DNA from: Nitrospirota bacterium
GTDB taxonomy: Bacteria > Nitrospirota > UBA9217
NCBI GenBank assembly: GCA_963740085.1
Contig: CAVUCU010000001.1
Span: 288,001-352,000 of the forward strand
DNA: 64,000 bases
Direction of reading: 5' to 3'
The translations under genes and the position numbers were made by a program. The notes under the pieces are model-generated. The model was not told where the DNA came from. It saw only the letters and a list, made by a program, of their open reading frames with translations, and searched no databases. The first letter of the stretch is position 1. Each line of letters begins with the position of its first letter. This document shows, one piece after another, positions 1 through 64,000 of this stretch.

Positions 1-210
1 ACCAGTCTGAATGAAACATTAGATAACAAGCAGCAGGGCGATATTGTATTCATGCGCCCAGATAGCCTTCCCGAAAAAGGACTCCTGCGGGCTGTCTCCA
101 AGGCGCGTATGACCCAGCGCCTTCGTGTATTCGGCGGAGTAGTACGCAACGTTCTGCCACTGTCTTTGTATGAAAAAATACGAAACAGCATTTATAAATA
201 TATCTCGTAA
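1..210 (+). CDS. 3' end of a gene running in from the left edge (possibly FkbM-like methyltransferase C-terminus)
   Basis: Frame +1 is open from base 1 to TAA at 208-210 (TSLNETLDNKQQGDIVFMRPD...YEKIRNSIYKYIS). The product guess rests only on the QGDIVF motif. Confidence 0.4.
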   Translation, partial: TSLNETLDNKQQGDIVFMRPDSLPEKGLLRAVSKARMTQRLRVFGGVVRNVLPLSLYEKIRNSIYKYIS

Positions 211-464
211 AAGGAAAGGCTCATGCAACAAGACTTTTTCTGACACGCTTCAGATGCAGGAGTTCCTCTCCAAAGCTGAACCGCCGATTCTTAAACTGAA
301 GCCCATTGGCGCAAGTTACAGTGTAATTTTCAACATCAAGATGTTGACAGTTTCATAGAATAAGAACTGCACACTTGCTGGTGAAGGTGCGTTGTGTGTA
401 TTAATTGCAATAAGGCTCGCACGATATTGTACACCACAACTCCTGTCCTTTCCCCTTTTCTCCC

Positions 465-998
465 CTAACCTCCCCCTTTCTCCTTGCCTTGCTGCTCCTG
501 ATCCAATATCTCTTCCAATATCTCCGCCGCATCCCGGACGAACTTCGGACAGCGCTTCTTAAAATGCTTTTCCCTCTTTGCCGCCCTGAGGCCCTCGACC
601 GAACTTACATCACAGCCGAGCAATTCCCTGCACTCCGTGGTCCCGTTCCTCGCTTTGAATCGTGCCGCAAATTCCCGGGCAACTTCTTCGGTCCTGTCTT
701 TTGAGAACAAACTTCTGCCTTTCAGCCCGGCATGCTTCAGACCGATGACCATCAGCGCGCCGGTCACCGCTCCGCAGGTCTCTCCCATTCCCATTCCCGA
801 TCCGAAGGCCCTGGCAATCCTGAGCGCGGTCTCGCGGTCCAGGCCGAATTGCGAACCGTAGGCGGACAATATCGCCTGGGCGCAGTTGAATCCTTCCTTG
901 AAACATGCGGCAGTTTGCTCGATCTCCTCCGACTTTGCTCTTTCGGTATCTTGTTTTTTGGATAACACGTTTATTCCTTCTGCCTCTCCATGCGACAC
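465..998 (-). CDS. C-GCAxxG-C-C family putative redox protein
   Basis: FNCAQA, FGSGMG-ETCGAVTG, CRELLG and C-terminal CPKFV motifs. The true start may be the GTG at 969. Confidence 0.85.
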   Translation of the reverse strand: MSHGEAEGINVLSKKQDTERAKSEEIEQTAACFKEGFNCAQAILSAYGSQFGLDRETALRIARAFGSGMGMGETCGAVTGALMVIGLKHAGLKGRSLFSKDRTEEVAREFAARFKARNGTTECRELLGCDVSSVEGLRAAKREKHFKKRCPKFVRDAAEILEEILDQEQQGKEKGGG

Positions 999-1196
999 TT
1001 CCCCGGTTCTTTGATGAAACTCGCTTTCATAAGACTCTACTATACACTTTCAGTCCATTTTTTCAAGCCTCGACCTGCTCACTTCTCCTGCCCGCTTCAC
1101 TGCGACTCATTTTTTCCCCTTGATTTATTTCAATGCTTACATTAGATTATATCCCTGTTTACCAATCACTTCACGGGCTCGCAAGGAGGCGTTCCA

Positions 1197-2072
1197 ATGG
1201 CAGAGCAGGACTTTTCAAAAAAAGAAAAAAAATATTATACCGACGTCCCGCAAAAAAGCGAGGCATTTTTCCTGAAAGGATCGAACGGCTATGATTGGGG
1301 CATGCGGAACCGTCTGGCGCGCATCTTCAGTCCGAAATCGGGTAAAACCGTGATGCTGGCGTTCGATCACGGGTACTTCCAGGGGCCCACGACAGGGCTC
1401 GAACGGGTCGATGTCACGATCCGGCCACTCATCCCCTACGCAGACGCCTTGATGCTGACGCGCGGGGTCCTGCGCTCCATGATCGAGCCGTCCGTGACCA
1501 ATTCCATAGTCATGCGCGCGAGCGGCGGGCCGAGCGTTCTGAAAGAACTTTCGAACGAACAGATCGCCGTTGACATGGAGGACGCGCTGCGCATGAACGT
1601 ATCCGCTGTCGCGGTGCAGGTCTTCATCGGCGGAGAACACGAGACACAGTCCGTACACAACATGACCCGCCTCGTGGACAAAGGCATGCGCTACGGCATT
1701 CCCGTTCTCGGGGTCACTGCCGTGGGCAAGGAACTCGTGCGCGATATCCGGTATATCAGCCTCGCAACCCGGATCCTTGCGGAGCTGGGCGCGGCGATCG
1801 TCAAGACCTATCATGTCCCGGGATTCGAACAGGTCGCGGCCGCGTGTCCGGTTCCGATCGTTATCGCGGGAGGGAAAAAGCTTCCCGAACGCGAGGCGCT
1901 TCAGATGGCCAGGGATGCGATCAACCAGGGCGCCTCGGGAGTGGACATGGGCAGGAACATCTTCCAGTCCGATGCTCCGGTTGCCATGATCGGGGCGGTT
2001 CGCAAGGTCGTGCATGAAAACAGCAGCGTCAAGGAAGCGTATGAATATTACCAGGACATGAAGAATAAGTGA
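1197..2072 (+). CDS. lsrF: LsrF-like class I aldolase/thiolase (DhnA family)
   Basis: [29 protein letters not shown] (Schiff-base Lys), [19 protein letters not shown] upstream. Confidence 0.85.
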
Positions 2073-2108
2073 ATCACATGAGAGATATTCATATAGGGCA
2101 TAATAATT

Positions 2109-2194
2109 CCCCCTCACCTCGGTCCTCTCCCCGGTGGGAGAGGATGGGAATAAAGGTTCCTCTCCCCGTCGGGGAGAGGGTTAGGGTGAGGGGG
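2109..2194. repeat. REP-like double hairpin (CCCCCTCACC...CCTCTCCCC-N3-GGGGAGAGG...GGTGAGGGGG)
   Basis: Outer inverted repeat CCCCCTCACC/GGTGAGGGGG encloses two CCTCTCCCC/G(G)GGAGAGG hairpins. Confidence 0.85.
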
Positions 2195-2202
2195 ATCCTG
2201 AC

Positions 2203-3231
2203 ATGAAGGTCGGCGTCTATTACCGCAACAGCGACGTCCGGGTGGAAGAGCGTCCGGAGCCAAAGGCCGGAGACCGCGACATCGTGGTCAAGGTCATGGC
2301 CTCCGGCCTGTGCGGTTCCGATCTCATGGAGTGGTACCGCATCAAGCGCGCGCCGCTGGTGCTGGGTCACGAGCCGTCCGGCATTGTTGTTGAAACGGGA
2401 AAACTCGTCAAGACCGTCAAACCGGGAGACCGCGTCTTTGTCACCCACCATGTCCCCTGCAATACCTGCTACCACTGCCGCATTGGACACGAAACCGCCT
2501 GCACGACCTTCCAGAGCACAAATAATTTCGATCCGGGCGGTTTTTCCCAGCTCCTGCGCGTGACCGGCAAAAGCGTCGAGACCGGCACCTTCTTGCTTCC
2601 CGACTCCGTGAGCTTCGAACAGGCGACCTTTATCGAACCGCTCGGGACCGCGGTGCGGGCACTCCGGACCGCGGTGCTGAAACCTGCCCAGAGCGTGCTC
2701 GTCTTCGGCAGCGGCGTCGCGGGTCTGCTCATCATCAAACTGGCCCGTGCCATGGGAGCAGGAACCATCATCGCTACCGATGTGAGCCCTTATCGCCTTG
2801 GGAAGGCGCGCGAATACGGGGCCACGCACACGATCGCGGCAAATGAAGATGTCCCCGCATTTGTGAGGACGGTCAATGACAACAGGCTGGCCGACGTCGT
2901 CATCCTGTGTACCGGAGCGCTGCCGGCCGCCCGTACCGCGCTCAAGTCGGCCGAGCGCGGCGGCACCATCCTGTTCTTCGCAGTGCCGAAGCCGGGCGAG
3001 AGCGTAGAGGTGGATTTCAACTCCTTCTGGCGGGACGATATCACGATAAAAACCTGCTACGGGGCCGCCCCCATCGACAACAGTCAGGCCCTCGATCTCA
3101 TCAAGCACGGCACCATAACGGTGACGGACATGGTTACGCACCGGTTCGGCATCGACCGGATCGGCGAGGCCTTCATGACCGGCGCCATGCCCGACGGCTG
3201 TGTGAAGGTCATCATCGAGCCGAACCGATAA
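2203..3231 (+). CDS. Zn-dependent alcohol/polyol dehydrogenase (MDR family)
   Basis: GLCGSD, GHE, CxxCxxC-x7-C structural Zn site, GSGVAG Rossmann motif. Confidence 0.9.
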   Translation: MKVGVYYRNSDVRVEERPEPKAGDRDIVVKVMASGLCGSDLMEWYRIKRAPLVLGHEPSGIVVETGKLVKTVKPGDRVFVTHHVPCNTCYHCRIGHETACTTFQSTNNFDPGGFSQLLRVTGKSVETGTFLLPDSVSFEQATFIEPLGTAVRALRTAVLKPAQSVLVFGSGVAGLLIIKLARAMGAGTIIATDVSPYRLGKAREYGATHTIAANEDVPAFVRTVNDNRLADVVILCTGALPAARTALKSAERGGTILFFAVPKPGESVEVDFNSFWRDDITIKTCYGAAPIDNSQALDLIKHGTITVTDMVTHRFGIDRIGEAFMTGAMPDGCVKVIIEPNR

Positions 3232-3309
3232 GATACTTCACGAACAAGTATCCTCTATCCTTCATTTTAGGAAATCATGTTCTCACGAAAACCGAAAGAC
3301 AAACCAGTC

Positions 3310-3400
3310 ACCGCAAAGACATCAGGAGCGCAAAGAAAGTAGTTAAACCATAGGGCATTTACATACTGAAGCATATTCGCGTCCTTCGCGTCTTCGCGGT
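3310..3400. repeat. 8-9-nt-period inverted tandem repeat element (class A, empty)
   Basis: ACCGCAAAG-ACATCAGGA-GCGCAAAG ... TTCGCG-TCCTTCGCG-TCTTCGCGGT. Confidence 0.8.
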
Positions 3401-3488
3401 CAAAGATCTGGTTTTATTTTTATTGGTCTAAATCGTTGATCCGCTGATATTTGAAATGCTCCTTTATCTTTATTGATCCGAGGTCCTT

Positions 3489-4730
3489 GTGAAACAGCAT
3501 TCCGCAGGTACGTTTCGCCATGTATTCAGCCTGCCCGTCATCGTCGCCGCCCTTGGCTACTTCGTCGACATCTACGACCTGGTGCTCTTCAGCATCGTCC
3601 GTGTGCCGAGCCTGAAATCGCTCGGACTTTCCGGTCGTGACCTGATCGACAACGGCGTATTTCTTCTCAACATGCAGATGGCGGGCATGCTCATCGGGGG
3701 CATTCTCTGGGGCGTTCTGGGCGACCGCAAAGGCCGGCTCAAGATCATGTTCGGCTCGATCTTTCTGTATTCCATCGCGAACATCGCGAACGGGATGGTC
3801 GCGTCCCTTCCTGCCTACGCGGCCCTGCGCTTCATCGCCGGCATCGGGCTTGCGGGCGAGCTTGGGGCGGGGATCACCCTCGTGTCCGAGGTCCTGCACA
3901 CCAGCATCCGGGGGTACGGCACCATGCTCGTGGCCGCCGTGGGCGTATCGGGTGCGATCCTCGCGAACCTCATTGCCAATACCTATGACTGGCGGAACGC
4001 CTTCATCATCGGAGGTGTTCTCGGCCTCGTGCTGCTCATCACCCGGATCAGCGTGGCAGAGTCAGGCATGTTCCGGGCCATGAACAGAAAGGCCGGGGTC
4101 AGCAGAGGGAACCTGCTCGCCCTCTTCTCGGAACGGAAGCGTTTCCTCCGCTATCTCAACTCCATCCTGATCGGCGTCCCGATCTGGTTCGTCGTCGCGA
4201 TCCTGATCACCTTCTCGCCGGAGTTTGCCAGGGCCTTCGGAACGACCGGACCGGTCTCCGCCGGGAATGCGGTCATGTTCTGCTACCTGGGGCTGGTCTT
4301 CGGCGATCTTTCGAGCGGCCTGCTGAGCCAGGCCTTGAAGAGCAGGAAAAAGGTGGTATTCCTGTTCATGCTCCTGACCCTTGCCGCCATCGGCCTCTAT
4401 TTCCTGCAGGGAAGCAGGAGCCCGGAATTCTTTTACGGTGTGTGCCTCACGCTCGGATTTGCCAGCGGCTACTGGGCCATCTTCGTGACCATTGCCGCCG
4501 AGCAGTTCGGCACGAACCTGCGCGCTACGGTTGCCACGACCGTTCCCAATTTCGTGCGCGGGATGGTGGTCCCCATCACCCTTCTCTTCCAGTTGTTCCG
4601 CCGATACCTCGGCCTTGAGGGCGGCGCGCTTGCCGTCGGGGCCATCTGCTCGATTACGGCGTTCATCGCCCTCGCCTCACTGGAAGAGACGTTTCATAAG
4701 GATCTGGACTATTATGAGGAGTTCCCCTAA
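3489..4730 (+). CDS. MFS transporter
   Basis: About 12 hydrophobic segments, GYFVDIYD and GVLGDRKGR (motif A). Confidence 0.9.
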   Translation: MKQHSAGTFRHVFSLPVIVAALGYFVDIYDLVLFSIVRVPSLKSLGLSGRDLIDNGVFLLNMQMAGMLIGGILWGVLGDRKGRLKIMFGSIFLYSIANIANGMVASLPAYAALRFIAGIGLAGELGAGITLVSEVLHTSIRGYGTMLVAAVGVSGAILANLIANTYDWRNAFIIGGVLGLVLLITRISVAESGMFRAMNRKAGVSRGNLLALFSERKRFLRYLNSILIGVPIWFVVAILITFSPEFARAFGTTGPVSAGNAVMFCYLGLVFGDLSSGLLSQALKSRKKVVFLFMLLTLAAIGLYFLQGSRSPEFFYGVCLTLGFASGYWAIFVTIAAEQFGTNLRATVATTVPNFVRGMVVPITLLFQLFRRYLGLEGGALAVGAICSITAFIALASLEETFHKDLDYYEEFP

Positions 4731-4757
4731 TGCGCGGGACAAACCATAAAAATCTTC

Positions 4758-4873
4758 TCTCGCAGAGGCGCAGAGTACGCAGAGACAGCAATACTTAATA
4801 AAGCAACGCCTTGGTCTTTGTCTTAATGCAAAAAGATTAAGCCTTTCTCTGCGAGCTCTGCGTCTCTGCGAGA
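4758..4873. repeat. class A inverted tandem repeat element (empty), arms nearly identical to those flanking GxxExxY-1
   Basis: TCTCGCAGAG-GCGCAGAG-TACGCAGAG ... CTCTGCG-AGCTCTGCG-TCTCTGCGAGA. Confidence 0.9.
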
Positions 4874-4894
4874 AACAGCCTTTCTACATTTCTT

Positions 4895-4923
4895 TTGACT
4901 CTTTCTCCTATTCCCTTTATAAT
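4895..4923 (+). promoter_or_regulatory. sigma70-type promoter of gpsA
   Basis: TTGACT-N17-TATAAT ending 9 nt before the ATG, with no SD. Confidence 0.65.
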
Positions 4924-4932
4924 TCACGCACT

Positions 4933-5934
4933 ATGACTGAAAAGATCGGCGTCATCGGCGCAGGGGCATGGGGCACGGCACTTGCCATGCTGCTTGCCCA
5001 CAACGGGCATGACGTGACCCTTTGGATGTATGAAAAGGACCTCGCCGAGGAGACGGCGCGGACGAGAGAGAATCGCGTTTATCTCCCGGGGTTCATCCTG
5101 CCCGGCTCCATCCTGGTGACCTCATCTCTTGAAACCGCGGTCAGGAACAAACCGATCGTTCTTTCCGTCGTTCCCTCTCACACGGTCCGTGCAGTGGCAA
5201 ACCAGCTTGCTCCTTTTCTATCGAAGGACGCCATCATCATCAGCGCATCCAAGGGCATCGAGCTCGAGACGCTCATGCCGCTCTCCGAAGTGTTCAAGGA
5301 CATTCTCCCCAAACAGTTTCACGACCGGCTCTGCTTCCTTTCCGGGCCCAGCTTTGCCAAAGAGGTCGCCCGGCAGATGCCCACCGCTGTTGCCCTCGCT
5401 TCGTACGACCCGGCTGCGGGCAAAAAGGCGCAGGAGGCCTTCAGCAACCCCTACTTCCGCGTCTATACTAATCCCGATGTCCTCGGTGTGGAACTCGCGG
5501 GAGCGCTCAAAAATGTAGTAGCCATTGCGGCGGGAGTGATCGAAGGCATGGGCTTCGGATATAACACCATGGCCGCCCTGCTCACCCGCGGGCTCGCGGA
5601 GATGGCGCGGCTCGGCGTGGCCATGGGAGGAGAACTTCAAACCTTCTCCGGCCTTGCGGGCATGGGAGATCTCGTCCTTACCTGTACAGGAGGCTTGTCG
5701 AGGAACCGCGCCCTCGGGTCCCGGCTCGGCAAAGGTGAGAAGCTGGCTGACATCCTGACAGGAACAAAGACCGTTGCCGAAGGCGTCAAGACCGCCAGGG
5801 CCGCTCGCGACCTTGCGCAAAAATACGATATCGCGATGCCGATCGTCGAGGAGGTCTATCAACTCCTGTACGAAGGCAAAGACCCGAAGCTCGCCGTGAA
5901 GGACCTGATGAGCCGTGAGCTCCGGGGAGAATGA
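4933..5934 (+). CDS. gpsA: NAD(P)H-dependent glycerol-3-phosphate dehydrogenase
   Basis: GAGAWGTALA, SGPSFAKEV, GALKNV, GMGDLVLTC, SRN, AEGV. Confidence 0.95.
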   Translation: MTEKIGVIGAGAWGTALAMLLAHNGHDVTLWMYEKDLAEETARTRENRVYLPGFILPGSILVTSSLETAVRNKPIVLSVVPSHTVRAVANQLAPFLSKDAIIISASKGIELETLMPLSEVFKDILPKQFHDRLCFLSGPSFAKEVARQMPTAVALASYDPAAGKKAQEAFSNPYFRVYTNPDVLGVELAGALKNVVAIAAGVIEGMGFGYNTMAALLTRGLAEMARLGVAMGGELQTFSGLAGMGDLVLTCTGGLSRNRALGSRLGKGEKLADILTGTKTVAEGVKTARAARDLAQKYDIAMPIVEEVYQLLYEGKDPKLAVKDLMSRELRGE

Positions 5935-5974
5935 TTTATTTCTATGAAGTGACTGCCCGGTCAAAACCGGTCGT

Positions 5975-6062
5975 CCGCAGAGAACGCAAGGATCTCAGAG
6001 AAAAAACCGGATCTTGAACTTTTACCGTATAGGCTTTTGTGTTCCTTTCGCTCTTTGCGGTT
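5975..6062. repeat. class A inverted tandem repeat element (empty, degenerate)
   Basis: CCGCAGAG-AACGCAAGG-ATCTCAGAG ... TTTGTG-TTCCTTTCG-CTCTTTGCGG. Confidence 0.7.
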
Positions 6063-6116
6063 AATGCGTCTTTCCCGAGATCATCCTGAGTTGTAACGCG
6101 GTGAACACGATAAGCT

Positions 6117-6890
6117 ATGAAGACATCAGACATCTCTAAACTTCTCCAGGGAGTCCGATCGGGCAAGATCGATGTCGAGACCGCGCTCAACCGGCTCAGG
6201 CACCTGCCTTTTGAGGACGTGTCATACGCCCACATCGACCATCATCGTCATCTGCGCCACGGCATGCCCGAGGTCATCTACTGTGAAGGAAAGACCCTGG
6301 AGCAGGTTGTCGGAATCACCGGTCGGATGCTCAAAGCCGGGAGCGACATCCTCGCCACCCGCGCGTCTGAAACAGTTTATAAGGCAGTCAAGAAACTCGA
6401 TCGCCGCGCACTCTACCATAAAGCCTCACGCACAATCGTGATACAGGATAAGAAGAAGACCCTGACCGCGGGTATCGTGCTCGTACTGACCGCGGGGACC
6501 TCGGATATCCCTGTTGCCGAGGAAGCCGCGGTGACGGCGGGCATGCTCGGCAGCACCGTTCAGACCGTGTACGACGTGGGAGTGGCGGGGATCCACCGAA
6601 TCCTGAGCAAGCGGGAGATGCTCGACTCCGCCAGGGTGATCGTTGTCGTAGCAGGCATGGACGGCGCGCTCCCGTCTGTCGTGGGCGGGCTCGTGGACAA
6701 ACCTGTGATCGCTGTGCCTACGAGCGTCGGCTACGGTGCGGGTTTTCAGGGGCTTGCCCCGCTCCTCACCATGCTCAACTCCTGTGCCTCGGGCGTCGCG
6801 GTCATGAACATCGACAACGGCTTCGGCGCCGGCGTGCTGGCGCACAGGATAAACCTGTTGGGAGAAAAATCCTGCTGTAGTGCGTCATAA
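6117..6890 (+). CDS. larB: nickel-pincer cofactor biosynthesis protein LarB
   Basis: HRHLRHGMPEVIYCEGK, AGTSDIPVAEEA, DVGVAGIHR, PTSVGYG, NIDNGFGA. Confidence 0.93.
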   Translation: MKTSDISKLLQGVRSGKIDVETALNRLRHLPFEDVSYAHIDHHRHLRHGMPEVIYCEGKTLEQVVGITGRMLKAGSDILATRASETVYKAVKKLDRRALYHKASRTIVIQDKKKTLTAGIVLVLTAGTSDIPVAEEAAVTAGMLGSTVQTVYDVGVAGIHRILSKREMLDSARVIVVVAGMDGALPSVVGGLVDKPVIAVPTSVGYGAGFQGLAPLLTMLNSCASGVAVMNIDNGFGAGVLAHRINLLGEKSCCSAS

Positions 6891-6907
6891 ATCCCTATCC
6901 TTTGATC

Positions 6908-6957
6908 GTCATTCCGGGCTTACCCCGAATCCGGTCTTTTCGATCTGGATTCCTGCT
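6908..6957. repeat. truncated GTCATTCC...GAATCC / TGGATTCC palindromic element
   Basis: GTCATTCCGGGCTTACCCCGAATCC-GGTCTTTTCGATC-TGGATTCCTGCT resembles RPE/REP-type palindromes. The right half is truncated. Confidence 0.55.
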
Positions 6958-7015
6958 CCTGTTTTCTCCGTTGCTTTACGGTAGATTTCAGTTCTGTTCG
7001 ACAGGTAATTGTTCA

Positions 7016-8269
7016 ATGTCCCACAGGAAACAACATCGAAAAAGTTCGCATCACGCCGTTTTACCCGCGGGTTTGTCCCGCTTTATACCGGGCAATCAGG
7101 TCAGCCTGTTGCAGAACGGCGAGGCCTATTTCCCCGCGCTCGAAGCGGCGTTCGACCGTGCACGTCATGAAATATATCTTGAAACATATATTTACGAAAA
7201 TGACGCCACCGGACAGCGGATCGCGGACGCGCTGAAGCGGGCTGCCTTGCGCGGCGTACACGTCCATGTGCTGATCGACGGCTACGGTTCCAAGGACCTG
7301 CCGCGAAGCATGCTGGACCGTCTGCGGGCGGACGGGGTGAAGGCGCTCATCTACCGGCCCAAGATATCCCCCTGGACGTTTCGACGCAAGCGCCTGCGAA
7401 GGATGCACCGGAAGATCGCGGTCGTGGACCGGGAGATCGCCTTTGTCGGAGGGATCAATATTATTAATGACCGCGAAGCGACGGGCGACATGCCCCCTCG
7501 CTACGACTACGCGGTCGCCGTGGAAGGGCCTCTGGTGGACGTGATCCGTCTTCCCGTCCAGCGTCTGTGGTCAATGGTGGCGTGGAGCTATTTTCGCAAA
7601 GGGGCTGTCCGGGGCGCGCCACTGCCTGTTTCAGCCTCCGCCGGGGGGCGAATGAGCGCGGCATTCCTGGTGCGGGACAATTTTCACCATCGCCGGGACA
7701 TTGAAGCGGCGTATATGCGCGCGATCGAACAGGCAAAATCCGAGATCATTCTTGCCCATGCCTACTTTTTGCCGGGGCTTGATTTTCGTCATGCGCTTAT
7801 CAATGCGGCCGGGCGCGGCGTCCGGGTGGTTTTGCTGCTGCAGGGAAAGGTGGAATATTATCTCCAGTATTATGCATCGCGGGCCCTCTATGGCCATTTT
7901 CTCGATGCGGGAGTTGAGATTTACGAATACCGCAAGAGCTTCCTGCACGCCAAAGTCGCGGTGATCGACGGGCATTGGGCGACGGTGGGGTCTTCGAATC
8001 TCGATCCGTACAGCCTGCTGCTTTCACGCGAAGCGAATGTTGTCGTCGACGACGAAGAATTTGGCGCGACCCTGACGCAAAGCCTGAAACAGACCATGGA
8101 GATCGACGGCCGGCGGATCCTCAGGGACAGCTGGAAACGGCAGCCCTTTTTTTCCAGGTTCATGAGCTGGCTCAGTTATGGTCTGGTGCGCTTAATGATG
8201 GGAGTGACCGGGTATGCCCGTGAAGACATCCGGACCGGGAACGATCGAACGACTGCGCATGAGGACTGA
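7016..8269 (+). CDS. clsB: cardiolipin synthase, ClsB type
   Basis: Two HKD motifs (HRKIAVVD, HAKVAVID), no N-terminal TM, IDGYGS. Confidence 0.88.
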   Translation: MSHRKQHRKSSHHAVLPAGLSRFIPGNQVSLLQNGEAYFPALEAAFDRARHEIYLETYIYENDATGQRIADALKRAALRGVHVHVLIDGYGSKDLPRSMLDRLRADGVKALIYRPKISPWTFRRKRLRRMHRKIAVVDREIAFVGGINIINDREATGDMPPRYDYAVAVEGPLVDVIRLPVQRLWSMVAWSYFRKGAVRGAPLPVSASAGGRMSAAFLVRDNFHHRRDIEAAYMRAIEQAKSEIILAHAYFLPGLDFRHALINAAGRGVRVVLLLQGKVEYYLQYYASRALYGHFLDAGVEIYEYRKSFLHAKVAVIDGHWATVGSSNLDPYSLLLSREANVVVDDEEFGATLTQSLKQTMEIDGRRILRDSWKRQPFFSRFMSWLSYGLVRLMMGVTGYAREDIRTGNDRTTAHED

Positions 8270-8396
8270 CACACACTCCTTCGAGGATATCCTGCTATAA
8301 TTCAAAGAAGAACCTGGAGAGAAGAAATGACCGGTTCTTTCTCCGTGATCAGCCGACATCATATTACTATTTGTCTATGGAGCCTTCATCCCTGTA

Positions 8397-9254
8397 ATGA
8401 AGAAGCATCAAAACATACGTATGCTCCTCAGTCGGTTCATTGCTTTCCTGACCAGTGTACTGAGTGACTTCAGACGCAATCAGGGTCTCTTGCTGGCCGG
8501 CGCTCTCGCCTATTATACCCTGCTGTCAATTGTACCCCTGTCGATCCTCGCCCTGATTGTGCTGTCACATTTTATCGGGAAGGCCGAGTTATTTTACACC
8601 TTGTCGACCTATATAGAAATGATGATACCGGGCTATTCGGCTACCTTGAGTGATCAAGTTCGGGTATTTCTGGAACACAGCAGTACGGTCGGGGGTTTTG
8701 TATTTTTGATTATGCTTTTTTTCAGTTCCATAGCCTTTACCGTGCTCGAAAGCGCCATGTCGGTGATCTTTTTTCATCGTTTTCGAACGAAACAGCGTCG
8801 CCTGCTCCTCTCCGCCATTATTCCTTATGTGTATATCTTCTTGATCGGCCTTGGTATCCTGCTGGTGTCGTTTATTGCGGGCGCCATAGAGACCTATAGC
8901 GGCAGGCAGTTAATCATATTCGGATGGGGTTTCAGCCTTCAGGGCCCTTCCTTCGTTGCGCTGTATTTAATCGGGATACTCGGCGAGGTACTGCTGCTGA
9001 CGTCCTTCTATCTGGTCATGCCCGTGGCGCGTATCACATTCCGGTACGCTCTGATGGGAGGGACGATCGCGACGGTCTTATGGGAGATCACCCGCCGCGT
9101 ATTGGTCTGGTATTACTCAGTCCTCTCAACGGTAAATGTAATCTACGGTTCTTTTGCCACGTCAGTGGTGGCACTGCTCAGTTTAGAGGCGATTGCTGTT
9201 ATCGTCTTGCTGGGGGCCCAGTGCATTGCGGAACTAGAGCGCAGAAAGGCTTAG
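8397..9254 (+). CDS. YihY/BrkB family membrane protein
   Basis: LAGALAYYTLLSIVP, YGSFA, LLGAQ motifs, multi-TM. Typical cls neighbour. Confidence 0.85.
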   Translation: MKKHQNIRMLLSRFIAFLTSVLSDFRRNQGLLLAGALAYYTLLSIVPLSILALIVLSHFIGKAELFYTLSTYIEMMIPGYSATLSDQVRVFLEHSSTVGGFVFLIMLFFSSIAFTVLESAMSVIFFHRFRTKQRRLLLSAIIPYVYIFLIGLGILLVSFIAGAIETYSGRQLIIFGWGFSLQGPSFVALYLIGILGEVLLLTSFYLVMPVARITFRYALMGGTIATVLWEITRRVLVWYYSVLSTVNVIYGSFATSVVALLSLEAIAVIVLLGAQCIAELERRKA

Positions 9255-9359
9255 GATCTCCAGCTGCTATATCCCGGTCCCGGGCTCATGTGATATACTT
9301 GGTCCATAACACGACCGGCTTCTGATGAGGTCGAACATTCTTTCCAGGGAGGTTTTATC

Positions 9360-9713
9360 ATGAGATCCGCAGTGTATGTCCTGAAAACGTTGTTTTTCCT
9401 GAGTATAGCATTGACATCGGTATTAGCTGGTTTTTCGGTCTATGCCGCTGACCAGACAATTTGTCATCCTGGTGCGAATGTTTTACTTTATGACAACGGT
9501 TCGCTTAAAGGTTGCCAACTCAAAAATGATTACGAAGCGAATGGCATCAAATGTAAAAGCAATGGTCCTGCCAGTTTTTATAACAACGGCAACCTGGAAT
9601 CGTGTGTGCTCGCCACGCCGGTTACCCTGGACGCGAATAAATGCAAGGAAGATGGTCTGATTACTTTTTACATCGATGGCAAACTGAAATCATGCGTGAA
9701 ACCAAGTAACTGA
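9360..9713 (+). CDS. secreted hypothetical protein with three ~30-aa Cys-containing repeats
   Basis: Signal peptide, repeats C-x8-Y-x-[ND]-G-x-L-x2-C, SD GGGAGG. Confidence 0.7.
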   Translation: MRSAVYVLKTLFFLSIALTSVLAGFSVYAADQTICHPGANVLLYDNGSLKGCQLKNDYEANGIKCKSNGPASFYNNGNLESCVLATPVTLDANKCKEDGLITFYIDGKLKSCVKPSN

Positions 9714-9873
9714 AGAAGAGGATCGAGGGGAATGTTTTTCAGTGAAACATCCTGTCACAAGAATTTAATTTTCCCATCAACTTTTTTTAGCAGGAGTTGG
9801 GAGAAAAATATAACTCGCGCCATGCCACCTCAAGCGAAGCCTGGCGTTTCCGGCGCACGCTCAGCACCACATC

Positions 9874-11304
9874 ATGGTGCGCGGGATCGACAAATCGACT
9901 ATCGTGACAATCAATCCCTTCTTTAAACCTTTCTTTCTGTTCTTCCTGACCGTATCCCTCCTGGGCCTCGGCAATGGATGTGCGACCTTGCCGAACGTTT
10001 CCGAAATGATTAATGAGACGCCGGCTGCACAGAAACCCCGTCAAATCGTTTCGTCCAAAGGGCTGTTGTCTCCCCAGAAAAGCAAAGCTATCATGGAACG
10101 GCTGAAGCGATCGGTCGACCCGACCGACATTCTGGAGCGCCACACTGCCGTGGTAGAATCGGTCACCGAAAGCCCGCTGACGAAGGGGAACAAAGTCACA
10201 CTGCTCGCCGATGGTCAGGCTGCCTATGCCGCCATGTTCAAGGCAATACAGATTGCCAAAGACCACATCAACCTTGAAAGCTATATCATTGAAGATGATG
10301 AAGCTGGCCGAAAATTTTCCGATCTGTTGCTGCAAAAACAGGCGGAAGGTGTCCCGGTAAATCTCATCTATGACAGCATCGGCAGTTTCAGTACCCCTAC
10401 TGCATTTTTCCAGCGCCTGCGGGACGGGGGAATTCAGGTGGTCGAATTCAATCCAATAAATCCGTTCAAAGCCCACGGGCACTGGCTCCTGGCGCATCCG
10501 GACCACCGCAAGATTTTGATCATCGACGGCAACGTCGCCATTGCAGGGGGTATCAATATCAGTTCGGTTTATTCGAGCGGTCTTTCAGGAAGGCGAGTAG
10601 TGGAAGGAAAACCCCTGCCCTGGCGTGACACCGACGTTCAAATCGAAGGCCCTGCGGTGGCTGAATTCCAGAAGCTATTTCTTGACACCTGGCAGAAGCA
10701 GAGCGGCCCGAAACTCCCTGAACGGAACTATTTCCCTGAGCTGAAAGAAAAGGGAAATGCCCTGGTGCGGGTGGTCGGCAGCACGCCGGGACAGAACAAC
10801 AGGATCACTTTTATCGTCTATGTGTCCGCCATCACTTTTGCAGAGCATTCGATTCACCTGACGAATTCCTATTTTATCCCCGACGACCAGATACTGGATG
10901 CCTTCACTGATGCCGCCAGGCGGGGTGTTGACGTAAAGATCATTCTGCCCTCAACCAGCGATTCCTCGCTGTCCTTAGATGCGGCACGGTATAATTATTC
11001 CGAGCTTTTGAAATCGGGGGTGAAGTTGTACGAACGCCGCAACGCCCTGTTGCATGCGAAAACTGCGGTGATTGACGGCATCTGGTCGACCGTCGGTTCT
11101 ACCAACATGGACTATTGGAGCTTGTTAAGCGATGACGAGGTGAATGCCGTTATCCTGAGTCGCGAGTTTGCCGTCGAAATGGAGAAGATGTTTGCCAGGG
11201 ACCTCGCAGAATCACAGCAGATTCAATGGGAAGAGTGGAAAAAAAGACCCTTGTTTCCAAGGATCAGGGAGTGGTTTGCACACGTATTTTCCCATTGGAT
11301 GTAA
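9874..11304 (+). CDS. cls: cardiolipin synthase / PLD family lipoprotein
   Basis: Two HKD motifs (HRKILIID, HAKTAVID), WRDTDV, lipobox-like GNGC after a hydrophobic stretch. Confidence 0.88.
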   Translation: MVRGIDKSTIVTINPFFKPFFLFFLTVSLLGLGNGCATLPNVSEMINETPAAQKPRQIVSSKGLLSPQKSKAIMERLKRSVDPTDILERHTAVVESVTESPLTKGNKVTLLADGQAAYAAMFKAIQIAKDHINLESYIIEDDEAGRKFSDLLLQKQAEGVPVNLIYDSIGSFSTPTAFFQRLRDGGIQVVEFNPINPFKAHGHWLLAHPDHRKILIIDGNVAIAGGINISSVYSSGLSGRRVVEGKPLPWRDTDVQIEGPAVAEFQKLFLDTWQKQSGPKLPERNYFPELKEKGNALVRVVGSTPGQNNRITFIVYVSAITFAEHSIHLTNSYFIPDDQILDAFTDAARRGVDVKIILPSTSDSSLSLDAARYNYSELLKSGVKLYERRNALLHAKTAVIDGIWSTVGSTNMDYWSLLSDDEVNAVILSREFAVEMEKMFARDLAESQQIQWEEWKKRPLFPRIREWFAHVFSHWM

Positions 11305-11460
11305 GACATCGCCGCCTTACCGCCGCCTATATACTTAAAGAGATTGCAGATCATCCCGAAATTCATTATACTACGGTAGTCAAAAGAGGTTATTACGGGT
11401 TTTGAGACGACCTGATGTTTCAGGACCTGTTTCTACTCTTGATACTATCCAGATATAACC

Positions 11461-12666
11461 ATGACCATCGCTTACTTCGATTGTTTTTCCGGCATATCCG
11501 GCGACATGACCCTCGGCGCGCTTGTGGACGCGGGCGTCTCGATCGACGCCTTGCGCGCGGAACTGGCGAGACTCGATCTTCCCGGCTACGAGATCACGTC
11601 TGACAAGGTTAAACGTTCCGGAATTGCCGCCACCAGGGTCCATGTCATCATTGATCAGAAAGACCAGACATCGCGCCATCTCTCGGAGATAGAAAAGATC
11701 ATAGAAGGTTCTTCACTGCCTTTAGCGGTAAGAAAGAACAGCCTGCGGATATTCAAACGGCTGGCGGACGCGGAAGCAAAGGTGCACGGCACGACGCCCG
11801 ACAAGATCCACTTCCATGAGGTCGGCGCGGTCGATTCGATTGTGGATATCGTCGGTTCGGTCATCGGTCTTGAGCTTCTGGGCGTCTCGAAGATCATGGC
11901 ATCCGCGATCAATGCCGGCTCAGGCATGGTCCAGACTTCTCACGGAATGCTTCCCATTCCCGCCCCGGCGACGGCTGAGCTGCTTGCCAATATCCCCCTG
12001 TATCAATCAGCAACCCTGTTTGAGCTCACCACGCCCACGGGTGCGGCGATCATCAGCACGCTCGGGTCCTCCTTCGGCCTCATGCCTCCGATGAAGGTCG
12101 AGCGGACCGCCTACGGCGCGGGTGATAAAGATTTTCCGGGACAGCCGAATGTCCTGCGGCTCATGATCGGGGAGCCGGTTGCCGGGTACGATGAGGATAC
12201 GTCCATCGTCATCGAGACGAATATTGATGACATGAACCCGCAGATGTATGATTATGTCGTCGAGAAGCTCATGCAGCAGGGCGCGCAGGATGTGTATCTC
12301 ACTCCGATCATCATGAAAAAAGGCAGGCCCGCGATCCTGTTGTCGGTATTAACCGATCGGTCGAAGACTGATATCCTGCTCAACACCCTGTTCCGGGAAA
12401 CGACCAGCATCGGCGTCCGGATCAAGGAAGCGGGGAGGAAGAAACTCTCCCGCGAGATGCGTGAAGTCGAAACCCCGTATGGCAAGATCGGGATAAAGAT
12501 CAGCAAGAACGGCAATGAGATACTCACGGTGACCCCTGAGTATGAGGATTGCAGAAGGATCGCGGAGGAAAGGCGAATACCTTTGAAACAAGTGATAGAA
12601 GAAGCGAAAGCCATCTTTTCTCGCAGAGGCGCAGAGGGCGCAGAGAAAAGCGATGACAGAAAATAA
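11461..12666 (+). CDS. larC: nickel insertion protein LarC
   Basis: YFDCFSGISGDM, IHFHEVGAVDSIVD, ELTTPTG, ETNIDDM, MKKGRP, PEYEDC. Confidence 0.95.
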   Translation: MTIAYFDCFSGISGDMTLGALVDAGVSIDALRAELARLDLPGYEITSDKVKRSGIAATRVHVIIDQKDQTSRHLSEIEKIIEGSSLPLAVRKNSLRIFKRLADAEAKVHGTTPDKIHFHEVGAVDSIVDIVGSVIGLELLGVSKIMASAINAGSGMVQTSHGMLPIPAPATAELLANIPLYQSATLFELTTPTGAAIISTLGSSFGLMPPMKVERTAYGAGDKDFPGQPNVLRLMIGEPVAGYDEDTSIVIETNIDDMNPQMYDYVVEKLMQQGAQDVYLTPIIMKKGRPAILLSVLTDRSKTDILLNTLFRETTSIGVRIKEAGRKKLSREMREVETPYGKIGIKISKNGNEILTVTPEYEDCRRIAEERRIPLKQVIEEAKAIFSRRGAEGAEKSDDRK

Positions 12667-13087
12667 TATAACGGGTAATATCATAGACTGCTGCCTTAAA
12701 ATTCATAAGACGTTAGGCCCTGGACTTTTGGAATCGGTCTATGAGGAAGCACTGGCATACGAATTAAAAAGAAGAGGTCTTCCTTGCGACAGGCAGGTTG
12801 AAGTTCCAGTTGTTTATGACGGGATCAAGATGAATATTGGCTTTCGCGCCGATATTATCGTGGATGGCGAGGTCATTGTAGAACTGAAATCCATTGAATC
12901 GGTTCACCCTGTTCACAAGAAGCAGCTTCTGACTTATTTGAAGTTATCACAAAAGAGAGTCGGACTGTTAATCAACTTTAACGAAGATTTCATCAAGAAC
13001 GGAATTGCTCGGATTGCGAATGGCATTTAACCGCTGACCTTTTGAATTTTATTTGCATCACTCTGCGCACTCTGCGCCTCTGCGAGA
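12619..13087. mobile_element. GxxExxY-1 cassette: gene bracketed by 27-bp inverted tandem-repeat arms
   Basis: Left arm 12619-12645 TCTCGCAGAGGCGCAGAGGGCGCAGAG and right arm 13061-13087 CTCTGCGCACTCTGCGCCTCTGCGAGA are 26/27 complementary. Mobility is inferred. Confidence 0.6.
12653..13030 (+). CDS. GxxExxY protein (PD-(D/E)XK-like)
   Basis: LGPGLLESVY, RADIIV, VELK, QLLTYLK, GLLINF. AT-rich relative to neighbours. Confidence 0.93.
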   Translation: MTENNITGNIIDCCLKIHKTLGPGLLESVYEEALAYELKRRGLPCDRQVEVPVVYDGIKMNIGFRADIIVDGEVIVELKSIESVHPVHKKQLLTYLKLSQKRVGLLINFNEDFIKNGIARIANGI

Positions 13088-13097
13088 TAAAAAGAGA

Positions 13098-14810
13098 ATG
13101 AGAACGATCCGCATTTCCATGGCACAGATCAACCCCGTCGTCGGCGATCTCGCGGGCAACCGGGATAAGATCATCGACGCGATCAATAACGCGAAAAAGC
13201 TCGATGCCGACATTGTCGCGCTGCCGGAGCTTGCCGTGACCGGTTATCCGCCGGAGGACCTGCTGCTGAAGCCCCGGTTCGTGCAGGACAGCATCAGGAC
13301 CCTCAAAGAGATCCAGCGGACTACGAGGGGTATCATCGCGATCGTCGGGTTCGTTGACAAGAGCCGCGACAACCTCTTCAATGCAGCCGCCATATTGACC
13401 CAGGGGAAACATATCTACACCTATCGCAAGGTCTTCCTGCCGAATTACGGCGTGTTCGATGAATATCGGTACTTCACTCCGGGAGGACGCTACCCCGTCA
13501 TCACGGTCAAGGGCGTCGGCGTGGGCGTGAATATCTGCGAGGACATCTGGTATGAAGAAGGGCCCACGCGCGTCCAGGCGCTGGCGGGCGCGGAGGTTAT
13601 CGTGAACATCAACGCGTCTCCCTACCATAAAGGCAAGGGCAAAGAGCGCTTGAAAATGCTTTCCGAGCGGGCGAAAGAGAACAACATCGTTATCTCATAT
13701 ACCAATACCGTCGGCGGTCAGGACGAGCTCGTTTTTGACGGCCAGAGCATGATCATCGATCGGAGCGGTAAAATTATCGCTCGCGGGAGGCAATTCGAAG
13801 AGGAACTGCTGACCATGGATATCCCTGTTCCCGGGGACATGGTCCGCTTTCCCGATAACCGGGAGCAGTTCAGCGATTTCCTCGATTATGTCTCTCTGTC
13901 GGAGTATCCGGCAGGAGCAAAGAAAAAGCTTCCTGTTGTAAGCCCCACCAAACCCCTCTCCGAGTGCGAGGAGGTGCACCGTGCCCTCGTGCTCGGCACG
14001 CGGGATTATATGCGCAAGAACGGTTTCAAGTCCGCGGTCATCGGCCTCTCAGGCGGCATTGATTCGTCGCTCGTAGCCGCGATCGCCGTGGAGGCCATGG
14101 GAAAAGAGAATGTGTTCGGCGTGTTCATGCCGTCACCGTACAGCTCGGACGAGAGCCGCGAAGACGCCGGCGATCTTGCCCGCAACCTCGGCATCAGGAT
14201 CCTGGAGATCCCCATCAAGCAGACCTTTGAATCGTATCTCACGACGCTTCGCCGGGTGTTCGAGAAAACAACGACCGACGTAACCGAAGAGAACCTCCAG
14301 GCCAGGATCCGGGGCAATATCCTTATGGCCCTCTCGAACAAGTTCGGCTGGCTCGTGCTCACCACGGGCAACAAGAGCGAGATGTCCGTTGGATATGCCA
14401 CATTATACGGTGACATGGCCGGGGGCTTTGCCGTGATCAAGGACGTTCCCAAGACCCTGGTCTATGAAGTATCACGATGCGTGAACAAGCTCGCGGGGAA
14501 GACCGTGATCCCGAGGCGCGTTATGACCAAGGCGCCGACCGCGGAACTCAGGCCGAACCAGAAGGACAGCGATTCCCTCCCCCTGTATTCGGAACTCGAC
14601 CCGATCCTGAAGGCCTATGTTGAGCAGGACAGAGAACGCACCGAGATAATCAAGATGGGATTTGACAGAAAGACCGTGGAACGCGTGATCCGTCTCGTGG
14701 ACTCAAGCGAGTACAAACGCCGCCAGGCCCCTCCCGGGGTCAAGATCACCCAGCGGGGACTGGGCAAGGACCGAAGGTTCCCGATAACGAACAGGTACAA
14801 GAGCTCTTAA
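13098..14810 (+). CDS. nadE: glutamine-dependent NAD+ synthetase
   Basis: Nitrilase domain (LPEL, GYPPEDL, ICED) plus SGGIDS and ENLQARIRG. Confidence 0.95.
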   Translation: MRTIRISMAQINPVVGDLAGNRDKIIDAINNAKKLDADIVALPELAVTGYPPEDLLLKPRFVQDSIRTLKEIQRTTRGIIAIVGFVDKSRDNLFNAAAILTQGKHIYTYRKVFLPNYGVFDEYRYFTPGGRYPVITVKGVGVGVNICEDIWYEEGPTRVQALAGAEVIVNINASPYHKGKGKERLKMLSERAKENNIVISYTNTVGGQDELVFDGQSMIIDRSGKIIARGRQFEEELLTMDIPVPGDMVRFPDNREQFSDFLDYVSLSEYPAGAKKKLPVVSPTKPLSECEEVHRALVLGTRDYMRKNGFKSAVIGLSGGIDSSLVAAIAVEAMGKENVFGVFMPSPYSSDESREDAGDLARNLGIRILEIPIKQTFESYLTTLRRVFEKTTTDVTEENLQARIRGNILMALSNKFGWLVLTTGNKSEMSVGYATLYGDMAGGFAVIKDVPKTLVYEVSRCVNKLAGKTVIPRRVMTKAPTAELRPNQKDSDSLPLYSELDPILKAYVEQDRERTEIIKMGFDRKTVERVIRLVDSSEYKRRQAPPGVKITQRGLGKDRRFPITNRYKSS

Positions 14811-14812
14811 AT

Positions 14813-14896
14813 TCAGGGTACAGGGGCAAGGGTACAGGGTTCAGTCGTTCTGGTTTTACCTGTTTCCTTAACCCTTAACCCTGAACCCTGATCCCT
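14813..14896. repeat. 7-nt-period inverted tandem repeat element (class B)
   Basis: TCAGGGT-ACAGGGG-CAAGGGT-ACAGGGT-TCAG ... TTAACCC-TTAACCC-TGAACCC-TGATCCCT. Confidence 0.85.
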
Positions 14897-14897
14897 T

Positions 14898-15779
14898 ATG
14901 ACTTTCGGAACTCTCTACATAGTCGCCACCCCTATCGGGAACCTCGAGGACATGACCCTCCGGGCGATCCGCACGATGAAGGAAGCCGATCTCGTTGCCG
15001 CGGAAGACACCAGGCATACCAGACATCTGCTCGACCGGTATCAAATAGAGACGCAGCTCACCAGCTACCACGACCACAACAAGGAAGAAAAGGCCCCGGT
15101 CCTGGTCGCGCGAATGCTCGAAGGAAAGAGCGTGGCCCTCGTTTCCGACGCAGGTACTCCCGGCATCTCGGACCCCGGCTATTTCCTCATCAATCTTGCC
15201 ATAGACCGAAAGATCCCTGTCGTTCCCATCCCCGGGGCAACCGCTGCTATCGCCGCGCTCTCGGTCTCGGGCATGCCGACCGACCGGTTTATATTCGAAG
15301 GTTTTCTCCCGGCAAAACATCTGGCACGGCTCAAGCGTTTGAAGGAACTTGCCGCGGAAGAACGCACCATTGTCTTTTACGAAGCCCCGCACAAGATCAT
15401 CAGGGCAGTCGAGGACATGTTCGAGGTCTTTGGCGACCGTCGTGCGGTCATTACCCGCGAGTTGACCAAGATCCATGAAGAAACCATCCGCGGAACGCTT
15501 TCGAAATGTCTCAAACGCCTCCAGGAAGGCACCATCAAAGGCGAATTCACCGTCATTGTTCACGGTGCAACGAAGGATCCGAAGACGCAGAACCTCGATA
15601 CCGCCGCGTATCTCAAAAATCTCATCCTCCACCGCGGCCTGAGCAGAAAAGAAGCTATTTCAGTTGCCGCAGATGAACTTGGCATACCGAAGAAGGACGT
15701 GTACAGGGAAAGCCTGAAGATGGAGGCTACACCGGGTAATTCGAAGGGAAGCGAGGATGGAGAAGAAAAGACGTCGTAA
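14898..15779 (+). CDS. rsmI: 16S rRNA (C1402) 2'-O-methyltransferase
   Basis: LYIVATPIGNLED, AAEDTR, SDAGTPGISDPG, RELTKIHE. Confidence 0.95.
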   Translation: MTFGTLYIVATPIGNLEDMTLRAIRTMKEADLVAAEDTRHTRHLLDRYQIETQLTSYHDHNKEEKAPVLVARMLEGKSVALVSDAGTPGISDPGYFLINLAIDRKIPVVPIPGATAAIAALSVSGMPTDRFIFEGFLPAKHLARLKRLKELAAEERTIVFYEAPHKIIRAVEDMFEVFGDRRAVITRELTKIHEETIRGTLSKCLKRLQEGTIKGEFTVIVHGATKDPKTQNLDTAAYLKNLILHRGLSRKEAISVAADELGIPKKDVYRESLKMEATPGNSKGSEDGEEKTS

Positions 15780-15791
15780 ATGACCGCTGCC

Positions 15792-16235
15792 TCAGAGATA
15801 CACCCCGAGCCCTATTACGACATTCACGAGATAAAGGCAGAGGATGGCAACGCCGAGAATGAAATGAGGAGTGCGATAGGGAGAGTCCGGTCCTTTAATG
15901 TCGCGTGTTATCTTATAAGTCGCAATCAGCAGGACAACGATGGTGAACCCGGTGAAGAGATGAGGCGGAAATTCAAGAACGTTGCCCGTATCAAGAAGGA
16001 CAAGGGTGAGCCCTTCCAGGAACCCGAGCCCACCCAGGATCACCAGAACAGGCCCCATCCTCCGATGACGCTTGATCAATGGAAACGGTAATGGCGCGCG
16101 TCCCCTTCTCTCCCGCCGGATCCTGAGCCCGAGCCATCCCTGATACAGGAAAAGCAGCATCACGACCGCGTTATAGATGCCGTGCACCGGCCGGAGATCA
16201 GCGAGTAATTGTCTGTCGATCAGGGGATATTGCAT
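15792..16235 (-). CDS. DUF4079-like membrane protein (His-containing TM helices)
   Basis: Four TM segments with His residues (PVHG, KRHRR, PHLFTG, PHFILG). Confidence 0.7.
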   Translation of the reverse strand: MQYPLIDRQLLADLRPVHGIYNAVVMLLFLYQGWLGLRIRRERRGRAPLPFPLIKRHRRMGPVLVILGGLGFLEGLTLVLLDTGNVLEFPPHLFTGFTIVVLLIATYKITRDIKGPDSPYRTPHFILGVAILCLYLVNVVIGLGVYL

Positions 16236-16252
16236 AAATATATTTACTCTGT

Positions 16253-16283
16253 ACTCCGAACTCCGAACGCTAAACTCCGAACT
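16253..16283. repeat. class B heptamer tandem (single arm)
   Basis: ACTCCGA-ACTCCGA-ACGCTAA-ACTCCGA-ACT, the same unit as the intra-mutL element. Confidence 0.75.
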
Positions 16284-16288
16284 GCAAT

Positions 16289-16789
16289 CTACTCCACCAC
16301 CTCGATCGTACCGTCCATGCCACGATCTTTATGGCTCTTGAACCACAGAAGCCTCTTGTCGCAGAACATATCGTACTTCCCAACTTTTGTCGGAGTGAAT
16401 TTAATTATCTCCGGCTTTTTGTCACTGAGATTCGCTTTAAAATCGATGCCTGCTTCAGGAGCTTTTACGATCATATCATGCGGGATGTATCCCGGCGCTT
16501 TCTTGACCGTCAGCTCGACCGGTACATTCACCTTCACGACAATATAGTTTGGATCGAAATAGTAGTCACCTCCGGTGACCTCTACGCGCTGTACTCCATC
16601 AGCTCCTACTGTCGCGACCACACGGTTTATCTTCCCCATTGCATGATCATGCTGCTCCACCCCTGCTGCCGGCGCCATGGTCGAATTCACGTCTTGCTTC
16701 ATCTCGACCTTGGGTTCCTCACCGAATGCGACAAAGCTGAATGGCAATACTACTACCAACGCAACGACCAGAAACTTGACGTACTTCAT
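16289..16789 (-). CDS. periplasmic cupredoxin-domain protein
   Basis: Signal peptide, YYFDPNYIVV, PHD, C-x8-H-x4-M (CDKRLLWFKSHKDRGM) type-1 Cu ligands. Confidence 0.85.
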   Translation of the reverse strand: MKYVKFLVVALVVVLPFSFVAFGEEPKVEMKQDVNSTMAPAAGVEQHDHAMGKINRVVATVGADGVQRVEVTGGDYYFDPNYIVVKVNVPVELTVKKAPGYIPHDMIVKAPEAGIDFKANLSDKKPEIIKFTPTKVGKYDMFCDKRLLWFKSHKDRGMDGTIEVVE

Positions 16790-16865
16790 ACCGTTCCTCC
16801 TTGATTGATGAATTGACTTCTGACTTTAAGTATAGCACCAGCTGTACGACTTTATTGCTTCCCTT

Positions 16866-18068
16866 TCAACAGACAGGATATTTGCCTTTGCTTAGTGCCG
16901 TGCAGAACCGGTTGATGTTCGCAAACTCCCGCTTAAAGATGTCCTCGGACGGGCCGATGATCTCGCTCATCTTTTTCCCCCGCTCGAGCAGGACCTGCGC
17001 CGCGGCCACCTGCGGCATGTTGATCGGCGTACCGATGCGGCTCAGAAGCAGGACATACACCTCGCGGATCCCCTCGATCGTTTCATACAGATTTTTTGCG
17101 ATCTTGTGTGCAAGCACATTGTAGATCTTTCCCACATGGCTCACCGGATTCTTGCCTGCCGCAGCTTCAGTGCCCATTGGCCGGTTCATGGAAATAAGCC
17201 CGTTCACCCGGTTCCCTCGCCCCACCTGGCCCGAGTCGGCGTCTTCCGCTGATGTTCCGAGGAGGGCCAGATACACACCTCCGAGACCCCGGCCCTTTTC
17301 GTCAAGGGTATTATAGCTGATTCGAATATCCCTGAAACCTCCGAACCGCATGACAAATTTCCGCATCTCCTGCACGAGCATTTCTTTGTGCTCAAAATAG
17401 TCCTTTTCGGAACGGATATACCTGCAGATCAGCGGCATGGCAACCGTGAGGTCCAGCACCCGCTCCGTCCTCAGACCCATCACCTTGATATCCTCGCCGG
17501 TCTCGGGGTGCGTTCGTTTAAAAGGTCTTGAATTGAGATATCGCTCTAATCCGAGCACAACCTTTTCACAAGGGCTGAGCGGATAATAACCGACGGCCGC
17601 TGATGTATCATTTGCGCCGCGTATTTGCCCCGGGCGGGAAAAGATGTCCTTGAGTTCTTCCGAACCCGGAGCGAGCACCACGCGGTACTTCACGTGCTTC
17701 TGCGGATCAACAAAACGCATATGTTGCTTCAGCCATGCCTGCGCCGCGTTCACGGCAATCTCCGCGACGGGAACTTTTTTCCGGCCGACGGATAAGGTGG
17801 CCCGGTCGCCGATAGTAAGTTCCATGGGTCTCAGGACCCTGCCCCCTCCGAACCTTTTCTCGACCCGTCCGGCGGCAAGCAGCCCCTTGTCGATATTGTG
17901 ATGCAGAATGGCCCCGAACTCCCGCACATACTCCTTCGAGAGCGCGATGGAAATCGCCTCCATCATGGAGTCGCACAGGTAATCCGGATGGCCTGTGCCT
18001 TTTCGCTCAACGATCTCCACACGGTGTTCTGCAACCGATGTTCCCTGATAGGGCTCGATAAGAATCAT
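16866..18068 (-). CDS. mat: methionine adenosyltransferase, archaeal type
   Basis: [58 protein letters not shown]. Confidence 0.92.
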
Positions 18069-18214
18069 GATATACAGTTTAGCATAACCCTGTCTGCAAT
18101 TCCGTCCCTGGCGAGAATATCTTTTTTGACAAAGTTCCTTAATTGGGTAATAATGATATACGTACGATAGGAATTCCCGGTTCATCATCTCTCTGGCCAG
18201 CGAGTCCGTTCACC

Positions 18215-18910
18215 ATGATCACAAAAAAAATACTTATCGTCGATGACGAGCCGGACATTGTGGAACTCATCTCTTACAATCTGAAAAAAGAGGGATTTCA
18301 CCTCTCTGCGGCCATGGACGGCGAGGATGCGCTCAAGAAGGTGCGTACGGACCATTTCGACCTCATCATCCTTGACCTCATGCTGCCGGGCATCCATGGC
18401 ATGGAACTTTGCCGCATCCTGAGAAATAACCCGAAGACCGCGCACATTCCCATCATCATGCTGACCGCCAGGGGAGAGGAGTCAGACAAGGTCCACGGCC
18501 TCGAGACCGGCGCCGACGATTACATGACAAAACCGTTCAGTCCAAAGGAGCTCATCGCGCGCGTGAAGGCGATCCTTCGGCGGTCGAAAGAACGGACAGC
18601 GGAGGATCGAACGATCCGGCTCGGCGAGCTGACCATCAATACCGGGACCTTCTCCGTCTCCAAAGGCGGCGCTCCGCTCAACCTGAGCGCAACGGAATTC
18701 AGGCTCCTTCTCTATCTCGTGCAGCGAAGGGGACGGGTCTTCAGCCGCGACCAGCTCCTTGATGCGGTCTGGAAAGAAGAGACCTTCGTCGAATCCCGGA
18801 CCGTTGACGTGCACATCAGGCGTCTCCGCACGCAGATCGAAGACGATCCGTCCAATCCCCGCTATCTCAAGACACGGCGGGGGGTCGGCTATTACGTGGA
18901 GTCCGCATGA
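18215..18910 (+). CDS. phoB: PhoB/OmpR-family response regulator
   Basis: IVDDE, LDLMLP, GADDYMTKPF, RTVDVHIRRLR. Context of phoR and pst. Confidence 0.85.
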   Translation: MITKKILIVDDEPDIVELISYNLKKEGFHLSAAMDGEDALKKVRTDHFDLIILDLMLPGIHGMELCRILRNNPKTAHIPIIMLTARGEESDKVHGLETGADDYMTKPFSPKELIARVKAILRRSKERTAEDRTIRLGELTINTGTFSVSKGGAPLNLSATEFRLLLYLVQRRGRVFSRDQLLDAVWKEETFVESRTVDVHIRRLRTQIEDDPSNPRYLKTRRGVGYYVESA

Positions 18911-20643
18911 ACCGCGGGGTCTTTAAGCGAATATTTATCCTCTATGCCGTCCTTATTCTCCTGGCGTTCCTCTTCGTTGAGCTCTCCATCACCAGCGCGA
19001 TCCGGGAACGTTACCTTGCCGGCCTGAAGCGGAACCTTTCCGTTCAGGCATCCCTGATCGCTGACAGCATAACGTTCGACAGCCGCAGCCTCGACGATCT
19101 GTGCAGAAAATTGAAAGAGAAGACGGGCGCGCGCATCACGGTCATTGCGCTTGATGGCCGGGTCATCGGAGATTCTGACAGCGATTCATCGATCATGGAG
19201 AACCATGCCCACCGGCCTGAGATCCAGCAGGCGGCGCTGAACGGCACCGGGTCTTTCATTCGTACCAGCGACACGCTGAAGCATGATTTTCTGTACGTTG
19301 CCCGCCGGGTGACCTCCGGTGAGATGCCGACCGGTTATATCCGGCTGAGCGTCCCGCTTCTGGATATCGATCATGCCGTGAATGCGGCCCGGCTGAACAT
19401 CCTCTTCATCGTTGGTTTCGTCCTTGCGGGCACGGGGCTGTTCTCGCTCTGGCAATTTGAATACCTGCGGAGACTTACCCGGGAGATCAATGACTTTGCC
19501 AGATCGCTCGTTCCACGTGGCATGGGAACTAAATTATTCTTAAAGGACGCCGGAGAATTCAGCGACATCGCCGACAGCTTGAACACCATGTCGGCGGAAT
19601 TGAAGACGGTCATCGGGGAACACGAAGAAGAGCGGAAAAGGCTCAACGAGATCCTGAGGAGCATCCCCGATGCGCTGATCATCACGGACAGCAACGGGGT
19701 CGTCCTCCTGTCGAGCGCCGCAACAAGGACTTTCTTCGGCGATACACCCCTCCTGGGCAGGCCGTTCATCCAGGTGGTCCGGAACAGCGAATTTTTTTCG
19801 CTCCTGGATGATGTCCGAACCAGCAGAAAACCGGGTGTCTCCGAGTTCAAGATCGAATACCCTGTTGAACGATATTGCATCGTCCGGATATCCCCGCTCT
19901 TTCACGGCAGGGATGAACTGACTGGCTTTGTCGCCATTTTTCATGACATCACCGAGCTTAAAAAAATAGAACAGGTCAGAAAAGATTTTGTCGCGAATGC
20001 CTCCCATGAGATCAAGACGCCGATCACCGCCATCAAAGGTTTTGCGGACACGCTCCTGGAAGGAGCTCTGGATGACAAGGAACATGCCGTTAAATTCCTC
20101 AAAGCAATTCAGTCCAACAGCGAACGGATCAACAGCCTCGTCGATGACCTCATGATCATCTCTAAAATTGAGATGGGAGTCGTTAAGATCGAGAAAAAGT
20201 CTGTCTCGTTTGTCGATATTGCGGAAGCGGTGCAGGCTATCCTCAGGGAAAGGGCAGAGGCAAAGGACCTTACCCTCGCCATCTCCATCGGTCCGGATAT
20301 GAATGAGATCGTTGCCGACCGCGACCGTCTTACGCAGATACTGACGAACCTTGTCGAGAACGGCATAAAGTTTACCGATCAGGGCGGCGTAACGTTCGGG
20401 ATGGATAAGGAGAACGGTAAAGCGGTCATCTTTGTTGAAGATACGGGCGTCGGAATTCCCAAACAGCACCTCTCACGGATCGGTGAACGGTTCTACCGGG
20501 TTGATCCCAGTCGTTCAAGGCAAATGGGCGGGACCGGACTCGGCCTCGCCATCGTGAAGCATCTGGTGAAGGCGCATGGATGGGACATGCAGATAGACAG
20601 TACGCCGGGAAAAGGGACGAGGGTAAGGATTATTGTGGCGTAA
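18907..20643 (+). CDS. phoR: PhoR-like sensor histidine kinase (HAMP-PAS-HisKA-HATPase)
   Basis: MENHAHRPEI, DFVANASHEIKTP, NLVENGIK, RFYRVD, GGTGLGLAIVKH. Confidence 0.88.
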   Translation: MNRGVFKRIFILYAVLILLAFLFVELSITSAIRERYLAGLKRNLSVQASLIADSITFDSRSLDDLCRKLKEKTGARITVIALDGRVIGDSDSDSSIMENHAHRPEIQQAALNGTGSFIRTSDTLKHDFLYVARRVTSGEMPTGYIRLSVPLLDIDHAVNAARLNILFIVGFVLAGTGLFSLWQFEYLRRLTREINDFARSLVPRGMGTKLFLKDAGEFSDIADSLNTMSAELKTVIGEHEEERKRLNEILRSIPDALIITDSNGVVLLSSAATRTFFGDTPLLGRPFIQVVRNSEFFSLLDDVRTSRKPGVSEFKIEYPVERYCIVRISPLFHGRDELTGFVAIFHDITELKKIEQVRKDFVANASHEIKTPITAIKGFADTLLEGALDDKEHAVKFLKAIQSNSERINSLVDDLMIISKIEMGVVKIEKKSVSFVDIAEAVQAILRERAEAKDLTLAISIGPDMNEIVADRDRLTQILTNLVENGIKFTDQGGVTFGMDKENGKAVIFVEDTGVGIPKQHLSRIGERFYRVDPSRSRQMGGTGLGLAIVKHLVKAHGWDMQIDSTPGKGTRVRIIVA

Positions 20644-20675
20644 ATATTGATGGTTTCTTTAAGAAATCTGGTTTA

Positions 20676-20754
20676 ACCGCAGAGCCGCGGAGGCCGCAGA
20701 GGTAACCAATCAAATTATTAAGGTTTTATTCTCCGCGTCCCAGCGTCTCTGCGG
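20676..20754. repeat. class A inverted tandem repeat element (empty)
   Basis: ACCGCAGAG-CCGCGGAG-GCCGCAGAG ... CTCCGCG-TCCCAGCG-TCTCTGCGG. Confidence 0.8.
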
Positions 20755-20795
20755 CAGATAATTATTTTTACGATTGCATCAATATTGAGTTTGCA

Positions 20796-21365
20796 TCAGA
20801 TCCACTTCACCCTCGGTTCTTTCTTCGGCGGCCGGGCGGACTCCGCCTTTGGATAACCGAGGAGGATGGGGCCGAAGATCGCCTCGTCCTCTTTTAATTC
20901 AAGGAGCCTTCTCACTTCCGGGTCTTCGGTCACCATCGCGCCGAAGCCGACCCAGCAGCTCCCCAGTCCCAGCGATTGCGCGGCGAGCATCATATTCTCG
21001 CAGGCCAGCGGACAGGAATGAGCGGCATAGCGCCCGTTGCCGATGACGAAAACGATCGTCGGCGCGGAGTAATAAACAGGGTCAGGCAGCTCGGCATACC
21101 GTTTTTTGATCGCTTCATACCGTTCCGGATCGATATCCTTCACCAGATCGGTTATCTTTTTTGCCTGCGGCAATGCGGCGCCAAGGAGCTTTTTTTTCGC
21201 TGCCTCGTCTTCTACCACGACGAACCTCCAGGGCTGGCTGTTCATCGCGGACGGCGCCTCGTTCCCCGCGTCCAGTATCGTATTCAACGCGTCCCTCGGG
21301 ATGGATTTCGCCTCATAGGCCCTTACAGCGCGTCTTTTTCTTATTGCTTCAATAACTGCATTCAC
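20796..21365 (-). CDS. nitroreductase family protein
   Basis: IRKRRAVR, APSAMNSQPWRF, ENMMLAA-SLGLGSCW. Confidence 0.92.
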   Translation of the reverse strand: MNAVIEAIRKRRAVRAYEAKSIPRDALNTILDAGNEAPSAMNSQPWRFVVVEDEAAKKKLLGAALPQAKKITDLVKDIDPERYEAIKKRYAELPDPVYYSAPTIVFVIGNGRYAAHSCPLACENMMLAAQSLGLGSCWVGFGAMVTEDPEVRRLLELKEDEAIFGPILLGYPKAESARPPKKEPRVKWI

Positions 21366-21384
21366 AGTAACTCCTCCCGGCGAT

Positions 21385-21505
21385 TATTATATTTTCAAGA
21401 TTTACCACAGAGCACACAGAGAAGGAGTTGAATATATCCTCAGTGCCCTCTGCCTGCGCCCAGCGTTTACGAGTGGAACCGCGAGTGCGGGGTGTGGTTT
21501 CATTT
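21385..21505. repeat. class A element with a 40-nt insertion in its right arm; near-copy of 32541-32680
   Basis: TATTATATTTTCAAGATTTACCACAGAG-CACACAGAG ... CTCAGTGCCCTCTG[21453-21492]TGTGGTTT. Confidence 0.8.
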
Positions 21506-21520
21506 CTTCTTTGCCCACCC

Positions 21521-22177
21521 CTACTGTTTCTTGAACATCACATCCGCAAAATAGCCCTCACCCGAGGTCCCGGTATGCTGTGAGTTTGACTGGAGCCTGA
21601 TCCCGCTCACGGGCGGAGGCTCTGAACCGTACATCTTCTTGTAATCATCATAAACGTTCCTTGCTTCAGTGATCCATTTCCCCAATTCAGCCGGACCCGA
21701 TCGCAGCACCACGACCTTGACCGTCATAAAAGGGACCGGAGACGTATCTTCCATGAGCCCCGCAGGCGCCGTCGTATCCCAGATGTACACGATGGCCTTG
21801 GTCTTGGTGAACGCGACAAAGAGCTGGGCCGCCTGATCATCCGTTTTCGACTTCCTGAAGTCGCCGCCCACGGGCAGTTTGGTTACTTTCCATTTCCACG
21901 TGAGCCAGGGAAATTGTTTGAGGTCCACCTTCACCTCTTTTTGAAGCGAAAAGGACGAGTCGACGCTCCGGAACCTGCCCGCGGCGATGTTTCCGTCCTT
22001 GACCACGGCGAAGTCCGCCTTGCCGGATTTTTCCTTGAGCTGCCACCCCGCGGGGACCCCCGGTACGCCGACAGCGGATGAGAAGTCCGCGATTACGATC
22101 CGGTCTTCGGCCCGTACCATTGGGGCAAAGATGAGCATGAAAAACAAGGCACTGTTGAACATTATGGTAAAAGACAT
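21521..22177 (-). CDS. DUF3047-like secreted protein
   Basis: Signal peptide, PWLTWKWKV, DDQAAQLFV, IVYIWD, WITEARNV. SD GGAGGT. Confidence 0.8.
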   Translation of the reverse strand: MSFTIMFNSALFFMLIFAPMVRAEDRIVIADFSSAVGVPGVPAGWQLKEKSGKADFAVVKDGNIAAGRFRSVDSSFSLQKEVKVDLKQFPWLTWKWKVTKLPVGGDFRKSKTDDQAAQLFVAFTKTKAIVYIWDTTAPAGLMEDTSPVPFMTVKVVVLRSGPAELGKWITEARNVYDDYKKMYGSEPPPVSGIRLQSNSQHTGTSGEGYFADVMFKKQ

Positions 22178-22287
22178 TGCACACCTCCTAAAAATATGGT
22201 TAGGGAATGATTCAATTACAGTTTTTAAAAACAAATCCATGACGACCTTATTGAAATCCCCCGGTAAATCATCCTGCTCTTTAATAT

Positions 22288-22325
22288 TGTAACAGAATTT
22301 TATTATCTCTGTAATGTTCCTGTAA
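22288..22325 (+). promoter_or_regulatory. Pho-box-like array (11-bp period)
   Basis: TGTAA at 22288, TTTAT at 22299, TGTAA at 22310 and TGTAA at 22321. Confidence 0.7.
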
Positions 22326-22365
22326 CAATTTTTAGATACTCTTCCAACAAACAAAGGAGGTGCAT

Positions 22366-22620
22366 ATGCAGACATCGCAGTCGATCAGTGAAATAAATCA
22401 AAAATCCGCCGGTGTTCATGAATCAACCTGTCCCTTCGAATCGGAATCAGGTCATTTTTGTCACGCAGCGGTCATGACCGTTGTCATGAGCAGCCATCAA
22501 AAGAAGAGCTATTGCTGGACGGACAATTACTCAAGCTGTCCAATATTCCTTGCGAAGATATTGCGCGGCAGAAAGCAGGGAGCTTTCATGGAACTGAGGA
22601 GGAGGAATATATATGCCTGA
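22366..22620 (+). CDS. small Cys-rich hypothetical protein
   Basis: SD AAAGGAGG, four Cys (CPF, FCH, YCW, CPIFLAKILR), directly behind a Pho-box array. Confidence 0.65.
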   Translation: MQTSQSISEINQKSAGVHESTCPFESESGHFCHAAVMTVVMSSHQKKSYCWTDNYSSCPIFLAKILRGRKQGAFMELRRRNIYA

Positions 22621-22723
22621 ACAATCGATAAACAATCTTGACCTGCGTCTCGATGAAAATGAATCCGCTCTGCTTGCCAGCGCTGTTGAATGGCTCGTGA
22701 CACGAGCTTGGATTCCCCCCTGA
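22613..22723 (+). CDS. 36-aa small ORF (MPEQSINNLDLRLDENESALLASAVEWLVTRAWIPP)
   Basis: Strong SD GAGGAGGAGG; overlaps the stop of the previous ORF. Not in the ORF track because it is too short. Confidence 0.45.
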   Translation: MPEQSINNLDLRLDENESALLASAVEWLVTRAWIPP

Positions 22724-22830
22724 CGATGTCAATCGCTCTTACCGGGACAGTTTTGCGTTTTTTTTAAAGAACCCGGGACAATAAAGGCATTCTTTGACGT
22801 GACGAGAATGCGGAGAAAAAGCCTGCTTAA

Positions 22831-23256
22831 GTGAAATACTTTACCAGGATCGTTGACACTATTATAAAATTCATGATCCCGCTCGTGATCCTCGCACTTT
22901 TGATGGGTATCGCGCGGGTCATCATAGACCTGCGCGCGGTATTCGGGAGCCAGACCATAGCGGCGGCCTTTGACATGATGGTGACCAATATCCTCTCGAT
23001 GTTCATCGTCATCGAACTGCTCCGGAGTGTCATCGAATACTTTGCCGTGCATCGTCTCAAGATAACGTTCATTACCGATGCCGCCCTGGTCTTCGTGCTG
23101 CGCGAAATCATGATCGGGCTCTATGAGCACAATCTTAAGCCCGGCATGATCATATCGCTTTCGGTCCTGATTTTCGTGATCGGCGGCCTGAGGACGCTGG
23201 CGGTCATTTATTCACCGGAAAAGTACCTGGAAAAAGGGGAGGCGCACTATGGATAA
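22831..23256 (+). CDS. psiE: phosphate-starvation-inducible PsiE family protein
   Basis: Four TM segments, ILSMFIVIELLRS, FITDAALVFVLREIMI. Confidence 0.8.
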   Translation: MKYFTRIVDTIIKFMIPLVILALLMGIARVIIDLRAVFGSQTIAAAFDMMVTNILSMFIVIELLRSVIEYFAVHRLKITFITDAALVFVLREIMIGLYEHNLKPGMIISLSVLIFVIGGLRTLAVIYSPEKYLEKGEAHYG

Positions 23257-23353
23257 CAGTATGAAAAAGAATGACCTGACAAAGTTCGAAGAGATTCTCC
23301 TGGTCGTTGTGGCGATGGCGGGTTTACTTGTTATGGTGGTCTATTGGAAATAG
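23249..23353 (+). CDS. 34-aa single-TM small protein (MDNSMKKNDLTKFEEILLVVVAMAGLLVMVVYWK)
   Basis: SD GGGGAGG, overlaps the psiE stop, ends 14 nt before the GH1 start. Confidence 0.55.
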   Translation: MDNSMKKNDLTKFEEILLVVVAMAGLLVMVVYWK

Positions 23354-23367
23354 TGAAAGGAAAAACC

Positions 23368-24651
23368 GTGCCTATCGTAAAGGAACTGTGGAAGAAAAAG
23401 TTCTTTCCGCCCGATTTCCAGTGGGGCGTGGCGACCTCTGCCTTTCAATTGGAAGGCTCTCCTAATGCGGACTGGACGGCCTGGGACCCTCTCCTGTGCA
23501 AGAACCCGGATATCACGGACCACTACAGGCTTTTCAGGGAGGACCTCAAGCTGCTTAAAGAACTGGGCGTAAATGCCTACCGATTTTCCCTTGAATGGAG
23601 CCGGATCCAGCCACGCATGGACACCTGGGACCATGAGGCCATCGCGCACTATCAGGAGATCATCGACATCCTCCGAAGCTACAACATCGAGCCGATGGTC
23701 ACCCTTCACCATTTCACGCATCCTCGCTGGTTCATGGAGCGCCGGCCCTGGCATCGGTCCGAGTCGATCGAGCAGTTTCTCCGATTTACGGAAATGATGG
23801 TCTCCACCCTGAAGGGCATCCGCTACTGGATAACGTTCAATGAACCCTATGTCATCCTGCTCGGCGGCTATCTGGAAGGCTGCACCCCGCCCGGCCTGAA
23901 AGATCCCCCCCGCTCGCTCGTTGCCCTGAAAAACATCTTCACCTGTCACGGCAAAGCCTACGACATCATCCACCGGTATGTTCCCGACGCGCAGGTCAGC
24001 ATTGCGCATAATATGTCCGTCTTCGCTCCCTGGAAGAGATGGAACCCCCTCGATCGTCTCCTGAAAAAGACCGCCAATTATTTCTATAATCATTCGATCA
24101 TCAATGCGTTCCGGACCGGGGTCTTTATCATCAAGTTCCCCTTTTCGCGGCCGGTCGAGATCGAAGTTCCCATCAAGGATAAGATCGACTTCTTCGGCGT
24201 GAATTACTACACCCGGATCCACCTCCGCTTCAATCCCTTCAAAAAGATGGGTGTGGAACTCCGGCACCTGGACATCGACGGACACGGCCTTACCAATATC
24301 GGGTGGGAAGTTCACCCGCGAGGCCTTGCCAAGGTCCTCCGCTATGCGTCACGGCTCAACCTACCGCTCATCATCACCGAGAACGGAATAGCGACCCATG
24401 ACACGGAAATGAAGGTCAAGTATATGAAGCAGCACGTGGATGTCATAGAACGGTGCCTGAAAGAAGGACTTGATGTCCGGGGATATTTCTACTGGACCCT
24501 CATCGACAACTACGAATGGCTCCAGGGGCTCGATGCCCGGTTCGGCCTCTACCATGTGGATTTCGATACCCTCGAGCGCACCCAGACCCATGCGGCGACC
24601 TACTATACCTACCTGATTCAAAGTCGCTCCGAAATACGGCGCGCACTGTAA
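23368..24651 (+). CDS. glycoside hydrolase family 1
   Basis: WGVATSAFQLEG, YRFSLEWSRI, TFNEP (acid/base), ITENG (nucleophile), DNYEW. Confidence 0.93.
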   Translation: MPIVKELWKKKFFPPDFQWGVATSAFQLEGSPNADWTAWDPLLCKNPDITDHYRLFREDLKLLKELGVNAYRFSLEWSRIQPRMDTWDHEAIAHYQEIIDILRSYNIEPMVTLHHFTHPRWFMERRPWHRSESIEQFLRFTEMMVSTLKGIRYWITFNEPYVILLGGYLEGCTPPGLKDPPRSLVALKNIFTCHGKAYDIIHRYVPDAQVSIAHNMSVFAPWKRWNPLDRLLKKTANYFYNHSIINAFRTGVFIIKFPFSRPVEIEVPIKDKIDFFGVNYYTRIHLRFNPFKKMGVELRHLDIDGHGLTNIGWEVHPRGLAKVLRYASRLNLPLIITENGIATHDTEMKVKYMKQHVDVIERCLKEGLDVRGYFYWTLIDNYEWLQGLDARFGLYHVDFDTLERTQTHAATYYTYLIQSRSEIRRAL

Positions 24652-24701
24652 CACAAACTTAATATTCCCGTAATACTCCCGTAACGGTCGACCTGTATGA
24701 T
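24647..24701 (+). promoter_or_regulatory. Pho-box-like array plus -10 element
   Basis: TGTAA/CTTAA/CGTAA/CGTAA at 24647, 24658, 24669 and 24680, then TATGAT at 24696. Confidence 0.7.
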
Positions 24702-24708
24702 TTCCTTA

Positions 24709-25401
24709 ATGATGCTGTGTGACTTCCATATTCACACCACCTTTTCGGACGGTTCACTGGAAATGAGAAAGACCATTGACCTTTTTGGCCAGGCCGGCTT
24801 CGATGTCATTGCCATTACGGACCACGTCGTGAACGGCGACAACGTGATGGGTAAATTCGCGCGACAATTCAACTTGTCTATCCGTGGAGACAATTTTGAT
24901 GAATATCTTTCCACTCTGCGTAAGGAGGCGGAACGGGCGTGGAACAAATACGGCATGCTCGTGGTCCCCGGCGTGGAAATAAGTAAGAACTACATTTCCA
25001 ATGAGAGATCGGCCCACCTCCTTCTTCTTGATATCAAGGAGTTCATTCCGGCCTGCTTGACCTATGAAGAGATCTTCCTCGAAGCGCGGCGGCAGGATAC
25101 GGTGACCGTTGCCTGCCACCCTCATAACACGCCGGATGTCATGAATAAGGACACCCTCTTTCTCTGGAGGAACCGGGATAAGTACGCAAAGTACATCGAT
25201 GCCTGGGAGATCGCGAACCGGGATGACGTTTTTAATGTGATCAGCCTTAAAAAATATCCTTACATCGCCAACAGCGATTTTCACAAGGCGCGCCACCTCT
25301 ACTCGTGGAAAACCCTGCTGAACTGCGAAAAAAACGTTGAATCCGTGAAGAACTGCATTCGGCACAATAAAGGCGTGGCGATCACGCTTTTTAGGAATTG
25401 A
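24709..25401 (+). CDS. PHP-domain phosphoesterase
   Basis: DFHIHTTFSDG, AITDH, PGVE, CHP, NSDFH. Confidence 0.88.
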   Translation: MMLCDFHIHTTFSDGSLEMRKTIDLFGQAGFDVIAITDHVVNGDNVMGKFARQFNLSIRGDNFDEYLSTLRKEAERAWNKYGMLVVPGVEISKNYISNERSAHLLLLDIKEFIPACLTYEEIFLEARRQDTVTVACHPHNTPDVMNKDTLFLWRNRDKYAKYIDAWEIANRDDVFNVISLKKYPYIANSDFHKARHLYSWKTLLNCEKNVESVKNCIRHNKGVAITLFRN

Positions 25402-25413
25402 AGGAGGAGCCAG

Positions 25414-26655
25414 ATGAACCTATTTCTCATATGCACTTTGGTCTCGATCGCGGGAACCATCCTCTACTTGCTTCAGGTTGGGGCAACGTGCTCCCTGGTG
25501 AAAAGGAACAGGGCCTCTGAGTGCCGGGTAACAACCGCCCCTGCGGGCCCCCCTCACCCCGTCTCGGTCCTGAAGCCCCTCCGGGGGCTTGACGACAACC
25601 TTTTCGACAACCTCGCGAGCTTCTGCACCCAGGACTATCCCTCCTACGAAATAATCATCGGCCTGCAGGATTTCAACGATCCGGCCTACAAAGTCGCAAA
25701 AAAGATACAGGACAAGTACCCGGACCGCAACATATCCATCGTGGTGGAAAAATGCAATGCCGGGCTCAACCCCAAGGTCAACAACCTCATACCTGCCTAT
25801 AGAAAAAGCCAGCATCCCTATATACTGATCAGCGACAGCAATGTGATGGTAGAAAAAAACTATCTTCAGGAGATCATGCGCCACACCAATGACCCGCAAG
25901 TCGGGCTGGTGAGCAACCTTATCCGCGGTATTGGCGGGCGCAGTATCGGGGCCGTACTCGAGAACCTTCACTTGAATTCGTTCATCATCGGCAGTGTCAG
26001 CTTCCTCGACCGGTTCCTGAAGATGCCTTGTGTCATCGGGAAGTCGATGCTCATGAAAAAGGACGACCTCGCGGCGCTGGGGGGACTTGAGGCCTTCAAA
26101 GACATCCTGGCAGAGGATTTTATCATCGGCCGCGAGATGAAGCGTGCCGGGAAGAAAGTCGTCCTGTCGAGCTATCTGATCAGCAACGTCAATGAGTACT
26201 GGAATATAAAACGCTTCCTGAACCGCCACACGCGATGGGGAAAGCTCAGATGGCAGATCGGCGGGGTCAGGTATTTCTCTGAGATTCTCGCCAATCCCTT
26301 TTTTGTCGCCACCCTTCCGGTATTGTTCAAGGGGCCATCGCGAGAAGCGCTTTCCTTTGCGGCCCTCGTTGGATTGATCAAGGTCCTGGGAGATTCCGTG
26401 ATGGGAAGAAGGATCACCTCATTGTCCGGGGAACAGGCCATTCGGACGCCTTCATCGCTTACCTACTTTTTATCTCCCCTCAAGGACCTTATAATCGGCA
26501 TTGTGTGGTTCGTGCCGCTCTTTAGTTCAACAATAGTCTGGCGCGGTAACCGGTATATCATTGGAAAAGATTCCCGGCTTTCACCTTGTTCGGAGGGCGG
26601 GGCCTGGTCATGGGGGTACCGGATCACGGAAAGCATAAGGGCACGTGTTGCTTGA
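25414..26655 (+). CDS. ceramide glucosyltransferase / HpnI-like glycosyltransferase (GT21/GT2)
   Basis: N-terminal TM, VSVLKPLRG, QDYP, GLNPKVNNL, ISDSNV, LAEDF, RHTRW, IVWRG. Confidence 0.88.
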   Translation: MNLFLICTLVSIAGTILYLLQVGATCSLVKRNRASECRVTTAPAGPPHPVSVLKPLRGLDDNLFDNLASFCTQDYPSYEIIIGLQDFNDPAYKVAKKIQDKYPDRNISIVVEKCNAGLNPKVNNLIPAYRKSQHPYILISDSNVMVEKNYLQEIMRHTNDPQVGLVSNLIRGIGGRSIGAVLENLHLNSFIIGSVSFLDRFLKMPCVIGKSMLMKKDDLAALGGLEAFKDILAEDFIIGREMKRAGKKVVLSSYLISNVNEYWNIKRFLNRHTRWGKLRWQIGGVRYFSEILANPFFVATLPVLFKGPSREALSFAALVGLIKVLGDSVMGRRITSLSGEQAIRTPSSLTYFLSPLKDLIIGIVWFVPLFSSTIVWRGNRYIIGKDSRLSPCSEGGAWSWGYRITESIRARVA

Positions 26656-26740
26656 CAGGGAAAAAGTACAAGGCATATATCTTTAAGTGCTGAGTTCAGA
26701 ATCCATTGCTACAGTCTCTGGAAAAAACAGGAGTGAAGAT

Positions 26741-27310
26741 ATGAAAATCTTGGACGATCTAGAAATGACTAAACCACAGAACATTGCAACAACCCATACT
26801 GCAGGACAACGTCGCACAATGAGACCGTTAAGACCGCGCGGTGCAAGTCAAGCCCATGATCCTGTCGATTTCGTTGCACTCCTCCAACCTCTCGTCGACC
26901 GGGGCCGCGAACACGCGTCGAACAAGTCTGTTCGCGTCGAATTCGTCCATGATGAGGCCCGGACTGTCTGCATATTCGACGAAAATAAATTTTTTCAGAT
27001 CTCAGCCTGCCTGTTGCAAAATGCGATACGTTCCACAAGCCGTGGGACGATTGCGGTCATTGCAAAGCGCGAGCGCTGCTGGTTTCACATGACGATCGCG
27101 GACACGGGCCACGGGGATGCGGGTGCCGGTGGCTTGATCACGGCTCGGAAACTCACAGGCCTTTTCGGCGGCTCGCTGGCGGTAGCGAGCAAGACAGGCG
27201 AAGGGACCATCGCGCAGGTCTGCCTGCCTGTCATCTGCTTGACGGGACAGGACGTGACTGCAGTTCCTCTTGACGTCATTGTCAATGGAAGACGCTATGA
27301 CGCCGGTTGA
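26741..27310 (+). CDS. degenerate HATPase_c-only protein (possible histidine-kinase remnant)
   Basis: LLQNAIR, DTGHG, GAGGLI, GEGT boxes. No HisKA His motif, and the ATP lid is shortened. Confidence 0.5.
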   Translation: MKILDDLEMTKPQNIATTHTAGQRRTMRPLRPRGASQAHDPVDFVALLQPLVDRGREHASNKSVRVEFVHDEARTVCIFDENKFFQISACLLQNAIRSTSRGTIAVIAKRERCWFHMTIADTGHGDAGAGGLITARKLTGLFGGSLAVASKTGEGTIAQVCLPVICLTGQDVTAVPLDVIVNGRRYDAG

Positions 27311-27419
27311 CGTCTCCTCTTTTCAATGCGCCAGAGAAACTTCAATCGAGAGGTCAATCCCAGCGAATACAGAAGGGAGCGGCGGCATCATACCGGGCTT
27401 GCGCTTCAGATCTGCGTTA

Positions 27420-27475
27420 TTTCACGAAAATGCAACATCGTTGTCATTACCATGTAATACAGACAATGCTACGAT
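27420..27475 (+). promoter_or_regulatory. Pho-box-like array
   Basis: TTTCA/TGCAA/TGTCA/TGTAA at 27420, 27431, 27442 and 27453, then TACGAT at 27470. Confidence 0.6.
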
Positions 27476-27510
27476 AATTATAAAATTCAACGGAAAAAAG
27501 CGGAGGATAT

Positions 27511-27792
27511 ATGAGCGACCTTCAAAAGCGGTGTCAGGCAATCTGCGGAAAGTACACCCATCGATGCTACACACCCGACGGAAACCGATTTGAATGTCTA
27601 TCGGACACGTTGACAGACAAAATGCGGGCGATGCGTGAGGTCATCGCGATCGGCATTGAGCGGAATGCCTGCCCTCAGGTGGCCGGTATTCTCAACGTAG
27701 CCACTGAGAATGTCGACGAGGTGCTGGAGTGGCTGAATTACCTTCACTCCATGCGGGACGGAGTCATGCGGGAAAATTACCGTATGCAGTAG
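27511..27792 (+). CDS. hypothetical protein (93 aa, Cys-containing)
   Basis: SD GGAGG, Pho-box-like array upstream. Confidence 0.6.
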   Translation: MSDLQKRCQAICGKYTHRCYTPDGNRFECLSDTLTDKMRAMREVIAIGIERNACPQVAGILNVATENVDEVLEWLNYLHSMRDGVMRENYRMQ

Positions 27793-27884
27793 CGCAGCGA
27801 TAAAATGAAGCGGGAAATCACGATCTGCCGGTGTTATACTCTTTGGAGAAATCAATTTCGACTTAAGTCTTTTCTTTATCGAAA

Positions 27885-27911
27885 TGTAATGTGATTGTAA
27901 CATAATTGTAA
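27885..27911 (+). promoter_or_regulatory. Pho box of pstS
   Basis: TGTAA-tgtgat-TGTAA-cataat-TGTAA (27885, 27896, 27907). Confidence 0.8.
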
Positions 27912-27957
27912 CAATTCTATGATAAACAATGTGATATACAATTTAAGGAGGAAGTCT

Positions 27958-28971
27958 ATGAAAAAAGTCTTAGCAGCATTGGCAGTGGCAACAGTTTTGA
28001 TGTTCAACGGCAGCGCGTTACAAGCGGAAGAAATGTTAAACGGTGCAGGGGCCACATTCCCCTATCCGGTGTATTCCGCATGGGCGAATGAGTACAACAA
28101 GATAACGGGGATGAAACTCAACTATCAATCCATCGGCTCAGGCGGCGGGATCAAGCAGATCACCGAACGCACCGTGGACTTCGGCGCATCGGACAAACCG
28201 CTCAAACCTGAAGAGCTGGCCAAGGCAAACCTGCTCCAGTTCCCGGCGGTCATCGGCGGCGTTGTACCCGTGATCAATATCCCCGGGATCAAGGCCGGAG
28301 AATTGAGGCTCGATGCTGACGCAGTTTGCAAGATCTATATGGGTGAGATCAAGAACTGGAACGATCCCAAGATCAAAGGGATGAATCCCAAGCTCAACCT
28401 CCCCGCAAGCGAGATCACCGTGGTCCATCGCTCGGACGGCTCCGGAACGACGGCGATCTTCACGGATTACCTGAGCGACGTGTGTCCGGCCTGGAAGGAA
28501 AAGGTCGGCGCCGGCACCTCCGTCAGCTGGCCGGTCGGCATCGGCGGCAAAGGGAACGAGGGTGTTGCCAACTACGTACAGCAGCAGAAAAACTCGATCG
28601 GATACGTGGAATTCGCCTATGCCAAGCAGAACAACCTCAGCCATACGGTCCTTAAGAACCATGCAGGCACGTTCGTGGAACCGAGCTTCGCGAGCTTCGA
28701 AGATGCGGCCGCAACGGCCAGTTTCGACCCTGCCAAACACTTCTATCTCTGGCTGAACGACGCGCCGGGCAAGAAGGCATGGCCCATCGCGGGGGCCACG
28801 TTCATTCTCCTTGCCAAGGAGAAAAAGGAATCGAACATGAAGGTGGTCAAATTCTATGAGTGGGCGTTCAAGAACGGAGATGGCAAGGCAAAGGAACTGA
28901 TCTATGTCCCCCTCCCAAAATCGTTGAAGGCCAAGGTTGAAGGCTACTGGAAGTCGAACGGCATCCAGTAG
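27958..28971 (+). CDS. pstS: phosphate ABC transporter substrate-binding protein
   Basis: GAGATFPYP, YQSIGSGGG, DFGASD, HRSDGSGTT, GKGNEGV. Confidence 0.96.
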   Translation: MKKVLAALAVATVLMFNGSALQAEEMLNGAGATFPYPVYSAWANEYNKITGMKLNYQSIGSGGGIKQITERTVDFGASDKPLKPEELAKANLLQFPAVIGGVVPVINIPGIKAGELRLDADAVCKIYMGEIKNWNDPKIKGMNPKLNLPASEITVVHRSDGSGTTAIFTDYLSDVCPAWKEKVGAGTSVSWPVGIGGKGNEGVANYVQQQKNSIGYVEFAYAKQNNLSHTVLKNHAGTFVEPSFASFEDAAATASFDPAKHFYLWLNDAPGKKAWPIAGATFILLAKEKKESNMKVVKFYEWAFKNGDGKAKELIYVPLPKSLKAKVEGYWKSNGIQ

Positions 28972-29089
28972 AACAGAGTCAAGAATATTAAAATAGAAGT
29001 TGAAATGTACGGGTCGGGTATATATACTATTTATACCTGACCCGTTCGTTTTTATCATTATCCCCCGGCAAAGCAGAAAGGTCCGCTCC

Positions 29090-30031
29090 TTGGCCATTTC
29101 CCCCAGGAAAAATGTTTTCGATCTGTTTTTTTCATCCCTCACCGCTGTTGCGTCCATGACCGTCATCATTTTCATCATCGGAATTCTGATCGTCCTCGTC
29201 AAGGAGTCTTCGCTTGCGATCGGAAAGTTCGGGGTGATCGAATTTCTGACCTCGACCGCATGGAACCCGGTAAAGGGGATCTTCGGGGCCGCGACCACCA
29301 TTTACGGCACCTTCGTCACAACCGCCCTCGCGCTCCTCTTCGCCATACCCACTGCCATCGGCATTGCCGTTTTCGTGACCGAGATCGCGCCGAATTTTCT
29401 CAAAGGCCCCATTGGCGTCGCTATCGAGCTTCTGGCCGCGATCCCGAGCATCATCTACGGCATGTGGGGATTATTTACCCTCGCTCCCATCATGTCGAAA
29501 TACATCGAACCGGCTCTCCAAAGCACGGCAGGCGAACTGCCCCTTGTCGGCATGCTGTTCAAAGGCACACCCATGGGGATCGACCTCCTGACCGCGAGCG
29601 TTATCCTGGCTATCATGATCATTCCCTTCACGGCCAGCATCTCACGCGATTCATTCAACCTGACACCTCCGGTGGTCAAGGAATCCGCGTATGCCATCGG
29701 CGCGACGAAATGGGAGGTCGTGAAGAACGTCGTCCTCCCCTACTCCAAGCTCGGCGTATTCGGAGGGGTGGCCCTTTCGCTCGGCCGGGCCTTGGGCGAA
29801 ACCATGGCCGTTGCCTTTGTGCTCGGGAATAATCATAAGATCGCCACATCGCTCTTCGACGCCGCATCGACCATCACGGTGAGCCTCGCGAATGAATTCA
29901 CGGAAGCCGACAGCGATCTTTATCTCTCATCGCTCTACTACCTTGCGCTCGTGCTGTTTGTGATGAGCTTCATCGTTCTTGCAATCGCGAAGTTCTTCCT
30001 GCTGAAGGCGGAGAGGAAGTATTCGCGATAA
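29090..30031 (+). CDS. pstC: phosphate ABC transporter permease
   Basis: ELLAAIPSIIYG, GRALGETMAV. TTG start inferred. Confidence 0.94.
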   Translation: MAISPRKNVFDLFFSSLTAVASMTVIIFIIGILIVLVKESSLAIGKFGVIEFLTSTAWNPVKGIFGAATTIYGTFVTTALALLFAIPTAIGIAVFVTEIAPNFLKGPIGVAIELLAAIPSIIYGMWGLFTLAPIMSKYIEPALQSTAGELPLVGMLFKGTPMGIDLLTASVILAIMIIPFTASISRDSFNLTPPVVKESAYAIGATKWEVVKNVVLPYSKLGVFGGVALSLGRALGETMAVAFVLGNNHKIATSLFDAASTITVSLANEFTEADSDLYLSSLYYLALVLFVMSFIVLAIAKFFLLKAERKYSR

Positions 30032-30040
30032 AGGATCTTT

Positions 30041-30135
30041 TGTCACTGAAGAGGCGGATTGACTTATGATTTTCACGGAGAGAATCACTGCAGCATCATG
30101 CTTTTTCAAAGATCGATCCGTAACAATCAGTGTCA
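30041..30135. repeat. degenerate class A-like inverted repeat between pstC and pstA
   Basis: TGTCACTGAAGAGGCGGATTGA ... TCGATCCGTAACAATCAGTGTCA. Confidence 0.5.
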
Positions 30136-30160
30136 AAGGTTTTTTGAACTTACGTATACC

Positions 30161-31003
30161 ATGACCACAGAACAGAAACGGAAAATAGAAGGAATAATCG
30201 CCCTTTCGTTGAGCGGACTCGCGGCCGCCATCGGTCTCTTCTGGCTCGTCTATATTTTGACCGATGTCATAACCCACGGCATCGGGGCCATTACGCCCGG
30301 CCTTTTTTTCAATGACCCTGCGCCCGCGGGAGTCGAAGGGGGCGGGCTCAGGAACGCCTTTGTCGGACAATTGATGATCACGGCGTTCTCGGTCCTGATC
30401 GGGGTGCCTGTCGGCGTCCTGGGAGGGACCTTCCTTGCCGAGTACGCGCGGGGTAAAAAGATCGCGCGGATCATCAGCGTTCTTTCAGACATCATGGTGA
30501 GTGTTCCCTCCATCGTCGTTGGCGCCTTTGTATATGCGATCCTTGTCCGGCCGCTCCATCACTTCAGCGGATGGGCCGGCGCATTCGCGCTTTCGATCAT
30601 TATGATCCCCGTGGTTCTCCGTACGACCGAGGATATGTTGTCTCTTGTCCCCTGGACCATACGTGAAGCAGCCTTTGCCCTCGGGGCCCCCTATTACAAG
30701 GTGATCATCCAGGTCGTCTATCGCGCCGCGGCCACAGGCATTTTTACGGGGATCCTTCTGTCGATCGCCCGCATCGCAGGAGAAACAGCCCCCCTGCTGT
30801 TCACCTCTTTTAACAACAACTTCCATTCAACGAACATGAACGGACCCATGGCGTCGCTGACGGTGACGATATTCCAGTATGCCATGGGGCCTTATAAAAG
30901 CTGGCATTCCCAGGCATGGGGCGCGGCATTAATGATCACCTTGTTTATTCTTGCCCTCACGATCGCCGGCAGATTAATCATCCGTTGGAGGTATAAACGT
31001 TGA
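30161..31003 (+). CDS. pstA: phosphate ABC transporter permease
   Basis: [34 protein letters not shown]. Confidence 0.94.
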
Positions 31004-31764
31004 CGGTACCTATCGAGATCGAGGTCAAGGACCTGAATTTTTATTACAACGGGGACATCCATGCGTTGAACAATATTTCATTGCCGGTCTCCAGGTACAA
31101 TGTCACCGCCCTCATCGGGCCCTCGGGCTGCGGCAAGACCACGCTGCTCCGGTGCTTCAACCGGATGCACGACCTTTACCCGAAGCATCGTTACGAAGGG
31201 GAGATCATTTTTCAGGGAAAGAACATCCTCGCGGATAACATCGACCTGATCAATCTCAGAAGCCGCATCGGCATGGTCTTTCAGAAACCGACCCCGTTTC
31301 CCATGTCCATTGCCGAGAACATCGCCTATGGGCTCAGACTGAAGGGGATCAAGAACAAGTCAGAGCTTATCGGTCGCATCGAGGAGGCGCTCAAGAACGC
31401 CGCCCTCTGGGGTGAGGTTCGGGATAAATTGAACGCCAGCGCCTATGACCTTTCAGGCGGGCAACAGCAGCGGCTCGTGATAGCGCGGGCCCTTGCGGTG
31501 GAACCCGAGGTGCTCCTCTTCGATGAGCCGACCTCGGCCCTCGACCCCATCTCGACGGCAAAGATCGAGGAGCTTGTTGCGAGCCTGAAGAAGAACATCA
31601 CCATTATCATCGTAACCCATAACATGCAGCAGGCGGCCCGGGTGTCGGACATGACCGGGTTCCTCTATCTGGGCGAACTCATTGAATTCGGCGCCACGGA
31701 GAAGATATTCACGAATCCCGACAAGAAACAGACCGATGATTACATTACGGGAAGGTTTGGTTGA
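31000..31764 (+). CDS. pstB: phosphate ABC transporter ATPase
   Basis: [41 protein letters not shown]. Confidence 0.96.
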
Positions 31765-31767
31765 TGC

Positions 31768-31842
31768 ATTGCGGAATTATGAGCGTAGATTGTCGATTAT
31801 CAGATCGGAAATCTAAAATCTGCAATCCGAAATTCGAAATCC
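31768..31842. repeat. class B heptamer inverted element (degenerate)
   Basis: ...GTAGATT-GTCGATT... / AAATCTA-AAATCTG-CAATCCG-AAATTCG-AAATCC. Confidence 0.65.
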
Positions 31843-31854
31843 AAGGAGAAAATA

Positions 31855-32535
31855 ATGTCCAGCCAGAAAGAACAGGAACTCGAAAAGCTCAAGGAACGGA
31901 TACTCGCGATGGGAGGGTTCGTCGAGGACGCAATACGGAGATCCGTCAAGGCCCTCGTTGAGCGGGATCGTGCCCTGGCGGTCCAGGTCATCGACGGAGA
32001 CGCCATTGTCAATAACTTCGACGTCGAGATCGAGGAGGAGTGCATCCGTTTCCTCGCACTCTGGCAGCCTACCGGCAGCAACCTGCGCCTCGTGACCACG
32101 GCGATCAAGATCATTACCGACCTGGAACGCATGGGCGACCTTGCCGTGGACATCTGTGAACGCGCCGTGGAGTTGTTAGACGAACCGCCGCTCAAACCCT
32201 TTATAGACATCCCGCGCATGGCCGAAGCGGCCCAGAAGATGCTCAAGGACAGCCTCGATGCCTTTGTGGAGCAGGACCCCGACCTCGCCGTGCACGTATG
32301 CGAGGATGACGACTTTGTGGACAACCTGAACGTGCAGATATTCAACGAACTGCTCCTCTATATGCTCAAGGACCCGAAAAACATCTCCCGCGCCGTACGT
32401 CTGACATACATCACCAAGTACCTGGAACGAGTCGGTGACCACGCCACCAACATTGCCGAGATGGTCGTGTACATGGTCAAGGGAAAGGTCATCCGTCATA
32501 TGGCGTGCGAGACGCAGAAGAAGCATGAGAGCTGA
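31855..32535 (+). CDS. phoU: phosphate signalling protein PhoU
   Basis: DLERMGD and LERVGDHATNIAE repeats. Confidence 0.95.
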   Translation: MSSQKEQELEKLKERILAMGGFVEDAIRRSVKALVERDRALAVQVIDGDAIVNNFDVEIEEECIRFLALWQPTGSNLRLVTTAIKIITDLERMGDLAVDICERAVELLDEPPLKPFIDIPRMAEAAQKMLKDSLDAFVEQDPDLAVHVCEDDDFVDNLNVQIFNELLLYMLKDPKNISRAVRLTYITKYLERVGDHATNIAEMVVYMVKGKVIRHMACETQKKHES

Positions 32536-32540
32536 TGTCC

Positions 32541-32680
32541 TATCATATTTTCAAGATTTACCGCAAGAGCACAGAGAAGGAATTTAAAATAGAAAGAACG
32601 TGCCTCTCTGCTCTCCCTGAACCTCCGCTCTTTCTGGGCTTTTCCCAGGGTATTTCTCAGTGCCCCCTGTGGTTTAATTT
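32541..32680. repeat. class A element, near-copy of 21385-21505
   Basis: TATCATATTTTCAAGATTTACCGCAAGAGCACAGAG ... CTCAGTGCCCCCTGTGGTTT. Confidence 0.75.
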
Positions 32681-32772
32681 CCCTCCCCCCTCTTTTTTAA
32701 TGACATCATGACTGGACCCGGTCGAAAAATCGGACATGTGCCCGTAACCCCTTGAGTGAAAAGATAAAATGT

Positions 32773-32801
32773 TTGACAAACCCCGCCGCACGATGTAGAA
32801 T
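32773..32801 (+). promoter_or_regulatory. sigma70-type promoter of the arn cluster
   Basis: TTGACA-N17-TAGAAT. Confidence 0.65.
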
Positions 32802-32902
32802 CAGCTTTCATAAAATCCCGCATCCCGTGCCGGAACAGGGAACCCGGAATGTTCTTCACCGGACACGCTCAAGCTCATTTCCATGAGAATAGAACTGCGT
32901 AC

Positions 32903-34588
32903 ATGACATCAGCCGCCAAACAAACAGGCCGCCTCAATATGAGCGACCTCATTATCCTGACCGTCCTGATCTGCATTCTTTTTACTTTTATGCTCGGAAA
33001 CCGTCCCCTGTCAGTACCGGACGAAGGCAGGTATGTCGAGATCCCCCGGGAGATGGTGGCCTCGGGAAACTACCTTACCCCCCGCCTGAACTACGTTAAA
33101 TATTTTGAAAAACCTGTTTTTTTCTACTGGCTCGAGGCATTGTCGATCAAGCTGTTCGGACTGAATGAATTTACACTCCGGCTCTGGCCCGCGTTGTTCG
33201 GGCTCTTCGGATGTCTTGCCATTGCTGTTGCCGGAGCGCGCCTGTTCGGACGCAGGACCGGCCTGCTGAGTGGGGTGGTCCTTGCCACGAGCCTCCTGTA
33301 TTACGGACTGAGCCGGGCCATCATCCTCGATATGCCGGTTTCCATTCTGCTTACTCTGGCGCTCCTGTCTTTCCTTATAGGCACACACGAGGCCCCGGGG
33401 CTGAAGCGCCGGCTCTATTTGTGGGGTTTTTATACCTTTGCCGCGCTGGCGGTCCTGACCAAAGGCCTGATCGGCATTCTCATCCCCGGCATGGTGATCG
33501 GTGCCTGGATACTCCTTCTGGGTGAATGGCGAATGCTCAAGACGCTGTATATTCCATCGGGCCTTGCCTTGTTCCTGCTTATCGCCGCGCCCTGGCATAT
33601 CATGGTGGATATGGCCAACCCCGAGTTTTTTAAATTCTATTTCATCCATGAGCATTTTCAGCGCTTTCTGACCAGGGTACATGGCCGTTACAAGCCGTTC
33701 TGGTATTTCATACCCATCGTGTTGCTGGGGTTGTTTCCCTGGAGCGCCTTTCTGCTGCAGGCGATCAAGCACAGCGTCCCTTCGACCTGGCGGGAACGCC
33801 ATGAACACCGGGATGCGCTCTTTTTCCTGCTCTGGGCAGGGCTCGTATTTCTCTTTTTCTCGGCATCAAGCTCGAAGCTGGCGCCTTATATCCTGCCGGT
33901 TTTTCCGCCCCTCGCGCTTTTGATCGGTCGCTATCTTGCAGCGGCATGGGACAGCCGGGGTTTTCCCGGCCTCCGGGCAGGATACTCTGTCCTCCTGATC
34001 GCTTCACTGCTGCTTTCCGCGGCCTTCCTTGGCCTGCCGTACTACTGGCCGATATCCGCCGGGACGCAGCCGCTCGGTATATACCGGTATACCATCGCCC
34101 TCACACTGGCCATCGGCGGCGCCGCAGCGTGGGGACTGATGAGGAATCGTAATCTCCGGCGGGCCTTTATCGCCGTGGCCATGACCTCGGCGCTCTTTCT
34201 CACTCAGGTGAACGCAGCCGCGCCCCGTGTCGATATCAAGTCCGTCAAACAGCTTGCGATCGAGCTCAAGGCCCGTCTCAGACCCGGTGACGAAGTGGCC
34301 AGCTACCAGGAATACTATCAGGACCTCCCGGTATATCTTGAGCGGCGAATCACGGTGGTTGACTGGGGCGGCGAGCTCAATTTCGGCAATAGCGTGGAGG
34401 ATACCAGCGCGTGGATGATCGACGGCGCTACGTTCTGGAAACGCTGGCAGGGACCGACGACAATGTATATGCTGACCCCGATCGAGGACTACGAAACCCT
34501 GAAACGATCAAGGCCGGATCTTCCGTTGTTCCCGATAGACCGGAACAAGAGGACCATCCTGTTGTCCAATAGAGAGGTCAAGCCATGA
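32903..34588 (+). CDS. arnT: ArnT-like lipid-carrier-dependent glycosyltransferase (GT83/GT39)
   Basis: PDEGRYVEIPREM, YFEKP, LTKG, HEHFQRF, SKLAPYILP. Confidence 0.88.
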   Translation: MTSAAKQTGRLNMSDLIILTVLICILFTFMLGNRPLSVPDEGRYVEIPREMVASGNYLTPRLNYVKYFEKPVFFYWLEALSIKLFGLNEFTLRLWPALFGLFGCLAIAVAGARLFGRRTGLLSGVVLATSLLYYGLSRAIILDMPVSILLTLALLSFLIGTHEAPGLKRRLYLWGFYTFAALAVLTKGLIGILIPGMVIGAWILLLGEWRMLKTLYIPSGLALFLLIAAPWHIMVDMANPEFFKFYFIHEHFQRFLTRVHGRYKPFWYFIPIVLLGLFPWSAFLLQAIKHSVPSTWRERHEHRDALFFLLWAGLVFLFFSASSSKLAPYILPVFPPLALLIGRYLAAAWDSRGFPGLRAGYSVLLIASLLLSAAFLGLPYYWPISAGTQPLGIYRYTIALTLAIGGAAAWGLMRNRNLRRAFIAVAMTSALFLTQVNAAAPRVDIKSVKQLAIELKARLRPGDEVASYQEYYQDLPVYLERRITVVDWGGELNFGNSVEDTSAWMIDGATFWKRWQGPTTMYMLTPIEDYETLKRSRPDLPLFPIDRNKRTILLSNREVKP

Positions 34589-34950
34589 GCTATTTCCCCC
34601 TGATCATGCTCGGCGTGCTGCTGAACGCTGCGGCGCAGTTGTTCCTCAAGGAGGGAATGCGCCGGATCGGCCACTTCGAGTTCGTCTGGGCAAATATCGT
34701 TCCCATCACCATTCAGGTGGCGGGAAACATTTTCGTGCTGGGGGGCCTGCTCTGCTATGTCATCAGCGTCGCGGTCTGGCTCCTGGTCCTGTCGCGTGTC
34801 GAGGTGAGCTTCGCCTATCCCCTTCTCTCCGTGGGATATATCGTGAATGCTGTGGCGGGCTACTACCTGTTCCAGGAAAATCTTTCGATGACACGCATCA
34901 CGGGGATACTGATCATTTGCGTGGGTGTATATTTTGTGACGAAGAGCTGA
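34585..34950 (+). CDS. ArnE/F-like SMR/EamA flippase
   Basis: AAAQLFLK, WLLVLSRVEVSFAYP, four TM segments. Confidence 0.85.
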   Translation: MSYFPLIMLGVLLNAAAQLFLKEGMRRIGHFEFVWANIVPITIQVAGNIFVLGGLLCYVISVAVWLLVLSRVEVSFAYPLLSVGYIVNAVAGYYLFQENLSMTRITGILIICVGVYFVTKS

Positions 34951-34976
34951 GCAAGGGTCAGTTACCTTCAAATTGA

Positions 34977-35443
34977 ACCGCGAAGACGCGAGGAACGCGA
35001 AGAAGGCGATTCATGCAATGGATATCGAAGAGATTGCTAGTAAAATTGCAAACAATGCCATTAAAGTGCATTCGGTCCTTGGCCCGGGTTTATTAGAATC
35101 GGCTTATCAGAAGTGTTTGGCATATGAATTAGGGAAAGATGGATGCAAGGTCGAATGCGAGGTTATGTTACCGGTCGTTTATGATGCAATTAATATTGAT
35201 GCAGGTTATCGAATAGATATGATCGTTGGAGGTTCAGTCCTCGTTGAGAATAAAACGGTCGAAGGTTTACTTCCGATTCATGAAGCACAATTATTGACTT
35301 ATCTTAAATTGAAAAACTGCAAAATAGGGTTTTTACTCAATTGGAATGTTACTCGTATGAAATATGGTATCAAAAGATGGTCAATAACTTATGAGTATTC
35401 AATGCAGTGTGTATGACCTTCGCGCTCTTCGCGCCTTCGCGGT
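34977..35443. mobile_element. GxxExxY-2 cassette bracketed by 26-bp inverted tandem-repeat arms
   Basis: Left 34977-35002 ACCGCGAAGACGCGAGGAACGCGAAG and right 35418-35443 CTTCGCGCTCTTCGCGCCTTCGCGGT (23/26 complementary). Mobility is inferred. Confidence 0.6.
35018..35416 (+). CDS. GxxExxY protein (PD-(D/E)XK-like), probable 1-nt deletion in the last codons
   Basis: LGPGLLESAY, YRIDMIV, VENK, QLLTYLK, GFLLNWN. AT-rich. Confidence 0.92.
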   Translation: MDIEEIASKIANNAIKVHSVLGPGLLESAYQKCLAYELGKDGCKVECEVMLPVVYDAINIDAGYRIDMIVGGSVLVENKTVEGLLPIHEAQLLTYLKLKNCKIGFLLNWNVTRMKYGIKRWSITYEYSMQCV

Positions 35444-35486
35444 ATAATGTTTTTACTGTTACGATCTCGACGTTTCAAGAGGACTT

Positions 35487-36653
35487 ATGTCAGATAATAA
35501 AGATCAAGAATTTCTCCCCTTCTCCCGGCCGTCCATCAGCCAGGCAGCCATAGATGAAGTCGTGGCGTGCCTGAAGTCGGGTTGGATCACGACCGGCCCC
35601 CGGGTCAGGCAGTTCGAGGAGGATCTGAAAACGTACCTTGGCGCACCGCACGTTCTTGCCCTTACCTCGGCAACGGCAGGCCTGCATCTCGCGCTCGTCG
35701 CGCTTAACCTGAAGCCCGGCGACGAGGTGATCACCACTCCCATGACCTTTGCGGCGACCCTGAACACCATCGTGCTCGCCGGCGGCAGGCCGGTGCTCGT
35801 CGATGTAGAGCCCGGCACCTACAACATGGACGTGACAAAGATCGAGAAGGCCGTTACGAAGCGCTCACGCGCCATCATGCCCGTGCACTTTGCGGGACTG
35901 CCCGTTGATCTCGATCCACTGTACGACATCGCGAAAAAGCACAACCTGAGGGTGATCGAGGACGCAGCGCACGCCATCGGAACGGAGTATAAGGGCAGGC
36001 GAATCGGCAGCTTTGGCGATGTCCAGGTCTTCAGCTTTCATCCCAACAAGAACATGACCACCGGAGAAGGCGGGTGCGTAGCAACCCGGGACGAGAAGCT
36101 TGCCTCGGACATAGCGCTTCTTCGATTCCACGGCATGGACCGCGAGGCATGGAACCGCTTCGGCAAGAAAGGCAACCAGCACTACGAGATCATAATGCCC
36201 GGATACAAGTACAACATGATGGATATGCAGGCCGCGCTCGGCCTGCATCAGTTAAAGCGGCTCGACGGATTCATTAAGCGGCGCGCCGAGATCGCCCTGC
36301 GCTATCAGAGGGTCCTCGCAGAGTGGCCGCAGTGGACGCTTACCAAAGCGCCGGCGTATCAGCATCTTAACGCCTGGCACCTCTACGCGCCGCTCATCAA
36401 CCCCGAAGCCGCGAAGATGGACCGCGACGCCTTTATGCAGGGCATGAAGGAGCGCAATATCGGTACCGGCCTGCACTACCGGGCCGTGCATCTCTATCCC
36501 TACTACCGTGATCAGTTCGGGTTCAAGCGCGGAGATTTTCCGAATGCCGAAACCATTTCGGACCGCATCGTGAGCCTGCCCCTTTTCCCGCTCATGACCG
36601 ACGCGGACCAGGACCGGGTGATCGCGGCCATGAAGGACCTGTTTCATCGATAG
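35487..36653 (+). CDS. arnB: DegT/DnrJ aminotransferase (ArnB-like)
   Basis: SGWITTGP, IEDAAHA, FSFHPNKNMTTGEGG, GYKYNM. Confidence 0.88.
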   Translation: MSDNKDQEFLPFSRPSISQAAIDEVVACLKSGWITTGPRVRQFEEDLKTYLGAPHVLALTSATAGLHLALVALNLKPGDEVITTPMTFAATLNTIVLAGGRPVLVDVEPGTYNMDVTKIEKAVTKRSRAIMPVHFAGLPVDLDPLYDIAKKHNLRVIEDAAHAIGTEYKGRRIGSFGDVQVFSFHPNKNMTTGEGGCVATRDEKLASDIALLRFHGMDREAWNRFGKKGNQHYEIIMPGYKYNMMDMQAALGLHQLKRLDGFIKRRAEIALRYQRVLAEWPQWTLTKAPAYQHLNAWHLYAPLINPEAAKMDRDAFMQGMKERNIGTGLHYRAVHLYPYYRDQFGFKRGDFPNAETISDRIVSLPLFPLMTDADQDRVIAAMKDLFHR

Positions 36654-36700
36654 GTGTTATTGCGGCGCCACGGCGCAACAATGAGAAGCGGTTTCGGATC

Positions 36701-36786
36701 ATCACGAATGATACGGATGGAACAAATAGTATAAAGTAATCCCCGGTGTCCATTCGTGTAATTCGCGTCTTCGTGTGATTCGTGTT
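36701..36786. repeat. class A element, CACGAAT variant (empty)
   Basis: ATCACGAAT-GATACGGAT-GGAACAAAT ... ATTCGTG-TAATTCGCG-TCTTCGTG-TGATTCGTG. Confidence 0.7.
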
Positions 36787-36818
36787 GAGGCTTGTTTCGG
36801 GAGCAAGGAGAGAAAGGC

Positions 36819-37760
36819 ATGACGAAACCCTACGTCAGCATCGTGATACCGGTTTATAACGAGGAGGCGAATCTCGAAGCCCTCTTCTCACGCCTTATGG
36901 CGGTGATGGACGGGACCGGGAAACCCTTTGAAGTGCTGTTCACGAATGACGGCAGCCGTGACCGCTCCGGCGCGATGCTGAAGGAATTCCACCAGCGCCG
37001 TCCGAAGGAGGTTCGCGTCATCGATTTCAACGGCAATTTCGGCCAGCACATGGCCATCATGGCGGCCTTCGAGCGCGTGCGCGGCGATGTGATCGTGACC
37101 CTGGATGCGGACCTGCAGAACCCCCCCGAAGAGATCCCCAAGCTGCTTGCTGGGATCGAGGCGGGACACGACGCGGTAGGCGGCTATCGAAGGGACCGGA
37201 AGGACTCCTTTTTCAGGAAGTATGCCTCAAAGATGATCAATGGGATCCGTGCAAAGATAACGAATATCCGTATGCGCGACCAGGGGTGCATGCTGCGCGC
37301 CTACCGCAGGAACATCATCGACAATATCGTTGCGAGCGGCGAGACCTCGACCTTCATCCCCGCCCTCGCCTACAGTTTTGCGGCCAACCCCGCCGAGGTG
37401 GAGGTCGAGCACGCGGCACGCTCGGCGGGAGAATCAAAGTATCATCTCTATGACCTGATCCGTCTGAACTTCGATCTCATGACCGGCTTTTCCGTTGTGC
37501 CGCTCCAGGTATTCACGGTCTTCGGCATCGCCGTCTCGGCCTTCAGTCTTCTGTTCGTGATTTTTCTCTTTATCCGGCGTATTATCGTCGGCCCCGAGGC
37601 GGAAGGGGTGTTCACCCTCTTCGCGATCCTCTACTTCCTCGTGGGAATCGGCATTATGGGACTCGGTATCATCGGCGAATATATCGGCCGAATCTATAAG
37701 GAAGTGAGGCGCAGACCACGTTTCGTGATCCGCGAGACCTATGAAAAACTCAATGAATAA
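36819..37760 (+). CDS. arnC: undecaprenyl-phosphate Ara4FN transferase (GT2)
   Basis: IVIPVYNEE, NFGQHMA, DADLQNPPEEI, two C-terminal TM, GEYIGRIY. Confidence 0.88.
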   Translation: MTKPYVSIVIPVYNEEANLEALFSRLMAVMDGTGKPFEVLFTNDGSRDRSGAMLKEFHQRRPKEVRVIDFNGNFGQHMAIMAAFERVRGDVIVTLDADLQNPPEEIPKLLAGIEAGHDAVGGYRRDRKDSFFRKYASKMINGIRAKITNIRMRDQGCMLRAYRRNIIDNIVASGETSTFIPALAYSFAANPAEVEVEHAARSAGESKYHLYDLIRLNFDLMTGFSVVPLQVFTVFGIAVSAFSLLFVIFLFIRRIIVGPEAEGVFTLFAILYFLVGIGIMGLGIIGEYIGRIYKEVRRRPRFVIRETYEKLNE

Positions 37761-38652
37761 ACCCGCCATCCTCGTTTTCGCGTACAACGACGTCGGCTAT
37801 GAATGTCTGGATGCCCTGATCCAGAACGATGAGTACATTCTCGCCGTCATCACCCACAAGGACGATCCGGAGGAAGAGATCTGGTTCAGGTCCGTGGCAA
37901 ACCTGGCGACGAAGTACGATATCCCCGTGCACAGGCCCGATTCGGTGAACTCGCCCGACTGGATAGAGCGGATACGTTCATGGGCCCCGGACCTCATCTT
38001 CTCCTTCTACTATCGGCATATGATACCCGAGGAGATACTGAACATCCCGAGACTCGGCGCATTCAACATGCACGGCTCCCTCCTCCCGAAGTACCGCGGC
38101 CGCGCACCGATCAACTGGGCCATCATACAGGGAGAACAATCGACCGGGGTGACGCTTCATCACATGGTCAAACGGGCCGATGCCGGTGACATAGTAGACC
38201 AGGAGGCAGTACCCATCGGTCATGATGATACGGTACAGGAGGTGTTCACCAAATGTGTCGCAGCGGCGCGGCGAGTGCTTGAACGTCAGCTCGAAGCGCT
38301 GACAGCGGGGACAGCCCCGCGGCGCAGTCAGAATGAAGCGCAGGCCACCTATTTCGGCGGCAGGAAACCCGAGGACGGCCGTATTGACTGGACGCAGAGC
38401 GCCGAGTCGATCTATAACCTCATCCGCGCGGTGACCAATCCCTATCCCGGGGCCTTTACAAATGTGAACGAGAAAAAGCTGTTCATCTGGTGGGCAACGC
38501 CCCTCCCTGGGGCCGGTGGAACACCTGGACAGGTGCTGTCCGCGGACCCGCTCAGGGCGGCAACGGGAAATGGGATCCTTGAGATCGTGAACTATGAGTG
38601 GGAAGAAGAGAATGAGGGAGAATTGCACGAGGGCCAGGTATTGGGCACATAA
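37753..38652 (+). CDS. UDP-Ara4N formyltransferase (stand-alone ArnA N-domain)
   Basis: VFAYNDVG, FSFYYR, NMHGSLLPKYRGRAPINWA, PYPGAF. Confidence 0.9.
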   Translation: MNKPAILVFAYNDVGYECLDALIQNDEYILAVITHKDDPEEEIWFRSVANLATKYDIPVHRPDSVNSPDWIERIRSWAPDLIFSFYYRHMIPEEILNIPRLGAFNMHGSLLPKYRGRAPINWAIIQGEQSTGVTLHHMVKRADAGDIVDQEAVPIGHDDTVQEVFTKCVAAARRVLERQLEALTAGTAPRRSQNEAQATYFGGRKPEDGRIDWTQSAESIYNLIRAVTNPYPGAFTNVNEKKLFIWWATPLPGAGGTPGQVLSADPLRAATGNGILEIVNYEWEEENEGELHEGQVLGT

Positions 38653-38851
38653 TCCGTTACCGGCAGCCAACACTGACCCACACTGACCCGGACAAGTTGG
38701 AACCCGAATCTTTTCGTCTTTTTCGTGCCATTCGTGATAACGCTTCGTGATGTTCTTACCATTTTGAGAAGAATTTGATTCATAATCGCCTGACCTCCGC
38801 CATCAAGGGGGAGATAATCACCTAAATGAACAGAAAAGAACGGAGCAGATC

Positions 38852-39892
38852 ATGAGTCTCAAAATTTTGATCCTCGGTGTAAATGGCTTTATCGGAAGCA
38901 GCCTGACCGAATATATCCTGAAAAACAGGGACTGGGAAGTGTACGGCATGGACATGGGCGATGACAAGATCGACCAGTGTCTGGGGCATGATCGATTCCA
39001 TTTTGTCGAGGGCGATATCACCATCAACAAAGAGTGGATCGAATACCACGTAAAAAAATGCGACGTGGTCCTTCCCCTGGTCGCCATCGCCACGCCGGCA
39101 ACGTATGTGATCGACCCGCTCAGGGTGTTCGAGCTGGATTTCGAGGCTAACCTCGACATCGTGCGCAAGTGCGTCCGGTATAAAAAGCGCGTCCTGTTTC
39201 CCTCCACATCGGAAGTATACGGCATGTGCGCGGACCCGGCGTTCGACGAGAACACGTCGAACCTCGTTCTCGGCCCTATTAACAAGCAGCGCTGGATATA
39301 CTCCTGTTCCAAGCAGCTCCTGGACCGGGTCATCCACGCGTACGGCATGAAAGAAGGACTGAGGTATACCCTCTTCAGGCCCTTCAACTGGGTCGGTCCC
39401 AGACTCGATAACATCCTGGAGCCCAAGGAAGGCAGCTCGCGCGTTCTTACCCAGTTCATCGGCAACATCCTCCGCGGCAGGGACATCCTTCTCGTGGACG
39501 GAGGAGCCCAGCGCCGGAGCTTCACCTACATCGATGACGGCATCGAAGCGCTGATCCGGATCATTGAGAACAAGGACAATGCCGCCGACAGCCGCATCTT
39601 CAATATCGGCAATCCCGAAAACGATGTGTCCGTCAGAGAGCTTGCCCAAACGCTGATCGAGCTCATCAAGTCCTATCCGAAGCATGCGAAGCTTGCCGAG
39701 AACGTCAAGCTCGTCACGGTCAAGTCCTCTGACTATTACGGCGACGGCTACCAGGACATCCAGACCCGGGTACCGTCCGTTAAGAACGCGGAGAAATACC
39801 TCGGCTGGAAACCGACCACGGACCTGAAGACGGCGCTCCGGAAGACCCTTGACTATCACCTCGGCAGGCCGTCGAGCGAGCTGAGCGAATAA
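38852..39892 (+). CDS. arnA: UDP-glucuronate oxidase/decarboxylase (stand-alone ArnA C-domain)
   Basis: [46 protein letters not shown]. Confidence 0.9.
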
Positions 39893-39935
39893 GCGTCCCC
39901 CCCACTGAGCCGTAAAGTCAGGCTAATACATTTAA

Positions 39936-40132
39936 ACCGCGAAGACGCAAAGAGCGCGAAGGTTTAAGTACATATCGATGAACGCGCAACAAGTCGAATG
40001 TAACCGCAGAGACGCTGAGGCGCAGAGAAAATCCTTCCGTGTCTCAACGCCTCCGCAGTAGATCAGGTTTTTTACGAGATCACCAGATTAGAGTCTGATG
40101 TTTATTCTTCGCGTCCTTCGCGACTTAGCGGT
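39936..40132. repeat. two nested class A elements
   Basis: Outer arms 39936-39961 and 40107-40132 (CGCGAAG type). Inner arms 40003-40027 and 40035-40059 (CGCAGAG type). Confidence 0.8.
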
Positions 40133-40172
40133 AATTTCTTTTCCAATTTTTAGGGACATCCAAACTGCGATT

Positions 40173-41078
40173 ATGACCACTCCCCTTCTCGCCATAAAGA
40201 TCGACGTGGACACCGATCGCGGCACGCGCATAGGCGTTCCCAATCTGCTGGACCTCTTCGACGCGTTCGGTATCAAGGCCACGTTCCTCTTCTCCCTTGG
40301 TCCTGACAACACCGGCCGCGCGATCAAGCGCATCTTTCGTCCCGGATTCCTGAGCAAGGTCAGCCGCACCAGCGTGGTTTCCACCTATGGCGTCCGCACA
40401 CTTCTGAACGGCATTCTTCTGCCCGGCCCGCACGTTGGCCGTCGGAACGAAAGAGTGATGCGTCTGGCCCGCGACAGGGGCCACGAGGTCGGCATCCACT
40501 GCTACGACCATATCCGCTGGCAGGATGGCCTCTCGAAGATGGACCGCGCCGAGGTCTACGAGGAGTTCGGCAAGGCACGGAAGGAATTCGAGCGGATCTT
40601 CGGCGGACCGGCAAAGACCGCGGGCTCCGCGGGATGGCAGGTAAACAGTTTCAGCCTCGAGGCCTATGACGATGCACACCTGCTTTACGCCAGCGATGCC
40701 CGTGGTACGCATCCGTTCTTTCCGCGCCTGGGCGGTGTGGTATACAAGACGCCCCAGATACCGACAACGCTTCCCACGCTGGATGAGCTGCTCGGCAGGC
40801 CGGAATATCCCGAGGACCGCATCGTAGCGCATTACCTTGCGCTCCTGGCGTCGGACAAATTGAATGTTCTCACGATCCACGCAGAGGTCGAAGGCATGAA
40901 GAAGATCGAACTGTTCAGGTCTTTGCTCGAACAGGTCCGGGAACGCAAGATACAGGTCAAAAGACTCGGTGACCTTGCCGCCAACCTTCTGAGAAACCCC
41001 TCATCCATTCCCCTGTGCGGACTTATCTCCGGCACGGTTGACGGAAGAAGCGGCACGCTGGCCGTCCAGGCGAAATGA
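40173..41078 (+). CDS. arnD: ArnD-like deformylase (polysaccharide deacetylase family)
   Basis: KIDVDT, LFSLGPDNTGR, GIHCYDH, IPTTLPTLDE, TIHAE. Confidence 0.88.
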   Translation: MTTPLLAIKIDVDTDRGTRIGVPNLLDLFDAFGIKATFLFSLGPDNTGRAIKRIFRPGFLSKVSRTSVVSTYGVRTLLNGILLPGPHVGRRNERVMRLARDRGHEVGIHCYDHIRWQDGLSKMDRAEVYEEFGKARKEFERIFGGPAKTAGSAGWQVNSFSLEAYDDAHLLYASDARGTHPFFPRLGGVVYKTPQIPTTLPTLDELLGRPEYPEDRIVAHYLALLASDKLNVLTIHAEVEGMKKIELFRSLLEQVRERKIQVKRLGDLAANLLRNPSSIPLCGLISGTVDGRSGTLAVQAK

Positions 41079-41527
41079 CACCCTTTCGCCTGATCAGCAG
41101 CCAAGACGCATGCAGTTCCCGGGAAGAGCATTGGTGCATAACGGACAGAATATTAATTGACCTTTGTGATGGAGGTCATCTTGACAATGAAATTTGCATG
41201 GATCAACAATTGGTCACCTCGCAAACTGTAATTAGCATCATTGACTTGTCCGTTCAATTTATCTTGACACGGAGAGAGCGGGAATTTATCATGCACGTCG
41301 ATGGTGAGCGGTTTGCCCCCCGGGTCCGGCTGGACGATCGGCACGCTCAACACGATGAGCGCGCGAATGCAGGCCAGGTCGGTACTGGCGGGCCTTCTGA
41401 CGGCCGCAGCCTGAAGACGCAAGCGTTGTGTTTAGCGAAAGTACGCTTCGCAATCGATCGGTGCATGCTCAATGAGACGAACACATGGAGCAGCAATTAC
41501 TATATAAAAACTGAGAGGGAGGCTATC

Positions 41528-42004
41528 ATGAAAACAATCAGTATGAGAGAGAAGATCGGGCTGTTGGCAGTAAGTGCGTTCGTGGCTACCGCGATCCTCA
41601 CGGCGTGCCAAAGTGGCCCGCCGCAGATCAGCATCGATGGGGCCCGGGCCGAGTTGTCCCCCGCTATTATAGGCGAAGCTATGGTGACTATGAATATCAA
41701 GAACGAAGGTGGAGCGGATGTGCTCACGGGAGTAAAGATTGACATACCGGGTGCAAGGGCTTTATTTCACGTTATGCAGGGCGAGCGCATGGTGAGTGCA
41801 GACAGAGTGAAAATCCCGGCGAAAGGGAACATGGAATTGAAGATGGGCGGCAGCCACATCATGATTCAGGATATGCCTAAGACCATAAAGGAAGGTTCTC
41901 GGTTCAACGTGACGCTGACCTTTGAGAAATCAGGAGAGAAGCAGATACCGCTGACGCTTCAGGGGGCCGCCGCAATGCCCATGGGGCATGGACACCACAT
42001 GTAA
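41528..42004 (+). CDS. copper chaperone PCu(A)C family lipoprotein
   Basis: Lipobox LTAC, H...M...GGSHIM, LTFEKSG, His/Met tail. SD GGGAGG. Confidence 0.85.
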   Translation: MKTISMREKIGLLAVSAFVATAILTACQSGPPQISIDGARAELSPAIIGEAMVTMNIKNEGGADVLTGVKIDIPGARALFHVMQGERMVSADRVKIPAKGNMELKMGGSHIMIQDMPKTIKEGSRFNVTLTFEKSGEKQIPLTLQGAAAMPMGHGHHM

Positions 42005-42164
42005 CGAATGGTATATCCATTCTTACCGCGCTTGAAAGCAGGCGAACGTGACTGCCTGCTCTGTTCCAATGAAGTAAAGTATTTCAGTTGGATATATGCT
42101 GTCGAACCTGCCTGTCCCTCCCGTAAACAGGAATGACGACAGGTATTGTGCTAAAAAGGGGCGC

Positions 42165-42689
42165 ATGAAACAAAACTTTGCAGCCATTTTATTGTTGTCG
42201 ACAATAGTGGTTTTCTGCGCGGGGTGTGCAGCGGAACCAGGCATCGACAAAGGGAAATTCTCGGAATTGAACCGGACCGCGCTGGACCTGCAGGCTTCAC
42301 TCACATCGGGAAAACCCTGTGCAATGCCTGATACCTTGCTGCAACGACTTGATTCCGGGACGGCGGCCTTAAAAAACGGGACGACCTCAGAGGGGGAGCG
42401 CGACCTGCTCGCGGCCTACGTTAACCTTTTGACTACCTACAAAGACGGTTTGCTGCTTTGCAAATACCGGACCCATCTCTCTCAATTTCAATTCGTTCCC
42501 AGAGGACGCATCTATGTGTTTCAAGAACTTGATCCGCTGGTTCAGAAATATGATCTTTCAACAGAGAGCCATCTGTATCGGCCCACTGGGCTGAATTGGC
42601 GGAGCATTGACGGAAATTCGATAAAGGTGATCTGGAAAAGCGCGGAGTTCCAGATAAAGATCATAGAAAACATGTTTAATTATAGTTGA
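42165..42689 (+). CDS. hypothetical lipoprotein
   Basis: Signal peptide with CAGC lipobox. Confidence 0.65.
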   Translation: MKQNFAAILLLSTIVVFCAGCAAEPGIDKGKFSELNRTALDLQASLTSGKPCAMPDTLLQRLDSGTAALKNGTTSEGERDLLAAYVNLLTTYKDGLLLCKYRTHLSQFQFVPRGRIYVFQELDPLVQKYDLSTESHLYRPTGLNWRSIDGNSIKVIWKSAEFQIKIIENMFNYS

Positions 42690-43018
42690 GGTTATTATAT
42701 CCGCCCCCCACCCGTGCCGCCGATGTACAGGATTCAATCCATATTCGATATTCGTTGCGCTGGTCGAATTTGCCTGCTCGGCGTTGAACGCTGTGCATTC
42801 TGCCCTTATATAACCCTTCCCGTTGATAATTACTAAATACGCCTTCCCAAACGATTCGGAACCTATCACACCGTCGGCTTTAAATGTCTCCGGATATCGG
42901 GCAGAAACACAACTATCGTATCGAGCGGGCTTTTTTCGCTCTACAAAGAACGCTGTTTCAGCATTCCGTTCAGAGCCGACTCAGGTGAAATATAATTTCC
43001 GTCAAATCACATATTCTT

Positions 43019-43047
43019 TTGACAATACGAAGGTATTGCTTTATATT
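43019..43047 (+). promoter_or_regulatory. sigma70-type promoter of mtnA
   Basis: TTGACA-N17-TATATT. Confidence 0.6.
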
Positions 43048-43103
43048 TACGTTAATATCACTCGGTTTCCTCAATACAATTAAACAATAAAGGAGCTTCA
43101 CCC

Positions 43104-44165
43104 ATGATCCCGACCGTTGAATGGAAGAACGGCGTCGTACGGATGCTGGACCAGACGAAACTGCCTTTCGAGACCGTGTACAACGAGTGCAAGGACTATC
43201 AGACCGTGGCAAAGGGCATCAAGGGGCTCTGGGTGAGAGGTGCGCCGGCGATCGGCGTCTCCGCAGCCATGGGCCTGGCGCTCGGTGCACGTCAGATCAC
43301 TGCCGGTTCATTCGAAGAGTTCTGGCCGAAGTTTGAAGAGATCTGCTCCTCCATGTCGGCCACGCGCCCGACAGCGGTGAACCTCTTCTGGGCCATCGAT
43401 CGGATCAAAAAGTTTGTGCAGGCCAACGGGGACAAGGATCTTGACACACTGCGCGCAATGCTGGTAGAGGAGTCCCAGCGCATGCACGACGAGGATATCG
43501 AGACGAACATGCGGATAGGCGGCTATGGAGCACGATTTGTTTCTGACGATGACAATCTCATCACTCACTGCAATGCGGGCTCCATCGCGACAGCGGGCTA
43601 CGGGACCGCCGAAGGTGTTATGCGCTCCGCGGTGGCTGAAGGGAAAAAGATCCACGTTTACGTCGATGAAACCCGTCCCGTTCTTCAGGGCGCCCGCCTG
43701 ACCGCCTGGGAACTCATGCAGGAGAACATCCCCTGCACACTGATCACGGACAGCATGGCCGGCTACTTCATGTACCGCGATATGATCGACCTGGCAATCG
43801 TGGGCGCTGACCGCATCGCCGCAAACGGCGACGTGGCGAACAAGATAGGGACTTACGGCCTCGCGGTCCTCTGCAAGGAGCATGGCATCCCCTTCTACGT
43901 TGCCGCGCCGCTCTCGACCATCGACTTTACCATGGAATCAGGGTTCCTCATCCCTATTGAAGAACGCGATCCCCGCGAGGTCACCCATGTTTTCGGCAAG
44001 GTCCAGATTGCGCCTGATGGCGTAAAGGTGGCTAATCCGGCGTTCGATGTGACACCGGCCCGCTACGTAACCGCTATCATCACCGAAGTCGGCGCCTTCC
44101 ACCCGAAGGACATCCACAAGCTTGCCGATGGGAACATCGATCCGGATAAAATCAGAATGAAATAG
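43104..44165 (+). CDS. mtnA: methylthioribose-1-phosphate isomerase
   Basis: LDQTKLP, VRGAPAIG, RPTAVNL, THCNAG, ETRP, GDVANKIGTY, NPAFDVTP. Confidence 0.95.
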   Translation: MIPTVEWKNGVVRMLDQTKLPFETVYNECKDYQTVAKGIKGLWVRGAPAIGVSAAMGLALGARQITAGSFEEFWPKFEEICSSMSATRPTAVNLFWAIDRIKKFVQANGDKDLDTLRAMLVEESQRMHDEDIETNMRIGGYGARFVSDDDNLITHCNAGSIATAGYGTAEGVMRSAVAEGKKIHVYVDETRPVLQGARLTAWELMQENIPCTLITDSMAGYFMYRDMIDLAIVGADRIAANGDVANKIGTYGLAVLCKEHGIPFYVAAPLSTIDFTMESGFLIPIEERDPREVTHVFGKVQIAPDGVKVANPAFDVTPARYVTAIITEVGAFHPKDIHKLADGNIDPDKIRMK

Positions 44166-44217
44166 CATCTGTTGAGAGAGCGGGTGATGAAGATCTGGGG
44201 GGAACTCCGAACTTTGT

Positions 44218-44243
44218 CCCCTGAACCCTGAACCCGGTACCCA
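44218..44243. repeat. class B heptamer single arm
   Basis: CCCTGAA-CCCTGAA-CCCGGTA-CCC, the same unit as 14813-14896. Confidence 0.55.
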
Positions 44244-44270
44244 ATGCTCTCATCTCACCACGGAGGCCGA

Positions 44271-45353
44271 ATGAAACAGACCGTTCTCCATCAAAAACAT
44301 CTTCAGGTAAATGCAAAGATGACGGAATACCAGGACTGGCAGATCCCTCTCCAGTTCTCCGACGTGCTGGCAGAATACCAGGCTGTGCGCGCAGCTGCCG
44401 GGCTGTTCGATATCGGTTACCTGGGCAGGATCGAGATCACCGGATTGGGCGTTAATGCTTTTCTTCAGAACATACTCACCAGAAATATTGATAAGATTGC
44501 GATCGGCTCCGTTCACTATGGCCTCATCTGTAATGAGTCCGGGTTCATTCTTGACGATATCCTCATCCTTCGCCTCGCAGGCAACCAATACCTGCTCACC
44601 ACGAATGCGGGCAATACCGGCAAAATACTTCTGTGGCTCAAAAAGCATGCACCCGATGACGTCCGCCTGACCGATAAAACAACGGCCCTCGCGCAATTTG
44701 CGCTGCAGGGACCGCAATCGTTCCCACTCCTCGAGAAACTCATTGTACGCCACCTGATTAAAATGAAGCCGCGAGTGGTGCGGGAATTGACCATACAGGA
44801 CATCATTGTCACGATTTCAAGAACCGGCTACACCGGAGACCATGCGTATGAGATCTTCGTGCCCTCTGGCCGCGCCGAGGCACTCTGGGACGCGATCATG
44901 GCCGCCGGAAGCGACATGGGTCTTCTCCCCTGCGGCTATGCCTGCAGGGACATCCTGCGCCTGGAAACAGGGCATCTTTTGTACGGGAGCGACCTTGATG
45001 AAACGCGCACTCCGCTCGAAGCCGGGCTGGGATCGTTGGTTGATTTCAGCAAAGAGTTTATCGGCAAAGAGGCCTTGCTTAAGCTCCAGACCGAAGGGCC
45101 GAAACAAAAATTGGCCGGGTTTATCCTCGTCGACAAAGGTGTGCCGAAGAGCGGCGGCAGCATCTTTTCGGAAAGCCGTGAGATCGGCGTCGTTACCAGC
45201 GGCGTCCAATCGCCCCACCGCCGCACCGGCATCGGGCTCGGTTATGTCGTGAGCCGCTATGCCCAGGCGGGACAAGAGATCGAGATCGAGGTCCGTGACA
45301 GGGAGATCGCGGCAAAGATCGTTGACCTGCCGTTTTACCGAAAAAAGGTCTGA
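44271..45353 (+). CDS. gcvT: glycine cleavage T / aminomethyltransferase family
   Basis: GLFDIGYLG, ALQGP, SRTGYTG, RDILRLE, IGVVTSG, PFY. Confidence 0.85.
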   Translation: MKQTVLHQKHLQVNAKMTEYQDWQIPLQFSDVLAEYQAVRAAAGLFDIGYLGRIEITGLGVNAFLQNILTRNIDKIAIGSVHYGLICNESGFILDDILILRLAGNQYLLTTNAGNTGKILLWLKKHAPDDVRLTDKTTALAQFALQGPQSFPLLEKLIVRHLIKMKPRVVRELTIQDIIVTISRTGYTGDHAYEIFVPSGRAEALWDAIMAAGSDMGLLPCGYACRDILRLETGHLLYGSDLDETRTPLEAGLGSLVDFSKEFIGKEALLKLQTEGPKQKLAGFILVDKGVPKSGGSIFSESREIGVVTSGVQSPHRRTGIGLGYVVSRYAQAGQEIEIEVRDREIAAKIVDLPFYRKKV

Positions 45354-45476
45354 TCAACGATCAGGCGTCTCTTTAATCCCCTGAGGACGGGGAATCCTTC
45401 TCTTAATTCTTGACGCTCCCAGCGGCCCCAACGTATACTATGCTTGCCCTTTGATACGGAGAAAGCGGATACGATA

Positions 45477-45660
45477 ATGAAAAAGGTGCTGTTGACGAAT
45501 GAGGTGAAGGCCCTCATTGGAAGGAAAAGCAGTTTTCTCGATCGCGCCGATATCACGGTGTTTACTGCGGCCACGAACGCCGAAGTGCTTAAAGTTCACC
45601 GGGATGAAGGGGTATCGCTCATTGTCACGCACCTGGACACGCCGGATCGTGACGGCAAAG
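45477..45660 (+). pseudogene. truncated receiver-domain-like gene fragment
   Basis: MKKVLL...SFLDRADITVFTAATNAEVLKVHRDEGVSLIVTHLDTPDRDG resembles a REC N-terminus, then loses coherence and runs over the next gene. Confidence 0.5.
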
Positions 45661-45732
45661 AGGGTGAAGAAGTATCTGTCTTCGGGAAAGGCAGGCTTCG
45701 CGACCATGCCTTTAAGCGCAGCAGGAGGCAAC

Positions 45733-46107
45733 ATGCAATTCTTTATTTTTCTGGCCCTGTTCGTGACGTTGTTATTTCTGCCCGGAGTAGGCCCCGCGGA
45801 GACAATCGAAGAGTGTCAAAATAATTGCTCCACCGACCTGGCAGCGAGCATCGCAACCTGCCCGCCGGCCACGGAAGAAAAAGAGACTGATCAGACTCAC
45901 CAAAAGTGCCGGCAGGAAGTCCAGGAGGCTTTAAGGGCTTGTCACGAGGTATGCCGGCATGCCGCGTCGATGGAAGCTCCGATGGATACACCCGCAGAAG
46001 AGACGAAAGATTCACCACAGGATGGGCTGACAAGTATGCCTCCGGTCGCACCGCCGGAATCACCCCAGGAAATGCCTCAGGACACGCCCCCGGATGAACC
46101 AAAATAG
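45733..46107 (+). CDS. secreted Cys-rich hypothetical protein with Pro/Glu-rich tail
   Basis: SD GGAGG, signal peptide, six Cys. Confidence 0.65.
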   Translation: MQFFIFLALFVTLLFLPGVGPAETIEECQNNCSTDLAASIATCPPATEEKETDQTHQKCRQEVQEALRACHEVCRHAASMEAPMDTPAEETKDSPQDGLTSMPPVAPPESPQEMPQDTPPDEPK

Positions 46108-46196
46108 TTGTCTTTGGATACGCACTGTGGCTCCCGGCACTCGACCGCACGGGCGTTTTCAGGGCCCGGCATATCATAATTTTAGGAGGTAAAATC

Positions 46197-46384
46197 ATGC
46201 ATTGTAATGTCGGAACGCTGGACAGGGTGGAGAATATTCAATGTGCCGCCTTCATGCTTGTCGGGGTATCGGAGTTTGGCAATATGTGTTAGGAGGATAT
46301 GGTTTGATCAGATCCCTGACGGGACTGTTTGCCTTCTGTCCCGGATATCTCCCTTTCAATTATTCTACGAAGAGCAAAACCTGA
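46197..46384 (+). pseudogene. frameshifted DUF2892/YgaP-like membrane protein
   Basis: SD AGGAGG, MHCNVGTLDR in one frame and GVWQYVLGGYGLIRSLTGLFAFCPGYLPF in another. Confidence 0.6.
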
Positions 46385-46551
46385 TCCTCCATCTGCTCCC
46401 GGAAGATGGCATTTTCATGATCGCCCCCCTGTCCTCCATCCTGTTCGACCGCTATCCCGGAAACTGCTTCCCTCTCAATACATTGTTTTATTGCCCGTCC
46501 CTTTTGCTCTTCTCCCTTTGCCACTCTGTGACTTTATGGTAATATGTCCTC

Positions 46552-48993
46552 ATGGAAACTAAAAAAGCCGTCATCCCGGTCAAAGGCATGACCTGCGTGA
46601 ACTGCGCTGCAGCGATACAGAAGGACATTTCACGGCTCGTTGGCGTACAAAGCGCGAATGTCAATTATGCCAATGAAAAAGCCGTCGTCGAGTTCGATCC
46701 TGCCGTTACCGGTCTGGATAAGTTCATATCCAGCATTCATGAATCAGGTTATCAGGCGGTCACGGAAACGGTCTTCATGCCGATCATCGATCTTGACGTC
46801 TCGCGTTCACAAGAGCTTGGGCGCTTAACAGAAGAAATCGACGGCGTGCTCAAGGCCGTCGTAAATCCCGCAGCCGGGACCGTGGAGATTGAATACGTCC
46901 CCGGCCAGATCGGTCTCAGGGATATCAGGAGGGCCATCGAGAAAGCCGGCTTCCGCGTGCCCCAGCAGATAGAAGGCCGATCTGCGCTCGACATCGAAAA
47001 AGAAGCCCGGAAAAGGGAGCTCGCGGAGATTCGCAACAAGCTCATCGTGAGCGCTGCCCTCTCGGCGCTCGTGATGATCGGCAGCTTCCAGGACATGCTC
47101 CCCTTCATCAGCATCCTCCCGCGCCGCACCATGTGGTTCATCCTGTTCCTGCTGGCCTCGCCGGTCCAGTTCTGGGCAGGCCGACACTTCTACCAGAATG
47201 CCTGGGCTTCGATCAAGCACGGCAGCACGAATATGAACACCCTCGTAGTCGTAGGGACAAGCGCGGCCTATGGCTACAGCGTGGTACTCACCTTCTTCCC
47301 TTCGCTGCTGGGCCATCAGGGTACCCACGGTGGCGTTTACTATGACACTGCCACGATGATCATCACGCTCATCTTGTTCGGGAAATATCTCGAGGCGCGG
47401 GCGAAATCGCGGGCCGGCGAAGCGATCAAAAAGCTCATGGGGCTTCAGCCCCGTACCGCGCGCGTGGTTCGTGAAGGCAAAGAACTTGATATTCCGATCG
47501 AAGACGTGGAGGCGGGCGACCTTGTCATGGTAAGACCGGGAGAGAAGATCCCCGTCGATGGCGTCATCCGTACTGGTTATTCCTCGATTGACGAAGCCAT
47601 GCTGACCGGAGAGAGCCTGCCGGTGGAGAAGAAAACCGGGGACACGGTCATCGGCGCAACGATCAATAAGACCGGCACGTTCACCTTCGAAGCGACCAAG
47701 GTGGGCAAGGATACCATGCTCTCCCAGATCATCCGCATGGTCCAGGAGGCCCAGGGCTCCAAGGCGCCGATCCAGCGCCTCGCAGACTATATTTCCAGCA
47801 TCTTCGTGCCCACTGTCATCTCGATCGGTATCGTGACTTTCGGTATCTGGTATTTCTTCGGCCCGGTGGAAACGAGATTCACCTTCGCTCTGGTGAATTT
47901 TATCGCCGTGCTGATCATCGCCTGTCCCTGCGCCATGGGGCTCGCCACGCCAACGGCTATCATGGTCGGAACCGGCAAAGGTGCCGAACAGGGCATCCTG
48001 TTCAAGAATGCCGAGAGCCTCGAACGGGCACAAAAGATCGATACCATAGTGCTGGATAAGACCGGTACGCTCACGCGCGGTGAGCCAATGGTCACGGACG
48101 TTATTCGAGACATCATGAGCGAACGGGAAATCCTCTTTTTCGCGGGGTCTGCGGAAAAAGGCTCTGAACACCCGCTCGGAGAGGCGATCGTGCGCAATGC
48201 GCTTGAAAAGAATATTGAGCTTGAACAAGCGGATGAATTCGAAGCACTTCCGGGCCATGGCATTCGGGCGGCGCTGAAAGGGAAAGAGGTCATCCTCGGC
48301 AACGAACGGCTCATGTCCGACCGGAAGATCAATTTCGGAAAACTCCTCAAAGAAGCGGAAAGGCTTTCAGCCCTCGGGAAAACACCCATGTTCGTGGCTG
48401 TTGACGGCAAGGCCGCGGGGATCATCGCGGTCGCCGACACGGTCAAAGATCATTCAAAAGAAGCCGTGGCCAAACTCAAAGCGCTCGGACTCGAGGTCGT
48501 GATGCTGACGGGCGATAATCGCCGCACAGCCCAGGCCATTGCCGACGAGCTCGGGATCACCCGCGTGCTGGCCGAGGTGCTGCCGCAGGACAAGATGAAC
48601 ACGGTGAAAAAGCTCCAGTCCGAGGGCAGTATTGTCGCCATGGTCGGAGACGGGATCAACGATGCCCCTGCCCTTACCCAGGCCGATATCGGCATCGCCA
48701 TCGGCACGGGCACGGATGTGGCCATTGAAGCATCGGACGTCACCCTGATCAAGGACGATCTCCGCGTGGTTGCCGTCGCGATGAGGCTTTCTCGCAGGAC
48801 CATGCAGACGATCAGGATGAACCTGTTCTGGGCATTCTTCTACAACATCATCGGCATCCCGGTCGCCGCAGGCGTGCTCTACCCGTTCCTTGGCGCCGCA
48901 GGACTGTTGAATCCGATGTACGCCTCGGCAGCCATGGCATTCAGCTCCGTGAGCGTGGTGTCGAACTCGCTCAGACTGAGAAGGTTCTCATAA
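46552..48993 (+). CDS. copA: Cu(I)-translocating P1B-type ATPase
   Basis: [38 protein letters not shown]. Confidence 0.93.
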
Positions 48994-49048
48994 AATATCT
49001 AACCAGAATAAGCCGGAATAATAAAAGATCATAACTGAAATATCGTCT

Positions 49049-49142
49049 CTCGCAAAGACGCAAAGGACGGCAAGAATATCTTCAAGTATTGGTCTAAAAT
49101 AAAATGATTCGCCTTTCTTTGCGCACTTTGCGCCTTTGCGAG
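49049..49142. repeat. class A element, CGCAAAG variant (empty)
   Basis: CTCGCAAAG-ACGCAAAG-GACGGCAAG ... CTTTGCG-CACTTTGCG-CCTTTGCGAG. Confidence 0.85.
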
Positions 49143-49187
49143 GAAACAAAACAATATTGATGATTTTTAATCCGTTCTGGTGAGTAC

Positions 49188-49634
49188 ATGAAATTCATCG
49201 CTGACGTCATGCTGGGCAGGCTTGCCAGGCGAATGCGGCTCCTCGGGCTCGATGTCCTCTACAACCGGACGTTGAATGACAACGAGATCATCCGCCTCTC
49301 GCTCGAACAAGACCGCGTGATCCTGACACGGGATAGGGCCCTCAGTGATCGGCCGCTGGCGGTGAACCATCTGTTCATCGACAGTGATCTCGTACAAGAC
49401 CAGATCGGCCAGGTACTTTCATCCTTCCCCCCTGAAACGCCCCTCGATCCGTTTTCCCGCTGTTCCGAGTGTAATGATCCCCTCGATCAAATCACGCGAG
49501 AGGAAGCACATGACCTTGTACCGCAACATGTTTATGAAAGTAAATATCTATTTTTGCGGTGTCCGCGATGCAAAAGGACCTATTGGCAAGGAACCCACGT
49601 GATAAGGATGGAAATCCCGGGACGGAAGAAATAG
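49188..49634 (+). CDS. Mut7-C RNase (PIN + Zn ribbon) domain protein
   Basis: FIADVMLGRLARRMR, LTRD, RCSECN, CPRCKRTYWQGTH. Confidence 0.9.
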   Translation: MKFIADVMLGRLARRMRLLGLDVLYNRTLNDNEIIRLSLEQDRVILTRDRALSDRPLAVNHLFIDSDLVQDQIGQVLSSFPPETPLDPFSRCSECNDPLDQITREEAHDLVPQHVYESKYLFLRCPRCKRTYWQGTHVIRMEIPGRKK

Positions 49635-49761
49635 ATACCTGAAGGGCTTACTCCCTTTGTCTTTTAGGTCGATTCAAAGAGAGAATATGGGGTAATGGTA
49701 AGAACTGAGGAGTAAAAAGTTCCGGACGGGTTGTGGTAACACTCAATTTACAAGTCATTTA

Positions 49762-50673
49762 CTATCGTGTCTGTGTCGGCGTTTGCTTTGTTTGCGGCGC
49801 CGACGGACCGGACGGCGCGGCTTTTTGCGTCTTCGTAACCGCTCCGGGCTGCCTCGGTCCGTACAATTCCTGAGACGGGATCTGCTGCTGCTCGTCGGGG
49901 AGACGCTTTTTCCGGGGCAATTTATTCTCCGACTGTATTTTTCTGTTCACGACGCCTGATGCAGTGATGGTCAAGTCCCTGACAACCTCGCTGCCGGGTT
50001 CATTCACCGTCAGTTCATGGCCGTTCAGTATCAGCTTGAGCGAGTTGGCGCTGCCGTAGCTCAACAGGAACCGCTCGTCGGCGCTCCAAATGAGACTGTC
50101 TCCTTTTTTCAGTAAAGCTTTCTTTTGCGGACTGTTATCGGTCCGCACCAGGAGCCAGGTATCTTCCAGGGCTACTACCTCAAGGTAGAGCTTGTCCGTT
50201 TGCATGACAAGACCCTTGGCTGTAACTGTTTGTCCGGTGGAAATCGTCGTTGAAACCTGCTTCGTTTCCTGCTGGGGCCGCTCGGACAGCGTCATGAACA
50301 TGAAGAGGATGAGTGCGATAACGATACCCGCGCCCCAAAGGAACGGCTCTATCTTGGTCGAACGAGGCATTTTTTTTTCACTGCTCGCGGCCGCCGGCTC
50401 CTTTTCCACAACGGGGCCCGCTTCAGACTTCGGGGCACTCGATTCCGAATATTTTTTCATGACCTGCGATTCATCGAGACGGAGAAACTTCCCGTAATTC
50501 TTCAGAAAACCCTTGACGAAAACCTCTCCGGGCAGTATGGAAAAATCTTCTGCTTCGAGTGCCTTAAGGTAAGAAACGCTGATACGGGTCTGCTGCGCAG
50601 CTTCATGCAGATCGATGCCGCGTGCCTCCCGGGCGCTGCGCAAATATTGTCCTAACGTCCCCATCCGTGTCAC
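49762..50673 (-). CDS. RodZ-like HTH-TM-DUF4115 protein
   Basis: LGQYLRSARE, YLKALE, FVKGFLKNY, single TM, TWLLVRTD. Confidence 0.85.
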   Translation of the reverse strand: MTRMGTLGQYLRSAREARGIDLHEAAQQTRISVSYLKALEAEDFSILPGEVFVKGFLKNYGKFLRLDESQVMKKYSESSAPKSEAGPVVEKEPAAASSEKKMPRSTKIEPFLWGAGIVIALILFMFMTLSERPQQETKQVSTTISTGQTVTAKGLVMQTDKLYLEVVALEDTWLLVRTDNSPQKKALLKKGDSLIWSADERFLLSYGSANSLKLILNGHELTVNEPGSEVVRDLTITASGVVNRKIQSENKLPRKKRLPDEQQQIPSQELYGPRQPGAVTKTQKAAPSGPSAPQTKQTPTQTR

Positions 50674-51410
50674 CTCAGGATCTTGATATACTCGTTCGCC
50701 TTCCGAGACAGGTCGCTCTTCGGGGCCAGTTCAGCCGCTTTCTTAAACTCCGTAAGCGCCGACCTTTTGCTGCCTTCCTTGAGGTAGGCGAGGCCAAGGC
50801 TGTATCGCATATTCGCATTCTGAGGAGCAAGCCCGATACCCTCCTGGAACTCGCTGATCGCCTCTTTTGTTTTTCCGGCTTCTAACAACGCTGTACCGAG
50901 TTTGATAACGGTCCATTCGATATTGACAAACCGCTTGGACTCGCGGTATGCATCGGCGGCTTTTTCGTACTCTTTCTGCTCCATGTACAGATCGCCAAGA
51001 TTCAGGTACGGGATGTGGGGAGTCGTATAGAGTTTATTGGCAAGGGCCTTATTAAAAGCCTTGATCGCCTCTTTCCATTTTTTCTGCTTCGAATAAACAA
51101 CGCCAAGCGCGTTGTATGCCTCTGAATAAGCCGGGTCCTTGTCGATGGCCGTTTGATAGTATTTCGCTGCGTCATCGAGCTTTCCCTGGTAGTCGCTGAT
51201 AATACCCAAGCCGTAATAGGACTGTTTGAAGTTGCTGTCGTGTTGAATAGACCGGTTAAATTCAACGGACGCCATCTCGTAGTTTTTCTCCTGAAGGTAA
51301 GACAGGCCCTTCGAATAATACCCCTCCGCCATCTTTGACTTGTCGATCGTATTCCCGGTAGTAACGCATCCAATCAACGCCAGGAGAATTATCAATGCGA
51401 GTGTTCTCAT
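50670..51410 (-). CDS. TPR lipoprotein (PilF/PilW/Tgl-like)
   Basis: Lipobox LIGC, tandem TPRs, ALANKLYTTP motif, upstream of rodZ. Confidence 0.8.
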   Translation of the reverse strand: MRTLALIILLALIGCVTTGNTIDKSKMAEGYYSKGLSYLQEKNYEMASVEFNRSIQHDSNFKQSYYGLGIISDYQGKLDDAAKYYQTAIDKDPAYSEAYNALGVVYSKQKKWKEAIKAFNKALANKLYTTPHIPYLNLGDLYMEQKEYEKAADAYRESKRFVNIEWTVIKLGTALLEAGKTKEAISEFQEGIGLAPQNANMRYSLGLAYLKEGSKRSALTEFKKAAELAPKSDLSRKANEYIKILR

Positions 51411-51425
51411 TTCTTTACGCCCCTT

Positions 51426-52182
51426 TCAAAACGATGTAAGAAGACGGGCTAGCGCCTCCCGGTCCCGACTCACCACGCCGGTCGCGGAAAAAGTCCTTTT
51501 TGCCGTTTGCTTTGGCGGCATTTCGAGGCCGGTCGTCGTCTCTTTCCGCGCTATTTCCTGGCGGCGCTTTGTCGCTGCCGGCGGAGGGGCCGGGGACTGG
51601 ACGTCCTGCTTGACCGCCTCCATCACAGGAACCTCGCGTGTCCGTTCCTTTGCCTCCTCAGGGGCCTTAGGCAGAGGCTGTACGGAAGGCGCTGCCGGGG
51701 GCGGGGGTTCAGGCGTGCTTATCTCCCCGGTTTCCTGTACGGGCCGCTCCGGCGCTGCCGACGGCTGCGAAGCGGGGGGCCGCAGCGACCTCCGGTGGTG
51801 TTTTCGTGCTGAAGATACCCTGATTCTCGATCCATCTTTCCTTCTCCAGATCGGACATGCTCGCGAAATCTACCTCATCCATCATCGCACCCAGATACTC
51901 CGCAAAGTCGCGCGCCTCGTCCTCGATTTTCAACAGATGGTCTTCCAAAAAAGGGTTCTCGGAATGAGAATAGATAAGCTTCCGATCGGTAAGGAGTAAA
52001 TGAAGCCCGATATAAGCCGAGAGTCTGTCTCTCCCCTCGCGGAAAAAAAACACGTAGCTTCGCGCCTCCTCGAGACTCATCTCCGGAGTGGCAACCTGGT
52101 GGTTGTTCATGGAAAGGAGCACCTTGAACATGTTCTTTCCCTTCAGGTCTTTCTCAGTTATCTTCGGGTCGATCGTAAACAT
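51426..52182 (-). pseudogene. hypothetical protein interrupted by a 1-nt frameshift at a G6 run
   Basis: ORFs 51709-52182 and 51426-51626 join into one frame (ending REALARLLTSF) if G6 at 51774-51779 is G5. Confidence 0.7.
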
Positions 52183-52276
52183 GGCTTGAATGTGTTCTCC
52201 AAATTAAAATCCAAAATTACAGCACAAGAGAGAGAATATTGCGCAAATGCCGAATCAGCCTGGTTTTGATTTTCCA

Positions 52277-53185
52277 TTATATATCCTCGAAATGGGTGAG
52301 TTTCTTGAACTCCCGATACCTGACTTCGATCTCCTTGTAATCCAGGCTCCGGAGCCGGTCAAGACTGAAGGACTCCACGTTCAGCGAAGCCATGACGCTC
52401 CCGAAGATAACAGCCTTTCTCATGCTCTCTTCAGAGAAATTCATAGTGCTCGCCAGATATCCCATAAAACCGCCCGCAAACGAGTCTCCGGCGCCCGTGG
52501 GATCGAACACGGCTTCGAGCGGATATGCGGGAGCACTGAATACGCTGTGGCCGTTGAACATAAGAGCGCCATAGCTTCCCTGCTTTACCACGATCGTCTT
52601 CGGACCCAGGGCCTGCACGCTCTTCGCCGCCCTTACCAGGCTCGATTCTCCGGCAAGTTGTCTTATCTCGGATTCATTGATGGTCAGCAGGTCCACTTCC
52701 TTCAGCGTCCTTTTGAGCGCATCAGGCTTGCTCGATATCCAGTAGTTCATGGTATCGCAGGCCACAAGCTTCGGCTTCTCGACCTGTCGTAAAACGTCGA
52801 ACTGTATCTCCGGGTCTACGTTCGCCAGGAACACGACGTCAGAGTTTTTATAATCTTCCAGAATATCCGGTTTGAAGGTCGCCAGTACATTCAGGTCCGT
52901 GGCGAGGGTATGCGCCTCGTTCAGATCGTAACCGTACTCCCCTTTCCAGCGAAAAGTCTCGCCCTTCTGGACCTCAAGACCCCTCGTGTCGATATTTTTA
53001 CTCTTGAGAAATTGTATGTGTTCCCTGGGAAAATCCTCGCCGATCACCGCCACAAGCCGGACATCGGCAAAATAGCTCGCTGAGGTTGAGAAATAGGTGG
53101 CTGAGCCTCCGAGGGCGTTATCCACTTTTCCAAACGGGGTCTTGACCGAATCGAGCGCAACCGTTCCGACGACAAGCAAACTCAC
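52277..53185 (-). CDS. PfkB family carbohydrate/nucleoside kinase
   Basis: LGGSATYF, DTMNYWI, DPTGAGDSFAGG. Confidence 0.92.
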   Translation of the reverse strand: MSLLVVGTVALDSVKTPFGKVDNALGGSATYFSTSASYFADVRLVAVIGEDFPREHIQFLKSKNIDTRGLEVQKGETFRWKGEYGYDLNEAHTLATDLNVLATFKPDILEDYKNSDVVFLANVDPEIQFDVLRQVEKPKLVACDTMNYWISSKPDALKRTLKEVDLLTINESEIRQLAGESSLVRAAKSVQALGPKTIVVKQGSYGALMFNGHSVFSAPAYPLEAVFDPTGAGDSFAGGFMGYLASTMNFSEESMRKAVIFGSVMASLNVESFSLDRLRSLDYKEIEVRYREFKKLTHFEDI

Positions 53186-53218
53186 CTAAACAAGACCTCC
53201 GCAGGATATTTGAAACCT

Positions 53219-53286
53219 ACCACTGAGACGCAGAGACACAGAGTCTATCATTCCTACAGCGGAAAGAAACCTCCGTGTCTCTGTGG
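53219..53286. repeat. class A element (empty)
   Basis: ACCACTGAG-ACGCAGAG-ACACAGAG ... CTCCGTG-TCTCTGTGG. Confidence 0.8.
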
Positions 53287-53306
53287 CGAATAATAAGGTT
53301 CGGCCT

Positions 53307-54197
53307 TTATTTTTTCTTCATGTACTTCCCGATGATCGGCGCCAGGTCCCTCTTTGTTTTTGCCGGGATCATTTTTTCCGGCGTCATGATCGCGTTCCGG
53401 AGGGCCTGGCAGCAGTCACAGGACCGTGACCCGCCCAGGATGCGGACAGCCTCTCGGATCAGCGACTTAGAAGTCTCAATATTGCGCCTCATCACCTCAA
53501 GAACGGCCTCGACAGTCACCGTCTCTTCGCTGTGGTGCCAGCAATCGTAGTCCGTGGCAAGGGCGATGGTGCTGTAGCAGAGCTCGGCTTCGCGGGCCAG
53601 CTTGGCCTCGGTAGCGTTCGTCATGCCAATGACATCCACGTTCCAGGTGCGGTAGATAAGGGACTCGGCCCGCGTCGAGAATTGCGGCCCCTCCATGCAG
53701 AGGTAGGTCCCGCCCTTGTGAACCGTTGCCCCCATCCTCGAACCGGCTTCGATGAGTACTGAGCTGAGATGGGCACAAACGGGATCTGCCATGCCCACAT
53801 GGGCCACGACGCCGTTGCCAAAGAACGTGCTCCGTCTCTGTTTCGTATGGTCGTAGAATTGATCCGGGATCACGATGTCGCCGGGCTTGACCTCTTCTTT
53901 CATGCTGCCAACGGCGCTCACCGAGATAATGCGTTCCGCGCCGAGCTTTTTCATACCATAGATATTTGCCCGGTAGTTGATGTCCGTCGGCATGATGCGA
54001 TGCCCTCTGCCGTGTCTGGGCAGGAAGGCTATCCGCGTGCCGTGAAGGGTACCGATAATATACTCGTCCGAGGGCTTGCCGAAGGGCGTCACCATCCTGA
54101 CGGTTTTGATTTGTGTCAACCCCTCCATGTCATACAAGCCGCTGCCGCCGATCACGCCGATACTGATCTTTTCCGTTTTTGAAGACCGCCTTACCAT
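53307..54197 (-). CDS. mtnP: S-methyl-5'-thioadenosine phosphorylase
   Basis: IGVIGGSGLY, TPFGKPS, RHGRGH, MEGPQFSTRAES, TDYDCW. Confidence 0.93.
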   Translation of the reverse strand: MVRRSSKTEKISIGVIGGSGLYDMEGLTQIKTVRMVTPFGKPSDEYIIGTLHGTRIAFLPRHGRGHRIMPTDINYRANIYGMKKLGAERIISVSAVGSMKEEVKPGDIVIPDQFYDHTKQRRSTFFGNGVVAHVGMADPVCAHLSSVLIEAGSRMGATVHKGGTYLCMEGPQFSTRAESLIYRTWNVDVIGMTNATEAKLAREAELCYSTIALATDYDCWHHSEETVTVEAVLEVMRRNIETSKSLIREAVRILGGSRSCDCCQALRNAIMTPEKMIPAKTKRDLAPIIGKYMKKK

Positions 54198-54223
54198 GAA
54201 ATAAGATCCCTTAGAAATGCAGG

Positions 54224-54297
54224 GGACGCAGACTTTCGCAGATCAACGCAGCTGGTACAATGATTGTACGTCCGCATTTCGGCACATAGCTGCGTCC
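54224..54297. repeat. class A-like element, CGCAGA variant (degenerate)
   Basis: GGACGCAGA-CTTTCGCAGA-TCAACGCAG ... CTGCGTCC. Confidence 0.6.
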
Positions 54298-54316
54298 AAA
54301 CATTTGTTTTGTTGTT

Positions 54317-54583
54317 TCAGCCCTGCACCGCACCCTGCTCTGCTTCTTTTTTCATCTCCACGGCTTCCATAAATTCCACCGGCTTATCGGGGATGATGGT
54401 TGAGATGGCGTGTTTGTAAACAAGCTGTTGGTTCTCCTGTTTCAACAGGATGACGAAGTTATCAAAACCCTTGATCATCCCCGTGAGACGCGCGCCGTTG
54501 ACGAGATACATCGTTACGGGGATCTTCTCCTTGCGCATCTGATTTAAAAAAATGTCCTGGAGATTTACCTGCGACTTGCCCAT
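54317..54583 (-). CDS. hfq: RNA chaperone Hfq
   Basis: [28 protein letters not shown], downstream of miaA. Confidence 0.96.
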
Positions 54584-54656
54584 CCAGCCCTCCGAGAAGC
54601 CGTCATCAGCGTGCTGCATAGCTTTCCTGCGCCGTGACTTGATAATTTGGGTAATC

Positions 54657-55604
54657 TTATACTACCTTGTTTGAAATTTCAATGTTTTTCTTTATTCTCT
54701 CAAGGATTTCACCGGCATCCACGAGGCCCGTAACGTCTATCCAGACCGCCTCCGGCTCGCGGCGGAACCAGGTGAACTGACGCTTGGCAAACCGCCTTGT
54801 ATCGCGTTTGAGGATCGCCACTGCGTCCTCACGGGACGTCTTGCCCAGGAAGTAGTCGAGAAAGTGTTTGTATCCCAGACCCAGCATGGAGGAAAGTCCG
54901 TGATTATATCCGCGTTCCATCAGCGTTCTCACCTCCTCTTCTAGCCCTGCTGCGATCATCTGGTCCACGCGCTGTTCGATGCGTGCGTACAGTTCGCTCC
55001 TGCTCCTCACCATGAACAGAAGGCGGAACCGGTACGGTCTGTCCTGGAACGAGTGCTCCCGCTGAAAATCCGAGAGCTTTCTGTCGCGCAGATAATACAC
55101 CTCGAGCGCCCTTACCGTGCGCCGGAGATCGTTCGGATGGATCTTGACCGCTGCCTCGGGATCGACCTTCACTAGGTCGGCATAGAGGGCCCCGGCCTCT
55201 CCTTCGGCCTCACGCTGCAGCAATCGCTCGCGCAGGTCGAGGTCTGCGGGAGGCCCATGGAACAGACCCTTCATGAGCGCACGGACATACAAACCCGTAC
55301 CGCCGACCACGACGGGCGTACCGCCGGATGCAAGGATCCCGGCGATGGCAGCCCGTGCATCACGGAGGTAATCACCGACGCTGTAGGGTTGATCGGGAGC
55401 CACGATGTCGATCATATGATGGTACACGATCTTTCGCTGTTCCGGGGTGGGTTTGGCAGTACCGATGTCCATGCCGCGGTAGATCTGCATGGAATCGGCG
55501 CTCACGATCTCAGCACCGAGCTCCCGGGCGAGTTGGATGGACACATCGGTCTTGCCCACGGCAGTAGGCCCGGCAATGACAAGGATGGGTTTTTCGTTTG
55601 ACAT
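54657..55604 (-). CDS. miaA: tRNA dimethylallyltransferase
   Basis: [39 protein letters not shown]. Confidence 0.96.
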
Positions 55605-55635
55605 AGATTAATCCTAAAAACAGCAGTTGCTCTTG

Positions 55636-55757
55636 GCTGCAAAGAACACAAAGAAACGCAAAAAAGAAAAAACTTAAACGCGTTCACCTTCTTGGCAATA
55701 CAGCTTTCCTTGCAAAAGGTCTTATTTATCTCTGTGATCTCTGCGTTCTTTGAGGTT
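55636..55757. repeat. class A element (empty)
   Basis: GCTGCAAAG-AACACAAAG-AAACGCAAAA ... CTCTGTG-ATCTCTGCG-TTCTTTGAGG. Confidence 0.7.
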
Positions 55758-55773
55758 AACTGATCTTTTAAGG

Positions 55774-56184
55774 CTAATGAGTTATGACTTCGATCGGGAA
55801 TTCGTTCTTTCTCCAACCCCTCATGCTTCCTTCAAGGGAATACACCTTTTCATAGCCGGATAGATACAAAGATATCCCGGCGATGCCGGCGCGCGGACCA
55901 TGTTCGCAATAGAGAACGATGGGGTCTGTTTTTGGATATCCCAGACCTTTCAGACCGGAACCGATCGAGTAAAACGGGATATGCACAGCGCCCGGCACAT
56001 GGTCGCGGTCGTATTCACCCTGCGAGCGGACATCCACGACCAGCGGCGGCTTCTCTGTCATCATTTGCCCGAGGAGATCATCACGAGTGATGTTCGTAGC
56101 GCAGCCGGCAGCGGGAGCACTGATGGCGAGCGCAAGGCAAACCAGTATAAGGGTGGAACATCGATGCTTTCGAAAATTCGACAT
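55774..56184 (-). CDS. rhodanese-like domain protein (exported)
   Basis: VDVRS, HVPGA, YCEHGPRA, LEGSMRGW. Confidence 0.88.
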   Translation of the reverse strand: MSNFRKHRCSTLILVCLALAISAPAAGCATNITRDDLLGQMMTEKPPLVVDVRSQGEYDRDHVPGAVHIPFYSIGSGLKGLGYPKTDPIVLYCEHGPRAGIAGISLYLSGYEKVYSLEGSMRGWRKNEFPIEVITH

Positions 56185-56230
56185 CTGACTTATCTCTCAA
56201 TAAATACCGGGAAACCGCTTTACCGGACAA

Positions 56231-58006
56231 CTACATCCTCTTGAACATCTTCATGATCTCGGTCATCGTAAATCGAACGATCGTCGGCCTCCCGTGCGGA
56301 CAGGTATGCGGCATGCGGCATTTGAACAGGTCCGCAAGGAGCATTTCCATCTCCTGCCGGTCGAGATGACGATGAACCTTGATCGCGGGATGGCAGGCCA
56401 TCACACTCAGCATTGCATCCCGTACCTCATCCATTCTCCCGCTCTTGCCATGGACATTCACTTCATCGAGGATATCGAGAAGCAACTGCTTGATGTCGGC
56501 TCCGACCAGCAGCGCCGGTACCGCCTTGATCACGAACGTGCCATTCCCGAAATCCTCCACCAGAAAACCGAGTTTGGAAAGTTCCGGCAGATATTCAGCA
56601 AGCACCGTGCTCTGTGCCGGCCCGAGCTCAACCTGGTCCGGCACCAGGAGCCCCTGGACAGCAACGTGTCCGGCTTTGAACTGGTCCTGCAGCCTTTCGA
56701 AAAGCACCCGCTCGTGCGCCGCATGCTGATCAATGAGCGCCATCCCCTCCCGTGACTGGGCAACGATGAACGAGTCGTGGATCTGTGCGAGAGGGTGGAG
56801 AAGTTCGGAGTTCAGAGTTGGGAGTTCGGAGTATGAAGCGAAGGAAACGGGAGCAGTGGAATATTCCAATTCCCGGTTCTGCGCTTGTTCGGCAGATTTT
56901 GGAACAGCATTCCTGGTGTCCCAACTCCGGACTCCGAACTCCGAACTTTTTACATTGCTCAGGTAATCCGACAAACTTTCTCTCACCCCATCAGCATGCG
57001 TCGTCGCAGAAGAAGTATTCACCCCCCGCAAAGCCTCCCGGAGCACGTCCCGGACCAGGTCATGCAATTGCGATTGATTTCGGAAGCGGACCTCGGCCTT
57101 GGCTGGATGGACATTTACATCCACGAGCGTTGGATCGATCTCGATAAAGATGAAAGCCACAGGGTGCCGGCCGCGCATAAGCATGTCACCGCAGGCACTG
57201 TAGAGCGCGTGCGTGAGCGACGGGTTCTTGACCGCGCGACGGTTCACGAAGAATTCCTGGTATGTTTTGTCCGCCCGGCTCGTTCCGGGACGGCCGATGA
57301 GGCCTTTGACATGAACGTCCGTGCCACCGGCGAACTCGATCAGGTTTCCGGCTATTTCTTCACCGTAAAGCTGGAGCGCCCGTTCCCGGACGCTCACGGA
57401 GGGAGAAAGTTCGAGCACCGTTTTTTTGTTATGCGTAAGTCTGAAACGGACGGAAGGCTGCGCCATTGCCTGGCGAGATACCGCGGTCAGGATATGTGAG
57501 AACTCGGTCGCCGGGCTCTTCAGGAACTTGCGTCTCGCCGGAGTATTGAAAAACAGATGGCTGATCTCCAGGGAGGTACCCTGCGGCGCAGCAGCTTCGG
57601 ACACGGTCTTGACGATACCGCCCTCGATCTCGATCAGCGCACCAGACGTCGCGTCCTTCATCGCGCTCTGCAGCCGTACGTGGGACACCGAGGCAATGCT
57701 GGAGAGGGCCTCTCCCCGAAAGCCCATGGTACGAATGGATTCCAGGTCGGTATCGCTGGTTATCTTGCTCGTGGCGTGGCGCAGGAATGCGGTCCGGGCG
57801 TCCTCGTTCGACATGCCGCTGCCGTTGTCCGTAATGCGGATGAGCCGCTTGCCGGCCTCTTCGATGTCGATGAATATTTGGGTCGCCCCTGCGTCGATCG
57901 AGTTCTCGATAAGTTCCTTTACCACGGACGCGGGCCGCTCCACCACCTCGCCCGCGGCGATCTTATTGATGACATGGTCAGGGAGAATTTTGATTAGGGA
58001 GGACAT
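56231..58006 (-). CDS. mutL: DNA mismatch repair protein MutL
   Basis: IAAGEVVERP, GFRGEALSSI, DVNVHPAK, DQHAAHER, CPHGRP. Confidence 0.97.
   Translation of the reverse strand: MSSLIKILPDHVINKIAAGEVVERPASVVKELIENSIDAGATQIFIDIEEAGKRLIRITDNGSGMSNEDARTAFLRHATSKITSDTDLESIRTMGFRGEALSSIASVSHVRLQSAMKDATSGALIEIEGGIVKTVSEAAAPQGTSLEISHLFFNTPARRKFLKSPATEFSHILTAVSRQAMAQPSVRFRLTHNKKTVLELSPSVSVRERALQLYGEEIAGNLIEFAGGTDVHVKGLIGRPGTSRADKTYQEFFVNRRAVKNPSLTHALYSACGDMLMRGRHPVAFIFIEIDPTLVDVNVHPAKAEVRFRNQSQLHDLVRDVLREALRGVNTSSATTHADGVRESLSDYLSNVKSSEFGVRSWDTRNAVPKSAEQAQNRELEYSTAPVSFASYSELPTLNSELLHPLAQIHDSFIVAQSREGMALIDQHAAHERVLFERLQDQFKAGHVAVQGLLVPDQVELGPAQSTVLAEYLPELSKLGFLVEDFGNGTFVIKAVPALLVGADIKQLLLDILDEVNVHGKSGRMDEVRDAMLSVMACHPAIKVHRHLDRQEMEMLLADLFKCRMPHTCPHGRPTIVRFTMTEIMKMFKRM
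56802..56947. repeat. class B heptamer inverted element inside the mutL linker
   Basis: AGTTCGG-AGTTCAG-AGTTGGG-AGTTCGG-AGT ... ACTCCGG-ACTCCGA-ACTCCGA-ACT. Confidence 0.85.
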
Positions 58007-58012
58007 ATAAAT

Positions 58013-58085
58013 TCAGGGTTCAGGAGACAGTCTTCCGGAGACAGGAGAAATCAGTTCACTTCTGACTTCTGGCTCCTGACGTCTA
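58013..58085. repeat. class B heptamer inverted element
   Basis: TCAGGGT-TCAGGAG-ACAGTCT-TCCGGAG-ACAGGAG ... CTTCTGA-CTTCTGG-CTCCTGA. Confidence 0.75.
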
Positions 58086-58089
58086 CTTA

Positions 58090-59424
58090 TCAATATTGCA
58101 GCTTCGCCTTTTCCTGGTCAGCGACAACGATGATCGCCATGGCATCGGGATGGAGGTATTTTACGGCAACCCGTTGGATGTCTTCTCTCGTAACCGCGTT
58201 TATCACGTTCGGATATTTGATCGGGTAATCGAGCCCGAGATTAAAGATCTCGATCGAGGTGAGCATCCCCGCTATTTTGGCAGAAGTATCCATCTTGAGG
58301 GGGAAGCTGCCCGTAAGATAAGCCTTTGCATCATTCAGCTCCTTCTCCGAAACCGGTTCCGCCTGGATCCTCCTGATCTCCTTAAGCGTCTCAGCGATCA
58401 CGGCATTCGCCGATTCGTTCTTGGTCTGGATGGTGACCATGAACGAACCCGGTTCCTTCTGGGCCGCAAAACCGCTGCGCACGTCATAGGCCAGCCCCTT
58501 GTTGTCCCGGATGTTGTCCATGAGGCGCGAAGAGAAACCGCCGCTGCCCAGGATGTAGTTCATGACCGACACCGCGTAATAGTCGGGGTTCTCCCTGCTG
58601 ATGCCGATGTGCCCCATGGCGATGTTCGCCTGGGTGACTCTTTTGTCGATCTTCTTCACGAAGGTCTTCTCTATGACCGGCGGCGGAACGGATGCCGGCA
58701 GGGGCAGGTCCTTCTTCTTCCATGATTTAAAATATTTATTCAACAACGGCACGATCTCTTTTTCGCTCACGTCGCCGACCACGGCGATGATGGCATTGTT
58801 CGGGCTGTAGCGTGATGAGTAGAAGCGCGTGATGTCCTGACGGGTGAGCTTCGGTAAATAGGCCGCCACGTCATCGCTGGTCCTGCCGTAGGCATTCCCG
58901 CCGAAAACCGCTTTATCGAATGCCTCGTCCGCCACGATCCCGGGCTCTTCCTTCTGGCGTTGGATCTCCGCGAGCGTTTCCTTTATCTTGCGGTCGATCT
59001 CCTGCTGGTCAAAGACCGGGTGCATGAGCACGTCCGAGAAAAGATCCAGTCCTTTGCGAATGTCCCTGGTGAGCACACGAAGACTTGCAGAAGCGAAGTC
59101 GTTCCCGCCCGAGGCCGAGAGCGAGCCGCCGATGAAGTCGATCTCGCGGCTTATCTGGGTTGCCGTCCGCTTCGTCGTCCCCTGCGTGAGGAGCGACGCG
59201 GTGATCGAGGCGAGCCCCGGCTCGTCGGCGGGCACGGACGTACTCCCCGCCCTGACCACCATGTTCATGGTAACAACCGGGATGTCGTGCTTTTCGGCAA
59301 GAAGAAGGACCATGCCGTTCTCAAGCGGGATGCGTTTGCCGAGCGGCTCGGCTGAATATCCGGTTCGCGCGAATTGAACGATAAATATGAATATCAAAAA
59401 TAAAATATAGTTTCGTTGCTTCAT
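58090..59424 (-). CDS. M16 peptidase, non-catalytic partner subunit (exported)
   Basis: LENGM, GTTKR, ILGSGGFSSRLMDNIRDNKGLAY. No HXXEH. Confidence 0.88.
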   Translation of the reverse strand: MKQRNYILFLIFIFIVQFARTGYSAEPLGKRIPLENGMVLLLAEKHDIPVVTMNMVVRAGSTSVPADEPGLASITASLLTQGTTKRTATQISREIDFIGGSLSASGGNDFASASLRVLTRDIRKGLDLFSDVLMHPVFDQQEIDRKIKETLAEIQRQKEEPGIVADEAFDKAVFGGNAYGRTSDDVAAYLPKLTRQDITRFYSSRYSPNNAIIAVVGDVSEKEIVPLLNKYFKSWKKKDLPLPASVPPPVIEKTFVKKIDKRVTQANIAMGHIGISRENPDYYAVSVMNYILGSGGFSSRLMDNIRDNKGLAYDVRSGFAAQKEPGSFMVTIQTKNESANAVIAETLKEIRRIQAEPVSEKELNDAKAYLTGSFPLKMDTSAKIAGMLTSIEIFNLGLDYPIKYPNVINAVTREDIQRVAVKYLHPDAMAIIVVADQEKAKLQY

Positions 59425-59457
59425 CGTATGGCCCTCTCCGTCAATTTCAAACGATCC

Positions 59458-60823
59458 TTACTCTTTTTTCTTCCGTCCTACGATCTCACCCTGTTCCTGA
59501 TTTTTTTCTTTCAGCGGGATCAAGATCCCCACCGTCCTGTTGTCTTCGGAGAAATATTCCTTCGCAACCCTCATCACATCGTCTTTGCTCACTGCGCGGA
59601 TATTATCCACATACTTCTCGAGCAGTTTCCAGCTTGCAACGCTCTCGAACTGGCCCAGCAGCATTGCCTGATTGAAAACCGAGTCCTGACCCATGATGAA
59701 GCTGGCCTCGATCTGGTTCTTGGCCTTTTGCAGTTCTTCGTCCGTGACGAGATCGGTCTTGAATCTGTCGATCTCCGCGTACAAGGCATTTTCCACCTCG
59801 TCCGTGGTCTTACCCGGCATCACACCGGCATAGAGGTAGAACAGGTTCGGGTCAGCCGAAACATTGTCATAATCGCCTCCTGCATAGAGCGCGATCTGTT
59901 TTTCATAGACGAGCGACTTGTAGAGCCGGGAGCTTTTCCCTGACGAAAGGACGCCCTGCAGGACCTCAAGAGCGTACGAGTCGGGATGTTTCAGCGTCGG
60001 GACATTATATCCGGCAAAGACGGCGGGGAGTTCAGCCTGTCTTTTTACGACAACCCTCCGTTCTCCGAGATGCTTAGGTTCGACAGCGTCGACCCTCCGC
60101 GTTTCCGGCCCGCGCGGTATACTCCCGAAGTATTTCTCGATCAAGGGAAGCAAGGTCTTCGGATCAATATCGCCCGCAACGACAATCGTGGCGTTGTTTG
60201 GCTCATAGTATGCACGATAGTGGCGGTAGAGGTCGTCGCGTGTGAAACTGCTGATGTCCGCCATCCAGCCGATCACCGGCCACTGGTAGGGATGGGCGCT
60301 GAAGGCAACGGACATCATCTGCTCGACCATGCTGTTGACGGGATCGTCGTCAGTCCGCATGCGGCGCTCTTCCTTCACCACATCGCGCTCGGATAAAAAC
60401 TCCTTGGGGTCGATCAGCAGGTCCTGCATGCGGTCGGATTCGAGGTCGAGGGCGATCCCGATCCGGTCCGAGGCGAAGGTCTCGAAATACGCCGTGTAAT
60501 CGTGGGACGTGAACGCGTTGTCGTTCCCGCCGTTCCGCTGGACGGTCTGGGAGAATGTCTTGGGGCCGTATTTCTTCGTCCCCTTGAACATCATGTGTTC
60601 AAGCATATGGGACAGTCCTGTTTTTCCGAGGCACTCGTTGCGCGATCCTACTCTGTACCAGATCTGGAACGTAGCTACCGGCGCCTTGTGCATCTCCTTC
60701 AGGAGCACCTTAAGCCCGTTCGGCAGGACCTTCTCGGTGACCTTGAGGTCCTGTGCAAAGGATGTTTGTCGCCGAAGACAGCCACGATACAGCAACCATG
60801 ATAAACATTCGTATCAGACACAT
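59458..60823 (-). CDS. M16 peptidase, catalytic subunit; signal peptide out of frame by 1 nt near 60765
   Basis: HMLEHMMFKGT, NAFTS, EERRMR, HPYQWP. Upstream ATG at 60823 gives MCLIRMFIMVAVSWLSSAT in a different frame. Confidence 0.85.
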
Positions 60824-60840
60824 ATGTTGTTTATCCTGAT

Positions 60841-60972
60841 CAAATTCCAATTTCCAAATCTCAAATCACAAATAATATCCAAATCCCAAATCCCAAAGCC
60901 CAAACGCTTGGTTCATTGAAATTTCGTCTATTGGTCATTCTTTGGCATTTGTTATTTGCTATTTGGTGCTTG
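60841..60972. repeat. class B heptamer inverted element (CAAATCC type) overlapping the dut stop
   Basis: CAAATTC-CAATTTC-CAAATCT-CAAATCA...CAAATCC-CAAATCC-CAAAGCC ... TTTGGCA-TTTGTTA-TTTGCTA-TTTGGTG. Confidence 0.85.
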
Positions 60973-61426
60973 CTTCACGCCCCGTATGCCCGAACCCGCC
61001 GGCTCCGCGTGGGGTCCCGGCAAGGGCGTCCACCGTGACGAACTTCGCTTTCTCATACCGGGCGAAAATCAGCTGCGCGATCCGGTCACCGCGGTTGATC
61101 GTGAACGGCTTATCGCTGAAATTGAACAGGAGGATACCGATCTCTCCGCGATAGTCGGCGTCGATCGTTCCGGGCGCGTTCAGCATGCCGATGCCGTGCT
61201 TGAGCGAAAGCCCGCTGCGGGGTCGAACCTGCCCCTCATGTCCTTCGGGAATGGCAACGGCGATCCCGGTGGGAATGAGCCTCCACGTTCCGGCATCGAG
61301 AATGACCTCACGTTCCACCGCTGCATAGAGATCGACGCCCGCGGAGTGTTCGGTCTGATAGTGAGGGATCGGAAGACCTTCAGCGTTTTTGAGTTGTGTT
61401 ATGTGAACGATAAGACGCTCGGGCAT
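60959..61426 (-). CDS. dut: dUTP diphosphatase
   Basis: SAGVDL, QVRPRSG, GTIDADYRGE, GDRIAQ, RGAGGFGHTG. Confidence 0.96.
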   Translation of the reverse strand: MPERLIVHITQLKNAEGLPIPHYQTEHSAGVDLYAAVEREVILDAGTWRLIPTGIAVAIPEGHEGQVRPRSGLSLKHGIGMLNAPGTIDADYRGEIGILLFNFSDKPFTINRGDRIAQLIFARYEKAKFVTVDALAGTPRGAGGFGHTGREASTK

Positions 61427-61436
61427 ATTTTTAAAA

Positions 61437-61503
61437 AGTAGTCAGGAGCCAGAATTCAGAAGCCAGAAGAAATCGCATCGAGGTGAAGTCCTCCTGACTC
61501 CTG
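61437..61503. repeat. class B heptamer inverted element
   Basis: AGTCAGG-AGCCAGA-ATTCAGA-AGCCAGA ... CTCCTGA-CTCCTG. Confidence 0.75.
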
Positions 61504-61506
61504 TGT

Positions 61507-62763
61507 TTAAATCTCCAAAACCCCATCCGGGACATCGGCCTTGTTCAACGGGCCGAGGATGGCAAGTGAAATGTTTTCCCGCGTGAAGAGCTGTCTGGCC
61601 AAGCGTTGCACCTGCTCGGCGGTCACCTTCTCGACACCCTTGATGATCTCGTCCATGGACAGGTACTTGCCGAAGTAGATCTCCTGCCGCGCGAGCCTGC
61701 CCATGTGGCTGGTGCTGCTTTCGAGCGAAAGGACAAGACTTCCCTTGATCTGGTTCCTCACCCTCGTTTCTTCCGCGGGCGTGATCCCTTCATCTTTGAT
61801 CTTCCCGAACTCCCTGGTCACGAGACGGACCACTTCAAGCGCGTTCGAGGGATCTGCACCGGCATAGACGGTAAGAAGCCCGGTATCCCGGTACGAGGTC
61901 ACGTAGGAATAGATGGAGTATGCAAGGGCATTCTGCTCACGGATCTCCTGAAACAGGCGCGAGCTCATGCTGTTTCCGAGCACTGTATTGAGCGCCGAGA
62001 TCACAAAGCGGTCTTCGTGCATATAGTGTATGCCCTGGCATCCGATACAGATCTGCACCTGTTCGAGCTGCTTTTTCTTCACCGCTATGGCCCGCGTAAA
62101 GACGGGGGTGACCTCTTTTTTGGCTATGCCGCCTCTCGCAAGTTTCCCGAAACTCGCGTTCAAAAGTTCGATCAGCCGGGCATGCTCGAAATTGCCGGCT
62201 ACGGAAATGACGATCTCCTTCGGGCTGTAATAATCATCGATATAGGAAACGATGTCCTTATGCTTCAGCGCCTTGATGGTGTCCCGGGTCCCCAGGATGG
62301 GACGGCCAAGTGAGTTGTCGGCCCAGACCGTATTGTTAAAAAGCTCGTGGATGTAATCGTCGGGTGTGTCCTCCACACCCTTGATCTCCTCGAGAATGAC
62401 CTTGCGCTCCTTGTCCATCTCCAGGGGATCGAATTTGGAGCCCAAGAGGATGTCCGACAGGATATCGATGGCCACAGGCAGATGCTCATCCACGACCTTG
62501 GCGTAGTAAGTGGTCGTTTCCTGGGAGGTGAAGGCATTCATCTCTCCGCCGATGGAATCCATCTCTATCGCGATATCCTTGGCGGTCCTCTTCTCCGTGC
62601 CTTTAAAGAAGAGGTGTTCGATGAAATGCGAGATGCCGCCGATCTCCTCCGGCTCGTGGCGTGATCCCACCTTCACCCATACGCCGATGGATACGGAGCG
62701 TGACTTGGGAAGGGTTTCGGAGACGACCCTGATCCCGTTCATAAGGGTGTCTTTTCTGTACAT
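61507..62763 (-). CDS. cytoplasmic M16 (pitrilysin) Zn peptidase
   Basis: HFIEHLFFKGT, NAFTSQE, SSRLFQEIRE. Confidence 0.92.
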   Translation of the reverse strand: MYRKDTLMNGIRVVSETLPKSRSVSIGVWVKVGSRHEPEEIGGISHFIEHLFFKGTEKRTAKDIAIEMDSIGGEMNAFTSQETTTYYAKVVDEHLPVAIDILSDILLGSKFDPLEMDKERKVILEEIKGVEDTPDDYIHELFNNTVWADNSLGRPILGTRDTIKALKHKDIVSYIDDYYSPKEIVISVAGNFEHARLIELLNASFGKLARGGIAKKEVTPVFTRAIAVKKKQLEQVQICIGCQGIHYMHEDRFVISALNTVLGNSMSSRLFQEIREQNALAYSIYSYVTSYRDTGLLTVYAGADPSNALEVVRLVTREFGKIKDEGITPAEETRVRNQIKGSLVLSLESSTSHMGRLARQEIYFGKYLSMDEIIKGVEKVTAEQVQRLARQLFTRENISLAILGPLNKADVPDGVLEI

Positions 62764-62781
62764 GGAAGCTTCTTTCTTTTA

Positions 62782-62854
62782 ACCACAAAGGCACCAAGAC
62801 ACAAAGAACAATCTTTTCACAACCGGCGTTCTTCGTGACTTAGTGCCTTCGCGG
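62782..62854. repeat. class A element (empty)
   Basis: ACCACAAAG-GCACCAAG-ACACAAAG ... CTTCGTG-ACTTAGTG-CCTTCGCGG. Confidence 0.8.
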
Positions 62855-62860
62855 AAATAA

Positions 62861-64000
62861 TTATTTTTCCTTCTGATTCTGATGTCCGTGCTGAGCGGCC
62901 CGTTCCTGGGTGATCTTCTGTGCAAGGTGGCTCGGGACATCCTCATATCCGTAAAACTCCATGGTATACATGCCCCTGCCGCTCGTGAGGGAGTTGAGCG
63001 TGGGGGCATAGGTGAGCATCTCGGACATGGGCACGAGCGCCTTGATCGACTGGCCGCCTGCCTGGGGAGTAACGCCCTGCACCTTGCCGCGCCGAGAGTT
63101 CAGGTCACCGATCACGGCCCCGAGCGTATCATCGGAAGCAATGACTTCCACGCTCATGATCGGCTCGAGCAGCACCGGCTTGGCCCCCTCCATGGCCTTC
63201 TTGAAGCCCATGGACGCCGCGACCTTGAATGCCATTTCGGAAGAGTCAACTGCATGATACGAGCCGTCAAAAAGCGTGACCCGGACATCCACCATGGGAT
63301 ACCCCGCGAGAACACCTTCGTGCATGGCCTCTATCACACCTTTTTCCACGGCCGGGATATACTGCCGCGGGACCACGCCGCCCACGATCTTGTCCACGAA
63401 CTCAAAACCGCTGTCGCGCGGGAGCGGTTCGATCTCGAGCCACGCGTCCCCGTACTGACCGTGGCCTCCGGACTGTTTTTTATACTTGCCCTGCGCCCTG
63501 GACTTCGCCCGAATGGTCTCCTTGTACGGCACCTTGGGCGTCTTCATCGTCACCTCGGCGCCGAACTTCCGCTTCAATTTCTCAAGAGTCACTTCAAGGT
63601 GGACCTGCCCCATGCCGGAGAGCACCATTTCCTTGGTCTGCTCGTCATAGGTGAACCTGAGCGTGGGGTCCTCCTCGAGAAGTTTGTGTACGCCGGTGCT
63701 CACCTTGTCCTCGTCACCGCGGGACTTCGGCACAATGGCATACGACATGACCGGGTCGGCGAACTTCGCGAAAGGCATCACGATCGGATTGCTCTCGGAG
63801 CACAGCGTGTCGCCGGTAAGCGTCTCTTTCAGCTTCGCAATGGCGCCGATCTGCCCGGCCGTGAGCACCTGGGTGGTCACCTGCTTTTTCCCCTGGACAT
63901 GGAAAAGGGACCCGACTTTTTCCTTCAGTTGTTTCGACGAATTGTACACGTTCGAATCAGCCTTGAGCAATCCCGAGTAGACACGGACCAGGGAAAGCTT
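62861..64000 (-). CDS. fusA: elongation factor G (5'-partial; possibly the stand-alone EF-G paralog)
   Basis: EEDPT, GMGQVHLE, KQSGGHGQYGD, DGSYHAVDSSEMAF, LLEPIM. Not followed by tuf. Confidence 0.9.
   Translation of the reverse strand, partial: KLSLVRVYSGLLKADSNVYNSSKQLKEKVGSLFHVQGKKQVTTQVLTAGQIGAIAKLKETLTGDTLCSESNPIVMPFAKFADPVMSYAIVPKSRGDEDKVSTGVHKLLEEDPTLRFTYDEQTKEMVLSGMGQVHLEVTLEKLKRKFGAEVTMKTPKVPYKETIRAKSRAQGKYKKQSGGHGQYGDAWLEIEPLPRDSGFEFVDKIVGGVVPRQYIPAVEKGVIEAMHEGVLAGYPMVDVRVTLFDGSYHAVDSSEMAFKVAASMGFKKAMEGAKPVLLEPIMSVEVIASDDTLGAVIGDLNSRRGKVQGVTPQAGGQSIKALVPMSEMLTYAPTLNSLTSGRGMYTMEFYGYEDVPSHLAQKITQERAAQHGHQNQKEK

Follow-up and report, generated by a model that had tools for sequence, protein, structure and literature searches.

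RAYTs, the enzymes of the REPIN-RAYT systems, are reported to have had a long, mostly vertical inheritance under purifying selection. A second kind of element with which the locus described here invites comparison is the intervening sequence that interrupts some bacterial 23S rRNA genes. The Coxiella 23S intervening sequence is 428-444 nt long, is closed by a 28-bp stem of terminal inverted repeats within which RNase III cuts, and carries three tandem heptamers just upstream of a ~120-codon ORF (PMC4990558). The protein family of interest here, GxxExxY, appears in a survey that gives the function of the family as unknown (PMC3424549).

Here we analyse a GxxExxY gene in a 64-kb stretch of DNA (the window, meaning the whole stretch at its full length) together with homologous loci from many phyla. 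Inverted arms built of tandem repeats flank GxxExxY genes in a specific and widespread manner. We found no account of this association in the searchable literature, a scope that excludes subscription journals and the curated TIGR04256 and InterPro comments.

Results

A GxxExxY gene between inverted arms at the larC-nadE junction

Cassette 1 lies between the genes for a LarC-type nickel insertion protein (PF01969) and an NAD synthase (PF02540 + CN_hydrolase) (Table 1). Its left arm at 12619-12645, TCTCGCAGAGGCGCAGAGGGCGCAGAG, matches the reverse complement of 13061-13087 at 26 of 27 positions, and a repeat search returned an arm pair of 30 nt that is 93% complementary with an inner distance of 415 nt. 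The units of the left arm are spaced by 8 and 9 nt. The G+C content between the arms is 40%, against 54% for the window. The larC frame crosses the left arm and stops at 12664-12666, within the GxxExxY gene, and the first in-frame ATG of nadE (13100) follows ~10 nt beyond the end of the right arm. In the predicted RNA fold of the cassette, the arm-arm stem is present in both the minimum-energy and the centroid structures (z = -4.2). The first-pass annotation had described this locus as an AT-rich 125-aa gene packaged within inverted arms, each made of three CGCAGAG units at an 8-9-nt period, and inspection of the ORF and of both arms bears out that description. It had also singled out a gene-less element at 4758-4873, whose left arm is indeed 25/27 identical to that of cassette 1 and whose loop has 62 nt of 34% G+C; the flanking repeat is thus also dispersed in the same genome.

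The encoded protein matches TIGR04256 (GxxExxY) with an E value of 8.8e-45 and 151.8 bits (cut-off 35) over profile positions 2-115 of 116, and PF13366 (PDDEXK_3) with an E value of 1.8e-42 and 144.9 bits (cut-off 22); it has no Pfam or NCBIfam match besides these two. In an alignment of 18 homologues, the motif residues G24, E27 and Y30 and the catalytic residues D67, E77 and K79 are invariant. The structure model (pLDDT 91.6) has a PD-(D/E)XK core, and its best fold matches are Cas4 SSO0001 (E 1.3e-3, TM 0.56), lambda-exonuclease-like enzymes and Hjc, matches that are weak and whose support is therefore limited to the core fold. Profile scores, the invariant D-E-K residues and the modelled core all agree with the PD-(D/E)XK membership that the first-pass annotation had given as known for GxxExxY proteins. 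A search of Protein Data Bank sequences with the family profile gave 0 matches at E <=1, matches in a defence-system library were confined to marginal ones with Cas4 (E 0.003-0.007), and a single Cas-associated entry of a phage-family library matched weakly (E 3.9e-5). The family is very large, with 22,541 clusters at 50% identity at E <=1e-3 and 7,628 at E <=1e-10.

Of 30 syntenic pairs, 16 allowed dN/dS to be computed; the values, 0.05 to 0.21 with a median of 0.12, place the GxxExxY gene under purifying selection. The family includes proteins of about 260-335 aa in which two PF13366 domains are naturally fused, as would fit an enzyme that is probably dimeric; these fusions are the single basis for the oligomeric state given here. 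Three other longer homologues (P0232, P0214 and P0206) were considered as domain fusions and rejected, because in each a neighbouring gene reads through an arm.

Table 1. Arms, genes and gene-less elements located in the window
Feature	Position	Strand	Basis or remark
Cassette 1 left arm	12616..12645	.	TC-T-CGCAGAG, G, CGCAGAG, GG, CGCAGAG
GxxExxY gene of cassette 1, 125 aa, PD-(D/E)XK fold	12653..13030	+	profile match, alignment, structure model
Cassette 1 right arm, three CTCTGCG units	13061..13090	.	93% complementary to left arm
Cassette 2 left arm, units CGCGAAG / CGCGAGG / CGCGAAG	34972..35002	.	
Second GxxExxY gene, 132 aa	35018..35416	+	44% identical to first
Cassette 2 right arm, three CTTCGCG units	35418..35448	.	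84% complementary to left arm
Gene-less hairpin, three CGCAGAG, 62-nt loop, three CTCTGCG	4758..4873	.	RNA fold z -7.9
Degenerate gene-less element (CGCAGAG, CGCAAGG ... CTTTGCG)	5970..6080	.	by eye
Gene-less hairpin, CGCAGAG / CGCGGAG units, convergent genes either side	20678..20762	.	RNA fold z -4.1
Weak element, two CACAGAG units and poorly matching partner	21403..21470	.	by eye
Two left arms, then right arm of other unit type (CTTCGCG/CTTAGCG)	39938..40130	.	poor pairing
Gene-less hairpin, CGCAAAG/CTTTGCG units, 51-nt loop	49047..49147	.	RNA fold z -4.4
Short gene-less hairpin, CACTGAG/CGCAGAG/CACAGAG units, 27-nt loop	53221..53285	.	
Degenerate gene-less element, CACAAAG-type units	55636..55758	.	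RNA fold z only -1.3
Gene-less hairpin, CACAAAG/CACCAAG units, 24-nt loop	62784..62853	.	RNA fold z -5.1

Related elements in the window

A second cassette has an EamA-family gene on one side and a DegT/ArnB-type aminotransferase gene on the other, and its GxxExxY gene scored 125.5 bits in the profile scan. The two cassettes have the same architecture, down to an inner distance of 415 nt in each, and differ in their unit types. Nine gene-less hairpins accompany the two cassettes, a tally made partly by eye, and the loops of the gene-less elements have no relation to one another. Allowing up to two mismatches, the pattern CGCAGAGNNCGCAGAG occurs 10 times in the window against 0.62 expected, a count reached in 0 of 100 shuffles. 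Elements, the two cassettes included, occupy 11 of the 64 gene junctions of the window: 10 of 52 co-directional, 1 of 6 convergent and 0 of 6 divergent ones. Rfam returned 0 matches at gathering score over the whole window, rRNA included. Neither integrase nor HUH families were found among the 67 window ORFs scanned, and the profile scan of window ORFs placed no transposase family in or near a cassette.

Association of gene and repeat across phyla

The survey set comprised the best 80 of 596 confirmed matches, which are 52-65% identical to the query and come from more than 10 phyla; association was scored as an inverted repeat with a score of at least 13 across the near-full-length gene, with ORFs in the same DNA as control. 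Such a repeat spans 54 of 75 GxxExxY genes and 9 of 628 control ORFs (best 80 of 596 loci plus the window; Mann-Whitney p = 9e-26 for the scores), so that the comparison of flanks suggested by the first-pass annotation came out in favour of the association. Arrays of the repeat number 259 in the 851,715 nt of the best 80 of 596 loci, against 6.8 in block shuffles, and their density is 5.60/kb within 150 nt of the gene ends as against 0.12/kb elsewhere, a ~47-fold difference. Under the strict unit pattern, at least one array lies within 400 nt of 72 of 79 genes, and the gap between arm and ORF is 0-30 nt in most cases (both for the best 80 of 596 loci). In 76 of 79 cases in the same best 80 of 596 loci, the flanks are richer in G+C than the gene.

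Two topologies occur, the commonest with the gene in the loop of a hairpin and the other with the gene between two complete hairpins. Among the 54 scored cassettes from the best 80 of 596 loci plus the window, 18 have the reverse arm order, with the pyrimidine arm first, and these often consist of a full hairpin on either side of the gene, the two hairpins being 71-91% alike. A simple model of terminal inverted repeats, or of a gene inside inverted arms, fails to predict this reversed order. Pieces of the local gene are retained in 3 of 29 gene-less hairpins, and the loops of the other 26 are unrelated to the gene.

More distant family members, in Treponema (a plain inverted repeat) and Prevotella (direct repeats of another unit), depart from the arm pattern, so the association is less clear beyond the best 80 of 596 matches. 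Two genes of an unrelated family, PF05635, were encountered by chance in the surveyed loci, and they too lie within inverted arms, composed of other units, which raises the possibility that hairpin brackets serve as vehicles in general and not as a substrate of this nuclease in particular. A scan of 150 of the 177 small control ORFs for further PF05635 genes matched only one that was already known.

Period, covariation and conservation of the arms

Read from its outer end, the arm consensus is TC(A/T) followed by three CGCARAG units split by one or two bases. Over all data, the period of adjacent units is 8 nt in most pairs (358 of 438) and otherwise 9 nt (72 pairs) or 10 nt (8 pairs); with a main period of 8 nt, a codon-like 9-nt periodicity is ruled out. 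The two arms of one element pair far better with each other than with arms of other elements: the mean scores are 21.1 and 9.6, and the score within the element is the larger in 53 of 54. Five cyanobacteria share an orthologous site at which every unit of both arms changes jointly from CGCAGAG/CTCTGCG to CGCAAAG/CTTTGCG or the reverse.

Comparison of syntenic genomes gave an identity of 80% for the arms and 53% for third codon positions, with the arms ahead in 16 of 18 pairs, which points to a constraint on the arm sequence itself, beyond pairing; arm conservation equals that of codon positions 1+2. A well-supported protein clade drawn from several phyla has in common the unusual unit CAC(G/A)GAG. 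That unusual units track a cross-phylum protein clade suggests that gene and arms travel together.

Sites, copies and distribution

Direct repeats at the ends of 59 elements are absent in 42, 1 nt long in 12, 2 nt in 3, 3 nt in 1 and 5 nt in 1, lengths equal to those of a shuffled-partner control. These 59 elements thus show no target-site duplication, and the comparison rules out a classical transposon that makes one. Cassettes keep the same orthologous site across genera; in cyanobacteria, Pyrinomonadaceae, Flavobacteriaceae and others they have long been passed on vertically at fixed positions. The junctions occupied are unrelated housekeeping ones, such as larC/nadE, fabD/fabG and radA/FAD protein. 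The distribution is patchy and cross-phylum, with multiple divergent paralogues per genome, and decaying or truncated copies and tandem fragment arrays are present (loci L049 and L040). No recent copies were seen; the two window genes are only 44% identical, and the loops of the gene-less elements there are mutually unrelated, unlike those expected of miniature-transposon copies. A tblastn search of 50,697 phage records gave no match to the GxxExxY family, and only 8 of 72,556 plasmid records had one. The syntenic locus pairs include no clean pair of filled and empty sites, because every locus compared had been selected for carrying the gene.

Discussion

The same package of gene and arms, accompanied by gene-less copies, recurs in many phyla and looks like a widespread genetic element. 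We propose that the cassette, of which the feature at the larC-nadE junction is one copy, evolves as a single unit and forms a nuclease-repeat system resembling REPIN-RAYT but built on another fold; we put the probability of this reading at roughly 0.45, a little short of even odds. The first-pass annotation had arrived at a RAYT-like interpretation, which gains from the gene-repeat association, the scattered gene-less hairpins, the gene remnants in 3 of 29 gene-less elements and the absence of target-site duplication and loses from the fixed sites, the unrelated loops and the reversed arms of 18 of 54 cassettes.

In the mechanism that we envisage, the unit would be a ~125-codon GxxExxY nuclease gene tightly bracketed by two inverted arrays, usually of three 8-9-nt repeats. 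The protein, which is probably dimeric, would read the repeat units and, while the arms are folded or paired, act on them as DNA. The arms would be maintained in this way and may on occasion be copied to other places between genes, alone or together with the gene, leaving no target-site duplication. Some gene-less copies could arise by internal deletion, and most cassettes would be old residents inherited vertically.

A broader proposal, tentative and in our judgement somewhat unlikely, would make the GxxExxY protein the enzyme of a second, independently evolved pan-bacterial hairpin-repeat replicator, a PD-(D/E)XK counterpart of REPIN-RAYT, with the rRNA intervening sequences and the PF05635 cassettes as sister members of one class. 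The nuclease would read an 8-nt unit code in the arms, and the class of hairpin-bracketed mini-cassettes would colonise transcribed intergenic DNA. Were this true, it would provide a function for a family whose sequence clusters number over 20,000, as well as an origin for the intervening sequences.

It is also conceivable, though we think it unlikely, that the cassette works at the RNA level as an mRNA counterpart of the 23S rRNA intervening sequence, in which the 27-30-bp stem of the arms is cut by RNase III and the small cistron is freed from the host transcript. Such excision would limit harm to the flanking genes. The anatomy of the Coxiella intervening sequence is nearly identical (PMC4990558), and the predicted arm-arm stem of cassette 1 is what this explanation would expect. 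Since the adjoining arms take in the ribosome-binding region of the ORF, excision would also control translation of the cistron, and double-stranded RNA would flank the cistron in both arm orders and in the hairpin-gene-hairpin form. No convincing promoter was seen inside the cassette, 10 of the 11 window junctions that hold elements are co-directional, and a similar bracket surrounds genes of PF05635, the family of the rRNA intervening sequences. In 58 of 71 cases (82%; best 80 of 596 loci) the gene upstream points the same way, a fraction not far above that usual for neighbouring bacterial genes. Selection for pairing in RNA is not apparent in the mismatches of the arms, of which 40 are of G:U type and 51 of A:C type on the sense strand (p = 0.29), and the window is devoid of Rfam matches at gathering score. 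Pairing alone, or RNase III, would need no conservation of unit sequence, and the preservation of the units across phyla, as strong as that of codon positions 1+2, therefore counts against an RNA-level cassette. The first-pass annotation had named excision from mRNA as its alternative; the idea acquires a precedent in the 23S rRNA intervening sequences and goes without the G:U excess.

Quite improbable, in our assessment, is that the hairpins form an independent, older repeat family and that GxxExxY is a selfish, homing-endonuclease-like gene inserting into their loops or between adjacent hairpins. Both corresponding topologies are present, gene-less hairpins outnumber cassettes in the window by 9 to 2, the loops of 26 of 29 gene-less hairpins are unrelated to the gene, and the lack of target-site duplication is compatible with such insertion; insertion sequences that target REP elements are moreover reported (PMC8450116). 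Against this, one unit consensus is found with the gene in over 10 phyla, and an unusual variant tracks a cross-phylum protein clade, behaviour that is hard to explain if the hairpins are supplied by the host. The arms also lie within 0-30 nt of the ORF in most cases, and the arms of PF05635 genes have other units.

Least probable, and with only a slim chance of being right, is a domesticated host nuclease or nucleic-acid-binding factor with no mobility, for which arms and hairpins would be operator or substrate sites that could shape transcript ends or regulate neighbouring genes: it would account for the long vertical residence at fixed sites, the strong purifying selection on the gene, the coding-like conservation of the arms and the placement of elements between co-directional housekeeping genes, but it is at odds with the low G+C of the gene relative to its flanks (76 of 79 cases), the patchy cross-phylum distribution with multiple divergent paralogues per genome, the decaying copies and tandem fragment arrays, and the unrelated nature of the junctions hit.

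For the nuclease-repeat system that we favour, the conserved bracket offers a concrete and testable candidate substrate for the very large PF13366/TIGR04256 family. The association also accounts for a class of hairpins between genes, present at about 1 in 6 gene junctions of the window, and it links these hairpins to the long-unexplained ORF-bearing rRNA intervening sequences. If the nuclease does read the 8-nt units, then the CGCAAAG, CGCAGAG, CGCGAAG and CACGGAG units found with different paralogues would constitute a natural specificity series.

Among known systems, integron cassettes are likewise small promoter-less ORFs between imperfect inverted repeats, and the hairpin-gene-hairpin arrays at loci L036, L040 and L060 resemble cassette arrays. 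In the commonest GxxExxY form, however, the gene lies inside the hairpin, and the arms are tandem CGCARAG units, which we take to be unlike the attC core sites of integrons; with no integrase among the 67 window ORFs scanned, identity with an integron is ruled out. Miniature inverted-repeat elements and their parent insertion sequences provide a parallel in their terminal inverted repeats and gene-less derivatives, with remnants in 3 of 29 here. They differ in that the cassettes have neither target-site duplication nor a nearby transposase family, that the loops of gene-less cassettes are mutually unrelated and that reversed arm order is common.

The likeness to REPIN-RAYT is closer. There, too, a single small nuclease-type gene lies between inverted copies of a genome-dispersed hairpin repeat, REP elements make no target-site duplication, and RAYTs are reported to have been inherited mostly vertically over long times under purifying selection. 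The enzymes differ in type, RAYTs being HUH/Y1 enzymes and GxxExxY proteins having the PD-(D/E)XK fold; a REP is a single short imperfect palindrome, whereas a cassette arm consists of three 8-9-nt units and the arms can stand ~415 nt apart. A genome holds several divergent GxxExxY paralogues (2 in 64 kb), where REPIN-RAYT has a single enzyme gene for each repeat family, on which the size of the repeat population depends, and the consensus of the cassette repeat is common to many phyla.

The ORF-bearing intervening sequences of 23S rRNA, known from Coxiella, Leptospira and others, differ from the cassettes in location, being found in helix 9, 25 or 45 of 23S rRNA instead of between protein-coding genes, and in their ORF family, PF05635 (a four-helix bundle) as opposed to PF13366. 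Their excision by RNase III is proven, whereas that of the cassette would be a prediction of the RNA-level explanation. They have the closest anatomy yet described: they are ~430-470 nt long, with a ~28-bp stem that contains tandem 7-nt repeats and a ~120-codon ORF that follows the 5' arm.

Two cassettes and scattered hairpins in the window

The first-pass annotation described a GxxExxY gene packaged between inverted tandem-repeat arms in the larC-nadE junction, and each element of that description is borne out. In this element, cassette 1, positions 12619-12645 match the reverse complement of 13061-13087 at 26 of 27 positions, each arm carries three units, CGCAGAG (or CTCTGCG), at 8- and 9-nt spacing, and the 125-codon ORF between them encodes a full-length GxxExxY protein belonging to TIGR04256 (E 8.8e-45) and PF13366 (E 1.8e-42). 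The cassette does lie between a LarC-type gene and an NAD synthase gene, and it is AT-rich (40% G+C between the arms vs 54% for the window). The proposed gene-less counterpart at 4758-4873 likewise has a left arm 25/27 identical to that of cassette 1, with an AT-rich loop of 62 nt. A repeat search extends the cassette 1 arms to 30 nt, and RNA folding places an arm-arm stem in the transcript (z = -4.2). The larC frame runs across the left arm (window 12619-12666; tail ...FSRRGAEGAEKSDDRK) and stops 14 nt past the cassette's ATG, so the host gene's last codons and stop come from the cassette. Translation of the cassette gene could be coupled to that of larC.

A Pfam scan of 67 window ORFs revealed a second PF13366 gene, in cassette 2, with an EamA-family gene on one side and an aminotransferase gene of DegT/ArnB type on the other. 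Its units are CGCGAAG/CTTCGCG, and its protein is 44% identical to that of cassette 1. Because the two cassettes have the same bracket with different units, the architecture is kept while both arms change sequence.

The window contains the two-unit arm pattern 10 times (0.62 expected), a count reached by 0/100 shuffles. Elements, the two cassettes included, occupy 11/64 gene junctions: 10/52 co-directional, 1/6 convergent and 0/6 divergent. Five of six folded gene-less elements are more stable than shuffles (z -2.8 to -7.9); the fold of 55630-55765 is no more stable (z = -1.3). The loops of the window's gene-less elements have nothing in common beyond 7-8-nt matches.

Cassettes and gene-less hairpins, in window coordinates
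Feature	Position	Description
Cassette 1 gene	12653-13030	125 codons
Cassette 1 arms, 30 nt	12616-12645 / 13061-13090	93% complementary, 415 nt between
Cassette 2 gene	35018-35416	in-frame start to stop
Cassette 2 arms, 31 nt	34972-35002 / 35418-35448	84% complementary, 415 nt between, as in cassette 1
Gene-less hairpin or remains	4758-4873	
Gene-less hairpin or remains	about 5970-6080	
Gene-less hairpin or remains	20678-20762	
Gene-less hairpin or remains	about 21403-21470	
Gene-less hairpin or remains	39938-40130	
Gene-less hairpin or remains	49047-49147	
Gene-less hairpin or remains	53221-53285	
Gene-less hairpin or remains	55636-55758	
Gene-less hairpin or remains	62784-62853	

Arms accompany the gene across phyla

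An alignment of 18 homologues was used to scan 185,579 species genomes, giving 601 pattern matches. Confirmation left 596, the best 80 of which were kept. These 80 loci, 52-65% identical to the query, represent its closest relatives, not the whole family; many are from metagenome-assembled genomes, and syntenic groups among them are non-independent samples. They span Acidobacteriota, Cyanobacteriota, Planctomycetota, Verrucomicrobiota, Bacteroidota, Myxococcota, Thermodesulfobacteriota, Nitrospirota, Chloroflexota, Ignavibacteriota and other phyla. Because loci were picked by protein motifs alone, the choice was blind to their flanks. Searching every ORF with a profile yielded 90 matches, of which 85 had sufficient flank for testing. 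When 150 nt upstream was compared with 150 nt downstream for an ungapped inverted repeat scoring at least 13, 54/75 near-full-length GxxExxY genes were bracketed vs 9/628 other ORFs of the same loci (p = 9e-26). An array adjoins 20/21 low-scoring genes by eye; the test missed these because of indels, an extended stop or a one-sided arm.

Nearly all bracket repeats consist of C-R-C-N-R-A-G unit arrays (CGCAAAG 54, CGCAGAG 23, CGCGAAG 9, CGCTAAG 8, CACAAAG 6, CACGGAG 6, and others). Such arrays number 259 in 851,715 nt, 176 with at least three units (6.8 and 0.05 in block shuffles). Their density is 5.60 per kb up to 150 nt from gene ends vs 0.12 per kb elsewhere; under the strict unit pattern, 72/79 genes lie within 400 nt of one or more arrays. 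Arms mostly contain three units (172/257) or two (81), the period is 8 nt in 358/438 adjacent-unit pairs, and TC(A/T) stands before the first unit. Large plasmids supplied five more homologues, 38-52% identical: clear arms flank those of Bacteroides (between radA and an FAD protein gene) and Bernardetia on both sides, a one-sided arm accompanies that of Sphingomonas (fabD-fabG junction), and there is a plain inverted repeat in Treponema and direct repeats of another unit in Prevotella. We conclude that the GxxExxY gene and its arms are one conserved unit.

Other repeats were seen at the scanned loci. Of the 9 control ORFs that reached the inverted-repeat threshold, two are PF05635/TIGR02436 genes (four-helix bundle), whose arms are tandem repeats of GAGTTTAGAATTAT-type (L027:3178-3567) and GGAAGGTGAGAAG-type units (L011:2801-3043). 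In a Lacibacter nuo operon (L073:650-2100), AT-rich hairpins at the junctions around nuoB and nuoC have the same architecture in another sequence, with tandem units of about 9 nt (ATTTGAGAA / TTTTCAAAT) and no gene inside. At L057:4409-5781, genes for an HNH endonuclease, an unknown protein and a helix-turn-helix protein lie between purine and pyrimidine arms 1,335 nt apart, and almost every gene junction has a hairpin. A long ORF with repeated coiled segments, by eye type I restriction specificity subunit-like (L077:8086-9822), contains an in-frame purine arm (8238-8252) and pyrimidine arm (8909-8931). A 3.6-kb gene encoding an outer membrane protein that resembles TonB-dependent receptors stands between inverted copies (L054:537-673 and 4345-4481; at least 137 nt, 93% complementary) of an arm together with the 3' end of a GxxExxY gene. 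The contig end cuts the second copy, so the arrangement could be either a composite element or a product of assembly.

A conserved nuclease-like protein

GxxExxY proteins make up a very large family: a word-indexed search gave at least 8,000 candidates, and an exhaustive one 22,541 clusters at 50% identity (E up to 1e-3). G24, E27, Y30, D67, E77 and K79 are invariant in the 18-member alignment. Based on dN/dS (0.05-0.21, median 0.12; computable in 16/30 syntenic pairs, the others being saturated) and a predicted structure (pLDDT 91.6), we consider the gene functional. The closest folds to the model's PD-(D/E)XK core, all weak matches (E from 1e-3, TM up to 0.58), are those of Cas4 SSO0001, lambda-exonuclease-like enzymes and Hjc. 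Longer homologues mostly carry two PF13366 domains per chain (about 260-335 aa; P0122, P0125, P0139, P0165 and about 100 more), which hints at a natural fused dimer; in P0125, the sole tandem protein inspected by eye, the second copy has lost the E-x-K position. Other long homologues are not domain fusions; they represent read-through of a neighbouring gene across an arm.

Evolution of the arms

Match scores are far higher between the two arms of an element than between arms of different elements (21.1 vs 9.6; higher in 53/54). Five cyanobacterial genomes share an orthologous site with flanks about 80% identical, where all units of both arms are either CGCAGAG/CTCTGCG or CGCAAAG/CTTTGCG. Between syntenic genomes, arms average 80% identity vs 53% at third codon positions (higher in 16/18 pairs), close to codon positions 1+2; both exceptional pairs include L038, one of whose arms is interrupted by a 48-nt insertion. 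This insertion (L038:5984-6050; columns 128-175 of the alignment with orthologous cassettes) is palindromic, lies between units 1 and 2 of the left arm and is missing in four orthologous cyanobacterial cassettes.

In cyanobacteria, Pyrinomonadaceae, Flavobacteriaceae and other groups, different genera carry the cassette at the same site. Gene G+C is below that of the flanks in 76/79 cases. The upstream neighbour is co-oriented in 58/71 cases (median distance about 80 nt), and a search of the cassette for a promoter or terminator gave none convincing. GxxExxY matches were present in 0/50,697 phage and 8/72,556 plasmid records. The purine arm is upstream in 36 cassettes and the pyrimidine arm in 18, the latter often with the gene between two complete hairpins (71-91% alike, loops included). 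Topology tracks protein clades and changes 9 times along the tree; CAC(G/A)GAG units are common to one clade (starred on the tree) that spans several phyla.

Pieces of the local GxxExxY gene occur in 3/29 gene-less hairpins, one of which (L022, 4921-5163) keeps the gene's first 42 nt at 93% identity. This internally deleted cassette (L022:4917-5167) lies 800 nt from a full one (5949-6406). The two have about 12 nt in common outside each arm (CAGATTAAATAT ... G-AATAAATTCT), outer flanks also found at L011, so the repeated unit may reach beyond the arms in that lineage. At L040:6000-7750, a tandem hairpin array of 4-5 units spaced about 234 nt apart, each a purine arm plus a 3' gene fragment (profile positions about 84-125), follows one full gene copy.

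Proposed relationship between nuclease and arms

Because arm sequence and pairing are both constrained, and the nuclease is their only constant companion, comparative sequence evidence favours the GxxExxY protein as the putative factor that recognises the repeat units. This evidence, together with dispersed gene-less hairpins and the absence of a target-site duplication in 59 elements, supports a REPIN-RAYT-like relationship at the DNA level, a tentative reading to which we give a probability of roughly 45%. The REP/RAYT-like proposal of the first-pass annotation stands in part: gene-arm association, scattered gene-less hairpins and lack of target-site duplication fit it; reversed topology, unrelated loops and long vertical residence go beyond what a simple transposon explains.

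The main rival, an RNA-level cassette, is in our view unlikely, even though the Coxiella 23S intervening sequence, as described in PMC4990558, is nearly identical in anatomy: 428-444 nt with a 28-bp stem cut by RNase III, and three tandem heptamers preceding a small ORF. The two PF05635 control genes found by chance, members of the 23S rRNA intervening-sequence protein family, also sit in inverted arms of other units. Arm mismatches, however, have no sense-strand wobble bias (40 G:U-type vs 51 A:C-type, p = 0.29). The DNA-level and RNA-level readings are compatible, since a DNA element can also undergo RNA processing. That the GxxExxY gene targets hairpins already present seems improbable, and we give still less credence to a domesticated host factor whose operator sites are dispersed.

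Comparison with known systems

We found no description of the gene-arm association in the searchable literature, a scope outside which lie curators' database comments and subscription journals. The cassette is not a RAYT system, from which it differs in enzyme class, nor an rRNA intervening sequence, from which it differs in location; it lacks the target-site duplication of a classical inverted-repeat transposon, and the 67 window ORFs scanned include no integrase of the kind an integron would have. In appearance, it is most like an rRNA intervening sequence; in its working, by analogy, it would be most like REPIN-RAYT.

Follow-up and report, generated by a model that had tools for sequence, protein, structure and literature searches.

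A GxxExxY nuclease gene between heptamer-array arms in a Nitrospirota arn operon: one filled member of a large hairpin family

The cassette in the arn operon

The window (the whole analysed stretch, 64,000 nt of contig CAVUCU010000001.1 of a Nitrospirota bacterium; coordinates are counted from its first letter) contains an arn operon whose genes all lie on the plus strand and encode ArnT, an ArnE/F-like protein, ArnB, ArnC, an ArnA-type formyltransferase, an ArnA-type decarboxylase and ArnD. At 34977–35443 (467 bp) an intact GxxExxY (PD-(D/E)XK) gene stands between two 26-nt inverted arms, with the following features and neighbours:

32849–34588, plus strand: ArnT (profile match)
34585–34950, plus strand: ArnE/ArnF-like flippase subunit, upstream host gene (NF002816, 1.3e–17, below the curated cut-off)
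34977–35002, plus strand: left (5') arm; terminal ACC, then CGCGAAG, CGCGAGG and CGCGAAG at spacings of 8 and 9 nt
35003–35017, plus strand: inner box and leader, AAGGCGATTCATGCA, in which AAGG is Shine-Dalgarno-like
35018–35416, plus strand: GxxExxY / PDDEXK_3 nuclease gene, 132 aa, GC 0.366
35418–35443, plus strand: right (3') arm; CTTCGCG at 35418, 35427 and 35435, then GT
35487–36653, plus strand: ArnB-like aminotransferase, downstream host gene (NF008658, 1.9e–132, below the curated cut-off)

A sequence-only reading of the window had described a divergent GxxExxY paralog placed co-directionally between the flippase gene and arnB, and the profile matches and the common strand of the gene and its neighbours agree with this. 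It had also given each arm three units of the CGCGAAG/CTTCGCG kind. We located those of the left arm at 34979–85 (CGCGAAG), 34987–93 (CGCGAGG) and 34996–35002 (CGCGAAG), separated by the spacers A and AA; the right arm, 35418–35443, reads CTTCGCG-CT-CTTCGCG-C-CTTCGCG-GT. The gene starts 15 nt past the left arm, and the right arm begins 1 nt beyond the stop codon. Of the 26 arm positions 23 are complementary, and the three mismatches fall where they had been reported: two in spacers (A opposite C) and one, G-U-compatible, in unit 2 (G opposite T). A repeat search returns the pair as a 31-nt inverted repeat, 84% complementary, with its halves 415 nt apart. Judged by eye, many members of the family, whether filled or empty, have a GAAAGGC/GAAAAGC box related to the inner box after their last unit.

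That a chance inverted repeat surrounds an ordinary small gene is practically out of the question. The heptamer CGCGAAG alone is indeed only mildly enriched in the window (25 matches versus 16 ± 4 expected), but the arm alignment score of 37 lies at z = 11.8 relative to 30 shuffles, the same layout recurs at all six paralogs of the genome, and it appears at 3 of 3000 random sites and in 0 reversed-pattern controls. Shuffles, random sites and reversed patterns together refute this explanation; the signal is the clustered, inverted triplets rather than the heptamer by itself.

The encoded protein matches TIGR04256 GxxExxY (2.1e–38, 131.2 bits, cut-off 35) and PF13366 PDDEXK_3 (1.2e–36, 126 bits, cut-off 22). 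In a 39-sequence alignment H18, G22, G24, L25, L26, E27, Y30, Y55, D67, E77, K79 and N108 are invariant; the motif G24-L-L-E27-S-A-Y30, D67 and E77-N-K79 are thus all present and invariant. The structure model (pLDDT 93) has a restriction-endonuclease-like PD-(D/E)XK fold, for which fold matches in the PDB are middling and generic (the uncharacterised 3ijm, Z 7.9; Cas4, 7.7; Hjc resolvase, 7.1), and the best Foldseek hit (E = 1.2e–3) likewise leads only to generic PD-(D/E)XK folds. A sequence search of the PDB matched no solved structure, and neither PADLOC nor PHROGs holds a family matching the protein. The protein is predicted to be an active nuclease.

GC content is 0.34–0.40 across the cassette versus 0.55–0.65 in its flanks. 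All six GxxExxY ORFs of the genome are GC-poor (0.34–0.47 versus 0.543 for the genome), the copy whose position is conserved in three genera among them; low GC is therefore a trait of the GxxExxY family and provides no date for the arn insertion. Between 34400 and 35700 a promoter scan gave 4 weak promoter-like sites (1.6 ± 1.5 expected), and the only matches of a terminator scan were local CGCG mini-hairpins within the arms. As the cassette has no convincing promoter of its own, it is probably transcribed by read-through from the arn operon. A search of Rfam (E ≤ 1) with 32000–42000 found no family.

Filled and empty hairpins in relatives, window and genome

We compared the arn operons of related genomes. 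ArnB has orthologues of 77–91% identity in 14 of them, and the arnF-arnB spacer is readable in 13; the fourteenth (L030) has no arnF match and was left out. None of the 13 orthologous spacers carries a GxxExxY cassette; the cassette is not fixed at this position, and fixation across distant taxa would have spoken against the earlier reading. Seven of them, read by eye, hold gene-less hairpins that share the design but differ in their units:

G003 and G008: CACGGAT
G001: CGAGTT-type
G004 and G005: TCTCAAG-like
G020: CGCAAAG
G018: CGCAGAG

The spacer of G006 has only a left arm (CACAGAG), and that of G009 a lone right arm of the arn cassette's own family (…CTTCGCGGTAATA), so that 9 of the 13 contain part or all of a hairpin. 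Three, from more distant genomes, are short and contain no element, and one (L028) is unclassified. The spacer is hence a site of hairpin turnover at which the gene occurs only in the lineage studied here. Since the relatives' spacers hold other elements or are too diverged, a target-site duplication is not definable. We are highly confident that the locus represents a discrete cassette of this family that was acquired at this site.

Further elements of the same design lie elsewhere in the window:

12622–13084, plus strand: sister cassette; GxxExxY ORF 12653–13030 between CGCAGAG/CTCTGCG arms at 12622–12645 and 13061–13084
39938–40130, no strand assigned: empty element of the arn cassette's arm family, between arnA-C and arnD
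3310–3398, no strand assigned: decayed empty element; right arm 3376–3398 with CTTCGCG units at 3384–3398

Both GxxExxY genes of the window accordingly share one layout, and the empty elements that had been placed at 3310–3400 and 39936–40132 are there. The element at 39938–40130 has arms of three units each (39938–39961 and 40107–40130) with termini ACCGCG...GCGGT, and a second left arm is nested at 40005–40027. In the decayed element the left arm (about 3310–3340) has drifted to CGCAAAG. The longest ORF for arnD, with its first codon at 40098, extends across the right arm of the element at 39938–40130; its match to the ArnD family begins only at residue 33, and by eye the real start is probably an ATG near 40174. 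The window also contains a CGCAGAG empty element of the same design (4761–4870), a lone left arm with the unit ACCGCAGAG (20678–20701), a CGCAAAG empty element (49051–49140) and a hairpin with a GGAGTT unit (56807–56942).

Each of the genome's six GxxExxY genes lies between inverted arms of 2–3 short direct units and has a unit of its own. Short-loop hairpins with units of the C-R-C-N-R-R-D type number 155 genome-wide, versus 8–11 in shuffles, and these purine-arm-first hairpins compare with 29 in which the pyrimidine arm comes first. The genome contains about 145 gene-less hairpins of this type, a ratio of empty to filled of roughly 25:1. Triple-unit family-B arms (beginning ACCGC) occur 55 times, versus 0 for a reversed-pattern control, and 37 family-B elements are recoverable by their outer units alone. 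In a pairing scan with loops of up to 2.5 kb, which yielded mostly spurious two-unit chains, only pairs with three units per side were considered. Family-B triple-unit arms are present in 25 of 41 related genomes, this one counted: in 22 of 24 relatives from its own family, in both genomes of one other family and, among nine further families, in none of 14 genomes. Judged by our own crude ORF calls, hairpins occupy co-directional, convergent and divergent spacers at background proportions (66% co-directional in both), so that their placement indicates no tie to operons.

On contig C1 we noted three further sites. Positions 1–1400 hold tandem CGCAGAT/ATCTGCG hairpins around one GxxExxY gene at the contig start, and at 2674–2783 a unit that includes the reverse complement of TGACCC is repeated 15 times in tandem. 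The stretch 1184000–1191500 was considered as a cassette array and ruled out, as it has one GxxExxY gene among ordinary genes.

Many short intergenic copies with inverted termini are the mark of bacterial small palindromic repeats such as Correia, REP/BIME and RUP. The arn family resembles these and MITEs in being intergenic, in its variable presence among close relatives and in the coexistence of longer, gene-carrying copies, and it shares with MITEs inverted termini common to many short copies (the 55 triple-unit arms versus 0 in the control). Unlike those of MITEs, its arms consist of an arrayed 7-nt motif, the spacers being free, rather than of a contiguous inverted repeat, and its subfamilies have the same design with different unit letters. 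MITEs and other small repeats of this kind are the subject of a review (PMC3184786).

A small promoter-less gene with an imperfect hairpin also calls to mind an integron gene cassette, with the hairpin serving as attC for the integron integrase that the genome does encode (TIGR02249, 361 bits, cut-off 265). Family-B termini (...AAC CGC ... GCG GTT...) are reminiscent of the attC R''/R' boxes, and tandem arrays exist at some Desulfobacterota and Chloroflexi loci. However, the ORF is inside the hairpin and not beside it. The termini of the arn cassette are ATTGAAC (6/7 to R'', RYYYAAC) and GTATAAT (5/7 to R', GTTRRRY), with the GTT core broken, so that R''/R' boxes are missing, and family A has no AAC/GTT. 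The integrase has three attC sites next to it, all classic (…AAC … GTTRRRY) and free of heptamer arrays, and the cassette is a singleton, whereas integron cassettes stand in an array beside their integrase, which here is on another contig. We therefore rejected the integron link, which we hold to be very improbable. The integrase itself (C5:330983–331921; L191:8978–10465, minus strand) lies beside DUF2267, DUF4238 and HicA toxin-like genes with attC-like sites between them.

Association of arms with protein clades and constraint on the arms

Arms of the same class accompany GxxExxY genes well beyond this genome. We tested GxxExxY loci for at least 2 C-R-C-N-R-R-D units at 7–13 nt spacing on both flanks, purine arm first. 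The pattern fits 34 of 52 loci from this genome and 14 related ones and 22 of 62 loci from a wider genome collection (64 less L156 and L157, which are short partial matches), versus 3 of 3000 random genome positions; other arrangements are found at a further 3 and 12 loci, respectively. As the pattern was derived from these very loci the exact counts are somewhat flattering, but the contrast with the random-site control far exceeds this bias. At most of the loci the gene begins and ends 0–30 nt from the arms, and the inner box is shared.

The best homologues of the arn-cassette protein are at most 72% identical and come from Nitrospirae, Chloroflexi, Anaerolineae and Desulfobacterota genomes; within the same genus it has no close relative. 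Among the closest homologues, three (L095, L096, L098) have both arms of the arn-cassette family with the termini ACCGC...GCGGT, and one (L116) has the left arm only. In a quick maximum-likelihood tree of 103 GxxExxY proteins, built on only 129 columns so that many forks are unresolved, the arn-cassette protein groups with L088, from a genome of the same family, and with L095, and the arms of both use CGCGAGG. All three belong to a 36-row clade (SH-aLRT 98) that spans several phyla and in which nearly all called units are CGC-N-AAG. Over the 64 rows with both arms the majority unit changes 32 times on the tree, versus 42–51 times in 300 label shuffles. Unit sequence and protein clade are therefore related, as had been anticipated.

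A second, orthologous cassette site allows the same comparison within one position. It is conserved across three genera and under purifying selection (the two unsaturated pairs give dN/dS of about 0.10 and 0.05) and exists as two alleles, one with CGCAGAG and one with CGCAAAG arms, whose proteins are 63–67% identical to each other. G004, of the same genus as our genome, has the CGCAAAG-type allele otherwise seen in two other genera. In L058, where neither arm of the allele is damaged, one and the same substitution relative to CGCAGAG is found in each of the six units. With differing arms and differing proteins at one site, arms and gene vary as a block.

The sequence-only reading had raised the possibility of a cognate repeat subfamily for each paralog. 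As an association this link is real, by both the tree and the unit class, whereas a strict one-to-one rule fails. One relative (G029, 98% complete, with 8 four-helix-bundle genes) has 20 family-B triple-unit arms and no GxxExxY match; another (G011, 87% complete) has 7 such arms and, again, no GxxExxY match; and our genome has 10 CAC-N-GAG hairpins with three units per arm and no resident paralog with such a unit. Because inheritance or transfer of arms and gene as a block explains the association equally well, we describe the relation as association and not as recognition.

We then asked what is conserved in the arms. In the predicted RNA fold of the cassette both arms pair, in the minimum-free-energy as well as the centroid structure, and of 65 empty elements the 37 in family B have a median folding z of –4.3 and the 28 in family A one of –4.1. 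Arm mismatches show no wobble bias on the sense strand (G-U-compatible to A-C 26:26, 43:45 and 20:27), which counts against pure selection for an RNA stem, since such selection would favour G-U. For inner units, taken from elements ascertained only by their outermost units, the commonest letter reaches 0.76–0.89 at positions 1, 3, 6 and 7, whereas position 4 is free (0.43 in family B, 0.62 in family A). Position 4 is complementary between paired units in only 18 of 74 and 25 of 56 cases, and in hairpins with three units per arm in 109 of 243 versus 118 for shuffled partners; neither it nor the spacers covary between paired units. The constraint thus looks like one on a motif and not on base pairs. 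This suggests that the arms form a bulged stem in which conservation is confined to the two 3-nt halves of the units. Motif recognition accounts for the pattern no worse than pure base-pair selection does, and the RNA-stem reading and the binding-site reading may both be compatible with it.

These results bear on a further explanation, a MITE-like DNA transposon, in which the arms would be terminal inverted repeats made of arrayed binding sites, GxxExxY the element's own excision and insertion enzyme, the ~145 empties non-autonomous copies moved in trans, and RNA folding incidental. Such a transposon would account for the many empty copies with shared arms, the occupation of one spacer by different elements in species of one genus, the retention of six constrained unit positions beside a position 4 and spacers that drift but do not covary, the missing strand-specific wobble bias, the background insertion context and the arms-gene linkage across phyla. 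It is harder to reconcile with the lack of a target-site duplication or empty donor site definable from the relatives' spacers, with a non-nuclease four-helix-bundle cargo in the same vehicle (see below), with arms but no gene in G029, and with some cassettes being retained at the same position in different genera and evolving under purifying selection. We identified no transposase for the arn cassette. To our knowledge, no 132-aa PD-(D/E)XK protein acts as a transposase and none transposes alone, TnsA needing TnsB. We consider this explanation unlikely.

Kinship with 23S rRNA intervening sequences and a proposed mechanism

The same architecture carries a second cargo. TIGR02436, a four-helix-bundle family named '23S rRNA intervening sequence protein', has 10 matches at 8 loci in this genome, and 31 four-helix-bundle loci in this genome and its relatives are built like the GxxExxY cassettes. 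Their arm units are varied (CAGGG, GATGCGT, GTGATAAG, AGAGTCT, AAAATGC, GTTCGGAG, CTAAAGTG), and in none of the 31 does the C-R-C-N-R-R-D class occur on both flanks. In L016 (C4:482702–483288, ORF 1644–1898) the four-helix-bundle gene, in a hairpin of CTAAAGTG units, is split by a GIY-YIG nuclease ORF (84 aa, PF01541, 1.2e–15), a selfish gene nested in a selfish cassette. In L161 (G007:C33, about 1471–1845) a four-helix-bundle cassette with GGGGATC-type arms apparently lies, by eye, inside a DNA-methyltransferase-like frame with the flanks ...YYTPKYIVDYIV... and ...KILDPACGSGSFLL....

The nested GIY-YIG gene implies that hairpin loops accept insertions, and one can imagine the hairpins as resident, host-tolerated, REP-like stabilisers or processing sites, with GxxExxY genes as separate selfish genes that landed in their loops and became linked to the arms only by inheritance once there. 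The ~25:1 excess of empty over filled hairpins and the empty hairpins at the same place in related spacers would agree with this. Yet at most loci the gene ends lie 0–30 nt from the arms, and they have an inner box in common; in other phyla the closest homologues have the same arm family and termini; and GxxExxY cargo is confined to one unit class, which 0 of the 31 four-helix-bundle loci use. We regard resident hairpins as quite unlikely.

The closest described counterpart of the arn cassette is the 23S rRNA intervening sequence (IVS). In Coxiella the IVS has a four-helix-bundle ORF in the loop of a 28-bp terminal stem, with three tandem heptamers (GACAGAT), strain-variable in number, directly before the start codon, and RNase III cuts in mid-stem; the same paper cites IVSs for Leptospira and Salmonella and regards the element as selfish (PMC4990558). 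Like the IVS, the arn cassette has its ORF in the loop of terminal inverted repeats (23/26 complementary) and three tandem heptamers (34979, 34987, 34996) just upstream of the start. Unlike it, the cassette lies in an mRNA spacer between arnE/F and arnB and not in helix 25 or 45 of 23S rRNA, its cargo is a PD-(D/E)XK GxxExxY protein and not S23p or a four-helix bundle, and its units are of the conserved C-R-C-N-R-R-D class, with ~145 gene-less copies per genome. Excision by RNase III has been shown for the 23S IVS and is putative for the arn cassette. By its shared layout the arn cassette is an element of the IVS type that lies outside rRNA and carries another cargo.

Of eight full-length 23S rRNA genes, one in this genome and seven in 6 of 24 relatives, none contains an IVS with cargo; the majority of the 24 lack an assembled 23S. 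The gene is 3002 nt long in this genome and 2982–3007 nt in the other seven copies. In the open-access literature we found GxxExxY cassettes or heptamer-array hairpins described nowhere beyond the Coxiella IVS paper.

Overall, the arn cassette is a filled representative of a large family of heptamer-array hairpins that is IVS-like and MITE-like at once. With moderate confidence, we suggest that it is a self-contained palindromic gene cassette of the IVS type, with the two three-heptamer arms as its termini. In the transcript the arms would pair into a bulged stem of ~26–31 bp, a putative substrate of RNase III by analogy with the 23S IVS of the same design, and cleavage would free the cassette RNA from the host message; we put forward this RNA stem with RNase III processing as plausible but tentative. 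At the DNA level, arms and gene would form one heritable, transferable unit, and the same arm family would also persist as many gene-less hairpins, related to the filled element as MITEs are to parent transposons. The nuclease would most likely target heptamer arrays within its own element family, cutting them or homing into empty hairpins. Such action would explain why the arm subfamily tracks the protein clade; that the GxxExxY nuclease recognises its own arm family is, on the sequence patterns above, a possibility we advance with more reserve.

Homing endonucleases include PD-(D/E)XK and GIY-YIG types, and, like their genes, the cassette is a small nuclease gene in a site with empty forms elsewhere in the genome, whose arms could serve as homologous flanks to template copying. 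Unlike them, it has no intron or intein, and the flanking homology amounts to only ~26–40 nt. The non-nuclease four-helix-bundle cargo in the same vehicle implies that mobility may not depend on the cargo. In its broadest and rather doubtful form, our proposal would make GxxExxY nucleases the dedicated enzymes of heptamer-array palindromic elements across phyla: each protein clade would read its own unit letters (positions 2, 5 and 7 of C-R-C-N-R-R-D) and cut or home into hairpins of its own subfamily, spawning hundreds of gene-less copies per genome, with the 23S IVS as a ribosomal special case.

IVSs of 23S rRNA have been known for more than 30 years, and we know of no explanation of their origin, their mobility or the role of their ORF. 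Here the same vehicle is found outside rRNA, with a second cargo family (a predicted nuclease), a conserved unit motif, ~145 empty copies and an arm-gene link that extends across phyla, which turns a curiosity of rRNA into a general, testable class of mobile elements. The widespread and uncharacterised GxxExxY family (PF13366) gains a candidate substrate in its own flanking heptamer arrays. For the host, cassettes within operons, here one for lipid A modification (arn), may cut or re-shape the transcripts in which they reside.
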